In this document: in pieces, positions 1 through 64,000 of the stretch
Layout: every line of letters begins with the position of its first letter
Numbering within the stretch: position 1 is the stretch's first letter
NCBI GenBank assembly: GCA_009103225.1
Contig: RHPI01003508.1
Coordinates: 1 to 64,000, forward strand
DNA: 64,000 nucleotides
Direction of reading: 5' to 3'
DNA from: Chlorokybus atmophyticus
Lineage: Eukaryota > Plantae > Mesostigma and Chlorokybus algae
Position numbers and translations under genes: made by a program
Notes under the pieces: generated by a model
Databases searched by the model: none
Seen by the model: only the letters and a program-made list of their open reading frames with translations
What the model was told of the DNA's origin: nothing

Positions 1-349
1 GTAATATTTCAGGCAGGCTCAGGCAGGCTCAGGCACCAGTCAGTCCCTCAGTCCTTAGTCAGTCACCGTGTAAAATTTGCGACGGTAGGCGTATATGTAT
101 CCATATATCAATGGATGCATATATGTATAAAGAACACGTGTATAGTATATGTTCGCAACTTCGTGCACATGCAATTATAATATTCATGACAATTGCACAA
201 ACAGCCCCATACAGCTTAATGAGCTCGGCTATCACTCAATTAGCCGCCAACCATTTGCGGTTGTCCATTTGTAGGTGACCAATTTCTGACAGTCGGGGCG
301 GCCTGCCAATAAGTTCAGAGTTACATCATAACTTACATGTCATCCGAAA

Positions 350-510
350 TCCGTATTACGGACCAGCAAAGTCACAGGTCCGTGCCGCACCATGTATGGT
401 TTGGGACCGACCGGGGACGGTGTGCGACAGCAGGACCGCAGGGACCATACCTTGTATGCATCTATGGACTAGCGTAACCTACTGGTCCGTGCCGCACCAT
501 GTATACACCG
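350..510. repeat. Cluster of GGACC/GGTCC motifs including a 21-bp direct repeat (probable transposon subterminal region)
   Basis: ggtccgtgccgcaccatgtat occurs at 377-397 and 484-504, with several ggacc/gggacc motifs between them. Confidence 0.55.
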
Positions 511-678
511 AGCAGCGTAGCAGGCTTAGTGGTCCTGCTCCTTCAACTATGCCACGCGCGCCATGCGGGCTGCAACCTTATCGACGGCTGGTGGGTTGGC
601 TGGTGCTTTTACAGCAGCAGCTCCAGCACGAGGACGTCCCTCAGGTCCTTTGCGCTGTGGAGGGCGGTTCTTCCCTCT

Positions 679-2250
679 TTAACCAGGCTCTTCCTTGCGA
701 GCACCGGCGTCGTTGTTGTTGTTGATGGGGTTGTGGCCACCAGCGTTGTTGCCGTTCCTGAGACCACCAGCGCTATTGCTCTTGTTGTAGCCCCCATTGT
801 TGTTTTTATTGTTGCCGCGATAGCCATCAGCGCTGCTACTGTTATTGTAGCTAATGGAGGACCGCAGCTCGGGGAACTTGAGCCAGCATACTGCCTCCAA
901 GTGTCCCGTTTTGTGGCAGTGGTCGCACACAATGTTGCCATAACCTTCGGTGCACTCCTTTTGGTAGTGCCCATGCCAACCACACCGATGGCACAGCATC
1001 AGAGCAACAAGAGCAGCATGAGCTGACTTTTATCCTTGTTGCGCGTGAACGAAACGTCTCGGCTACGGTCTCGTCAAGGGGGCTCTGCACTTGTGCTTGC
1101 CACGGGCCGTGAGGCTCCGATTGGCGTCCAGCACCGCGTTTTCATACACCGCGCAATTGTGGATGGCTTGTTCAGTCTCGAAAGCTTTCTTTAGAGTGTA
1201 GTGACGAGGCCTGTAGTTCAGCATCAAGCCCGTTGACTCACTCAAGGTGGGGTCCAGCTCGCCCATGTACACCACTGCGGCTGCCTCGTCGCTGATGGCT
1301 TGTGGTCAGTGTCTTTCTGCAGCCCTTTAGTCGCGAGCACAGCTGGAAAGGCTCCTCGTGGGGCTTCCTTTGGAAGCGTCTCAGTTCCTCCACCTTGCTG
1401 TTGGTTTAAGGTGGGAAGGTACGCCGCAGTTCAGCGTAAAGGTTTTTTAGTGGAGCGTCGGACATCGCAACACTAACGGTGATGGTTGGTGCGCGCAGTG
1501 CCACTGACCCGAGGGTGAAGACACTGCTTTTTGCTGGAGCACGCGGCCCCGGCGTTGGCAATGGAAATGCACCCGTCTCCGATGCTGCTGCTGGCTGCTC
1601 ATCTTGCTGTTCTTATGATGGCAGCGGTCTGGTTGAGTACCCAGATACGGCGGTCGGCTGACTTGACCTCGATCTCTGCAGGGGTTAACGAGGGGACAAC
1701 CATCTCGCCCTCTTCGTGTCCCGCTTTCTGCATAGCTGCAACTAGAGCAAGGCCGATGATTAAAGCTGGAGGGACCACTGTCGCAGGGGCAAAAGCTGCA
1801 GGGCTGTGCAACGAAGTGGATGCTACGGTGCTGTCAAGCTCGCCATAGCCATCAATTTTGTGCAGCTCAGCAATGGATTTGCACACATCATGTGCATAAC
1901 AATCAAGGTACTGAGCCATGACATGGAGTGACACAATATCTGACCAGTTTTTGCTCTTGAGAGCTTGCCGACGCATCTTGGAGTGGAACTTGATGATGAA
2001 CTCATAAAGCGAGTGCCAGCACGGCCGGAGAAGCGTAGCGAGTTTGTTGAGCTGGAAGGCTCCATCTTGTCGTCGTCACTGTTAAAAAGAAGTGGAGAAG
2101 CTCGTTGACGAGGAGTGAAGTGGAAGGAGGTGAAGCCAGAAACGGGGCGAGAGCCTCTGCTGCTACGGTAACTGCATCCTTCACTTGCTGGCGTAGGTGA
2201 GGTTGAAGGTTGGGCTCCAGCTGCTGAGGTTCCCCTCATCAATTTGCGAG
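679..2250 (-). mobile_element. Decayed LTR-retrotransposon gag-like ORF with two CCHC zinc knuckles; no pol in window
   Basis: Two CX2CX4HX4C knuckles (CHRCGWHGHYQKEC, CDHCHKTGHLEAVC) at about 880-995. The upstream segment YEFIIKFHSKMRRQ...WSDIVSLHVMAQYLDCYAHDVC resembles a gag capsid region. It is interrupted by in-frame stops (e.g. 1063) and a frameshift. Confidence 0.7.
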
Positions 2251-4075
2251 AACGGGGTGGGCCTGCTTATACAGCTGATGTGATGGGGAAAGTGTATGAA
2301 GGTAGAGTGTTTATGCTCTACAGGGCTGTCTCAAGTTCAGAAATTCAACGCTGCTAACACTCAACACGCTAGTGCTTGTGCGCACTATGTGATGACGGTG
2401 ATAATGATGCACTAAGATGTATCCAACTACAACCTGCACTTCTGATATGCAGAATGCAACCACGCTTGAGTAAGGAGGGCGACACTGTGAGTCAACAAGC
2501 CATTACTATGCAGCGCTCATCACACAGTTCTTTGCATGAGCGGAAAATGTATTACACTGGTAAGTGAGGTGAATGAGCAAGCACCACGATGCTATGCCCT
2601 GACTCATGCCAACAAGCACATCGCAATGAAGCACACCAAGCTCACAGCGATGACAAGCACAGTGCACAAGAGCATGCACAGGCTCTCACACATTGACAAG
2701 ATTCTGGGGAACCGGGTTGCGTGTTTCGTAGTTCAAGTCGCTTTACAAGCTCTTAGCTTTCTCACTCATAGTGTCACCAGCTAATCCGGTGAACACTGTG
2801 ACTACTTATACAAATTAGCTTATGACTTTTTGGAACATAAGGTAACGATCATATCGAGGCTATCCAAAGAAACTCCCACTCGATATAAAACACAATTCAT
2901 AACTGAATTTAAAATTGAACAGCTACGCGCGGTGCCTATGTAGGCTAGGGTCATGAGCTAGTCTAGAGTCATGACCTAGCTACTGGTCAGTGACGCGCGC
3001 GGATCTTCATGCTCATAGGCCTGGTGAGGGTCTTGATGTAAGCATGCTCGATGAAGGCTACCATGCGAGGACAATTGGCATGACACACTGTCTGCACAAT
3101 ATTGAATACTATCACAATACAGTTGTTTGCCATGGCAATCACCCAATATATTATACCCTCTAAATTTTTGTAACTTTATAATTGTGCACACACGTACCAT
3201 ATTTGCAACATATATGTGTATAAACCATCTCTTGTACACATAACACACCCATCACCTCACCCTCCTTTTTGCTTTGCTTGCTCTACTATCTTGTCCAACA
3301 TTGATCCGATCGGTGTGCCATAATCGCCAATACTTGTGTCACATGATGGCTATTGGTATATGATAGCGAATTTACCCCACTACCCGGCATTTGCACTTTA
3401 CCTAGATATACCTTTCATCGCTCAACCATATCACCCCCCTATTAACTATGCATGCATGCAATGTGCTCGTAAATGTGTCTACTCAATAATAACTATGCTA
3501 GTAATACCGCACATTGTACATCACAACGGGTTAAAATCAATTTGTGTTAATTGTCGTGCAAACTCTAACATAATCCGGTAGCAGTTGAGTGGCTTGCAAG
3601 TGTATAGTAAATGTGATGTGTATATGCTTATAGTGTGTGGAATTTAATGGTGCACTTGCATTGGCGGTGGTGGCGAACAAGTTTATGTAGTCACCATTGT
3701 CATTATCATCATTATTGTCACTATCATCAGCATCATCATGGTTGTAATATCGTCCTTGTTGTACTACCATCCGCTGACTGTTAGGGTTAAGGAAGCATTG
3801 GCACATAAGCCTGACCAACTAACGTAGTAACGCTGTATATGTAAGCATACTATGATGAAACTGTTGCATGCCTCGCACCACCAAGTAATGATCATGCGCA
3901 ATGGTGTGAGTATGGCATTGTTACTTCAGATACTAGTATAGGTGATCAGCTTATACAGCATGAGAACTGATGCACCTGCGTCCAGCGCTTGCCAAAAAAG
4001 GCAGTCACCACAATGGTGCTCATTACGCCTGTGGAATGCAACTACTCCATGTAAACCTGACGTTACATGCAAACA

Positions 4076-7000
4076 CTACATCCGTGTACTAGGACCCTCA
4101 TGCACCATCTCTGTCTCGCCGGTGTCTGTAGCACGCAAGTCACTGGAGGGCTGCTGTTGATCTGTCTGAGCTGCAGAACCAACCGGATGCACTGGGGCAG
4201 CAGCCTCACTCGTTGGGAACTCGCTGCGAGACACTTGCCGCTTGCGAACCACAATGCTGGACTGCTTGGGCTTCAGCTCATCTGTAAGGAACCAAGGCAT
4301 TAGCCATGAGGCAGCAAAGCAAACAGCTGCTGACTGACAGGCGCACCACCACAACAACTGCAGAGTCCAAATGCAGTTGAAAGCCAAGGTGATTGCCAAC
4401 GCATGGCAGCTAACTGACCTTCGCGTGGAAGGAACGCCGGGGAAGCGAGCGGCACATTAGAAGGTTTTCCTAGAAGTGCAGGGGCTTCAGTAACAGCCGG
4501 AGTAAGTACCAGTGTAGGCGCTGCCCCTTTGAGTGTAGAACCGAAGGTGGTGAGGTCTGTTGCAGACTGTGCGCGGCCAACGCCTTTGTTGACATAACTT
4601 GCTTGAACGGCGCGCCAGGCAGCTTGGTAATTGACACGGTGAATCTGCAGAACACATGTCAGGATATAGTCACAATGCAGATTAGTGAGAAGCTACCAGC
4701 AATGCTTACTTGCAAAAGCCGACCCGCGCCATACATTCTTGCAGTAAAATCCGGCACATATGTATCAGGCAGTAGAGCATTCTGAGCAAGAACTGACCAA
4801 GGACCTGAGTCACTCTCAAACCCGTCGGCGCCAGCTTCAATAGCAACCTGTACAGGGATAAGCCATTTTAAGGAGATACCAGGCACATCCCAAGCAGAGG
4901 CAATGGGCAGAGTGGCTTGTTAGCAGAGTGGCGAAACAAATGACATAGTGAGTTAGATGAGACAAGTTCAACGCAAAACTGCAGTGCTTGCCTTGCCCTG
5001 TAGGATTAGGGTGAAGAAGTCTGCAGGCTTGCCACGCTCATAAATTGAGTATCCATGTTCATCTTCATCATCTGACTCGCCCTCGTTGAAGCGATCAACA
5101 AGCGTAGCACGTCTTACTAAGCTCTTCACCACTCCAGGGGCTCTGCTCATGACCTTGAATGCCTATTTAGCAATGTCAGAGCAGCGAATGGAAAAAGCGT
5201 GCACAACACCGAACACACCAAAGTGGCTGATATGTTGTTTGCTTCTCTACTACCTTAACATTGAAGGAGAGGTGGTTGGTAATGACCTCAATCTCTTGTA
5301 CTGAAAGAGCATCGGACAACTTTCTCTTGTGCTGTAACATGTTGAGAAAGAAAGACACATCTTGCTTCGGCCGGGCAATCCTATGTGCAGGGTAGTTCAC
5401 ATCCACAAAATTGTCGCTCTCGTCCACAATCTCTTCCTGCAAGAAGCCAAGAAAGCGGTTAGCAAGCAGTCAGCATGTTTGTTCTAAAACCTGTCAGGGA
5501 AGGATGCGCAGATCACAACAAGTACCTGTATGACTTCTTCTATGACATCCTCCAGTGTTATCAGTCCTGTGATCTCATAAGCTGCATGGCCTGTTTTTGG
5601 TGAGCCACCTTGCTCGTCAGCTGAAGTCTTGTCAGTCTCACCTTCAAGTTCCTGTGGCAACATTTGTGTCACAGCAGTCTCAAGGGTAAAAGCGCCACTT
5701 CTGTGACGAGTCAACGCACATAGGCCAGGTCAGAACAGCTTGGCTACCTCAATTGCAGCAGGTGTGACAGCACGTGTGGCAAACACCAGGTGAATGTAAC
5801 TGGTCTTGAACTCCTTGAACACTTCCCCAAGAGAGGTGTCCTCTGGTACAGTGCGCACCTCACGCCCATGAAATGAGAGAATGGCTCTGACCTGTCGTGT
5901 ACACGCAATGCCAGCGTCAATTCACTGCGCGAACTAGCATTGCGCACTGACAAATCACATAATCGCCACGTGCTCACCTCGATCTCATCGTCGGGGTCCA
6001 CCAGGATGAGATCCTTGGCATAGAGCAACCCTACCATGTTGTGGGGTGTCGTATCATATACTGGAATCCTTGTAAACCCAGACTTGTATATCTGAAACAG
6101 CGTTTCAAAATCGAGGCGCTGCGATTGCTCCAGCATAAACGCATTGTCAATCGCTGTCATCACATCCTGGACCTGTTGCGATTGCATAGGTAAGACAAGG
6201 ACTCCAAAATGACCAGAGCCGCATTTGGTAACCTGTTGACGCTGTCTCACCTTTTTGTTCTTGTATACCAGTGCACCAGTGATAAGCGCATGATCATCTT
6301 TGGTAAGGCCCGACTCTTGCTGAGCGTCTGGATTTTCAACGTGAATAGCAATAAGCTTTATGAGTTCCTCCTTGCTATACACGTTGCCGATCTCATAGCC
6401 AAGGGCTTTGTCTAGTAAAAGCGACAGCGGCCATGCTACTGGGTAAAACAGCACCAGAAAGAAGCGCACAATCCACACCGCCTTTGCCCCAACCTGCAAG
6501 CCGTGTCTGCATGAAGACGAGGGTACGTGAGACAAACAACTATCAGTTGCGCACACAAGCGAACCAACAAGTAAAAGCATTGCTGAGAATGCTTGCATAA
6601 ACCAGTGCGTTCCTCACCGACTGCAGATGGCTTGTGGAATTATTTCACCAAAGATAAGGATCATAGAGGTAGACAGAACCAGTCCAAGCCAGCCGGATGT
6701 GAGCTCAGCCAAAAGAATGGCCGCAAAACTGTTGACGAAGGCATTGCCCAGAAGCAGCGTACACAAAAGCAGGTTGCCACGTTCACGAATGGGTCGTATA
6801 GCTGCCGCCCACTTGCGCTCCTTCTTGTCACCGCCCTCCATGATAATCTGCAGGCATCAAGTCCAGGCTGTGTCCCGACTTTACTGAGATGCAGTCATAG
6901 GCAAGCTATTGTTCGCAACAGCACGGCCACACATGCACAAGCACGAGCAAGCTGCACGCACAAGTGATACAACATGCGCCCCCATTCAGCAGTGTCACAG

Positions 7001-7885
7001 GCACCCACAGCTGAAGAGCAAGCCATATGTGCGCATAACGCGACAAGGCGCACAGTCTGTTCAGCTCTTGGGGCACTGACAATTCTTTTGTCGTTGTTCT
7101 AGGTTGTACTGCGTGCTGGGATGCTGGGCACTTGAACCCAGCGGGCTCAATACATTGACGTGTGCCTTGAGGCAAAGTTACCAGCTTGAGCCATACCTGG
7201 AGTCCAACCTTGTCGAGGGACATCAGGCCAAGTGTCAGGCCCGCGAACATTGCAGACATCATGATGAGAAATATCGCCACGGGGATGTTGTAATACTTAG
7301 GGGAGACGGGCTCACTCCAGCCAGCGCTTGTATAGCATGCGTCAAAGCAAGCCTTGGAGGCGCCGCTAGCAGCGCAAGCTGCCAAGCAAGAGTCTGCCAT
7401 TGTGGCAGGCTGACAAGCTACTAAGAAAGTCCCTCGTAAAACCAGCGACGTTTACTCCTGTCGGGCAAGCTGCTTGCTACGACACTACAGAGCAGCTCTT
7501 TTCTCCTTCTGCTGCTGCTTGCGCTCGCCTCCCACCGAGGCGCCGTGCTGCAGCGGCCGAAAGCTGGCTGCGAGTCGTTGCTGCTGCTTGCGGGAAGCAC
7601 CTGTTGGTGACCTGAGGCAAGAAGCTGGCGCCTAACACAGGCCATCCTGCGCCGCCACCAAGGATGCCATACACACTACGGAGAAAGAGAAACACAGCAC
7701 CAGAATCGCGAACACAAACCCCTTTTCCCGTCTTCCCGTCCAACAACCTTCCCTACACCGCCGCCGACTGCAACTACTTCACATACATGTAGCGCTAACG
7801 CTGAGCTTACTAAGAAGTCGCAGTCAGCAGCCACGTCGATGGTGCTGTTTGTTGACGTGGCAATCGTTGGCAAAATCCCACTCAT
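4076..7885 (-). CDS. CNNM: CNNM/CorC-family (DUF21 + CBS pair + CNBH-like) divalent-metal transporter, multi-exon
   Basis: Spliced motifs MSAMFAGLTLGLMSLDKVGLQ, RGNLLLCTLLLGNAFVNS, LIFGEIIPQAICSRHGL, KSGFTRIPVYD, GLITLEDVIEEVIQEEIVDESD and ADFFTLILQGK|VAIEAG. Last exon inferred to end at TAG 4076. The 5' exon (ATG 7885 versus 7400) is uncertain. Confidence 0.93.
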
Positions 7886-8563
7886 CTGTCGGGTGGGATT
7901 GTGTGCCTGACATAAGCAAGTTTGCCGTTGCCGTGTCCAATGAGACGCAAGGATTAAATCAACATAAATTTCCTGTGCAACAACGCTTTTACAATGCTAA
8001 CAACTTGACATCGTTGAAATGATTGAAGTTACGAACTTTTCTACTTGGAGGCAACGACATGTGGACTCATGCAAGACAGTCAAACACACAAGCTATGTTA
8101 GCATACTTGCGCACGTTGATAAAGCTGCCTCGGTTGAAAGAAAGCTAGTAGTCTACACTGTGCCGCCGAGCGGCTATCAACACACCACAATTAGGTCCCC
8201 GGCGGCAATGCTTCTGCCAATAGCAACTGCAAAAGCAAGGTGGTGTAACTGACAAAAAGCATGCGAGTTTTGTGTTGTGCAAGTCTCGTTCTTCAAGCAT
8301 GCTTGTGACGCAGACAACATAGCAGCTTCAAAGCTACGTTGCAAGCTCAGCTATTTTACGAAGCTAGTGCAAAGCTATATGCATTCTATAGATGATGAAC
8401 CCATAGGTGGATCCATGTTGATAATTATGATGTTACCGATTATGTGGTTAAGACAAAGCCTGCAAGAATCGCTTAAGTTTGTAGTAAAGACTTGCAACCG
8501 AAATTAAGAAATGAAACACCACACGTAAGCGAACTCACGCATGTATTAAAAACACTTTCTGCA

Positions 8564-8846
8564 GAATCAACCTAAGTAGGTACCAACCAGCTACAATTGT
8601 CACCTATGAATATGGTAGTGAGCCAAGCGCAGAGTACCAATGGAGCGGTGGTTGAATTTACTTGTAATATGGGTAAATATTTAGGTGACGAAAAAGCTAT
8701 TGAGGAATCAACCTAAGTAGGTACCAACCAGCTACAACTGTCACCTATGAATATGTATAGTGAGCCAAGCGCAGAGTACCAATGCAGCGGTGGTTGAATC
8801 TAAAACTTTTAATATGGGTAAATATTTAGGTGACGAAAAAGCTATT
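8564..8846. repeat. Tandem duplication of a 141-bp unit (2 copies)
   Basis: gaatcaacctaagtaggtaccaaccagctaca...ggtgacgaaaaagctatt starts at 8564 and again at 8705, with few differences. Confidence 0.95.
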
Positions 8847-10359
8847 AAATCGTGCGAAGGCATTGGACCGAATAAATGAGTGTGGGCTCATCTCGGGTGG
8901 TCCTGTGCTATGATTAATAAGCCTTTCCCAAATCGTAATTATGGACAACTTAAAATGGACCTAATCGGATGCGTTTAATGTAATTGACTCTCCCTCCAAG
9001 AAGCTGGGGCAAGCAAATGCATCATTTATTTAGATGCTGTAGACAGAGAAGGTCTTTGCTACGACCTCAATCTAGGTAGCTTATATGTGGAAGCCGGTCA
9101 GCACGGTTGCAAGCTTTCATGGTGTTATCTTTGTGAAAGGAGTCAGCAAAAGATCCCATTAAGGATTTGAGACTAACAATTAATTCGAGGGCGCAGGTTT
9201 AATTACGACACAAGTTGATTAAAAGTATATCTTTTGTAAATCATTGCTATTTAAGGGCCGAGTATTAAAATTACGCAGTCCCCTTGCGGCTGTGAGAGTC
9301 CGCGGCCATTAAAAAGAGCGTGCGAGTAAGGCTGATTCCGCGTAATCGTGAAAATCCCAAGTCCTCGACTCTCAGTTGGCAGGCACGTAAGAAGAACTTG
9401 CTTACGATGTCGTAAGTTTTTATACGTGGGTGGCTAGTTAATGCTACTTGCACGTAGGTCAAGGCAGCTGCCGACTCCTGCGAGTGCAAGTTGAATACAT
9501 AAATCAAAAAGGCATGCGGGTTTTACGATCAGCTTAAAATACGCCACTTCGCTTGACTAGGTTGAGTGAGTTTAATCGATTGTGAGGTTGGGGGGAATAA
9601 AAAGCCGAGTTGGCTGGTAGTTCTCATTTCTCTCCCACTACTGGGTGCCTCACCGCGCCGTCTTTAATAAATAGTTTACCTAGGCGAGGAAAAGTTCTCG
9701 GCAAAGCGCTAAGTGAACTATCGGGTTGCGAAGATTGAAGCCGAGATAGGTCTCAGCGAGGAAAACGCGAAGTCGCGAGTTGATTCGAAATTGGCGGAGC
9801 CGCCCAAGTCCAAATATAGGGTTTGCCCAGTTACGTCATTTGGCGTGTGAACAAAGTTGCTATTACGTGTGTAATAGCACCAATGAAACCCTTGCCGTCT
9901 GAGTAAGTCACAAGGAGGTAAGAAAAACGGCCCCCGTTACAGCTGGAAGCAAGTACCTGGTGCTATTGACTCAGTTAATACGCTTGTGCCATTAAATAGT
10001 TGCAAACTATGGTGGTGGTGGTGCTAGTGGTTGTTGTGGTTGTGGTTGTGGTTGTGATGGATGTTTGCTTAAGTAGTAGCCGATCAAGCCTTGATACCGT
10101 TTTTAAGGTTAGTGTGGGCCCTGGTGCGTAGCCACTCGTTGTGCCTCAGTGAGATGTGCATATGATCGGTTCGCCATTTTTCAATCGAGCAGGAGCAAAA
10201 ACTCAATGAATCCCGGCTGCAAAGTACCAAAAAACTTTAAAGTGTTAACATGCAAACGGAGCCCATTATTGGCTCGCGGTTCATTGATGTTACAGAGGTA
10301 ATGGTGCGCTGCGTTTTGAATCAACACACACAGTGGAACCGGATCATCTCTTCAAGTAA

Positions 10360-12780
10360 CCTGCGGCTCTTAATTATTTTTGAGCGTGTGCATTGCGAGC
10401 TTTTATGCAGATTGCAAGCTAAAGAGCCATGAGCTGTTGCCAACCTTGCAAGTACTGTTGTATGCTCGGTATCCTGCGCTCCTTCGCTCAAAGTACATGC
10501 TCAAAGCACCGGTACTTGCAGCTAGGAAGTCCTCGACCACAACCCGCATTCACTCATCAACCATCACGTTTTCCATGTATATCTGTTGCTCTGCAAAGCG
10601 TGCACGTTCAGCTTCCAACTGCATGGACCGTATATCATACTGGTCAATCTCCCTTTGCTAAGTCATTGGATCCTCTGGTGGTAGTGCGGACGTGGAAAGA
10701 GTGTCACTAGCTCCCATATCTTTAAGTGCATGCAGCGCCTGAAGTGCTTCATCGAGCCTTCCCTTGGTATCTTTGAGCTGCAGGTAATATTGTTGGTGGT
10801 GCAGGTGCTCCTGCTAAGGGAATGTCTTCTAAAACTCTTTGAAGAAGTTCCACTTGCCGTCAAGGACCATGATGCGTTCACCCTTCTGTATAGGCTTGCA
10901 GGTGAACCCTGCGCTTGGGATGTTGATACCAACAAAGGCTTGATGGCTTCTTCCATTTTGTTAAGGCTTGATGACAAACTCTTTATGCGCGACATGGAAG
11001 AGTTCGCCTATAGGAATTGGACCGTTCGTCCACAGCTGCCATGGGTCGCCGGTCGCTCTATGTATGCGCTTGCGGTTGGGAAGCTCTCTGTCACTCTGCA
11101 AACAACAAGTGGCGGTAAGTTGGTATGCATCATATGCTGCAACTGAGCAGTGCATGCAACATGGCACCCATGGCATGTGAGCACCATGCATGATACCATG
11201 CGAGCAAAGACACACGCACAGATGTTTATTGAATGGCGGTAGCGACTCCACCATATCCATCCACGTCTAAATGAATTGATTGACCTCGGCTGCAGCATTG
11301 ATCAAAGCCAGTTCACGGGCCTGCGCTAATCGGTGTTGCCTACTCTTGGTAACATGTGGGGCATCGGCTACAGATCGGTTCACGTAAGATGATGGTAGGG
11401 ATATTATATACATATATTAATTCACAGACTGGCTCGGCCTATAACATAAGACAACGCGTAACATGTCCTGAATAGCGCTGTCTATTAGGGTTTGCATGGT
11501 TACTCACAGGTGGTTGAGGAGTTTGAGGAGAGCCGGCTGCCGATGACGTTCTTATATTTCCTCGCCAGCTGGCATGCCTCGGCTTCTTTGCAGGAGGCAC
11601 CATCTCTTCCTCCTCAGACTCCTCCGCCAATCCCAATACCTCCTCTGCAGCCTTCGCCGCGCCAATTCCTCCGACCCCTCCTGCATCACATCATTTTGTT
11701 GTTCCTCTAGCTCCTTTGGCTCCTTAGTCTCTGTGCAGTTAAACTCGGTTCCTCCGCTATTGACGCTGCTGACGCTGAACCTGCAGCGGCAACACCTAAA
11801 CCTTGCTTCAGCTAACGCTTTGTTCGCTTTTGTGTGGTTTGCTCCTTCGGGTAGAGGGGGATGTTATTGTAATTGTGCTCAGCGTCATTCTAGAATTCCT
11901 TGTTCTGGATAACAAATGACAAGGCTTGTAATTAAGGCGTTGTAAAGGCATTTTTTGCTAATAGTTGCATGCTGCATGTGCTTGCAAATGCAAAGGCTCT
12001 AGTATTATGCTTTTGCAGATACTCCTCGATGGCTTTTCGCATGCTGTCGATGAAAATTCTGCTCTGTTTGGGATGTTTCAGGGCCTGCACGCCAACAATT
12101 GTTTTGCGTAAGTCAATTTTATTGCACAGTGTTTCGCCCAGATATCACTTCATTAGCATGCATGCAATTATGCTTGTATACACTGTGCGCACTCGTAGAC
12201 CACAGACATCACGTGATTTTTTGCGTGTCTTTAAGCCACAAAAACAAACGCACTTTTACAACATCACACGTACCCATATTGCTTCGGACAGAGTATACCC
12301 CATCCATCCTTCAGCTCATGTGCTGCCTCCATGCCGCTCTAGTTGGTGCGTCTGCGCATGTACCTGCAATACGTGATGTGCACTTGCTGCGTGATCTTTG
12401 CAGTTTTAGTGTGGGTGGTTTTAGGACAACCGTTGGGCTGTTGAAGGCCCGCCTTCACGCTTGTTCTGCGGTCGGGACAGTGCCAATAGAGAGTCCGCTA
12501 ATGTGAAGGCTGCCTGTGAGTCTTCTCTGAAGTCGATGATGCCGCCGACACGGTAGGGATGTCAGCAGCCATGGTGTTTCTTAGCTTGCTAATTTCCGCA
12601 ACAACTTACTCTGGACTACACTCTTATGCAACACAAGCCAGCACTTCGCTACCACACCTCCGCCAGCACGGCCAAAACTACCTTAGGCACACCAAACATC
12701 CTGATGCAGGCCGCCGGCGGCGTCACAGTCAACCGCATAAGCCGCTTCGACGAACCCTTAGTCACAGGCACCAGAGGTTA
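10360..12780 (-). pseudogene. Decayed multi-exon coding sequence of unknown function, probably transposon-borne
   Basis: One frame from about 11070 to 10360 reads as protein through several isolated stops (...KEFVIKP*QNGRSHQAFVGINIPSAGFTCKPIQKGERIMVLDGKWNFFKEF*...). Further exon-like pieces: GLAEESEEEEMVPPAKKPR, ALKHPKQSRIFIDSMRKAIEEYLQK, TLYWHCPDRR. Confidence 0.55.
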
Positions 12781-12967
12781 CTCCATTTAGAAGTTTCTTT
12801 TCTTGTCAGATTCCGGCAATGTTTTGATTCATTCGCGCATGTGCTGTGCGCATGCGTTGTGCGTTGTGCGCAGTATAACTTCAGCTATTGCAGTGGCATG
12901 AAGTCACGTGCTTTAGACTGTTGTGGAAGCCTTTTGTCAATTGGATGCTTATGTGCATAGTGCATCA

Positions 12968-15230
12968 ATGGCGACAGCAGTGCCTTGTGGCAGCCAAGTG
13001 TTCAACCCAACAATGGCCAACCAAACGGATGACAAATTTCTGAGGGACTACTTTCCCCCGGCGCACAACACCCATGTGCGAAACATGGACAAGTTCACCA
13101 ATAAGCTTAAGCGGTGGGAGCCAATCCATGGTCTAGTTTGGAAGGAGGTGAATTTCGATAAGCGGTGCAAAGATCCTGCAGAGCAGGCCAGCATTGCCAA
13201 GCTGGAGAGATTATGAGGAGTTCCAGCCGGAGGTGGAGCCTCAAGTGTTTTGGGAAGGCATAGAGCTCCGCATGTCAAGAGGTCGATTGTTTTTTGTGTC
13301 GGTTTCTTGAATGCCTTTTGTGTAGATTGGTAACTTTTTCAGCTGAAATCAGCTAGTCTTCATGCATATGGCAAGCTTTGCTAGCCCTCAAGCTGTTGTT
13401 ACTGCTGGTCAGTGTTGCCACTGTTGCAAGTCAATTAATATTACGCTATATGCCGAGTTGTCATGTTATTTGACATAGATGGCTTGCTGTTTAGCTGAAC
13501 TCAGCTACCCCCTATGCATATCCTGCTGTTTTAATACTGGTTGGTGGTGCCACTGTTGCAGGTCAGTTGCTATCACGTTGTTTGCCAAGTTGTCGCGTGT
13601 GACTGTTTGTCAAGATGGAACACTGTTCAGTGCCTATGAGTGTTTGGGTCACAGCACAGCAATGCATATGTCGTAGACCTTGGACAGTGCTTATGAGTCT
13701 TCAGATCACAGCAATGCAATGTTTAAGTTGTAAACACTGTGTCTTTAAATTGCAGCAGTGACGCACAGGCAGGACGGTGCTCTAGACAGTGCCAAGCTAC
13801 GAGACCAAAGCAGCTTGTGAACATGTTGCTTAACTTATAACTTCTGCTGGGCAGAGCACATTTTGGCATATATCATACAATGCCAATAGACTTATCGGAG
13901 GGGCATTAAAGAAGAACGAGGTGAACGCCAAGGATAGTAAATAGCAGCCGGTTCAGCTCCGTGCATATGCTTGAGAAGCAGAGCGAACTGTTAAACACGA
14001 CACAGCTGCTTGTTGCCGGTCTGCAGGATGGGGTAGAGTTTTCAGTCCTAACGATTGCAGCCCTTGCAAACAGTCGTTCTGTGGTGCCCCTTGAGCGACG
14101 GCCCCCTTCCAGATGACGTGCTGCGGGCTACTTGGCTCAAATTTAGGTAAGGACTGTATACGCGCATGTATGAATGCATTCCTGAACTGTGACAACTCCA
14201 CTGAAAGTGGAACAAGCTGAATGTACAGCTGTTGTGTTGTGTTATCTAACACCATGCCCGTCCATGAGGTACAAACATGCAGACGATCACGACGAAGAAG
14301 ACAAAGTCTTTGATATCTATATGCAATCCTCAAGTCGTGAAGACCCATGTGTGCCCGTGGCCATTGCCACCATCCTTGAGATTGTCGAGGGTGGATGAGC
14401 CATGCCGCACATACAGTGTGCAGATCATAAATTGGCTACCAGTGTTTTGCGTGGAGGACGACAGCATGCGGCCGCTCATACCTATCAGGTCGCAAAGGCT
14501 CATGCATGGCAAGACACCGGATCATCACACACGCGCCGAGCTAAAGGCAAGTTGGTGATTGTTAGTCAATGCATGGTTGCTGCTTTTGTAACTGCATGTC
14601 ATTAAGTGCGAGACGTGCGTCGCGTGTAATTGGCTATAGTGTGCATAAGTGGACCGCCTGTGACACTAACTACTGATGGAGTGCATGTGCAGAGCGCGAC
14701 GGTTGAGTGGCCACTTATGTTCATGAGCCAGATGGGCACCTGTGTTTGTGAAAACGGGGAATGCAGCTTCAATAGGCACGTCCGCATGGGGGATTGCCAG
14801 GCGAGAGTATGAAGAACTGAACATTAATGCTCAGCAAAACAATTATGTGAGCTATGTGCTGAAAATTTCTTGTTTCAAGTGCTTGCTGGTTGCGCTAATG
14901 GTTAGCCCATGCAAGACCGCGAGATTTCAATAGATGATGAGAAGCTGGAGGTGCTATTGGTTGTGTACTGTGGCATTTAGCAAACACCTACTAGGGCGCA
15001 GGTTGGCCAATAACGGAAATTCTGGCGAAATAAGCAGGTGGCGCTGATGAAGAGCGTGGTACCTCTTCCCTTTCGAGACCAGGCCGGGATGGACGGCATT
15101 TCAACACAGCGTATCATGTAAAGGGTTGTGCAGTTTTTAATGAAAAAAAAGTGGCTGGGCGAAGACCGAATGCAGGGTGGTCACCTGGGCTGGATGAACA
15201 CGAGGAAACGGCCAGGTATGTTTTGAGCTC
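12968..15230 (+). pseudogene. Decayed multi-exon coding sequence divergent from the previous one, probably transposon-borne
   Basis: ATG 12968 begins MATAVPCGSQVFNPTMANQTDDKFLRDYFPP...AKLERL*GVP. A later exon-like piece reads IDDEKLEVLLVVYCGI*QTPTRAQVGQ*RKFWRNKQVALMKSVVPLPF...RIM*RVVQFLMKKKWLG and ends at a GT donor near 15218. Confidence 0.5.
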
Positions 15231-15954
15231 ATAGACCGCTCGTAGGCTTGGTAGCTGTGACCAATGCACAGTGTTACAATGCAACCCATATGGTTTGCTT
15301 GTATGCTGATAGGCTGCAAGCCAATAGCGCCATGTATGAGCAGTGGCTCTGTGTATGTGCTTGTACGCACTCGCTACTCATTATGATTGCAAGCATGCCA
15401 GATGACAATGAAACGCCTGCGCCCAAGAAGTTCCGCTTGATGGGGCGATGGGAGCCAAGCAGAACGGCAATTGCCAAATGATAGATATCAAAGATGTGCA
15501 AAGTTGCTACTGTTACATGTTGCTATTGTTATGTGTCTATTCTTCAAGAACTGTATTTTGTGATCTACAGTTGCTGTGTTGCTTATATGCGGTGTGCGCG
15601 CGCAATGTCTATGGCAACAGATGTTGGCGCACGCGGTGTGCACTTGTTCATCTGAAAGGCCGTCTACAATTGCAAGTATAGAGCAACCAGAATGAATGTG
15701 TGCGTGCAATGCCGAGATCACGTCGTGTGCGCAGCGTGCACTTAGTCTCATATAGGCAATTCATGAGCGCTAGTGACCTTAGTAGTAGCTATGAGGATGC
15801 TGCTGCACATAGGATAGCTGTTTGGCAGTTTGCAGGTCTCGCTGATTGTCAGACACGCACCATATAACAGATTTGCTGGTGCATGGGTCATAGATAAGCG
15901 TTGGTGCAGGATGTCAGCGGGTGTCGTGCACAAATGCTGAACCCTGGATGCAAG

Positions 15955-16430
15955 TATGGACCAATGCAGTAAGGTTTGGCTGGTACAAAAAAATAGTTGG
16001 GTGTGGACCTGGCATGGTCCCGCCAGCGGAGCCATGGTTGGTCCCACTGGTCGGGACCATCCTTGCAAATCATTTGAGCTAGAATACAAGTAATTCATGC
16101 ATGGTCCCACAGTGCGGACCAAGGATGCTCCTGCTACTCGGGACCAGTAGTGGTGATGCTTTTTACAGAACTGTGTCAAGAGTGGACCATCCTTGGTGTA
16201 TGCAGCAACACGCATGGCAAATTAGCTTTGATCCCATTGCGCTCGTCATGATAACAGCAATTAGGGCTGGACCGTTTCCGAGGGATAATTACGTACTGTT
16301 TTTACCAGCCATAGTCCCCGCGTATGGACCAAGGCGGGCAACCCTGGTCCGGACCCCAAGCCGCCCGGGCGGTTTGGCCCTGCTCCATGCAAAAATATCC
16401 GTGTGTATTGGCCAATATTTATGGACAAAG
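15955..16430. repeat. Dense array of GGACC/GGTCC motifs in both orientations (transposon subterminal-like)
   Basis: About a dozen ggacc/ggtcc cores, e.g. ggaccaatg, ggacctggcatggtccc, gggaccatcc, ggaccaagg, gggaccag, ggaccatcc, ctggtccggaccc. Confidence 0.55.
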
Positions 16431-16557
16431 GTTGTAAAGCGGTCAGCCGCAGTCATTTGTGCACGTGGATTTCACGACACTACGGTATTTACAGCGCTTA
16501 AATTGTGGTGATGTATAGGTGATGTACATGTGATAAGTTATTTTTACTTATTCAGTA

Positions 16558-19500
16558 CAGTGTACCCTTGTTATAGTGACCACAAATGTGTAGAGGCATT
16601 TTACCACTATGTACAATTGTTGTAACATGGTGACTTATGGTTATAATGTCGTAATGCTATTCAGCGACATTTTGTCATTGTCACGAGGGTGGTATGATAA
16701 TAAAGCAACTTCATTACATATAGATGGATTGCATGTTGCCTATGGACACACTCATTGCCATAATCACTTGACACCTGCAGCATTGTACTGATCAGGTTGT
16801 TGAGGAATACAAATTGTTGTGCGCACACACATTGGCAGAGGCTACTCTATACAAGTAGAGGATGCTATGTACATATATATATATGTCTAAATTTGTACAC
16901 ATATGCAAGACGAGGGAGGTTGTGCCACTGCCAGTCCGTGGCGCTCTTGTGACCACGGAACGGAATAACATGCCAACGGATGGCAGGACGCAGGGTAGCA
17001 AGGCAACCTCTCGGACATCGTCTTTGCCCACACCACGGGCAGAGTTTCCACGGGAAGACTTTATACCGATCGCGACATGTGTGTATGAACAGGCTGGAGG
17101 AAATGGACAACCAGGGAAGGGTTGGGGGTAGGATATTATCGTCGCTCCGCACCCTCCAACTAAAGCAATGGAGGCGCTATGAGTCCACGGGGATCGCACC
17201 TACCAGAGTCCTCCCTACACGCTGTTTGTCACTAGACATCAACACTTTATATCGCAAATCCCATACACCTACCACTTTGGGTACATGTGTTGCTGAACGC
17301 GATGGCCACGCCGACGGAGAGGGATCCAGTACACATGAGAACATGGTGGATAGATTATTATGCCCCATTCACATTCCATAAGTCGCTCACCACTGGGGCT
17401 ATTGGATCACATACAAGGGGTTAAGTTTCCCTTCATACCTAATGCGGCCTGCACTTGCTGCAGGCACCTTCCCGCGCTTAGGCCATACATACTGGCGAGG
17501 CGCTGCGGCCATGCTGGCTGCGCTGTAGACGCGGCGAGGGCCTCCCTCGCCACGTCTACTCCAAGCAAGACATAATGCTGACGCCTGGGCCTGCGCCTCA
17601 GCTCCCCTCTCGAAAGCTCATATGCGTTAGAGCCGCTCGCCCCCGACATCATGCACGACCATGTGCATGCGGCCAAGGCAAACCCTGCTTTGAGCGACCG
17701 CCACCTAAGCTATCAAGATGCAGCATTGGAACCGGATCCACATCCTGATCGACTGCAGTCATCATCGACGGCTCAACAGACCCGAAGGTTTCGCGCGCAA
17801 AACAACAAACCGGATGTACAAAGACAGACGGTTACGGCCGTTACAATAACCGCCACTTGAACCATGGTAGAAGGACCTAATTAGCATTATCAACTAGTCA
17901 GTTGGTAATGCAAGTCTCTCTTTCTCGCTCACTTGTGATACGTTGTCGACTCTTAGCTTTTCCTATACCTGGTGGTTAGCTCAGAGTTGAGACTTCTTGG
18001 TTGAACATTGTATTAGCAGTTGTTTTGACTTGGAGAGTGTGAGTGTTATGAGAGTGTGTTGATGTTGTGAGCATAGTGCTTGCCTTTGAAGCCTGCCATC
18101 ATCTCGCATGTATACATTGCAGCCATCCCAACGCCATTACACCATTTAAAGCCGACTGTGTTCTGTCCACACTTGTAATATGTACGGTACTGTGCATCAC
18201 ATGCTTGCATTGTTACGGTTGAGTTGCATGCAGAGAGCATTTGTAGAGACTTAGCACCAACTCTGAGTGACTTGTTCTGTGTACCTCTATGGGATCATCG
18301 TATCATAAATGCATGACATGCATTGAGTGTTTCCAATTTGCAAGCTTTACAACTAGTAGTAGAACAACCAATGTGCCCTACTTCATCATTGCCTATTCGC
18401 ACACCTCTTCACTATCTTAGATAGTAGGAAGCTTGCTGTCCTCGTCAACATTCATTTTTCACATTAAAGACACGACCAGGTCTTCAACACATAGCGCGCA
18501 ACATGTTAAGAAATGCAACGAGAGCACAAGCTTTACAATTGCACAGGTATAGTTACTCACCAGAGTCCAAGCCTGCGTCCTCATCAGGATCCGGAGTCTT
18601 GGTGTGCATTGCGCCACAGTGTGGTGTTATGCAGGGCAGCCTCGTGCACAATGTTGTTGCTCACACCACGCGCATTGGTGTACCCAACCACACTCACCAA
18701 ACTGACACAACCCTCGCCACATCCGGGATGGAGGACGATCGGGAAAGACCACTCTGATTGGGTGACACCAGCGTTGCGTCGCTCCTCCCATTCAGTAGTC
18801 AGATGTGGTAGAGTAACTCCCGGGCTTATCCTTCCATGTCGGCTCGTACACACGCATGTGTACAAGCCTGCAAAGAAAATGGAGAGGTGACCAGCATGCT
18901 GGCGTGTATCACCAAGGCAATTAACCAATAGCCGGCCGAGCGGGGGCGATGAGATCACCACCACTGTGCCACCCCAACATGGCTCTGTCACCTTCACCTC
19001 CTCCTCCGCATTGCTGTGAGGAGGCCGGCGCTCACAGATGTAGCCACTCCTGCTAGGCCATATATATTGCCACGCCGCCATTGCGGGCAGACCAACCCGC
19101 ATGCACAACGCCAAGGGCGTATAGCCGAAGGCATGCGGAGATGTGGTTATCTTCATGCCCGGGCAGCATGGCTCGGAATTCACATTTGCAAGTGGATATT
19201 GAGCATCAGCATACACGACGTCTATCAGCACGACAATGTGATCCATTTGACCGGTGGCCAAAAATCGGCTAACTTGATACAACATTTATTGACCATTAAT
19301 GTGTTACACCGAATTGCTGCCGATCTTTCTATGTAGTGACAATTACTCACCATAATCAGATATATAGTATAGCAATCACCCTCGCAATAAATATGACAAT
19401 AGCTACATGCACCACTGTCCTTACAGTAAGAGTGTGATACTTACCATAATGGGGCAGAATTGCCCCGCGTGAACTAGTCATGCAAATTGTCACTATTACA

Positions 19501-19567
19501 AGCCTCGTTTCAATGCCACCCTAAGGGTGTTATTAGAAGGAGTGTGATCACATTGAGGGTAGACTGT
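16558..19567. mobile_element. About 3.0-kb TA-flanked TIR DNA element (Tc1/mariner-pogo-like ends) with decayed internal sequence
   Basis: Left end TA|cagtgtacccttgttatagtgaccac; right end gtgatcacattgagggtagactg|TA, whose reverse complement is cagtctaccctcaatgtgatcac. The same terminal motif bounds the MITEs at 28200-29165. Confidence 0.6.
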
Positions 19568-21075
19568 ACTCATCCAATAAGCGCTTACCATAAGGTTTAA
19601 CTACAATATTACAAACACAAAACATGACATAAATGAGTATGATGTTACAACGTGTACAAGCAATGCGTCACGGAATTGCCCGTGTATGATTATTATGTTC
19701 ATCACTACGCGTGGTGATGTACGCAAAAATCATACAATTAACCATTGAAATTGTCACACTTCACCATTAGGCTACTCAACCTTATCTCACTTACTGCATA
19801 TACCAACGCTAACGCCTCGTTTATCATGCAAGCATGCCATGGCATACAAACGCGATCATTTGCGACGCAACCGATTCATACCATGATTATTTTGGCCTAC
19901 AATATGACATGAATGAATAAGGTTGCTTGAAGCAATACAACATCACGTAATATGCACCAAAGTATAATACACTCATTGATGCTATAAGTTGTTAAATACA
20001 CATTTCAAGCTGCAAACACCATGACGTAAATACTTATCATGTAAAAAAGCGATGATCACTAGGATTTCTTGCACACTCTACTTTACTCGTAGCCTCTCAA
20101 TTGTAATAGCTCATGTGCTTGTATCAATGATGCCATTCTTGCCACCGTCACGTTAGGGTATATTCAATATACCTTAAGTTTGCGTTTTGTTTATTAATGT
20201 TATCATCAACTCGTTTGTTAAACTTGATATAAATTAATAATCCAATAAAAGACGTATGTATCTTTAAAATCGTTTCAAAAGATTTATTTTATTATTTTTT
20301 TTCGAGATGTATGTAGTAGTAGTAGGAGGAGGGACATCTCTCCTCTTGCTCATAAATAAGTCACAATAACCAACCGTGCAAACGGCACCGTAACGCATTT
20401 CGACTCATGATATGTGAGATGCCACGAATACCATCATGCATGACAAGATTCCAAGGACCTGGCGTCCCTCATGATGACATGATGCGAGGCCCTATTGGTA
20501 CTACCAATTAGGTAGCCAGTGTAGCGAGTACATCTTCATCTTCAATAAAGCGTCAGAAAAACGAACGTCTTTGGCAGCACGCACTGCCAAAGAAAGCAGG
20601 CTCCGAAGCAGTGCTTCGCAAGCAACCTTGAAGAAACCTTAGCGAGCAAACACGAAGTGTCCAACCAGTTCAGGATTGTTTGCAAACTCTATAAGTTAAA
20701 TACCTACTTTTGTGTTGACCGTGGACAGGTAACTTCCCTGAGGGAAGCGTTTCGGCCAGTCCACGTGCGTCATAAGATGCATTTCAACACGTAGGTTACA
20801 AAAAGTCTTAAGCAAGAAAAATTTCAATGGCATTCTTGCTCCCTAAGCACTCGCCTGTCTGCTTTCGCCAGAAAGTGACCCCACGCAGTCTCATCGGACG
20901 GCCTTTGTAGTGCACGTGGATGCATCCGACGATTGATCATCGCCTACATAGCTTAAAGCAGTTACGTAACCGCGTTAGCTTGTCGTCGGTTAACCATGTG
21001 CTTAGCAGACTACACGCGGCATGCATGTGCTGAGCAGCAGCAGCATCCGCGGCGGTGTTGGCGGCGGCAGCGGCA

Positions 21076-23719
<2,644 letters not shown>

Positions 23720-24651
23720 AAAGATTGTGAAGATATGAAGAGATTATTGATTTGCAATAGCAGTACTGTGTGAAAAACAATGATGGTGAAGCTGTGGAGT
23801 TGTAGAGTAGTGTATCCTGTTTTGCTTGTGCGGTATTATTAATGAGACGCAGCTAGTGAGGGCTGAGTCACATTTTTTTGCAATGAGCGCTATGGGGCTA
23901 TAATCCATGCGGTTGATGCATGGCTGCTTTAGTGCCTTAAGGGAGAAGCGCACATTATGTAACAGCACCATGTCTTGTGCCAGTCGGTTTTTTGGCCGTA
24001 GTTGTTGGGCTGGCAGATGGCGTCAAGTTCAGACTTTCTGGAATCCTCTCATCGAGCACTGTAGCTTTTGCTTTAATAGCATAGACAAATTCGCTATGTG
24101 CAGTTAGTTAATTATCAACCGTGAACTATCAGCTTAACCACGATATTCTCAACCATGAGCGCTGCTTGCGTGAGTATGAGACCAGGCAATAAAAAGTAAC
24201 TACATTCCCCTAATGTCCTTGTAGATAAACAACTTCTGCACGGACACCGGCTTCAAATTCAGTGTAGAGCTAAAGTTATTAGCTGTGTCACACAATAAAG
24301 TTGCCCTGCTTATCCAAAGGACGTGACTGAGTACCTTCCACGATAGTTATTGCAGGCGCCACTTGGTCAAAAGTAACAATCGACCACAGTTTTAATAACT
24401 ACTCAATACGATTTACAACATGCTGTTGACCGGGTCGTACACTTCACCCTGTAGCAAAAGTTACAACCCGGCAAACACAGGTGTCACAATACCGGCGCTT
24501 GTCCCTTACATGTATAAAATGAGGATTGGTTGTTTGATACCTCAGACATCAGGTGCAGCTTGCGAGGGTTTGCTTGAAAGGTTTTTTGTGAGTGTCTGAG
24601 GCACCCACATTAGTACATTGCTGCTCCGATGCACTGCATAGACTATTGCTA

Positions 24652-24829
24652 AATAAGGCGTAATCATGCAGTCGCAATGGGCTCGCCTTTAAGGTTCAAG
24701 CAGCTAGCGGAAGCTGCAAGCTTTCCGGGAAAGCGTCCAAAGGCATTGCCAAGGTAATTGTCCAGGTGCGGAGGGTGTGATAACCGGTTGGGAAAAAAGT
24801 AAAAAAATAAAATGAATAAGGCGTAATCA
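24652..24829 (+). mobile_element. 148-bp retroposed insert (SINE or 5'-truncated LINE) with A-rich tail and 15-bp target-site duplication
   Basis: aataaggcgtaatca at 24652-24666 and 24815-24829 flanks an insert ending in gggaaaaaagtaaaaaaataaaatg. Confidence 0.7.
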
Positions 24830-25848
24830 CACAGCGTTATAAACATCCAATATTTGTTGGAGTCAAAGACCAACAACACTTTTAGTGCACATGTCTTGGC
24901 TTGACTTGAAAACCACTCATTTACAAGGCTCATTCATACACTATAATGTGTATTATGATGATACAAGTTGCAAAGATGACCCACCGGCAAAGAAGGTCCA
25001 TGCTGCTGATAATTTAAACATATTCCGCCACCCTTGGCACTGCCCGCATTTGGCAGTGGCTAACACGTGGCGCTTGTGTGTGTCAGATATACCAGCAAAT
25101 GCCTGCCTGTCTCCTCCCTTGCCTGCTGCCTCAACCTCAGTGCTTGCGTTCGTGCAAACTATTTAAATCTTAGAGGCCCGGGCCAGCGCATTGCTCTTGC
25201 TCTTGCTATGCTTGCTTGCAAACGTGTTTCTTACTACTGTGCTCTTGTTACGCCTAACAGGCAAGGCAATCACACTCTCAGGTTGCTATAATGACAGCAT
25301 GATTGTATAGGAGTTCAACTGCTTAGGTGGGTGCAGTACTTAAGTGGTTCGCTCATGCACTAAATCCTTGAGCTTATGAGCCTTATGCATGATGAACTGT
25401 ACAATGCATTGATAAGCAGCTTGCACAGAGCTGGTCAGTGTGCATATGTATGCATAAGCATGCATGCCATCAGTTACTGCGGGTAACAAGGCGTTGATGG
25501 CCTTCAAAGTGCCTGTGTGCATTGTGTGGCCTGTGTTGCCAACCTAGAGAGAGCCTTAAAGAGAATCTTGAAGAATTTTAAAGAATCTTGAAGAGAATCT
25601 TATGTGTAAGCTTTGGATGGGCGAAAAGGCGTCAATAGCTTTTGAGCTCACCTGTGGCTAAGTGGGAAGGCAACATGGAGAAGTATATTAGGCTGGACCA
25701 GCATGGTGTTGAGGTTCAGTTGGACTCAGCCTTACTTACTTGATGTGTGTTTGGGGTGCTTGGCGTAACTGTTGAAGGGCCTTTCTTACCCTCCTGTGTG
25801 GGGCGTTTCTGAGTGGACTAGCTAGAGTTTAAATGGTTTTCCTTGGAA

Positions 25849-25985
25849 TCGACGCCTGCACTAACTTGGGATTGACGCTTGCATCAACTAACTTAATTGA
25901 CGCCTGCACTAACTTTGAAAGAAGAGGCGCCTACCTAGGTTTGGGGGTGTTTCAACTAAGTGGTTGACGCCTGTGCTAAAGAGTA
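25849..25985. repeat. Four copies of a motif related to TTGACGCCTGCACTAACT
   Basis: Copies start near 25849, 25872, 25897 and 25964; aggcgcct also occurs twice. Confidence 0.7.
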
Positions 25986-27934
25986 GGCGCCTCCCACTTC
26001 CTGCTACTGTTGGTGGTCTTCCTTGACTACCTGTTGTTATGGACGAACCCTAGCTGGTTCTGCCATTGTGTATTACTAAAAGTGCATGCATGTGTATGTG
26101 CATGCAGTAGCCTTACACACTGCTGTGTGTGTGTGTGTATGTGTGTGTGTGTGTGCATGCATGTGTATGCCTCTTGCATGTTGAGGATGTGCATGGCCTG
26201 TGTGCATGCACAATAGCCTTGCATTTTTGTGCATGTATGGCTGCATCCTCCAGAGCACACTGCATGCTCACGCATAGGATGAGCCTCCGATAGCAAGCAT
26301 GTGTTCCACACGTGATGATGATAGTATTGCAGCTCTGAGTGACCCGCCCTAAGCAGAGTGATTCGTGTGATTCCCACTGGGCTATGGAACCTCATGAGGA
26401 CATGCCACATGCTTCCCTTTATGCGAATAACTTATGGGGCTATTGCATAAGTGCACTAACTGGCACTGATTGGTTTACATCACACAGACATGATAGTTGT
26501 GACAACTCTCGTGTGCCTCTGCTGTTGCTGCTGCTGCATCATGCCCACACTTGCTTGCTTCTTGTCCACGTATTTATATACATGGCTTATTAGGCTTAAC
26601 ATTATTTGACGTTTACATAATGTTATGCCAAATGATTTGTGCAATTGATGTCATTATATTGTAACCGTCGATGATAATATTCACACACTGAGTGCGCTAG
26701 GCAAGAACTTGGAAACGTGTAAGGGAGAATTGGTTGTGTCGTGCAAATTGATGCCTTTTGCAATATAAATGCGTCATGTATACTGTAATACTTATGATCT
26801 AAAATTGCAACAAGGCACTATTCGCTTCAATGTGCGATTATATACAATTAATGGGTGATGACTTTATTAAGGTAGCCATGCTTTTACAACATGAAATGGC
26901 AATTACCATGTTTGCATAGCATGCTGTTTCACATGTGTGTAGTGCACGACGCGGTTAGCATGCTAACACAACATGTTAATAGTACAATCTATGTGCAAGT
27001 GCTTTCTTGTTCGTATAATACACCAATCATTAATGCTTTAGATCAATCCGTTTTGCAAAGATGTTATAGTGTTTTGAATTCCATTGTGGTCATTTGTACA
27101 GTGATACTTGATGAGTGACTTCAACTAGTACTTTTAGCCTCTTTCTTACTTTAATGCATTATGTTTGCTTGTGCCCCTATCATTGCTTTTGTTCGGCTGT
27201 TGACCATGTTTGATGACGCAGTAACTATAGCGTGTAATCAATTAGCGTTAAAGGGTAGAGTGGATTAGTTAGAACGAGGGTGAGTAGTGGCGGCATGTCT
27301 TTGGGGTATGGGGCCTGCCCCGACCTCGTACCGCCAAAAACGCGGCCTTTTTAACCACTAACTATGCCGCAATTGCACCAAATCCCTAGCAATTTTGGGT
27401 CGCCGTTGGTAAGCGGTTGCCGCTGAGATAATTTTCAGCATCTTTTACGCATCTTTGCAATGATTGGCCATTTCGCTGCCTTTTTGAGCAACTGGCTGTT
27501 GTCACCGTTGCGATCCCATTTAGTCAAATTCATGTGTGACCAAATGGTGGCCTAACGATGCGATTTTTCGTTTAGTTGAATCTTAACGTTAAGGTAATTC
27601 AGGTTAGCATTATTGTGATAGTCGTAACCTCGGTATTATTTACTGAGTATCGCAGCACGTACCGTGGCGTGAACGTTACATTGATTATTAAGACTTGAAA
27701 CACTTAACAGCATTTGCTAATCATATCGCACCATATTGCACCATATTGCAGCATATTTATCAATATAATTAATGTAACACATTAAAAAAACTATCAACAT
27801 TCAGCCATAAGCGGCCACGTTGCAGAACTGTGCTTATTTTTACATTGATTGGCATGCGCTTAAGTAATTGGATGTGCTTTGGACGGCCATGATCGTGCTT
27901 AGGCAGATCTAACGGTGTAACGCTTGTTCTCGCC

Positions 27935-28062
27935 GCCTAGCCAATGAGAAGCAGGCGGGCCGCACATACTGCCGCGCAGCCCGGCAGTCGCGGGTGCCAT
28001 GTGATGGCCCTAGCGCGGAATGTGTGATGTAGGTTGAATGCCGACAGGCCGGCCCGACCAAT
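27935..28062 (+). promoter_or_regulatory. CCAAT-box/GC-rich module, copy 1 (diverged duplicate of 29326-29469)
   Basis: Shares tagccaatgaga.gca.gcgggc, agtc.cgggtgc, tgtgatggccct, aatgccg and ggccggccc..ccaat, in the same order, with copy 2. Confidence 0.5.
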
Positions 28063-28197
28063 AGGCGTGATGGGCGAAATGAATCTGCGCTTCTAACATA
28101 TATATGCTCTTAACGTTCAAGAGCATGTTATGCTCTTAGTCGCCAAGAGCATACAATTTTTGAGGATAACAGTATGCTCTTACAAATAGGTAGACTA
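28060..28197 (-). mobile_element. Inverted, truncated copy of the left end of MITE B
   Basis: Reverse complement tagtctacctatttgtaagagcatactgtt...atgctcttg...cgcccatcacgcc aligns to 28701-28850. Confidence 0.65.
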
Positions 28198-28199
28198 TA

Positions 28200-28646
28200 T
28201 AGTCTACCCCCGTTACAAGACTTCGGTTTATGAAAATAACCCCGTTGAGATCATGAATTTGCAAAATCCAATCGTTTTACAGGTTTATGTCATCGGTTGG
28301 TGGAATAGTTTTGTACGCTATAAGACTACAACAAAGGGTTATAATTTTGTGTGAGCTGTCTGGTTACGGGGGAATACCTCGTTACTGGCATGTTTGTTTT
28401 AAATATTATAAACATAAACATATTACAGAACTCATATTTAGGTACGAATTAATTTATTATTGACTACTTTTAATTTAATGTATGCCACGTTAAAACATAA
28501 TAACGTGGCTTACGGTTATTTTGCAATACCCCTCTTAGTAAATTATATATTATGTAAAAAGTAGTATATATTATTGTAAACGCCAAGAGAATAACCCTGT
28601 TGATGGAATGAAAGATACACGTGATGAATATAGCGGAGGTAGACTG
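28200..28646. mobile_element. MITE A, TA-flanked, with (C/T)AGTCTACC.CCG TIRs
   Basis: TA|tagtctacccccg ... cggaggtagactg|TA; AT-rich interior with AATAACCC motifs. Confidence 0.7.
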
Positions 28647-28700
28647 TACAGTTAAGGTACATAGTGGTACGTACCTAGTTACATTGAAACATTTATTGTA

Positions 28701-29165
28701 CAGTCTACCCCTTTTAAGACATGCTGTTTGTTTTTAAAGATAGTTTGCTCCTGGCGGGGTTATGCTCTTGACGTTAAAAAGAGCATAATATGCTCTTAAA
28801 CATTGGAGCATTTGTATGCTATAAAGCAATTCAATACGCCCATCACGCCCATCACATCACGCGCATTACGTCACGTATCATGCCATCACGCTAATTACGC
28901 TAATTACGCGTGACACTGAACCCATCACGCCTTGTCTATCGCACTCATTACGCCTGATGACACACCCGTCACGCGCTACTCCCTCAATGTTAAGAATACG
29001 CACACTGACATTTGCAAAAATGTCATGAAAAATAATATGCTCTTCGCGGTTAGTCATATTCTCTTAAGCACCAACATTTGCCTGTAGCATCGTTGGTGAT
29101 CTCAGAACGTATGCTACAAGCGGGGTTATTCTCTCGGAGCAAAGTTTTTTAGCGGGGGTGGACTG
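28701..29165. mobile_element. MITE B, TA-flanked, same TIR family
   Basis: TA|cagtctacccc ... gggggtggactg|TA; internal aagagcat/atgctctt palindromic motifs and an ATCACGC/ATTACGC short-repeat array at 28835-28980. Confidence 0.72.
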
Positions 29166-29325
29166 TACAACGCACACATAACGCATATGTGCGCCGTGCA
29201 TGTTGTGCTCAAAATGAATGGATTCTTTTATTCATGCGCATGTACTTTGTGCAATTGCACGATATGGGCTTTGGAGGTTGAGATTTGTTTACCACAAATC
29301 GAATGGCCGATAGCTGATACACGTC

Positions 29326-29469
29326 GCATAGCCAATGAGAGGCAAGCGGGCTGCTCGGTATGCGCGCGGCAGGCATGTAGTCTCGGGTGCTGTGTGTGAT
29401 GGCCCTCAGTGCGCGTGATGTGTCTTTGTGCCTTAATGCCGTCCTCCCCGGCCGGCCGGCCGGCCCAAT
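29326..29469 (+). promoter_or_regulatory. CCAAT-box/GC-rich module, copy 2, upstream of the IQ-motif gene
   Basis: Contains agccaatgaga, cccaatc and cgcccaatc; lies about 420 bp before ATG 29887. Confidence 0.5.
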
Positions 29470-29886
29470 CCCGCCCAATCAGCCGCACCGCTAGTTACAT
29501 TATACTCGATATTTGCCAATGCTTATACTTAAACCGTATGCTACTCGCAAAGTGAGACAACTCACCGTAGCCTACTTGCATATTTAAAGACATGGACTGA
29601 GGACCTGGAGTCCATGGACCTAGGACATGGAGTCCATGTCATGGACTGAAGGCATGGCAATTATAGATATCGCGCGCGGCAACGCAATACCGGATGCACT
29701 AGTAGCAGCCACGTGATGCTGCTCCCTGTCACGGCGTTGTCGCTGTAATCGTCATCGTCATCGTTGGCGTCGTCGTTGGTGGCAGCGGCGGGCTTGCTGA
29801 CAGTATCAAAATGTGAGGCTGGAAGAAAAGAACGCTGAGAGACGATCTTTACCACCGGATCGCAGTTGTATCAGATATATATCAGA

Positions 29887-31804
29887 ATGGCGGTGGACGT
29901 CACAGAGGTGAGGGTGCTGAAGTTGACTTGAGCAATACATATCAGCCATTCGACTCACGCCTACTTGGTTGTTGTTGTTGTTACTGTTGTTGTTGTTGCT
30001 GATGATTTGTTGTTGTCGCCGTCATTGTGCATTCTGCTGTCGCTGTTGTAGTGGCTGCTGTTGTCGCCTTTGTTCACGCACGCGCACCTTCACTGCTCAA
30101 TCCTTTCAGCTTGGTAATCATCCAACCCTTCCACATCTGATCATCATCGACTGTTTGCTGTGGTATGTGCGGGACCAGGTGCAGATTCCACAACCCAACA
30201 CCAAAACCTCACAAGAGGATAACAGCACCACTGAACTACCCACTACATCCGGCCGCCAGCAGCAGTCCAGAGACAGAGACAGAGACAGAGACAGAGACAG
30301 AGACAGAGACCTTCCGATCCGCCCCAGTACCAACACTCTCTCCCCACACATCTCGTTTGTGCTCCAACATCTGTCCTTGTCTCACATGTTGTGTCACACA
30401 CACAGCAGCTTCAAGAGGGGATTATTGGGAGCTGTTGGGCGAGCTCAAAGCCCGCGAGGCCGATCTGATCCCCAAGCTTGAGCGCGTCGTCACGCCGGAG
30501 TGGCTGCACAACCTGGGAAGGAGGCAGATCGTACTGCTCATCGCCGAACTACTACAGGTGATAGGGGGATGGCTCACGTGTGCGAGTGCACGTGCGCGCA
30601 TGCTCACGCATACACACTCGTGTCTGCTGGTGTACGTGATTGATACGACACTTCATGGGAGTCGTACTTAGTAATGTGTATGATCACAACCATGGCAGTT
30701 GAGCGCGAGGACGGAAAGGGACAGGGAGCGACGATGGGAGGACGCAGTGAGGCTGATGCTGTCGAAGCAGAACGAACTGCGAAGCCACGCATTGACTAGG
30801 TGAAACACCTTGTCAATGACTGCATCCACACGCGTGCACACGCTCCACATATGTACTCGCACGTGCATACCCTCCACGTAGGTCTGCATACATGCGTGCA
30901 CACACGCGTACGCATGCAAGCATAGTGCACAGTCTCATGCACAGGTATGCGCGCGCGCGCACACACACACATGCAAGTACGCATGCTCGCGCACATGTAC
31001 ACACATGCAAGCACATACGAGCACACGTACTTCCCTGTTCCTAAGCAACCATCATACCCAACCACTATACTGCACGCAGGCAGGCGGAGAAGATCAGGAA
31101 AGAGTGGGCCTGGTTGTTGGCGCGGCGGTCCAGGAGAGGCGCGGGGGCTTACTACGAGGCCTTGCGCAGGGACGCTGCCGCCCGCGTCATCCAGAGGCAT
31201 GCTGTTGTTGTTGGGTCGTACGCGCGCATGCACTCATCAACACATACCCACAGAATTACAAGCATGGGGAGTGTACAGATGTGTGATAATGGTTGGTGAT
31301 GCGGTGTTTCATGAATAGGTGTTATAGGAGGTACGTCATAGCGCGAAGCATGGAGAAGGAGAGAAAGGCCAGCAGGCAACAGCGCTGGCAGGCCGAACTC
31401 ATTATGGCCATGCAACAACGCCTCCAAGTAACGATCAACTGCCATACGAACATGAGCAATGATCTCTTATGTCTTATGCCTAAATTGGACGTATGCTTAT
31501 GTGCACTCTGCACATCTGTTGATATGCGCATATGCTTGTATTGCAGCAACCCCTGCTGGCAGCGAAGGTTATGAGGGGTTTACACCGGTCTTCACACGGT
31601 CACACTCATCATCCACCTTCAAGTGGGAGTGGCCATGGTAATCCTATCAACAGCAGTCACGACAACAACAGTGCTTCAGTCACGGGGAAAAAGCAGCAGA
31701 GGAATGCTGGTGAAGGCGTCAATAAGAGAGGAGAGCAACAGAAAAACAGCAGTGTCAACAGTGTTGGCATTGCCAGAGCGTCATCCGGCAATAAGGGGAA
31801 GTAG
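29887..31804 (+). CDS. IQ-motif-containing coiled-coil protein of unknown function, multi-exon
   Basis: Exons splice as MAVDVTE | ...ASRGDYWELLGELKAREADLIPKLERVVTPEWLHNLGRRQIVLLIAELLQ | LSARTERDRERRWEDAVRLML | RQAEKIRKEWAWLL...AAARVIQR | CYRRYVIAR (IQ motif) | QPLLAAKVMRG...stop at 31804. The 5' exons are uncertain. Confidence 0.65.
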
Positions 31805-32072
31805 TGGTGAGTTGGTCATTAGTACTTCTGGTAGCGTTCGAGCTGCTCTGTTGCAGAAGACATAGACACATTCTGAACTGCGTGTTGGTCAGCGCCTAAT
31901 GAGGAGCCTTGATGTTGTTATCAAGGACTAGCGCGTGGCATGATGCTTACAGTTACGTTGCCTTACGTCTGCATAGAACAGCGCTCTTATTTTACACAAG
32001 AAGTAGGCAGCAACCAGCACTTGCTGCATAAACACTCCCCTAGCCTCAGTCAAAGATTTGAATCATTGTCAG

Positions 32073-33352
32073 TCAAGCTATATGTGGCCTGTTTGCATAT
32101 CCTCCTCCTCCTCCTCCTCTTTGTGTTGATGACTGGGGTCTCAGCCCCACCGTGCGCGTGTAGCTGGACAGCAGCGACATGAACGCAAACATCACCGAGC
32201 ACGCCACCTGTAAATGCGGGGTGTTTTTGTAGAGTTGATTTGCGTGGGCAAGAAGCCAGGTCTGTCATGAGCTCGTGCGTTGTGATTGTTGATCAACACC
32301 AAGGACAACGTGTTGCAAGACAGCATGGATCTGAGCGGTGAATGAACAAACATGCAACGAAAAGCGCGTTCTGGGGTAAGTAGTGGTTGCTTGCTGAAAT
32401 TGGGAACCTTCATGTTGGGTAAACATGCATGAAAACTTGAGGGAACCCACAACTGGCAGATGAAGCCAGCATGGGTGCATGGTATGTGTATATATGCATG
32501 TGTGCACGATTGTGTGCGCAAACGACCGTGCAACTGTGTTCGTGTTCGCGCGCGCTTGCGTGCGTGCATGCGTGCGTGCGTGTGCGTGTGCGTGTGCGAA
32601 AGCAGTCTCACCTGTTTGACATCCATTTCCGACTTGCGCAGCCGAGCGCACGAGCTCATGACGGCCAGCAGGGATACCCAGCAACCCAGCTTCACCTGTG
32701 TGTCATTGTTGTTGGCCGATGTGTTCATGCATGTGGGTATATGCATATACCTACATGCATGAACATGGTGTAAAGGCCTATATAAACTGCACAATTTCCA
32801 CCACACTCGGCAACACCAGCATATCAGTAATGACGGCAAGCAATGGATATTATAATTACAACAATTGCCTGGACGCTGCACGCTGTGCTTTGAAAGTCCA
32901 ACAAGTCAACTGATGCGCAGAGAAGGCGTACATGTCGGTATGGACCCAGTGCAATAACAGTAAAACCACTCCAACAACAGTACCAACAACACCCACCACC
33001 TACAGTTGGAAACAAGGTTGAACGTTTAAACGCACACACAATCAAACAAACATACGCACGCTCAGAGGCAATACAAGTTAAAGGTATAATAGACCCCTTG
33101 ATAATCCAACAGTACAAAAACACAACATCCCAAACGCTCCAACAAACACATCCCAGTCACACAACTACAAAACCACCCCTCCACCTTGAGCAGCATCCCC
33201 ACGAGTCCCGCCACCAGCCCGACGATGCCCGCCACGTCGATCGGCAGCTCGTCCTGCGGGATGGGCTTGGGCCGGAACTCCCGAGCAAGGGAAGGGGAGC
33301 GGGGGTCCGCCGCCGCCGCCGCCGCCGCCGACGAGGAGCGGGGAGGCGCCAT
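32073..33352 (-). CDS. WDR83OS: PAT-complex subunit Asterix (UPF0139), 3 exons
   Basis: Exons 33352-33185, 32695-32612 and 32207-32073 give DPRSPSLAREFRPKP...PIDVAGIVGLVAGLVGMLLK|VKLGCWVSLLAVMSSCARLRKSEMDVKQ|VACSVMFAFMSLLSSY, matching the Asterix family pattern. Confidence 0.85.
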
Positions 33353-34051
33353 GGAGAGGGACACAGCGAACTGCAGTGGCTGGGTGCAATTCGTGTTGTG
33401 GGGCTGCCTCGGTAAGTTACACAGGCTTAGTTGTCTCAGGTCTCGTCACTTTGGTGGGTCGAAAGTCTTAGGGAGAATGCGAGCGGCCTGAACTACAAGC
33501 CACGACATAAATAAACATACCGTAGTAAGAGGCGCAGAAATGACAATGACTGACCACACAACACACGTTTTAAGTTGATAATTTCAGTACTGTTGAGTTG
33601 TATATGTACCAACAGAAATGCTCGCCCTGTCTCAAAGGGTTGCGTTGCAGTCTGCAGAGACAACGTGCTTATGCTTGCCATGTATCTGCATTACCAGTTC
33701 TCTGCATAATAGTATAAAGACTTGCACATATGATCCACACATCAGGTAGCTAGTTTCTGCAATTTATCCTGTGCATGCGCGCGTGCACGTGCGCAAAGTT
33801 ATTGATTGGGCATGTATGGACAACAGTCACGCACAGTCAGTCAGTAAGTTGCGTATGCACCAACACTACTCACAGCAGTTTAGCATTTTCGTAATACACA
33901 CTGCTTGTCTCGACAATTGCGTCACGTGCAACAACACTGCTAGCAGCTGGTTAGAACACAACCAGAGTGGTATAGCTAAGCTGCAATAATTGTTCAAATC
34001 ATCAAACACCAACTAAGCGCAGTCCTGTACCTCTAATACATCAAATACAAT

Positions 34052-37000
34052 TTAAAGTCCTCCTGACTCTGCTAAACACGTATCGATATGCATGTTCATG
34101 GTATCGTTGCTCGTGCCGGCTGGAAATCTCAAGTGGCACAGCGGGCATTCGGGTGAATGCGAAGCAGGTTGGACAACAGGATTGGGGCGCATGTCAACAG
34201 TAGTATGATCGTTGACCATCTCAAGGCCAGACCCGTCGGGAGCCAGCTGGTCCGGTGCGGACCTGTGCTTGAAGTTGCCAACATTGCGCTGGTGGGCTCT
34301 TCTGCGCCGCCACAACACGAACAACAACAACAGCAATGCCATGCCAACAATGGACCCCACGACGGCGCCAACAATTGCACCAACATGCGATGAGGATGAC
34401 CCTGAGAATGTCAAGTACCCGCCTGACTCTGATACCACTCTGCTGGAGTTTGCAACAGGACCCGGTTCGGTTAACACCGAACATGAGGCTGTGCTTGTGT
34501 CTGATTGAACTTGCAACTGCGCGGCTCCCTCCAGATAGCAATAAGGGTCTCCAAATCTCTGGTAGCCCTGTGATTATTGATGGTGAGCGGCCAGAAGACA
34601 TACAAGTGTGCTGGCAGTATCGGTTGGGTGGGTGCCACACACACTCACCTGATAGTACTGGTTGAAGATGGCATTTGCGTTATCCAATGTGCACGCTGTT
34701 GAACTACATGGTATCCCGCCTGTGCTCGTATCACAGGCCTTTGCAATACCCTGCAGCATATTCTTTGAGTGATGTATATCAAGGCTTATGGGCATGACGA
34801 CACTTGCACGATGGTGAGTAAGGACGACACAATGAGGTCAGGCCACTAAGTGTACAAGCTGTGTACTTGCACAACGCTTGTGAGAAACATGTTTGTGTCA
34901 TGAGTGAAAAGCATTTGCACTCTGGAGCACACTTACCGCACACAGTGTGCTTTCGGGCACATCCATACGGGCAACGCACTTCACAATGCCTCCAAGGGCC
35001 CCAACGCCGCCGCTGATCCCAAAACAGTTCTGCAAGTCACTGCCACTTGAGGTGCCTTCGTCAGACCGCTGCAACCACAACCAAAGCGTATGCAGAAAGG
35101 TCACTTGCTAGTGCATTACCCAACATCAGCGTACACAAATGTTTTTGTGTTGTCCACACACTGCCACCCCAGCGGAGAGGCAATGACGCGAATGGCAACA
35201 ATGGTCACCTGATATACGCGAACATAGTCCACAATCATGTCTGGTTGAGGCCATGTAGTACTTTGGGTTGGCTGCTGAGCATCTGTTAAAAACTTACCGC
35301 CTGCATCAATGCCAATGAGCTGTGGCTGCAACATGCAGTCAAGCAGTTCCAACACGCAGCAGTGGCTCACGAAGCTTACCTACGGCAACATTCAACAGCA
35401 GATGAAAGGCTTCATTGAATGGAGCACCAAACTGGCTTCCATAAGGGTTCTTGGGTGGGTATGATACACTTGGGTCCTGCAATGTGTGTTTATCAATGTG
35501 TTGCAAACGGCATGACTGAACACAATGCACTGTTTGCTAGCAATGCCAAAGCACACAATTGTAAGAATTTGCAAGCACTGGCGGAATTGTTTACAAACCT
35601 GTTGAAATCCGCTATTGTAGAATGAGCGCGCAAGACTTTCTGTATAAAAGATGACGTTGTCCACAGACCACGTCATCTGATCTTGGCCCCACTCCAAGGC
35701 AAACACATGGAAGTCTTTGGAAAAGTCATTGACACAATGAAAAGCGGTGGGGCCGGCACCAACACTCGTTACATACGGATACACATCTCCGTACCAAAGT
35801 GTTCCTTGCACAAAACCAGGCTCGTTTCCTCTGTGCAGCCAACAAACAAGATGAGAAGAGAACAACCCCTTGCACTTCAAAGATAATGAAACCGACTGCG
35901 TGCATGTTGTATGTATATGTTGCACACGTTGCACGTGTGCGTGCGTGAGTGGGCGCGCTTGTGCGCGTGTACATGTGTTTATGCACGTGAATGAGCGCAT
36001 GCCAATGCACTGCAGCACTTGAAAAAACAACGTACCGCATCTCCATGATGTCTATTTCGCCTGATGCTGCCCATGCACCATACACTTGCTTGGTTGGCAG
36101 CATCCATATGGCAGGCCAAAGGCCATCAGCGTGTGGTAGCAATGCCCTGATTGCAATGCGCCCGTACGTCCACGACGCAGAATTGTAATCGGAATGAATG
36201 CGTCCTGATGTGTAATCGCTCTGAACACCTGACCCATTCGTATATGACTCGCGGATTGGCCTGATCACCAGGACACCATTGTCCTGGCAGCAAAACACAC
36301 ATGCTCATCAACATTCAGTTCAGCAGCAATGCGTGTTCAAGTATGGTTTAATGCCCTCCGGCCGTGCAGGTGACAAGCAACCCATCTTAAAACCATTGTA
36401 TTCATGTTTTGTAGCACTTGTTCGCAACCAATGGCTGAAGTATACTAGGAACAACCTTCTGCGAAAAAACGCAGAAAAACTCACCTTGTCTACGAAAACG
36501 TTATTGGGCGAGTCTGTGTAGCACTGCAGTTCCTGATTGCCACCACCATCGCAATTCACCTGATTATAAGGCAGATAACGAATAAAAGTAGAGAGATATC
36601 AGCTATTCGTGAAATAATATTGTCAGCTGTAGTGCAACAGCCTAAGAGTGAAACATGAGGCCACTTGCGACAATCCTTACGATTAGTCCACTTACAGACG
36701 CAAGCAGTCACATGCACAGAGTGGAAGCACTACAATTTACAATCATCAGTGACGAGGCCGACATGGGCAGGCATTACGCTGCACACAACAGCAGCACATG
36801 CCTGGCAGAGAACCGTTCGCATAACGAAGCTGTACGACAGGGTATGTGCATGACATTCAGGCATTCAGGCAGCAGAACCAGCGTGAAGAGTACTTAATAG
36901 CGCATGTGCACCTCATAAGTCCATTTACTCCTGTCCAGGCTCCCGCTACCGAACTCGTCGCTCCAGACCAGCTGCCATGGACATCCGCCACCCGGGGCGG

Positions 37001-37112
37001 GGCTGCTTGAGTCCACTGCGGCTCCCAGAGCCGTGCATATTAGCCCCGCCAACGACCCCCAGGATAACAACGCCACCGCCGCAACCAACCGCATGCCACA
37101 CCCACTGCACAT
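34052..37112 (-). CDS. Type-I membrane protein: signal peptide, GH16 laminarinase-like beta-1,3-glucanase, X8/CBM43-like module, TM helix, cytosolic UBZ-like zinc finger; 9 exons
   Basis: GH16 motifs WQLVWSDEF, GGGNQELQCYT, YTSGRI, GLWPAIWMLP, WAASGEIDIMEMRG, FHVFALEW, PFNEAFHLLLNVAVGG, MIVDYVRVYQ. X8-like KCVARMD...TLCA|GIAKACD...PCSSTAC...ANAIFNQYYQ|...ASC. TM VGAIVGAVVGSIVGMALLLLLFVLWRRRR. C-terminal ECPLCHLRF...MNMHIDTCL. Confidence 0.88.
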
Positions 37113-37927
37113 GCCCACCTCTCGCTCCCTGTGCTCAACCTCAGCATGGGCTCCTTAGCAGCTCGCCCGCCATCAAGTCAGCTTGAAGCCCTCCGTGGCA
37201 ACGACAGCAAAGGAACCAAACCTTATCCGACGTGCCAAAGCAGCTGCAGACACGCTGAATGACGACCACGACGACCGCCACGACGACACTACGCAAGGGA
37301 ATGTTGGCAAAGGCAGTGCCCCTGCACTCGAGCATGCGGCTGCCCGGCTGCACTTACCGCGGAGCGACCGCAGTGCGCAATGCTCGTGCGCTGTAGGGAT
37401 TTCTTGCTCTGCGCTTCGCTGGGGCCGGTTGCACTGAATCGTCATCGCTAACTGCATAGCCCTTTATATCAATCTCATGTAGCCGTGGCTAGTTGGCTAA
37501 GCGGCTTAAGCCATTGGATATCGGTTATATTCACGGTTAGAACGCTCCACCGTGCGCACGCGTCAAACATTCAGGAGACGATGCTGCGACGGAGTGGCAA
37601 ATGTCGGCTCATAGGCGACAGGCCAGCCGATACGCCGCCTGTCGATTGTCGGCGCATAGAAGCTCTTCCCCGAGTGAGTTATTTTCAGGCTTGTAACAAC
37701 CTACAACGAAGCGGTGACGCGCACTGTAGTGGTTTGGCAAAGGCCACAGCCGGGCAAACGGCAAAACCCTAACTCTAGCTGGTTGGTGAATCTGGCGTTG
37801 GCAACAGGCTTGAGGAGGTGGCGGTGAAGGCGGTCGTGGATGGCCGGATCGGCGGCGGCGGAGCTGTGAGTGTGCTTGGATGTTGATACCCTGCGCCTAA
37901 GGGGAAGCTGCGGGTCATCTGAGCACA

Positions 37928-40900
37928 ATGTCGGACTCCAAGTACTTCACAACCACCAAGAAGGGCGAGATTCATGAGCTCAAGCAAGAGCTTAACACGC
38001 CCAATCGGGTATGTGCAATGCTGTGTCAAATGGACGTGCCTTTGCCCAACGGGTGGTTGACACGGGCGGATTGCGGTTGGGCTGCAAACATACACACATT
38101 CATCACCGCGTGCATAGCTGCATGCGTTGCAAATCCGACAATTCGGGGTTACTGTTTTGGACGATTGGTGCGCATCAATGACCATTGCCGCGCAAGATAA
38201 TCACTATGTCATCGTGCTACATTTGCTACGTTTAATCCTAAATCAGCCATGTTGGTCACAATCAGCCACAGTTTTTCGGTGTGGTTTGCATGGCGACTGT
38301 TGTTCAACGCTTATGCCGTGCAACCGACTGTTCAACCGACTGTTGCAAGAATGTTTCATAAGTCACTTCTCCACGCATTAGTCAGCTTCGCCACGTAGGA
38401 GAGGTGCCAGACTTCACCCATGTACACGATGATGCCGAGATGTTGGTTAGTTGTGCGTAGTTGCCTTTCTCTGCTGACTGGCCAATGCAAGGGTTAAATC
38501 GCAGTTTGGTGCACACAAAATTATCAGTTGTGCCATGAGTCGTGCACCTATTGTGTGCGATATGAAGTCGAGCAACACAACTTTGTCTACACATGGGGTA
38601 GTCAACACCAAGTTTCATGGCAGCCCATACTTGACTGTAATACTATGACAGCAAGTATTTACAGGAATAATTGCAATGCAAAGGGAGCTGACTTTATTGG
38701 CTGCGCAGGACAAGAAAAAGGATGCCGTCAAGAAAGTCATTGCAGCCATGACCGTCGGCAAGGATGTGTCCATGTTGTTCACAGATGTAGTGAACTGCAT
38801 GCAAACGGACAACTTGGAGTTGAAGAAGCTGGTGTACTTGTACCTCATCAACTATGCCAAGACACAGCCCGACCTAGCCATACTTGCCGTTAACACCTTT
38901 GTCAAGGTGCGGTTGGTTGACCATGGGGGTTGCTTTGGTGATGGGGCCACATGCATCCACTGTAAAACACAGCACTGAGTAAGTTTCTATTGCCACTAGT
39001 GCCACTAGTGTTGCAGTCCTGGATGGCGCATGCTTTGTAAACCACAGGGCTCAGGATTGCCAATGAACCAGTTTTGCAATGCTGATTTGCGATGGCATCT
39101 ATGTTGTTACCGTTTCAAGTGCGCATAGATGATGGGCCTGGATGCGTATCCATTGAACCACAGCACTTAGTAAATGGCCAGTGTTACAACACTAAGTTGC
39201 AATTGCATCCATGTTGTAACTGTATTCAGTGCCAATGTCATGTCCTGAGTGCGATTGTGCGTCAATATAAGCTCAGCCGCGCACATGCCATTGATGCAAA
39301 CTCCCATTACAACTGCTATTGCAAACAGGACTCCCAAGACCCAAACCCTCTGATCCGAGCTCTGGCTGTGCGTACTATGGGGTGCATTCGAGTGGACAAG
39401 ATTACAGAGTACCTCTGCGACCCATTGCAGCGGTGCTTGAAGGTGACTTGTATCTCTCGCTGCGATGCAGTAGTATGCGAGGTTACGAAAGCCCATTGTC
39501 AAGCCAACACCATTACCTGCATTCTCGCCAGCATGCACTGGCTGATGTTTCTACCATTCGCAGGATGATGATCCGTATGTGCGGAAAACAGCAGCTGTCT
39601 GTGTTGCCAAGCTGTATGACATTAACCCGGAGTTGGTTGAGGACCGTGGCTTCCTCGACACGCTGAAAGACTTGCTGAGCGACAGCAACCCTATGGTCGT
39701 GGCCAATGCAGTTGCATCACTTGCTGAGATCCAGGAGATATCCTCGCATGAGATCTTCCAGATCACCGCCCACACCTTGTTTAAACTCCTGGCGGCTCTC
39801 AATGAGTGCACTGAGTATGTGCTACGTCTTAATTTGCCTAGCAGGAAACCAGATTGCAGATCGATGTTGTGAAACTTCGCAGTACGGTGCTTGAATTTTT
39901 GTTTCACTTCGCAGGTGGGGTCAGGTGTTCATCCTTGACGCTCTTGCTGGATACCAGGCTCGTGATGTCAGAGATGCAGAAAGCATTATCGAGCGTGTTA
40001 CTCCACGTCTTCAGCATGCAAACTGCGCGGTACGCTGTCTAGCGTTGTACTGGACACGCACTTGCATGCCCTAATATCAAATTGCCAAGCCTAACCTTTG
40101 ACTGTGCAGGTGGTTCTGTCCGCCGTCAAGGTTATCATGAAGCAGATGGAGCTGATAAAGAATGACGACATTGTGCGCCAGCTGTGCAAGAAGATGGCAC
40201 CACCACTGGTCACCCTGTTGTCTGCTGAGCCGGAAATCCAGTATGTGGCGTTGCGCAACATCAACTTGATTGTGCAGAAGCGGCCCACAATCCTCAGCCA
40301 TGAAATCAAGGTTTGCATTTGGCTTGAGCTGTGTTGTGCATGATTAGTATTGACCGATAAAGTTCTTGGCCACCAGTGTTGCATGCCAACTTTATCTGCT
40401 TCTGCAGGTGTTTTTCTGTAAATACAATGACCCCATCTACGTGAAAATGGAGAAGCTGGAGATCATGATCATGCTTGCCAATGAAAAGAACATCGACCAG
40501 GTACAGAATGTTGCTGTGTGGCGTTGACATGGTTTGGGTTGTGATTCAGCGGCGCTTAACATAGGTGTTGTATCATACACATCCTAGACTCACTGCATGT
40601 CGTGCAAATGCCAGGTGCTGCTTGAGTTTAAGGAGTATGCAACTGAGGTGGATGTGGACTTTGTGCGTAAAGCTGTACGCGCCATTGGTCGCTGTGCCAT
40701 CAATCTTGATCGGGCAGCAGAACGGTGCATCACTGTGCTGCTCGAGCTCATTCAGACCAAAGTCAACTATGTCGTCCAAGAAGCTATCATTGTTATCAAA
40801 GACATTTTTAGGCGATACCCCAACATGTAAGTGCACCCATGGGCTACTTGCGCTACAATAACCTAGAGCACTGCACCTATGTTTGGTTCTTACAAGCGCC

Positions 40901-42921
40901 TTGACGCTACGTGCAGGTATGAATCGATCATTGCAAACTTGTGCGAGAACCTTGACACATTGGACGAACCTGAGGCCAAGGCGAGTATGATTTGGATTAT
41001 TGGAGAGTATGCTGAGCGTATTGACAATGCAGAGGAGCTTCTTGAACAGTTTCTGGAAACATTCCCCGAGGAGTCTGCACAGGTTTGGGGACTGTCAATA
41101 CTTCACCCTTGTAAACATGTTGCTGAGATTGAAAGCCTGAGGGGGCTAACTCAATCAATTGCTGCAGGTTCAACTACAGCTGCTGACGGCAACAGTCAAG
41201 CTGTTCCTGAAGAAGCCAACTGAGGGCCCGCAAACCATGATACAGGCTGTGCTAAACAATGCAACACAGGAGACGGACAACCCTGATCTTCGCGACCGCG
41301 CGTACGTTTACTGGCGGTTGCTCTCGACAGACCCTGAGGCTGCCAAAGATGTTGTCCTTGCGGAGAAGCCAGTGATATCCGACGATGCCAACCAGCTGGA
41401 TCCCGCTCTACTGGACGAGCTGCTGCGCAACATTGCCACTCTCTCATCAGTGTACCACAAACCTCCGGAGACTTTTGTGAGCCGTACGCGTGCTGCAGTT
41501 ATGCGTGCTGATGAGGTAACAGTCGGAGTGAAGCATTCTGCCAGATTAGTCTTTGTATGCCTGTTACATGAGCCAACCTCTGGATGTTGCAGGTGCACCG
41601 ATCAGTGGACGAGGATGGCTCAGAGGAGGTCTCAGCTCCCATGGAAGGACTGCCTCAGACAGCTGCGCCTCCGGTGTCTGATCCGTTTGGTCTGGGTGCT
41701 GCTCCAGCTCCTGCAGTTGCTCCCAGGTAGAGCACGCATGCACGCGTCATTCAGATGTACAATCATGGCTGGTTGTCATCCTGGTCACCATGAGTAACAG
41801 CCTGCTCAACACGCCGTTGGTCGCAGGGCGGTCGCAGCAGCTGCGCCTGTACCCGATCTGCTCGGCGATCTGTTGTCGCTGGACTTGGGTCAGTCCACTC
41901 CAGCACCGCTGCCTGCATTGCCGCCCGCAGCGTTACCCGCGGCGTCCATGCCTGCCGGCGACTTTGGCATGGGTGACTTTGGCATGATGAGTGCCCCCCC
42001 GCCATCGGTTGCTGCACCGCCAGCCCCAATGGCCATCAGCAAGCCTATCCTTCTCCCTGCCACAAAGGGCCAGGGCCTTGAGATCTCAGGCCAGCTGGCG
42101 CGGGAGGCGGGGCAAATAGTCTACGATCTGACCTTCTCAAACAATAGCTCGACTGTGCTTGATGGATTTATGATTCAACTGAACAAGAACAGCTTTGGCC
42201 TCAGCCCTGCTGGGCCTTTGCAGGTGAACACATCCTTGCTGCAATGGGCACTGCGTGACAGTATGGTGCTGATAGCATTTGTCAAATTGTTGCGACCTAG
42301 GTTCCTCAGGTGCAACCTGGTGGTGTTGCGCATACCAAGCTGCACCTTATTGTAGATGAAGCGAAGGTTGCACCTCCTCCTATAACCGGAATATTGCAGA
42401 TTGCCCTCAAAAACAACCAGCAGCCCGTCTGGTACTTCACAGATACCGTTCATCTGAGCGCCCTGTTTGGGGAAGACGGTGCCATGGACCGCGGTGCATT
42501 TCTCGAAGCTTGGAAGGCTCTGCCCGAGGTTCGTGCACTGCTCTGAGGCTCTCTGCGTTGATGCAGAGCGCATGTTGTAAACATGTGTTGGTCAAGCTGA
42601 TGTTGGATGCCAATGTTTGCTGCTGATGTCTTGCAGGAAGTCGAGCGAACAAGAGACTTTCCCGCCATCCCAATCAGCAGTCTGGACGCGCTGCTTGCAA
42701 AGTTGCAAGCCAGGAACATCTTTTTCATTGCACGCCGAACGCTTAAGGACACGAACCAGGATGTCCTGTACTGCTCACTGAAGTTGCCGCGAAACATCCC
42801 TGTTCTGGTGGAGATCAAGTTCATGCCGGGCATGCCAGGTGTCAGCAGCGCGTGCAAAACGCCCCACCCAGAACTTGCTGACCTGTTCTGGCCAGCACTG
42901 GAGGAAGTCCTCCGCGCATGA
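37928..42921 (+). CDS. AP1B1/AP2B1: AP-1/AP-2 complex beta subunit (beta-adaptin), multi-exon
   Basis: [108 protein letters not shown], hinge [11 protein letters not shown], then ear/appendage exons to the stop at 42921. Confidence 0.97.
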
Positions 42922-43541
42922 GAGGTACCTCTGTTAAGCAACAGTCCATGGCATGCATGACATTGTAGTGTAATGTACTCCAAGTTGGTTCATACCGGGG
43001 GTTCAACACATCATGGCATTGGCGCGGGGTTGTGCCCGTCTGTGCAATGCTGATGCGTGTATCAAGGCATGTGCACACAAATGCGACAAGACTGTCATGT
43101 GCAAACATGGATGACATTAGTTGTGAAACTTATGCTTGTGACTATTATATTACCGTAGTGCACTAGGTTGTTTGTCATGAACATGTCACGAAAGTGGTAG
43201 CAATAAGAAAAAGAATATCTTTGCAGCCAGGACAACTTACTGCAACCTGGCATGTACGCTTACAGTCTTGGACTGGTCAGCTGATCGTCTCTAAAGTGAT
43301 AGTTAAACAACATGCCGCACATTTACATTGCTAGCTTTGTGCGACAATGATGGAATTGTGCAAACTTTGCTGCATACATTAATGGCCGATAGGGCTATTG
43401 CTCAAGTTGAAGAGCTTCGCGCGCAACAACTTGGCGCATTTCTGTATTTGGATTGCATTACAAGTGACATTACTACATGGTAGCCAACCTAGCCTGATTA
43501 TGAGATAATTTCCATTTTAAAGTGATACCTTCGATCCATCA

Positions 43542-43543
<2 letters not shown>

Positions 43544-43581
<38 letters not shown>
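43544..43581. repeat. (CT)n microsatellite
   Basis: About 19 CT units. Confidence 0.95.
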
Positions 43582-43583
<2 letters not shown>

Positions 43584-44802
43584 NACTGTAGCGCATTATG
43601 AATAATATCCACGCAATAGATACACAATGCAGATGTAATAAGGATCATAGAAAAACTTGCATATTGCTTTGAATATATGGCGTGTGCATGGGCTTTCCCT
43701 GCATACCAATGCACAACTGAGCGCACTTATAAGCACTCACAACACACTTGTTGACACTCCATCTTTTGTACACTCAGCCAGCAGCCACTCATGCGGCAAG
43801 TCTCCATTATCTATGGACATGGGCTATCCACGTGCGTTGTCTAAGTGAATGCAGGGAGGTGGTGCGGAAGCAAGCAAAGGGCCAGGTAACAACAGCAAAA
43901 GCAAGTCGGCGGATTGAAGGCAAAGCGCCCAGATAAGGCCTAGTAGCTCGCAGGCAGCACCACAAGCAGCAGCATTAGCAATAGCAAGGGCGAATGGCGA
44001 GGGATGATGTGCGCTGCTGTGCTTGTGAGCATGGCGGCATTGCGGCTACTGCATTGTTGTCCTGGTCTTTGAAATGTGGCTGTAAGACTGCCATGTACTG
44101 CGTTATGCATGCGTACGAACGGCTTCATGCATTACTTGTATAAGTGTAAATTGTTGGTACGGGCAGCACAGTAGCGATTGCTAAAACGACCTTAATGATC
44201 AGCAGCATGACATGAGTTGCAGCACAGCACATGCGCAGCACTACTTACATGGCAAGGACAGATGAACACTCAGCTGTAGACAAACCGGCTACAGTGTAGG
44301 TCACGGCAAAGTCACAAGTGCTCATAAGTGTGCACATAGACTGTATATGCGGCGCGACACCCTGCATGTACATTACGTAGCAGTAACAATGCTGTATTGT
44401 AATTGTGTATAATCATGTTGCAATTGCCAGTATAAAATCGTGACGAAAGCTTGAAGTATACGAGCAAGTACATCCTCACGCACAGTAAACTGTGATGCAT
44501 GCTGCAATAAAATAAGATAGTAATGCCCCCNCTTTGCCTTTCATATGGACACGCGAGTTTGAACAGCATGCTATGAGCGCGTATTGCATTATCAATGTGC
44601 GATTGCATATTTTAATGCAGTAGACATGATACCTGGAATGCAACCGATATTCTGTTTACAAATATCTTCAACCATTAGTGTTGTGACAGCTTACATCAAG
44701 CGCTGTGTATAGGTCAAGCTCTACATACGGTAACAACTTATGCTATCAACATCAAATGGTGAAGGCCATGAATATTACGTTCATGCACTTTCCTGCAATG
44801 TT

Positions 44803-44803
<1 letters not shown>

Positions 44804-44838
<35 letters not shown>

Positions 44839-44840
44839 NC
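44804..44840. repeat. Poly-C tract
   Basis: About 36 C with one N. Confidence 0.9.
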
Positions 44841-47800
44841 GTTAATGTCAGCTTTGCACAAAGGCATAGTGTACAAACAATGTAACGCAAAATTGCGCAT
44901 ACATCGTACATATGCATTCGCAAGCTGTGTGTATGCAGTGTACAAAGATTGTGCTACTGCGATGCATTTGCTCTGATGTGTGCGTAATAAATGTGCATGT
45001 ACAAAATTTGCTCATCTGTGAACACATTCATTATATTGATTATATATATATCAAAATTATCAGATGGACTTTTCATGTTTCAATTTTCCCGGGCCGGGGG
45101 GCTGGAGTGATCAAGGACTGAAATTCGACAGCAATGTGCAAGGCGGAGTCTTCATGCGCATGATTCACAGGCAGCTATGACTTGACAAGTTGCTGCTATA
45201 TATGGCATAATTCAGACCGGATCAAGCCAAAAATGGAATAGAACAGCAGCATGGAGCTCACTTTCTATTTATGGCGCGCAATGCATGCGATCATGACCGC
45301 TGCGTTGTTTATCGCGCATGTCGCGCCATGGATGCGAAGATCGCGTCAGCCACAGCGCGCCATACGCGGCAGCTTTGGCTTCTTGCAACCGACGACCAGC
45401 CGACAAGCCATATGACACCCACGCAGTCAATCATGCATGCAGCGTTATGGTTGCGTTGCCGCCAAGCAGAGACAAGTGGACGGCGCGTCACCCCACCCGC
45501 GCATGCCGCCGCGTGACTTCCTTCAGGAAAAGAGGCCTCCGCAATGGAATGGGGACGAATGGGCGTATCCAGCTACGCAGGATTCAGCAGTACAGTGCCG
45601 CGCAGCGTACGTACCAGAGTTAGTTAGCATAACGTAAAAAACCGTTCACTTGTATCAACCATTGAAATCTTGCAGATTTTAGCCTTCAACTGACGAGGAG
45701 CCGACAAAAGGGTTAATGGTTTCAAACACTACCCCAAAGGGGCCCTGACACGACAAGGCTCATGGGGTTGGTGTCCATCCAAGCATGACAAACTGTAACT
45801 GCGTACCGAAGTGCCGGTTTGTAACTTTCGTGATACCTGCACAAGAGTGAAGGTAATTCTTTTAACTTTCATCAATTATACTCGATTAACAAATGGGTGT
45901 ACACATTGACATTATTCATAAATTCTTACATTAATACTAAGATATTTATCATGTGTTTTATGTATGCTTGCAATTTAAAGAGCTGAAGTTATAAGAAACT
46001 GCTTTAATGCGTAAAGTAGTAAGCATGTTAATGTGCAACAACAACCATATGGAATGCATGCTGTGCTGTGTCTAAAGTGCACAATGATGCATACATGCGT
46101 TATTATAATTTGATGGGAAATGTAAATCATTATGCACTAAGTTTGCATAATAGCTACAATACAAGCTCTAATATAACCATATCTTTAGATCTTTACTGCA
46201 ATGCTGTATTATAGTTGCATGCTATTTTCACTTGTAAGCTATGAGTTAACGACTTGTAGGCTATAACATAAGATAAAATGTCTTTTAATGTATTAACGCT
46301 ACAGTAGAATAGATCTATAGAACAAGTTTTGTTTACTCGTAGGGGTGTTACGATGTCAAATGGGCCTGATAACGACTACATGCATGGCGATTGCTGGCAG
46401 CAATTTGCTGCATTTATCACCGCAACATGTATTTACTTACTGTTGTGTACCGGTATGCATGTACACTGAAACACATGGATCATCCGAAATAAGATGTGCG
46501 GACTGCTGTAACATGGATAAACTTGAATAATGGCCCTTGACCTCAACCGCACAGGCCCTGCTTGTCGGTTATACTCAACCAGCGTACCCGCCTGTCAGTC
46601 GACCGCGGGTTATTCACGGTCCATGCATTTTGTTCGTCCTTTGGAAGAGCCAAAGGGGTGTACGTCTCCAGGTCGAATCGGCGTCTGATATGTCGTACCA
46701 CCAGCAGAACCACCGACCATGCGACTTCATGCATGGCGCCAGTTGCGACGCGTGCATTTGGATGCATTCCCACGACAAGACAAGACATTCGTGTCAGCAA
46801 CGCACTTTCCAGCCAATCGCAACGTTATTGTACCGAGCAACGTGCACTCAAGCTTGGCGTGTAGCTGTCACACGTCAAGCCACGCGCGTCCGTACAGTAT
46901 TTGAAAACGATATCAAGCAAGCGTATGTTCACAAAGTAGGTACGTTTCGTAACCCCCTGTGTCCAATAGCGCGCCGAAGTTGGTTCCTCCGCAGGAATCG
47001 CTTTGGTCGGCGGGAGATTCACCAAGTTGCGGCTTAACCGGAACAGTCCAGTGACACGCGAGTCGCAAGCCAGGCAATAGGCGTACTGATGCTGCCCACC
47101 TGTACTCCGTACAGGTGCCTCCCTGGATGCACGACCGGTTCAGCCAACGGCCTCGTCCGGGCATGAAGCCGTACACCTGCAGTAGTACGGGATCCGTTCG
47201 CTTCGGAAAACTTTCCAGAAACGGCAGGCATCTTCAGTACAAACGCATGCATCGCCGCGGGGCGTACGAAAGTGGGTACGCGCGTGGCTCGATCTTGAGG
47301 CGTACAACAAATCTCTGCTCGATCTGGGCGTACGGCTAGCGAGGGAGACACTCAGGCTTTTCCATGATTAATGACACGGTTAAAGTGCGTGTCCATGTGT
47401 GGTGGGGTGGGGGCTGTCATGAACACCATTTGGCCAGGGAGGGGCCACTAGGGCTCTACGTGTACCGGTAGGCCCTAGGGTCAGTGCGCGAGCATATTTG
47501 TCACGTCAACCCTTTCATCATGACAAGTTGTTGGTTCGGTAGGTGTGACCTGCCCACGGTGGCTTGTGTGCTGCTGCTTTGGGCGTGTCATAGATTCCAA
47601 AGGCACGCAAGCAAGAAGTTCATTGCGTACTGCTGTGCTTACTGTTACGGACCTGTACATGTAGCTTGGCTGTGAGCCTCAGAGTATAGTGTACTAGTGT
47701 ACGAGTGAGCAGTTGCCTTGGCGGCGAAGGCATAAGCGGAGGCGGTGGTTGTTGTAAAACGACTCGCTTGGGACAGCTTTCCTTGTCCGTGTGTGGCAGT

Positions 47801-48162
47801 GTGACGTTGACGTGCGTTGCAGCAGCGCAGCTCTGCTTTGCTCGCTGCTGCTGCTTACTGTGGCGGACACAGCTGGTATTGTGGGGGGTGCAGCTGCTGC
47901 CCTCGGAGGCGTGGTGGTTGCCGCTGTGATTGGTGTGACAGGCGGAGGCGTGGTCTGCTGCTGTGAAGGCCGAGCTAGCTGACTGGTGCACCCCTCAGCG
48001 CACCGCTAGCTGTGGTGCGGCCACTTGTAGCCTGTGGAGGCTGTGACCTTGAAGTTTGTTGTGCTGCTACCATCAGTCGCCCTGGAGACCGCCGCCGTCA
48101 CCCCCTCTCTGGCCTCTTTGCTGACGGCGTCCGCAGCGTCGTGTGGCTTGACCACTTCAGAC

Positions 48163-49350
48163 ATGTGGACCAGACCGGGGCCTTCTCAGGCCCAGCATGA
48201 CCTTTTAGCAGGTACAACAGCAAGCTGATGTCGCCCCTGCATGCATGTCTACATTGCTGTCATCATTGTGGTTGTTGCTAACATGGTTATTGACGCCGTC
48301 GTCCGCAGGAGCAGCAGTGCACGCAGGCGAGCCGCAATGTCAGCTGACATGCAGCCGCTGCAGAACTGTGCTGGTTTACCCGCGCGGCGCCTCAAACGTG
48401 CTCTGTGTGCTTTGCAACACCGTTACTGCCGTGCCAGGTGAGCAGTAGCCGCCATTTGCCGCTGCAGCAAGTTCTGTATGGTCATTTGTTTTGCTGACTA
48501 AGCATACTGAGCCACCCTTTCTGTCCAGGTGGCCCACACAGGTTACCTACTTCTAGGCCAGCAGCTGACGCGCCGCAAGCGAAGGTGGCCAAGGTGCAAT
48601 GTGTTGTGCCTCCTGTGAAAGACTACCCTGAGAAGGTCTACAATCAGTCGCCAACGTCGCCTCTGTCGCTTGGTGAGTGCCTTGACTGCATTAGTTTGTT
48701 GTCTCGCTTCAGCTAAGTTGTTGGTGCTGCTCACTTACACGGGTGCATGTATGCTGCAGAGCTGTCCATACAGACCCCACGACTGGACTCTGCCAGAGAC
48801 GCTGTGCATGCAGAAGAGGTGCTCAGAAGCGCTCAAAGTCTCAGCAATGATGCCAATGCTTATGAACGCATGAAGCGCCGCAGGAGGTAACACGCGCTCT
48901 TACTGCAACACAGCAACAGCTCCATGCAGTTTGCCTCGCCATGCACATGCGCTTGCGTGCCCGCACACGCACACACACATTAGCCTGACTTTCACTCTTC
49001 AATGCAGAGAGACTGCTCAGCGCTCAAGAGCTCGCAAAGCTGCTTATATGCGCGCTTTGGAGATTGAGAACGCCACTCTCCGGCAAGACTGCTCCAGCAT
49101 GCGGAAGGAGATTACCCGCCTGCTGAACGAACTTACCGAGGTGTCGCCCGCCACTGCCAGCCACCACATTACAGCTCTGCCCGCATCTCCTCCTCCTCCT
49201 CCTCAACCCCCCTCTGTGGCCCCTGACAGTCCCAAGCCGGAGTCTTCTGATGAGGTGAGCAAGCTTCCTGAGCCCTGACGTGTATTGTGTGCGTTTCATG
49301 GCTGTACCGATCTTGTGTTTTTACTCTGTTCCTGTCCTGCGCAGGCGTAG
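48163..49350 (+). CDS. Fusion of one LSD1-type zinc finger and a bZIP domain
   Basis: Exon at 48310-48436 encodes [22 protein letters not shown] (zf-LSD1 pattern). Downstream exons splice in frame to ERMKRRRR|[39 protein letters not shown] (bZIP). The stop is at 49278 or, with a final intron, 49350. The start codon is tentative. Confidence 0.82.
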
Positions 49351-50404
49351 AGGGCTGCCAGGGCATGACTCGCCTGCGCAAATGTCCAAGTGTAACATTA
49401 TCACATTGAGATATAGTAGCATCTGCAGGTTGATTCAATAACCCCATTGTTAGCAACAGTGTGTGGCCGCCCTGTACATAAGTCGCCGCAGCAGCAGTGT
49501 TTGGATTGTAACTGGAATGGCTGCTTAGGTCGCAGTGGTAGTGAAATCAGACCATAAAGTTTTGTATTTGGCATCGAGAGCTTCTGCATTGCACGTGGGT
49601 GGCTTGTGCAGGAGCTCTGCGAGTAGCATTGCTGTGATTGAAAACCAGTAGTTATAAACCACGCAGGTACATTGTGTATATTGGACAACGGCTGCTGGTT
49701 AACTTACTTGTGTATGCACAGAAAAAACCTCATTGGATATTGTTGAAGTAATTTTACCATGTAGTCCAGATGAATAGGTCTGTGTTCCTCCTTATGTCAT
49801 GCTCGGTAAACAAGGAAATTAATAAATACAACCACAAGCCTAATAAGTTGATGATAGGAATACGGAGTTGCACATTGTGCTGGTAAGTGATTTACAAGAT
49901 GTTTGCGTATCAGTTGTAGGCATGATGAATTATGCAATATGAAAACTACAACACCACGTCATTCATTATTTGATCAATTACAAGTATACACACGACTTGG
50001 TGCTGAAAAGCTGAAGATCATAAACGTAAGCAGTTTTAACGTTCGAGTTTGCTGCTTGACGAATCTGTTCATATTTATATTGAACATTACTATTATGCAT
50101 ATGTTATGTTACCGTCACATGAACATCATCGCTTTATCAATAGCTGAGTAATGCAGTCATTGAAGCAATGTGTGCAGTATATGTGTGTAAGCCTACAAAT
50201 ATAACATTACGCTTATAAGATGCTTCGGCAAAAGTTATGTGGGGCGCTAAAATAAATCATAAAATCATAAAATGGGAAATGTGTATGTACATTTTTTTTT
50301 ACTATAACCACACATTTTGCTAAACTTCATTGTTTAAGTTTGAACTTGAATATGTCTATATACGTGTTACGCCTGCACAAGCGTACATGTGTAATGATAA
50401 GTCT

Positions 50405-50407
50405 CAC

Positions 50408-50474
<67 letters not shown>

Positions 50475-50694
50475 NNNNNNNNNNNNNNNNNNNNNNNNNN
50501 NNNNNNNNNNNNNNNNNNNNNNNNNNNNNNNNNNNNNNNNNNNNNNNNNNNNNNNNNNNNNNNNNNNNNNNNNNNNNNNNNNNNNNNNNNNNNNNNNNNN
50601 NNNNNNNNNNNNNNNNNNNNNNNNNNNNNNNNNNNNNNNNNNNNNNNNNNNNNNNNNNNNNNNNNNNNNNNNNNNNNNNNNNNNNNNNNNNNNN

Positions 50695-50736
<42 letters not shown>
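50405..50736. repeat. (CA)n microsatellite spanning an assembly gap (N 50475-50694)
   Basis: CA repeats on both sides of the N run. Confidence 0.95.
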
Positions 50737-50740
<4 letters not shown>

Positions 50741-51601
50741 TTCTCTAAAGTAACGGGTGCTACTGGGGCCCCTACAATATGGGCGCATTATGTAAAGACT
50801 CTAATTCATGCACGTAAATAGTGTGTGATGGGCATGGAGAAACCGCAATCTCATTGAGTATTGATTCATGTAAACTCTGCATCAATCTTATCAACTCAGA
50901 TTTGCAGGTAAATCTTTCAACTCGCCTTTGAGAGTAGACTAGCTCGAGTCAGTAAGATCTCATATCCGCGTATGCAATGTAAAAACATAAATAAAAACAC
51001 ACACATTACACAATTTATGAAAAGTATGCACATCTGCGTTATTAATAAAACGACGGGCAAAGTATTGCCAGAATCAAGCGTAACAATTGGGTCCACATCA
51101 ACAGTTGTGATGTTATCATGATTCATGCAACATGCCATGTTAGGATAAGTTTAGCGTGTTGCACTATCGCAGCTGCAATGAGTAAGTGAATTGTTATCAT
51201 AATTGAAAAACATGTTACTATTGTCTATGGTTTGCTATATGGGAAGCTTAAAGCCAATTGCGAATTCTCATGCGCCAGGCGGGGTTTTGTGTGGGTGATA
51301 TGTGTACAAATCGCACTGCCATGGGTTCGTTGCAAAGATTGCCGTAGTGCACCAGCACCAGTACATGGCGTGATTATATCATAGGCTATTTCCACAATGG
51401 TACATGTAGCAATTACATAGCTGTAGCACATGTGTCTCATGCCGACGGAATGTAACCATGCACATGTTACTCAGGGTAATCTTCTTCAAACGGTGTTGCA
51501 TGTACTTTTAGAAAAACAACAACGACGATGCTTTTGTTTGTTGATCCTCAACATGACATTGAAGTTGTACTAGTAAGCACAACCTCATGATGACCCCCCC
51601 C

Positions 51602-51868
51602 NNNNNNNNNNNNNNNNNNNNNNNNNNNNNNNNNNNNNNNNNNNNNNNNNNNNNNNNNNNNNNNNNNNNNNNNNNNNNNNNNNNNNNNNNNNNNNNNNNN
51701 NNNNNNNNNNNNNNNNNNNNNNNNNNNNNNNNNNNNNNNNNNNNNNNNNNNNNNNNNNNNNNNNNNNNNNNNNNNNNNNNNNNNNNNNNNNNNNNNNNNN
51801 NNNNNNNNNNNNNNNNNNNNNNNNNNNNNNNNNNNNNNNNNNNNNNNNNNNNNNNNNNNNNNNNNNNN
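51602..51868. other. Assembly gap (N run) bordered by C runs
   Basis: Uninterrupted Ns. Confidence 0.99.
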
Positions 51869-51900
51869 CCACAGGCAAGGCAGTCATACTACCTTCTCCC

Positions 51901-54900
51901 TCACCCCTCCGCTTTCCTTCTTATCCTCTCCACATACTCTTCCACACTCTCCACCCTCTCCACCCCTCCCCTCCTCACCGCATAAACCCTCCCCCCCTCC
52001 CCCTCTCCCTCCCCTTCCCCTTCTCCCTCCCCCGCCACACTCTCGATGAGGTGCTGGTCGTGCGACACCACCACGAGGGCGCCGGGGTACTGCGATAAAG
52101 CGGAGATGAGGGCGGACACGGACGCGAGGTCGAGGTGGTTGGAGGGCTCGTCCAGGAGGAGGAGGTGGGGACGGGGGAAAACTGCACGAGGGTGGGTGAG
52201 TGGGTGTGTGCGCGTGAGCACTTGCACGTGCATGCGTGTGCTAGTGATCCCAGTTGACGCGAAGACTTGAAACTCAACACTTATGCGCATGCAGACACTA
52301 CTTCTTACTTACACTCACACGAGTCATAGCAGTACATACCTGTAGCAGCCAAAGCTACACGCACAGCTTGGCCTCCAGACAGGGTGTCCAACCTTTGGAC
52401 TGCACACACAGGCACCGATACAGTCACAAAATGGTATGCGACAATTCTCATTGTACCAACAATAGTCATGTTGAACCTGCCGGTAGTAACAGCCCTATGT
52501 TATCACGTACCTGCCAGGGGTCCCTTAATGCCAAACGACCCCAGGTGAGCCCTCATCTCCTGCTCCTTAACGCCTGGGAACAGACTCATCAGATGCGACA
52601 GCGCCGTCTTACTGCTGCTGTTACCACAATCTACACCACCCTTTGCCAACTGGTCTACATGGTGCTGCATGAAGTAGCCTACGCGCGCCTGCACGGATGT
52701 AAGAAGGAGACAAGAATCCTTGAGTAATTGGTTCATGGAGTTGCCCAGTTGCATGTTAACCCAACATATTTCCTTCTTCTTCTTGCCTGGGAGTGGTGGG
52801 TCACAGTGCCTGAAGTGGGTTTCAGTTCTCCGGCCAGCAGCTTCATCAGCGTGGTTTTGCCGCTCCCGTTTGCCCCGATGATCGCCACTCTGGAGTTACG
52901 TGTGTATGTGCATGTGCATGTGTGTGAACAGCGGCTAACAACACGACGCTTTGAATATATGAAGCAGATATTGCAGTGTAACACAGTCAACGTCAATGTC
53001 AATATTGAGCTCACTTTGCGCCCTCGTCAATGCGCATCGTCACACCCTTCAACACAGCCTGCTTGCCACAGAGCTCGTTGTGAGATGCCGTGTCATTGCT
53101 CACTGCTAGTAGGTGTCTCACTCAATGTAAGGTTGAGTGAATGAAACAGCGGATGAGTCCCTTGATCAGGACTTGATAGTTAAGCATTTGTCACGGGTCT
53201 GATGCACGTGCGCACGCGTGCATCAGACCAGTGCGTGTGCGTGTGCGTGTGCGTGTGCGTGTGCGTGTGCGTGTGCGCGCGTGTATGTATGTGTATATAT
53301 GTGTGTACACGCGCGCACACGTGGGCACACAGGCACACACGACCATGCATACGCATGCGCGTGCATATACACATACATGCGTGCACATGCATGCGTGCAC
53401 GCACGCACACACTCCCTTCCCCACCCCACGCACCCCACGCACCCCACGCACACCCCCCCTCACCTTGCCCCCTCCCGCGTACGTGTACCCCGCGCCCTCC
53501 ACCTCCACGATCGCGGTCCCCCCCCGCCTGAGCTCCTCGGGGGCCGCGAACGCGAACTTCACGACGGGGTCGGAGGACTCCACCTCGATCTCGGCGCGGG
53601 AGGAGTTGTGGTAGCCGGGACGGTCCTTTTATGTGATGAAGCAGTGAGCGAGTGAATGGGTGAGTGAGTGAAAGAGCACAAGAGCGCATGCATGTGCACA
53701 CCCGCGCGCGCGCGCGCATACACGCACATGCGCAGCCAGTTGCATGCGCATTCGCACGCACATATCCTGTCACCCGCAAACACGAACACACACGCCCACG
53801 CCCACGCACGCACATGCACCCCAACACCCACCCACCCACCCACCCCAACTCACTCTATTCAGCTTGAACTTGTGCCCCTTCTCGTTCCGCTCCATCCCCA
53901 GCCTCTCCAGCTTCTTCTTCCTGGACGCCACCATGCCGAGGCGGTTGTCGTCGCCGCTCTGGCGGGCGGCTTTGGTGCCCTCCGCGATCGACTTCTGGAT
54001 GTGGGCCCTGCAGCAGGAAAGGGAAGAAGACGAAGAGAGAGTTTGCTGCCGACAACCCAATTGAACTGAGATGATACTGACACATACATGCGTGGGCCAG
54101 TGTGCGCATGCGAGCACACGCGCATGTGTGCGCAAGTGCATGTGCTTGCGTGCGGGTGCGTGCGTGTAGATACACACAAACACAACACATCTGGGCACAT
54201 GCGCTCGCTCGCACGCACGCACGCGCACACGCGCACGCGCACGCCTCCCCCCTCCCCCCTTCCCCCCCTTCCCCCCCCTCACCTCTTCCTGTCATCATTC
54301 TCCTTCATCCTCCCCATACACCTCCTCTTCTCCTCCCTCTCCTTCTCATACTCCTCATAGTTCCCCGCATGGTACTCCAGCCCCTTCTCCCTCAGCACCA
54401 CGATCTCCTCCGCGACAGCGTTGAGGAAAGAGCGGTCGTGAGAGACCGTGACAACAGTACTCTCCAAGGATTGGAGGTAGGACTCCAGCCAGATGATGGC
54501 GGGGAGGTCCAGGTGGTTGGTCGGCTCGTCCAGGAGGAGGATGTCGGGGGGGTGGAAGAGGGCACGGGCTAAGGCGACGCGGAGGCGCCAGCCGCCTGAG
54601 GGGAGGGTGGGTGGGTGTGGGAGTGGGAGTGGGTGGGGGTGTGGGTGTGGGACACAGGAGCAGGTACATGCACAGGTGCTCAACTGATCGTTGCACAGCC
54701 ACGCACATGCATACGTTGACGTGTTAGTACGAGCAAGGATGCGTGCACGCACGCGCAGCGCGTGTGCGTGCACGCCCCCGCACACACTATAACCTAACCT
54801 GCTCACACACGCACGCACACGCGCTCGTACACCCACCTGACAACTGTGCCAGCGTGGAGTCCTGTTTCACCAGCCCGAACCCCAGTCCCTTCAGGATCCG

Positions 54901-56027
54901 TCTCGCGCGCCCCTCCGACGCCTTCTCGTCCTCCTCTCCCCGCGCAGACAACGCCGCGTAGCACTCGCTGAGCTCCTCGTTGGCCTCAGACACGACACCA
55001 ACCTACGTGTATCACATTGACACAACAATCTCACGAGTTCACTCACACCCTGTCCTTACACGTGTCGTCGGGACGCACTCGGCCTCATCCCGCGTGCGCT
55101 GCTCGCACTCGATCAGGCGCGTTCGGGCTTCGGCGCCGCGCAGACCGGAGCGCGCGGAAGCGATGCGCCGCGCCTCGCGCTCGGATTCTTGGAGTCTAAC
55201 ATTGAGGTGGACATGCTGATGTTGTATGTATGTGTCCAACACAATCGTAACAACAACAACTACTACTATACCGCGCGAGTCGTATCTTGTGGAGAGCGAC
55301 GGCGCATGCGTTGGCACTGGCAGTGTCCACAGCGGCCTGTGGTGTCATGTGACTTTGTGTTGTGTTGTGTGATGTGAGATTTGTGATTGTCTTGTTGCAG
55401 ATTAACGTACCTGGAGGAGTTTCACTTCTGTGCGTAAGCGCACAGCCTCCTTGTCGGACTCGATCAGGACTTGCACGGGAGTCTTGCTCACCTCCTCACC
55501 CTCGAGCTACACACACGCGCGCACACACAAGTGCAATGTGGACTTTGCCTTTGCATGCACCACTTGACACATGCAAACAAAACACGCATGCATAGCTTGC
55601 CTGATCCACGTACAGCACGCTCAAATGAGAAGGAAACCCCACGACATTGTTGTCTCCAAGCGCCTTCAGTAGTGTGGTCTTCCCTACAGCATACTACAGG
55701 TCAGCATCCATTACTATCAAACAACGTGCATTGGTAGAAATTAACCAACCTGTGCCGTTTGTGCCCACAAGGCCGTAATGAGTGCCATGCTTGAGCTGCA
55801 AGTGCGCATCGGATATCAACTCCCGGTCGCCGATAGACACCGATAGACCCCTGTGGACAGCGCAGATATCACACTTTTGTGTATATGTGTAAGCAGAGTT
55901 GTGGAGGTGGAGTGTGTGCGTGTCATCTCTCATGCCTTAGGTCCACGTCCTTGTGGTTTGGCTGCACCGTCTCCGTGTGGAAGCGCGACTGCTGCGACAC
56001 CGCAACCACCTGCGCCGACGCCGCCAT
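51901..56027 (-). CDS. ABCF: ABC-F family ATPase (two NBDs, no TM domain), multi-exon
   Basis: NBD1: [11 protein letters not shown]|GKTTLL, LSG|[41 protein letters not shown]2: [61 protein letters not shown] 56027 begins [20 protein letters not shown]; stop at 51901. Confidence 0.93.
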
Positions 56028-57091
56028 CGCAACCACCGCCGCCGCCGCCGCCGCCGCCACGCCAACGGCAACGCCAGTGACAACCACGATCACAGCCACG
56101 CCAACTGCAACTTCACCGTTCAGGTCTGGTACGGATACACCCTGTACCCGTACAAGTGCAAGCTATACATAATAATTACATGATGGTTGCATTACATGGC
56201 ACAAACAGCATGGAGAATGGTGCACAATTGTATGTGTGTAACTTACAGTACGCAGAGTAGTGTATGTGTGTAACCTACGTGTAGCTGTCATCGCCGGCCA
56301 CTGATTATGAGTCGCTTAGTGTTGCAATAGTAAGCGACTTTGCCCTTAGATACCAATGCAGCTCGTAACCCCCCGTTCATTGGATAGCTAAATGTTTTAC
56401 AAATATTGAAGGGCCATGATAACGCAAATGTGTACATTTGTAAGTTGGGCTGTCATTGCAATTGAAGAACCTCCCTGTTTAAACGTTTATCCAATATTGT
56501 AATATTAAACATTCGTAAAAGATTCAATTTTGGTGTTACATACCTGTCACAGTTTATGCTTTTGCTCTCTGATTATATTAGCGGGTATTGATGTGGGTTA
56601 GCGCATAAGCAATTACCTTGTCTAAAGACATTATTATTTTTTAAAAGGTTTACTATCACAAATGATGAGCATTGTATTTAATGAACTGCAATGAAATGTT
56701 GCACGATAAGTGTAGTTTTTTATGATTGATAAATAAAGTACTTTGTAACAGCAAGTTTATCCGACGTACTTGCTGTCACTTGTTCATAGCATGCACAATA
56801 AAGTACACATCGACTTACGTAATCATAAATATAAGCAATAAGCGCAATGAACAAAGAGGCACTTATGCAAGCAAAGAGGCATATATATGAGTTAAAACTT
56901 AAGAGCCTCTTTACGCTGCTCTCCACTCCGTGTCCTTTGCTATCTTCAAGTTGTCTATCCTCTTCAGTACCCTTTTCTGATATTTCAGGCATGGTCAACT
57001 TCGTTTGGTTCGTCATGAACTCCGATCCGATAGCTACACAAACAAACGCTACATTTTTTTCTACACTGTTCTGATTTCATACAGAAGGCAG

Positions 57092-57650
57092 GCAGGGTCA
57101 ACATAATTGAGTTCTGAAATCAAATGTGATTGCTACACAAGCATAGGCCGTTTTTGGGTTATGAGATGTTTGAATCGCCTTTCTTCATTTTGTTGGTTTT
57201 AAGGCTTCAGTTTAATAATTTGGAATCCCACCCCCTTTCAGGAAAAAGATATCATGGTTACACAAGCAAGCAGGGTCAACATAATTGAGTTCTGAAATCA
57301 AATGTGATTGCTACACAAGCAAATAGGCCGTTTTTGGGTTATGAGATGTTTGAATCGCCTCTCTTCATTTTGCTGGTTTTTGGGCTTCAGTTTAATAATT
57401 TGGAATCCCACCCCCTTTCAGGAAAAAGATATCATGGTTACACAAGCAAACCCTACCCTCTTCGGTACACTATTCTAACTTTCAAAAACGAAAGGCAGCT
57501 AGGGTTAATATCGTTTGGCCCTTCCTGAACCGGAGATGATTGTTACACAAGCAAAGAGGCATTTCTTAGGTTATGAAATCTTAGAATCGCCTCTCTTCCT
57601 TTTTTTTTTTAACTACCGGTTTAATCCGGACTCTCACCCCCTTTCAGGAT
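57092..57650. repeat. 178-bp tandem repeat (2 near-identical copies plus a diverged partial third) in the ABCF/ALG2 divergent intergenic region
   Basis: gcagggtcaacataattgagttctg...atggttacacaagcaa starts at 57092 and 57270; partial copy at about 57535-57650. Confidence 0.92.
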
Positions 57651-57978
57651 TAAACCGCAGGGGAAGGCACTTAAGCCCCCCTCCAAACTAGCAGCGGACC
57701 GCTGATTTGCGCTCGGAGAGGCGACCGACGGGAGACTTGAACTCGGGTCGATCTCCCACGCACGGAAGCCAATAACCCACTGGGCTACTGCTCCGCGGTG
57801 GTGACAGTCGTTTTGGTGTGCTTAGTGTCAAGGTTTTTGGCATTGGCGGCGAGGTGGTTGGCGGTGGGCGAGGCATGGTGGAGGCGGCGGGCGCCGTCGT
57901 TGGTTGTGTAGCGTTCGAGCGTGGCTCCTGACCTGGTCTGCTCTGGTGTTCTGTTGCAGCATTGACAGCCTGCCGGGC

Positions 57979-60900
57979 ATGAGGACCAGGCCGCTGCCGC
58001 TGAGCCGCAGGGGAGGCCGGCCGCCTCCTGACGGAGAAGGACGAGGACGAGGAAAAGGAGAAAGAGGAGGAGGAGGAGGAGGCAATAAAGCTCTTGCTGG
58101 CGACTCTTGTCCTCCATTGCGCGTCGCGATCTGCCACCCAGACCTTGGCATTGGTAGAGACAACTAAACACCAACCAACTGCAGTGCAAGTGCTGCTTAA
58201 CTTTTTGGGTTACGGACTAGGGTTTCAAGCAAGCGATTTGATTTACAGTATGCAGTGAGTCTCTCATGTATGCGTTTGAAACATGCATGTTAACTGCATG
58301 ACTACTCTGCCCAACGCAACATGCATTGATTACAGACACGCAAGCAAATGCACATGCGCACACGCACAGGTACACACACCACCACCCACACGCACACACA
58401 TGCGCAGTATTGATTAAAGTTACACAAAACCCGTATTGCCCTCGTGAGAACCTCGTGCAGTGACATACACAATGAACAACTTGCATGCATCAAATCCTTG
58501 CCTCTGTCAGGCGGCGCAGAGCGGTTGATCGTGGACGCGGCGATGGAATTGCGTGCGCGAGGTCACTCCGTCACCGTCTTCACCGCGCATCACGACCCTA
58601 GCCACTGTTTTGAAGAAACACTGTCTGGTAAACGCACGCACGTGTGCATGCATCGTTACACACATGCACGCTTGCATGTGCGTACGTGCGTGCACGCACG
58701 CACACCCACCCTCACATATGCGCATGCAACACACATGCACATACATGCATCTGCATGCACACGTGCGCACACACGCATGTGCCAATGTGTGCATGCACGT
58801 TAACAAACATACACGTGCATACATATGCACACACGAGCTCACACGCGCTCGCACGTGTCCGTGTGCATATGGACATGCACCAACACACACGTGCATACAA
58901 CACGCACACGCATGCAAATCTGTGTATACCCACCCGCATGTACGCATACTCGCTCTTGACACATTACTGAATCTCTCCTTGACTCCAACCCAACACTCCC
59001 CCCGCCGCAGGCGCTTTCCCTGTCCGCGTCTTCGGCGACTTCCTCCCCCGCTCCCTCTTCGGCCGCCTCCACGCCCTCTGCGCCTACATACGCTGCGCCT
59101 ACGTCGCGTGGGCCCTCGTGCTCACAACACTCTTCCACCACGACGCGTTCGACGTGGCACTCGTCGACCAAGTGTCGGCGGCGATACCGATACTGAGACT
59201 CACGGGCGCAAAGGTGGGTGGAAATGGTGTTGGGTGTCGTGTGTCATGGTACTGTGTCATGGTACTCTATGTTGAATCGTTGGTTGTTTCTCTGTTTGAA
59301 GCCAGATTCTGTTCTACTGCCATTTCCCAGACTTGCTGCTTGTGCAAAAGAGATCGTGGCTGAGGTCGCTTTATAGGGCGCCACTAAACTGGTGGGAAGA
59401 GACAACAACAGGTGCATACTCATGCATGTGTACAACAACCCATTACATATACACATGCGCATGTATACCCAAGCGCGTGTGTGGCGGGCAACTTGTACAC
59501 TTGTGTCAGTGTATGCACGTGCGTGTACGCACTGCATGTGCATGCGTCCGTGCGCACATGCTTGTGCGTGCGTGTGCGTGTATCTGTGCATGTGTAGGTG
59601 TATGTGCATGCGTGTGTGTACATGTATGCGTCTGTTGCAACATTACATCCACTCTCCTCGCAGCCCCAAACATACCAACAACCCTCTCCCCCACAGGCCT
59701 GGCCGATGCCATCCTCGTGAACAGCTCCTTCACCAAGTCCACCTTCGCCGCGACATTCGTGCGTCTGCACAAGCGCGGCGTCGAGCCCGAGGTTCTCTTC
59801 CCCGCCGTCGATCCGTCGCAGTTCGACACACACAATGTCGGCGTCGAACTGCACGCACGAGCACAAGTGGACGGGGCTATGGAGGGGTCGCTCCCGAACG
59901 GCATCGACCCATCATCGCAGTAAGTTGGGTTTGAGGATAATGGGTTGCATGACCTTCCTGTGTGTGTGCAAGTGCGTGTATGTGAATGGTGCTTACTGTT
60001 GCTTCGCCACATGAAGTGCGCACATATGATATATCATCCCCCTTTTTACTAAACTATTGTTTGCAACTGGTCTGGATTCTCGTCGGGTTGTTTCCATTTG
60101 TTTTTGTTCCTTGTGTTTTCTGTATTATCTCCTGTAAACCCACGTCTTTTCACCCACTGCGTATGTTGTTTTCTTTGTCACTTAGCGCCGTGTGTTTGTT
60201 TTGCGAGCAGGCGCATATTCCTCTCAATCAATCGTTTCGAGCGCAAGAAGAACATTGGCCTTGCGATCGAAGCGTTCGCTCGCCTGCAGGCCAGTTTGCC
60301 TCCTGACCGCGCACGCGAGCTTGCCCCGCAGCTGCGCCTCGTCATCGCCGGTGAGAAGAAACAGGATTGCTGGGGTATGACATGGTTATTGCAGCATGAA
60401 ACGCAGGTCTCTACATAAACACTTATACGCACACATACACGCACGCCCGAACAGAGGACTTGGTGGGTCTGTTCTATGGTTATGAGATTATGCATGCACA
60501 ATTATTCGCAGATGAGAGAGCGGCATCATGCTTGATTTGTGGACATTATGCCATCCACATCAAAGGCCCGTGCGTTTGTTTGACCTGGATGTTCTCTCAG
60601 GTGGTTACGACCCCCGCGTGGTGGAGAACAGGCAGGTCCTGGAGGAGCTAAAGGCTTTGGTGGATAGGCTGGGAGTGGGAGACAGAGTGGTGTTCCTGCC
60701 ATCGTTCTCGACGGAGATGAAAGGGAGGCTGCTGGCCGCCTGCTGCTGCGTCGTCTATACACCGGAGGTAAGACAGTATCGGCGTGTGTGGGTCAGTGTG
60801 TGCTTACGTGTGTGTGTGTGTGTGTGTGTGTGCGTGTGCGCGCACTTGCATCTGCGCGCTTGTGTCTGTTTGTGCACGCACCTGCACGCGCGCGCACGTG

Positions 60901-61339
60901 CGTGCATGCTGCACACAAACACGCACACGCGCACATACATACATACATGTACATAGAGTTATGCACAATGACATACATGCCCATACAGCTTAACCAAGTC
61001 ATCATACTTACACACACGCATGTGCAGAATGAGCATTTTGGGATGGTGCCATTGGAGGCCATGGCGTCGCGCAGGCCCGTGATAGCGTGCGGGAGCGGCG
61101 GCCCGGTTGAGAGCATCATAGACGGCGAGACGGGTTTCCTATGCCACTCCAGTCCGGACCACTTTGCCCGCGCGATGCTGAAGCTGCTGGATGACAAGGT
61201 GTCGCGCGACATGGGCGAGAAGGCACGCGCGCGCGTCGTGAATAAGTTCTCGAGAGGGGTGTTCGGGGCGAAACTGGAGGCGGCTGTGCTTCAGTTGTGT
61301 GGGAGACAGACAGGCTTGCAACAAAGAGGACGAATGTAG
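57979..61339 (+). CDS. ALG2: Alpha-1,3/1,6-mannosyltransferase ALG2 (GT4), 9 exons
   Basis: RVAICHPDLGIG|GAERLIVDAA, HHDPSHCFEET, FDVALVDQVSAAIP, ILFYCHFPDLLL, ADAILVNSSFT, FLSINRFERKKNI, GGYDPRVVEN, VVYTPE|NEHFGMVPLEAM; stop at 61339. Confidence 0.96.
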
Positions 61340-61970
61340 CACAAAGGACACGCGTGCGCATGTGCGTGTCTTTTTGTACAAAGAATTCGATGCGATGTGG
61401 GTGACATGTGTGCGTGTGCGTGTGTATACTAGAGATGGCATGCTACAATGTGTACAAAGATCGTATGCTGCATATGCTGCATGCATGGAGTGTGTGTGAG
61501 GACAGTTGCAAGCAAGGATACGGCCCAGAACACCTTGTAGCATTGTGAGGGATATGAACCAATGCCAGCACGCGAGGTTACTAGTGAGTTCAATCATGTG
61601 TAGTCCACGCAGTATGCCCATATGTTTGGCCATAACTACGCAAGACCATTATTATGATAACTAATATGCAAAGTTTGTGAAGAACACTCAGAATGCGGAA
61701 CAATGCTGGAAAGGCGCACAGACAAGCGCCTAGAAAAATATATACATAATGCATGAATAGCCTTGAATATGAACACCAACGAAGATGTCATGAGTTGACA
61801 CATCAGCGTGGGCTTATACCTTATCCAAATACCTGCATAAGGAGGTATGGATGCGAAATGATACAACTCGTGATTGTCATGGAATCATCATTCATTGAAT
61901 GTTTACCGTATGTCATCGACCCCCCAACCCACCCACCCTTAATACAACACCCTCCATTCATTTTTGAGGG

Positions 61971-62235
61971 NNNNNNNNNNNNNNNNNNNNNNNNNNNNNN
62001 NNNNNNNNNNNNNNNNNNNNNNNNNNNNNNNNNNNNNNNNNNNNNNNNNNNNNNNNNNNNNNNNNNNNNNNNNNNNNNNNNNNNNNNNNNNNNNNNNNNN
62101 NNNNNNNNNNNNNNNNNNNNNNNNNNNNNNNNNNNNNNNNNNNNNNNNNNNNNNNNNNNNNNNNNNNNNNNNNNNNNNNNNNNNNNNNNNNNNNNNNNNN
62201 NNNNNNNNNNNNNNNNNNNNNNNNNNNNNNNNNNG
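61971..62235. other. Assembly gap (N run) bordered by G runs
   Basis: Uninterrupted Ns. Confidence 0.99.
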
Positions 62236-62339
62236 GGGCGGGGGGTGCTTTGTGTGTAAGAAAATCTTTCTCTACTAACAGCAAAATCGTCACACCAAGC
62301 TATGCACTGTCATCCTTGCCTATCATTGCACAAGCATAC

Positions 62340-62575
62340 TCACACGCATGTCAGCGGCATGCAAGCACGCCTACACAACAACACTGCCGCAGCTGCCAGC
62401 ACAGCGTCCGCTTCCGCTGTTGGCGCCGCCGTCTGGACCGGACCCCAGCCTGGTACTGCCGCTACGACTGCCGCCCCCCGCTCCAGGATGGTGATGCCCT
62501 GGGCGCGCTGCAGCGCGCAAGACACGCGCTGCCGGTACAGAGCCAAGTAGCCCGATAGCCTGCGCAATGGCAGGT
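62340..62575 (-). mobile_element. Possible 3' fragment of a non-LTR retroelement ORF
   Basis: GC-rich island translating to LSGYLALYRQRVSCALQRAQGITILERG, reminiscent of the QRLS.ALQRGNA-type C-terminal motif of RLE-type non-LTR elements. No RT domain is visible. Confidence 0.35.
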
Positions 62576-63770
62576 CACGTGCAGCCAGTGCCCTCCTAGC
62601 GCATGTGTAAAGGGGGGCTATGACAATGTATGACGATGAAATACAACATTTAGAATATCAAAAGTGATAGTACGATTACAGCATTGCACTTATTGTACAC
62701 TCCGGGCAATGTGACCCTAACCCAATAGCGCCAACACTTTACATTAGGTATGTAAGACTCCATAATCACTCAACACCTGACCCGATGCGAACTTCAATAC
62801 AGGTGACAAGCTCATTACAACATTGCCTTACAATATGCAATGCTATTCACGCACAACTTCTGCCTTCGTGCATTGGTGTTGACACATGATTTGAGACTTC
62901 CCGAATCTTTATTGGTGTGCATCCACAATTGCATACAGACTGTTTGCACGGGCTTTTCGTGGCAGTGGTAGACGTAGAGGTAGACGTAGAGGAGTGGTTC
63001 GGAAAGGTAAAGGTTGTGCTGAGAACGATTGTGACCTCACGCGTGGCATCACGCGCATCTTCACCACAACCGCTTCCACCTTTCCAACCCACTCCTCTGC
63101 ATCAAGCCCAGCATAGAATCTATACGCAATTGTGCTCACCAATGCAACTAATGCTCACCAATGCAACTATCACAGGGGGACCAGCGCCTTGTGCGCATAA
63201 TGGCATGAACCTAGGTTCTGTCCAAGTAGTAGGCTTGCTGCTCGCATGCGTACAGATCACACATACTCCAAAAGATTATGATGATGATGCCTTCTCCAGC
63301 AAGTCTACCTTCACTTCCCCTTTCTCACCCTCGCCGCTGTGTCTACCAAATGGTGTTGTGTTAAGAAACTTGGACGACTTCAGCCTGAAGGGCGTCCGAG
63401 GATCCTTTTGGTAATACCAAGAGGAGGAAAGCTCATACAGAGAGGCCAAAGGAGAATAGAGCACGTATCCCGTAGCTCTGGCAATGCAAATCTCATGTAC
63501 CGATACCTGTCTTCGAGCGAAGCCTGTGTTGCCCTTGTATGATGCAGCCATGGCATGGTGGGTAAGGCTGTAGTCTTCCTCAAGCTTGGCATACAGCAAA
63601 CCATCGCCTCGGAGGGGGAGGCACCTTTGTTGTGAAACTTGTCAAGTCATTTCTGATTTCTTGATGCCAATGAAGAACTCCCAGCTGGACTTCCACAACC
63701 GTTCTACTGCGCAATGCTCCGCAACATGCCTTGTGGCACAGCGTGAACCCGAAGTCACACGCACACGGCT

Positions 63771-64000
63771 TGTGTACATGCGTACTTGCACTTCCAGCTA
63801 CCTCTTTGCTTAGCATTGATCATGCTGTGTGCATGTGTGCATGTTGAGCATGCAGGCCGGATGCATGTCCGCACGCATGCACATACCTGTGTACATGCGT
63901 ACCTGCACTTCCAGCTACCTCTTTGCTTGGCATTGATCATGCTGTGTGCATGTGTGCATGTTGAGCAGGCAGGCCGGATGCATGTCCGCACGCATGCACT
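63771..64000. repeat. 117-bp tandem repeat (2 copies, runs off window end)
   Basis: tgtgtacatgcgtac.tgcacttccagctacctc... starts at 63771 and 63888. Confidence 0.93.

Follow-up and report, generated by a model that had tools for sequence, protein, structure and literature searches.

The locus considered here raises two questions, namely, whether a single gene of Chlorokybus atmophyticus joins a glucanase domain, a putative glucan-binding module, a membrane helix and a ubiquitin-binding-type zinc finger, and what a protein of this design might do. Such a gene had been outlined in an earlier note on the window, by which we mean the whole stretch of 64,000 nt that was analysed (assembly GCA_009103225.1, contig RHPI01003508.1, positions 1 to 64,000).

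Gene model and membrane topology

The coding region (34052..37112, minus strand, as are all features below) runs from the ATG at 37112-37110 to the TAA stop codon at 34054-34052. In the predicted splice model, all eight introns have GT...AG ends and nine exons join in frame into a 564-aa product, as had been claimed; this product is identical end to end to an independently annotated public protein, EukProt EP00898_Chlorokybus_atmophyticus_P008523 / Chrsp88S08060 (P0001). The other features read from the sequence earlier were all reproduced as well: the hydrophobic N-terminus, the EIDIME motif, the Cys-rich module with NAIFNQYYQ, the transmembrane (TM) helix with RRRR, and the tail with CPLC and HIDTCL.

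Exon 1 (36912..37112, aa 1-67) contains the start codon, a signal-peptide-like hydrophobic segment and the beginning of the GH16 domain; exon 2 (36485..36559, aa 68-92) carries the GGGNQELQCYT motif of laminarinase-type GH16; exon 3 (36036..36283, aa 93-175), matched by the Pfam family PF00722 even when taken alone, encodes the GH16 core with the catalytic motif. The domain continues through exons 4 (35599..35830, aa 175-252) and 5 (35380..35476, aa 253-285) to its final strands (VDYVRVYQ) in exon 6 (35209..35300, aa 285-315). A linker and the start of the X8/CBM43-like module (KCVAR, C346, C358) are encoded by exon 7 (34937..35068, aa 316-359), the middle of the module (C365, C374, C379, NAIFNQYYQ) by exon 8 (34649..34750, aa 360-393), and the X8-like end, a Ser/Thr-rich stalk, the TM helix and the finger tail, followed by the stop codon, by exon 9 (34052..34567, aa 394-564), which is separated from exon 8 by an intron of 81 nt.

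The model could be an artefact, with the TM and finger part lying outside the mature mRNA because polyadenylation occurs early or an intron was missed, or with two genes merged, and we found no orthologue that would confirm the C-terminus. This explanation appears extremely unlikely given the structure of the last exon and the identical public product. The alignment of the protein with PDB laminarinases spans exons 1-6 end to end, and the X8 alignment crosses the exon 7/8 and 8/9 junctions, hence exon 9, and with it the TM helix and the finger, is part of this one protein. The X8-like end, the helix and the finger all lie within this one uninterrupted exon, so that a transcript stopping before it would split the X8 module; the exon is open over 171 codons, and the probability of observing by chance the 150 stop-free codons past the X8 end is about 7e-4. 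According to the Chlorokybus genome paper, 9,066 out of 9,300 gene models have transcript support. The locus is one real C. atmophyticus gene, which, as judged from its sequence, encodes a predicted type I membrane protein.

The topology of the product is clear. It has the features of a type I single-pass protein, i.e., an N-terminal signal-like segment, one TM helix and a positive-inside flank. The N-terminal hydrophobic segment covers aa 9-27 (helix 9-28 in the AF2 model), with probable signal-peptide cleavage near aa 30. The Ser/Thr-rich stalk (34388..34504, aa 415-453) is disordered in the model and has one N-x-S sequon, at position 433. It leads into the TM helix (34310..34387, aa 454-479), a Gly-zipper with GxxxG repeats whose region is matched by the TM_ErbB1 and Gly-zipper profiles; the second hydrophobic segment is at 458-476, and AF2 models a helix at 454-490 with pLDDT 87-92. 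The GxxxG-rich helix and the RRRR that were expected here are thus found at aa 454-479 and 480-483 (34298..34309), respectively, the latter being a stop-transfer, positive-inside signal. The cytosolic tail (34055..34309, aa 480-564) comprises 85 aa with one Lys, at position 493; since it follows the hydrophobic helix, the latter is not a GPI signal. Known vacuolar sorting motifs (YxxPhi, dileucine) are absent from the tail as read from the sequence.

Catalytic domain and X8/CBM43-like module

The assignment of aa 45-316 to GH16 is certain. The domain is full-length and of the laminarinase type (GH16_3-like): it scores 60.9 bits against PF00722 (Pfam cut-off 22), matches 3ILN with E 4.6e-44 over aa 46-315 and 3AZX with E 1e-40, at 36-38% identity, and is modelled by AF2 as a beta-jelly roll with pLDDT above 90 for aa 45-316. 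Foldseek aligns the model with 4DFS, 3AZX and other laminarinases (E 1.8e-25, TM 0.85 on target). The catalytic motif E168-I-D170-I-M-E173 (36041..36058), containing the nucleophile, the helper Asp and the acid/base, has the one-residue bulge typical of laminarinases; the claim of an intact E-I-D-I-M-E motif therefore holds, with the motif at 168-173. All 26 invariant columns of the GH16 alignment, including E168, D170 and E173, are kept in the protein, the columns being taken from an alignment of 73 homologues that includes the query. As every family-invariant residue is retained, the domain looks like an active enzyme rather than a lectin-like sensor. It is probably a catalytically competent endo-beta-1,3-glucanase that would cut beta-1,3-glucan outside the cell.

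The closest characterized homologues across aa 45-316 are GH16 subfamily 3 laminarinases, namely, LamR from Rhodothermus marinus (3ILN), Lam16A from Thermotoga maritima (3AZX) and ZgLamA from Zobellia, which share with the Chlorokybus protein the jelly-roll fold, the E-I-D-I-x-E motif with its bulge and the GxGNxELQxYT motif. These enzymes are bacterial and archaeal, soluble or secreted, some with CBM6 or CBM4, whereas the Chlorokybus protein is membrane-anchored; the named laminarinases have no CBM43, no eukaryotic type I anchor and no cytosolic finger.

The Cys-rich module that follows (34505..34987, aa 343-414, spanning introns 7 and 8) had been assigned to X8/CBM43, and this claim stands in part. 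On the one hand, its score against Pfam X8 (PF07983), 12.2-13.9 bits (E 0.09-0.3), is below the cut-off of 25.7. On the other hand, several tests, each of them weak, agree. X8 is the only Pfam family that matches the region, covering profile positions 3-75 out of 76; hhalign of the module with X8 yields E 0.0048, and out of 2000 shuffles that preserve its composition, 17 attain the score of the real module. Residues C346, C358, C365 and C403, the pair Y391-Y392 and a Gly occupy invariant columns of ten Pfam-validated X8 modules, with NAIFNQYYQ at aa 385-393 preceding C403. With a joint profile, Gel4 is matched in its CBM43 (E 2.8e-6), and a single-sequence search of the module against the PDB gave no match. 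The AF2 model of the module alone has low confidence (pLDDT 50), so fold matches can be counted as weak support only: the order of elements is strand-helix-helix-strand, the best Foldseek match of this model is again the CBM43 of Gel4 (E 0.66), and VIA-align lists only Gel4 (Z 4.2) and the C-terminal domain of Ole e 9 (Z 3.8) with Z of about 4. The profile search for short X8-only proteins produced a single match. These concordant signals from sequence and modelling suggest that the module may be a divergent X8/CBM43.

Similar ectodomains occur elsewhere. Protist metatranscriptomes commonly contain GH16+X8 and GH16+TM proteins, and those compared here (GH16-X8 proteins P0210, P0150, P0146 and GH16-TM proteins P0124, P0125, P0200, P0225) fall into the same GH16 clade as the Chlorokybus protein, a eukaryotic clade whose separation from bacterial-like sequences has an SH-aLRT support of 100%. 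As in the Chlorokybus protein, the X8 modules of these relatives directly follow GH16, or a single C-terminal TM helix is followed by a short tail. At the same time, the Chlorokybus X8 is much more divergent, the protein lies outside their X8-bearing clade, and the short tails of other eukaryotic GH16+TM proteins are unrelated to its tail.

Two further families offer a functional comparison. Land-plant GH17-X8 glucanases and PDCB proteins likewise place a beta-1,3-glucan enzyme or binder with X8/CBM43 on the outer face of the membrane, and the Chlorokybus protein probably has, by analogy, a comparable job in callose handling. It is not a member of that group, as its catalytic family is GH16, a jelly roll, whereas GH17 is a TIM barrel, and it has no GPI signal; the plant proteins have a GPI anchor instead of a TM helix and hence no cytosolic part. 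Invertebrate GNBP/betaGRP proteins link the GH16 fold with beta-1,3-glucan at the cell surface or in body fluid, but they are secreted and have lost the catalytic Glu, which the membrane-anchored Chlorokybus protein keeps; with its catalytic residues intact, it is not an inactive sensor of the betaGRP kind.

The cytosolic finger and the distribution of the architecture

The tail ends with a predicted UBZ-type CCHC zinc finger (34067..34153, aa 532-560; C534, C537, H553, C557), with CPLC at 534-537, HIDTCL at 553-558 and the ligand spacing C-x2-C-x15-H-x3-C. The claim of a UBZ-like finger is supported at threshold level by PF18112 (TAX1BP1-type UBZ, cut-off 23.2) for the tail alone (26.4 bits) and for exon 9 (24.3 bits), and by the match of the tail to the TAX1BP1 UBZ (5AAS, E 4.5e-5); the scores fall just short of the PF18112 cut-off for the full-length protein (22.6 bits) and below that of PF15750 (17.1 bits, cut-off 25). 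Alignments of the finger with FAAP20 (2MUQ), Pol kappa (7NV0) and TAX1BP1 (5AAS) are gap-free or nearly so, and the finger has FP after the second Cys, the H-x-D-x-C-L end and the conserved acidic D555. For this region, AF2 models only the C-terminal helix 547-560, with pLDDT 57-67. A chance zinc-finger motif was rejected, as translating the 64-kb window in all six frames yields the motif just once and a profile matches it. Thus, at threshold level, the tail finger is predicted to be of the UBZ4 (CCHC) type.

The finger has the CCHC ligands, spacing, FP and H-x-D-x-C-L in common with the UBZ4 fingers of RAD18, WRNIP1, FAAP20 and Pol kappa and with the UBZ of TAX1BP1/NDP52. The proteins just named all act in DNA repair or autophagy and are soluble, in the nucleus or the cytosol, whereas the Chlorokybus finger forms the C-terminus of a transmembrane glycosidase. 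Not every UBZ-like finger binds ubiquitin; of the pair in TAX1BP1, e.g., one does not.

The full combination had been thought undescribed, and the searches agree. Exhaustive HMMER comparison of exon 9 with 1.84 billion representatives revealed no other protein with this C-terminal half; it returned the protein itself, look-alikes in the TM or low-complexity parts and one soluble tandem-UBZ protein (P0026). A word-based search with aa 320-564 found no relative, none of 341 pattern matches in a metagenome scan with exon 9 was confirmed, and no orthologue of the full protein was found in the databases searched. Among the best 120 matches, neither X8 combined with a TM helix nor a zinc finger was observed. 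Parts of the set, GH16+X8 and GH16+TM, are by contrast not rare. As far as sequence comparison can tell, the predicted GH16 + X8-like + TM + UBZ-type finger architecture is confined, within the databases searched, to this one protein, a singleton of a single species.

Predicted function and competing explanations

We propose, with about an even chance of being right, that the gene encodes a type I membrane beta-1,3-glucanase with a divergent X8/CBM43 module, a Gly-zipper TM helix and a UBZ4-type tail, whose residence at the surface is tied to ubiquitin. The ectodomain of GH16 and X8/CBM43, held on the Ser/Thr-rich stalk, would face the cell exterior or a lumen, where it would bind and cut beta-1,3-glucan close to the membrane; the substrate may be the callose-like wall glucan of the alga itself or glucan of contacting microbes. 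On the other side, the finger would bind ubiquitin or a ubiquitinated partner, and endocytosis, multivesicular-body sorting and turnover of the enzyme could thereby be linked to the ubiquitin system. Such coupling via the finger is a plausible inference from the tail sequence.

The finger could also be UBZ-shaped and yet not bind ubiquitin, docking instead another cytosolic partner (a motor, adaptor or ligase) or being a recent addition, specific to this lineage and of little function, in which case the protein would simply be a membrane-anchored glucanase. The profile scores are indeed at threshold level (22.6-26.4 bits), the best PDB match is TAX1BP1, whose paired fingers have different partners, and no conserved orthologue of this singleton protein was found, other eukaryotic GH16+TM proteins having unrelated short tails. 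We nevertheless consider this somewhat unlikely, as the spacing, the FP and the H-I-D-T-C-L-A-E-S end match the UBZ4 of FAAP20 and Pol kappa position by position, and the Asp of H-x-D-x-C is retained. The proposed ubiquitin-tied enzyme could, on the other hand, reside inside the cell, e.g., in a vacuole, a lysosome-like compartment or cell-plate vesicles, with a lumenal ectodomain digesting soluble or nascent beta-1,3-glucan and the tail sorting it via the ubiquitin/ESCRT route. The topology is identical for lumenal and extracellular exposure, ubiquitin-binding tails would fit multivesicular-body sorting, and protists with beta-glucan stores often have TM-anchored GH16 enzymes. However, the storage glucan of green algae is starch rather than laminarin, a CBM43 and a stalk of the glycosylation type are typically seen in proteins that face the wall, and the tail has neither YxxPhi nor dileucine, which makes an endomembrane location improbable.

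The description of the protein as receptor-like is not supported. A glycan-binding ectodomain, a single TM helix and a protein-interaction tail form a receptor-like layout, the Gly-zipper helix could mediate dimerisation, and GH16-derived glucan sensors exist in invertebrates; a kinase-less surface receptor might thus sense beta-1,3-glucan of callose or microbial walls and signal through ubiquitin chains or ubiquitinated signalling proteins that its tail recruits. But the known GH16-derived sensors have lost their catalytic residues, whereas here every catalytic and invariant residue is kept; no Pfam match at E up to 10 was found to kinase, signalling or LRR/LysM/malectin domains of receptor-like kinases and proteins, TIR, death and other signalling domains being likewise absent; and no family of similar proteins suggesting a receptor repertoire was found. 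We regard a receptor role as distinctly unlikely. Its most specific form seems very unlikely: a prototype, ubiquitin-coupled glycan receptor of the earliest streptophytes, in which contact with own callose or with fungal or oomycete walls clusters the Gly-zipper helices, and the UBZ tails capture ubiquitin chains or ubiquitinated adaptors, leading to signalling or ligand-induced endocytosis. If true, it would point to a way of sensing wall integrity or microbes that is older than receptor kinases with glucan-binding ectodomains.

Returning to the membrane-anchored glucanase with a ubiquitin-tied surface residence, callose in land plants is handled by GPI-anchored GH17 enzymes and X8 proteins without contact to the cytosol, while in Chlorokybus, near the streptophyte base, an X8/CBM43-like module is paired with a laminarinase-type catalytic domain instead, a pairing that may show beta-1,3-glucan turnover before the GH17-X8 set-up. 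In addition, a real TM helix links the predicted glucanase with a ubiquitin-binding-type finger in the cytosol. If this finger binds ubiquitin, the protein would be, to our knowledge, the first cell-surface glycosidase with a UBZ on its tail, and it would offer a simple testable model in which wall-modifying enzymes are under the control of ubiquitin-dependent trafficking.

The locus neighbours a beta-adaptin gene; a functional link was rejected, since gene neighbourhood carries no such evidence in eukaryotes. Finally, the Chlorokybus genome paper lists no Chlorokybus member of the endo-1,3-beta-glucosidase family, and hence the GH16 protein could fill this role.

Gene model and its public counterpart

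The gene lies on the minus strand, and its nine exons (37112-36912, 36559-36485, 36283-36036, 35830-35599, 35476-35380, 35300-35209, 35068-34937, 34750-34649, and 34567-34052) splice in frame into a product of 564 residues, with GT...AG borders in 8/8 introns and intron sizes of 79-352 nt. When the last exon was used as the query of an exhaustive HMMER search, the 564-aa public protein P0001 (EukProt EP00898 Chlorokybus atmophyticus P008523 / JGI Chlat1 Chrsp88S08060) was identical to this model over its full length. Thus, the nine-exon model proposed in the earlier note is the public annotation, and the window comes from the nuclear genome of a streptophyte alga that diverged early. The Chlorokybus genome models were made with transcript evidence, 9,066 out of 9,300 coding sequences being transcript-supported (PMC7027972). 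Table 1 of the same paper gives Chlorokybus a count of zero for both endo-1,3-beta-glucosidases and GH16 (the latter counted as XTH); hence the gene has been annotated but not discussed there, and the laminarinase-type GH16 of the window is not reflected in that table.

The annotated start codon at 37112 is overlapped by a 35-codon out-of-frame uORF (37040-37147, minus strand; ATG at 37147). Codon 7 (37094) is another in-frame Met, and a signal peptide starting there would be more canonical.

Catalytic domain and X8/CBM43-like module

The GH16 domain (aa 45-316; PF00722, 60.9 bits) aligns end to end with the laminarinase of Rhodothermus (3ILN, E 4.6e-44) and with Thermotoga 3AZX (E 1e-40); its AF2 model has pLDDT above 90 throughout and matches laminarinases in Foldseek (E about 1e-25, TM 0.85 on target). 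In the alignment with 72 homologues, 26 out of 26 invariant columns are kept, including Glu168, Asp170, and Glu173 of the EIDIME motif, which agrees with the intact catalytic motif described earlier and does not fit a catalytically dead glucan-recognition protein. Judged by sequence, the protein is a GH16 member with the signature of an active, competent-looking laminarinase-type (GH16_3-like) endo-beta-1,3-glucanase.

The Cys-rich module that follows (aa 343-414) matches X8 (PF07983) as its only Pfam family, over profile positions 3-75 of 76, at 13.9 bits (E 0.09), below the Pfam cut-off of 25.7. Pfam-validated X8 modules directly follow GH16 in 11 of the best 120 whole-protein matches; compared with the profile of these modules, the query module yields E 0.0048 (hhalign), and only 17 of 2000 composition-preserving shuffles reach its score with the respective HMM. 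Cys346, Cys358, Cys365, Cys403, Tyr391-Tyr392, and one Gly occupy invariant columns of the MAFFT alignment with the validated modules, and the joint profile matches CBM43 of the fungal glucanosyltransferase Gel4 (8PE2, E 2.8e-6). Modelled alone, the module is poorly predicted (AF2, pLDDT 50) with a strand-helix-helix-strand order; the best Foldseek match of this model among 350,542 chains is again Gel4, although its E of 0.66 is not significant, and the matches listed at Z of about 4 in the VIA re-alignment are Gel4 CBM43 (Z 4.2, 4.0) and the C-terminal CBM43 of Ole e 9 (Z 3.8). Each of these tests is weak taken alone, yet they are concordant, and the module is probably a divergent X8/CBM43. 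The X8/CBM43 assignment of the earlier note is kept as probable on profile, shuffle, and column evidence, with a score below the curated threshold.

Membrane helix, finger, and relatives

The module is followed by a Ser/Thr-rich disordered stalk (aa 415-453), a Gly-zipper TM helix (aa 454-479; AF2 helix 454-490, pLDDT 87-92), and, directly after it, RRRR (aa 480-483), which opens an 85-aa tail reaching the C-terminus. The helix, basic stretch, and short tail are as previously noted, and signals of type I topology are present. Near the tail end lies a finger, C534-x2-C537-x15-H553-x3-C557, with Asp555 present; the 64-kb window, translated in all six frames, contains this motif nowhere else. PF18112 (TAX1BP1/NDP52-type UBZ; Pfam cut-off 23.2) scores above the cut-off on the tail alone (26.4 bits) and on exon 9 (24.3), and below it on the full protein (22.6), and the UBZ_FAAP20 model gives 17 bits. 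Among PDB sequences, the best match is the TAX1BP1 UBZ (E 4.5e-5), followed by FAAP20, Pol kappa, RAD18, and WRNIP1. FAAP20 aligns with no gaps, the C-L-A-E-S end included, and the two Pol kappa fingers have H-V-D-x-C-L in common. The UBZ4 call is thus reasonable judged by sequence: the cytosolic C-terminus bears a UBZ-shaped CCHC finger with putative zinc and ubiquitin binding.

Many sequences from bacteria and metatranscriptomes share 43-48% identity with the GH16 domain. In the maximum-likelihood tree of GH16 columns, the query lies, with its placement not resolved, at the root of a clade with 42 members, which is probably eukaryotic since these are mostly ~1.5-kb metatranscriptome contigs. 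A split with 100% SH-aLRT divides this clade from 31 sequences whose contigs are long and of bacterial type. X8-bearing GH16 sequences form a nested subclade with the query outside. Several of the best 120 matches combine GH16 with a C-terminal TM helix and unrelated short tails, but none has X8 together with a TM helix, and none has a zinc finger. Apart from TM/low-complexity look-alikes and P0026, no relative of the C-terminal half was found with exon 9 among 1.84 billion representatives, nor of aa 320-564 in a word-based search, nor of exon 9 in metagenome contigs; these searches agree with the unfamiliarity of the full architecture, and the protein is a singleton. P0026 (L001, a Logan transcript-like contig from SRR29757261, positions 473-1090) is soluble, 205 aa long, and contains a pair of canonical UBZ4 fingers (CPIC...HVDECL and CPIC...HIDECL); no other database protein resembles the tail by virtue of the finger. 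A 30-residue finger shared alone falls below significance in libraries this large, and hence other TM+UBZ proteins may exist in Chlorokybus. A non-exhaustive literature search yielded no obvious description of a GH16-CBM43-TM-UBZ protein or of UBZ on a transmembrane tail. Another membrane GH16 with a protein-interaction-like module on the cytosolic tail is the metatranscriptome protein P0124, whose aa 412-449 weakly match SMN_Tudor (16.5 bits, below the cut-off).

Possible roles and neighbouring genes

The protein resembles a beta-1,3-glucanase that is tethered to the membrane and bears a glucan-binding module, a role taken in land plants by GPI-anchored GH17-X8 enzymes and PDCBs; it is not one of these, as its catalytic domain is GH16. 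New for an enzyme of this kind is its real TM helix together with a ubiquitin-type finger. The enzyme would act on beta-1,3-glucan beside the membrane; callose is known from streptophyte algae, though no data turned up for Chlorokybus in particular. The finger may tie it to ubiquitin-dependent sorting, affecting its endocytosis, its delivery to MVBs, and its turnover. The significance would be much greater if the finger proved to bind ubiquitin, or if other surface proteins with UBZ tails were shown to form a family.

The receptor-like reading of the earlier note is unlikely, since the catalytic machinery is intact, a signalling domain is absent, and the searches turned up no family of similar proteins; on the same grounds, intact catalytic residues reject a betaGRP-type sensor, and the lack of a signalling domain, a receptor kinase. 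Alternatives to a ubiquitin-sorted surface glucanase are that the finger binds a partner other than ubiquitin, or that the protein resides in endomembranes. Least likely is an artefact of the gene model. The splice junctions are independently backed by homology: an unbroken alignment to solved laminarinases covers exons 1-6, and alignment to validated X8 modules bridges the 7/8 and 8/9 junctions. Uninterrupted exon 9 holds the module end, TM helix, and finger, so that a transcript without it would cut the module short, and a run of 150 codons without a stop, as seen downstream of the module, would arise by chance with a probability of ~7e-4. One single gene encodes all parts.

Upstream, in divergent orientation on the opposite strand, lies a multi-exon gene of beta-adaptin, a clathrin adaptor large subunit (38676-42921, plus strand), whose ORF pieces match Adaptin_N (80.8 bits), Alpha_adaptinC2, and B2-adapt-app_C. 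On the strand of the glucanase gene, ~0.7 kb downstream of its stop codon, lies a small Asterix/PAT-complex homologue (33062-33364, minus strand; Pfam ASTER, 23.8 bits, just above the cut-off), the ORF of which includes a TM segment. Neither neighbour is evidence on the glucanase function. At ~30250-30330 (plus strand), overlapping ORFs run through a simple repeat of dinucleotide or hexanucleotide type, which gives (RD)n / (TE)n when translated in two frames.

Follow-up and report, generated by a model that had tools for sequence, protein, structure and literature searches.

Chrsp88S08056 of the alga Chlorokybus atmophyticus encodes an LSD1-type zinc finger and a divergent bZIP-type domain in a single polypeptide. 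The combination is apparently undescribed, and the finger and bZIP families themselves are known. In the literature searched, neither zf-LSD1 with bZIP in one protein nor LSD1 fingers in Chlorokybus are described, and the gene is unnamed. We favor the reading that Chrsp88S08056 is a DNA-binding factor with a regulatory finger and put its probability at roughly 60%.

A spliced and expressed gene

The gene has six exons on the plus strand of the window, by which we mean the whole 64-kb stretch of DNA that was analyzed. Its coding sequence runs from 48163 to 49350 and comprises 702 nt, which encode 233 amino acids (frame assembled by script from 47400–50400). The limits given by the first-pass annotation coincide exactly with the initiation codon (ATG) and the termination codon (TAG). 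The lengths of introns 1 to 5 are 97, 91, 87, 121 and 90 nt, and each intron has GT..AG borders. Exon 1 supplies the first 16 codons and one further nucleotide (48163–48211), exon 2 contains the entire zinc finger (48309–48437), and exon 3 encodes a linker that is predicted to be disordered (48529–48672). Exon 4 encodes the start of a long helix and the first half of the basic region (48760–48886). Exon 5 (49008–49254) completes the basic region and adds the zipper and a proline-rich tail. Exon 6 (49345–49719) begins with the last codon and the stop TAG at 49348–49350 (coding part 49345–49350) and continues into a 3′ UTR of approximately 369 nt. All exons were placed by the reading frame and by transcript contigs, together with Pfam for exons 2 and 5 and AF2 for exons 3 and 4.

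The spliced model is identical, residue for residue, to a public C. atmophyticus protein (P0001; EukProt EP00898, JGI Chlat1 8674, Chrsp88S08056). This 233-amino acid protein was also retrieved at 100% identity when 1.84 billion representatives were searched exhaustively by phmmer with exon 5 as the query. Its precomputed public annotation is PF06943 alone because the bZIP part scores under the Pfam cutoff.

The stretch is present in four sequencing runs from two studies, and the runs were assumed, by guess, to be RNA. Run X1 (study P1, 2013) yielded a single 1464-nt contig on 47770–49719, and run X2 (study P2, 2021) yielded a single 1361-nt contig on 47844–49690. Both contigs match the genomic sequence with 100% identity, and all five introns are absent from each. 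When the contigs were aligned to 46500–50300, their splice borders were the predicted GT..AG borders. Since the contigs contain both UTRs and lack every intron, they are derived from spliced mRNA. The transcribed region on the plus strand is 47770–49719, and the mRNA is 1464 nt once spliced.

The first-pass annotation had placed both domains in one spliced frame and one polypeptide, and the X1 and X2 contigs, which bridge all six exons, bear this out. As judged from the same contigs, the two domains are not on separate transcripts and the bZIP exons are expressed. Clearly, the finger and the bZIP-like domain are encoded on one spliced, expressed mRNA. That the fused gene is real is close to certain.

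The 5′ UTR (47770–48162, plus strand, 393 nt) has an in-frame stop at 48028. It contains no ATG in any frame and thus no uORF, and the first ATG of the mRNA is the one at 48163. Because the leader lacks an ATG and has an in-frame stop, the Chrsp88S08056 ORF is complete. In land plants, the mRNAs of group S bZIPs carry conserved regulatory uORFs.

Run X2 also contains a 100-nt contig that lies wholly within intron 1 (48212–48280). Its depth is 5, compared with 1830 for the mature form (about 0.3%). This contig doubles back over 69 nt (from 48280 back to 48212, plus an additional T) and could stem from pre-mRNA or from a fault of assembly.

The sequence directly 3′ of the fusion gene (49750–52000) includes extended (CA)n/(GT)n microsatellites as well as two N runs (approximately 50470–50700 and 51600–51880). 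Its GC content is 0.31 (50001–52000 bin) versus about 0.5 elsewhere. Exons of an ABC ATPase, probably of the ABC-F type, are found on the minus strand at 51900–54836 (ABC_tran, E 4.5e-7, then a weak ABC_tran_Xtn match), and the introns or flanks of this gene are dense in CA/GT and GA-rich simple repeats. On the other side of the fusion gene, exons of a beta-adaptin-like gene occupy 40879–42355 on the plus strand (Adaptin_N, E 1.8e-10 on the ORF at 41159–41794).

The LSD1-type finger and the linker

The zf-LSD1 domain spans amino acids 31–55 (48350–48424, plus strand) and has four cysteines, an arginine after the second cysteine, YP, GA and a valine. The 22-residue core (amino acids 31–52, 48350–48415) retains all positions of the consensus CxxCRxxLxYPxGAxxVxCxxC. 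PF06943 was matched over positions 1–25 of its 25 positions, with 39.3 bits on exon 2 alone (E 6e-10) and 35.8 bits on the whole protein, where the cutoff is 20.2. With four cysteines, the full consensus and a Pfam score well over the cutoff, the finger is as canonical as had been claimed for it. It is the only LSD1-type finger that a six-frame scan detected in the 64-kb window. At 25 residues, it is too short to be assigned to an LSD1 orthologue as opposed to LOL or metacaspase fingers.

AF2, run on the single sequence, predicted four short strands at amino acids 27–57 with a pLDDT of about 70–76. Foldseek returned zinc ribbons as weak matches only, none better than E 0.3. Among the PDB matches obtained by sequence and by fold there were weak zinc ribbons (eS27 and RBR RING2, for example), and a solved LSD1 finger was not among them.

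Exon 2 is 129 nt long and is in phase 1 at both ends. Because the finger is complete in this one exon and the phases agree, its insertion in one piece would have left the frame intact. From this arrangement we infer that the finger exon may have originated by exon shuffling.

The finger resembles those of the Arabidopsis LSD1/LOL proteins in its CxxCRxxLxYPxGAxxVxCxxC sequence, and it is likely to be a protein-interaction or nuclear-import module. LSD1/LOL proteins, however, lack a DNA-binding domain and carry two or three fingers in tandem, whereas the Chlorokybus protein has one finger and then a bZIP-type helix. The single finger and the bZIP-like domain that follows it rule out membership in the LSD1/LOL family. 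Type I metacaspases, for example AtMC1, also place one N-terminal LSD1-type finger before an unrelated effector domain and set the precedent for regarding such a finger as a regulatory module that can move between proteins. Their effector is a C14 peptidase, whereas that of the Chlorokybus protein is a bZIP-like helix. A type I metacaspase was rejected since no Peptidase_C14 match was obtained, even at E up to 10.

Between the finger and the bZIP-type domain, AF2 predicted a disordered linker of approximately 55 residues (amino acids 61–116). The Pro/Ser-rich C-terminal tail (amino acids 197–233, 49147–49347, plus strand) is likewise predicted to be disordered. The linker contains LSLEL, an EAR-like LxLxL motif at amino acids 105–109 (48663–48764, plus strand) that is split by intron 3 across the exon 3/4 junction. 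By chance, 0.12 LxLxL motifs would be expected in a protein of such composition (about 1 of 8 proteins), so LSLEL alone is weak evidence. EAR-motif repressors are characterized by a conserved LxLxL to which TOPLESS-type corepressors bind.

A divergent bZIP-type domain and its Chlorella relative

The basic region and zipper span amino acids 145–195. The basic region comprises 22 residues (amino acids 145–166, 48870–49056, plus strand) and is followed by a leucine zipper (49057–49143, plus strand) of four to five heptads with L167, L174, M181, L188 and V195 at the d positions. The zipper stops at Pro197. AF2 predicted one continuous helix over amino acids 119–195 with pLDDT of 84–98. Asn171 occupies an a position of the zipper, and there are two attractive g–e′ pairs (E170–R175 and D177–R182). 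By the usual coiled-coil rules, an asparagine at an a position and attractive g–e′ pairs are compatible with homodimers.

PF00170 (bZIP_1) matched amino acids 143–191 of the whole protein with 22.7 bits (E 1e-4), below the cutoff of 27.6. Exon 5 alone gave 24.9 bits (E 2.2e-5), which is still under the cutoff. The score for bZIP_2 (PF07716) was 11.9–14.8 bits against a cutoff of 22.3, and bZIP_Maf was a further weak match. A PDB profile search with the bZIP region and its relative found BACH1, TGA7, ATF-2, GCN4, VBP and CREB at E 0.003–0.9, interspersed with plain coiled coils such as CENP-P. In the matches to TGA7, GCN4, ATF-2, BACH1 and CREB, the basic region was aligned in register. When the ESM Atlas was queried with the whole protein, 10/10 of the best feature neighbors were bZIP clusters, with low scores of 0.76–0.78.

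The signature of the basic region is in register with L167. Ala153 is at −14, Ser156 at −11, Arg157 at −10 and Arg159-Lys160 at −8/−7, so the AxxSRxRK core is retained in the zipper register and Arg157 provides the Arg/Lys at −10. The exception is position −18, which is normally asparagine. It is occupied by Arg149, which HMMER alignments place opposite the asparagine of GCN4 and TGA7, and the sequence departs here from the N-x7-R/K rule. As judged from the sequence, amino acids 145–195 are a divergent bZIP-type domain that is non-canonical by curated thresholds. The earlier description of a bZIP basic region with zipper is upheld by the register, the heptads and the helix; the domain is divergent in its PF00170 score, which is below the cutoff, and in the Asn-to-Arg change at −18.

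Intron 4 (48886/49008) interrupts the basic region inside the Arg150 codon, one residue past −18. Land-plant bZIP groups have conserved intron positions in the basic motif (PMC2492810, Figure S2).

The exhaustive phmmer search, for which exon 5 only was the query, found one true relative cluster at E 0.001 or better. It is represented by a 314-amino acid protein from a Logan transcript contig (P0004, locus L001:63-1007), whose 90% cluster includes a 509-amino acid protein of Chlorella sp. A99 (P0007, scaffold9.g3155.t1). The bZIP part is 39% identical to the Chlorella relative over 81 aligned residues and 46% identical over the 65 residues matched by phmmer. The pattern ER.K.RRRE.AQRSR.RK..YMR.LEIEN (also KKRRRESAQRSRxRK..YMRSLEIEN) is common to Chlorokybus and both sequences, the Asn-to-Arg change included. 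On P0004 and P0007, bZIP_2 scored 20.9–23.0 bits against the cutoff of 22.3, with P0004 just over it at 23.0. The Chlorella protein is the only detectable relative of the bZIP part and shares its Asn-to-Arg basic region and YMRxLEIEN hinge. It differs in its length (314–509 amino acids), in a long Ala/Gln-rich N-terminus and in the absence of the finger, as a Pfam scan found no LSD1 finger in P0004 or P0007. The common substitution and hinge suggest a little-studied green-algal bZIP subtype that is barely caught by curated profiles.

DNA binding is not assured, as the bZIP part is under the Pfam cutoff and the signature asparagine is missing. The C-terminal helix might no longer be a DNA-binding bZIP but a basic coiled-coil element for dimerization or nuclear localization. 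In that case, the protein would act either as a dimeric, LSD1-like scaffold or as a dominant-negative partner titrating true bZIPs. Such a loss would fit the bZIP_1 score of 22.7 bits against 27.6, the arginine in place of the base-contacting asparagine at −18, and the weak PDB matches with plain coiled coils among them. However, the other basic-region positions, from Ala at −14 to Arg-Lys at −8/−7, are in exact register. Furthermore, the Asn-to-Arg variant is kept across the streptophyte/chlorophyte split, in Chlorokybus and in Chlorella, which suggests selection on the basic region. [quoted passage not shown] 2008, PMC2492810). The asparagine is therefore not absolute for the bZIP family. 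Group L differs from the Chlorokybus protein in that its basic motif is five residues shorter. Taken with these points, loss of DNA binding appears plausible but rather unlikely.

Origin and possible function

No other fusion of a finger with a bZIP was found in word-index, metagenome and Atlas searches, all of which are of limited reach. Word-index protein searches with the full protein, the finger (amino acids 18–62) and the bZIP (amino acids 128–196) recovered nothing beyond the query protein (1378, 2 and 5 candidates were considered, in that order); such searches are too insensitive for domains this short, and their blanks do not show absence. JGI metagenome scans with the bZIP alignment and with the whole protein gave no confirmed match. 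The ESM Atlas, queried with the N-terminal half and with the whole protein minus bZIP families, gave nothing usable.

Because the Chlorella bZIP relative is without a finger, a late domain gain is favored over an ancestral fused state. The suggestion of the first-pass annotation that the fusion could be ancestral is disfavored by this sole detectable relative. Lineage-restricted domain shuffling is the most likely origin of the architecture, and in the simplest history a green-algal Asn-to-Arg bZIP would have acquired the finger exon on the branch leading to Chlorokybus.

Under the favored reading, Chrsp88S08056 would be a modular transcription regulator of five parts: an N-terminal LSD1-type zinc ribbon, a disordered linker with LxLxL, a divergent basic region, a short zipper and a proline-rich tail. 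The protein would dimerize through its zipper, and homodimers are compatible with the two attractive g–e′ pairs and the asparagine at an a position. Since arginine replaces the base-contacting asparagine at −18, the half-site preference in DNA binding may be shifted away from the ACGT-core norm. Repression might occur through the LSLEL motif. In pea, the LSD1 fingers are a nuclear localization signal and bind importin α (PMC3139611). By analogy with the fingers of land-plant LSD1, from which all of these functions are carried over, the Chlorokybus finger could dock proteins (LSD1-type fingers, importin α or similar) or serve nuclear import. The finger would thereby set the location, partners or activity of the factor.

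Group C bZIPs have a long zipper of up to about nine heptads. The Chlorokybus protein is similar to Arabidopsis bZIP10, a member of group C, in having a basic region and a leucine zipper and in the logic of an LSD1 finger tied to a bZIP. It differs from bZIP10 in its short zipper, in arginine rather than asparagine at −18, and in the bZIP_C domain, for which Pfam gave no match to the Chrsp88S08056 protein at E up to 10. Without bZIP_C, and with a zipper that ends at Pro197 after four to five heptads, the protein was rejected as a group C (bZIP10-type) member. LSD1 and bZIP10 of Arabidopsis associate in trans, whereas the Chlorokybus finger and bZIP are in one polypeptide. The likeness to LSD1–bZIP10 would be one of working logic rather than of demonstrated descent.

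The fusion could also be read as a Rosetta stone, as the first-pass annotation proposed. It would preserve, or independently record, an ancient functional partnership of LSD1-type fingers with a proto-C bZIP for the control of oxidative stress and cell death, and the finger would check its own bZIP in cis. The fusion is indeed real and expressed. In Arabidopsis, moreover, it is established that LSD1 binds bZIP10 and retains it outside the nucleus, in the cytoplasm, until a ROS-derived signal frees it (PMC4311611). Several results argue against this reading: bZIP_C is absent and the zipper is limited to four to five heptads, the sole detectable bZIP relative is fingerless, the fusion was not found elsewhere in what were weak searches, and the finger offers too little sequence to be attributed to an LSD1 orthologue. 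The AF2 model has no cis contact, and a model with a disordered linker is uninformative on intramolecular control. Overall, the Rosetta-stone reading is doubtful. It is equally doubtful that the first streptophytes already had LSD1-type fingers working together with a stress-responsive bZIP and that Chlorokybus retains the two in covalent linkage, with the finger gating nuclear entry or DNA binding in cis.

An artefact, in which gene prediction, transcriptional read-through or a chimeric assembly joined two adjacent genes, is extremely improbable, as no support for it was found beyond the one oddity of the low-depth 100-nt X2 contig in intron 1, whereas identical spliced contigs of high word depth come from two studies, one unbroken ORF extends from the first ATG of the mRNA, exons 3–4 join both domains in frame, and neither internal polyadenylation nor a second start is required.

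Because the public annotation of Chrsp88S08056 is PF06943 alone, family censuses probably list it among "LSD" proteins and overlook its DNA-binding half. The green-algal bZIP subtype with the Asn-to-Arg change possibly has different target sites. If the Rosetta-stone reading were true after all, a simple alga would allow the origin and mechanism of the plant LSD1–bZIP10 cell-death rheostat to be tested directly. As portable regulatory modules, LSD1-type fingers are known from LSD1/LOL proteins and from type I metacaspases, both of which act in plant cell-death control. A direct fusion to a bZIP-type DNA-binding domain would be a third setting and would show that recruitment of the finger to different effectors was already under way in a streptophyte lineage that is among the earliest to diverge. 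The fusion offers a one-protein system for asking whether the role of the finger is import, retention or partner docking.
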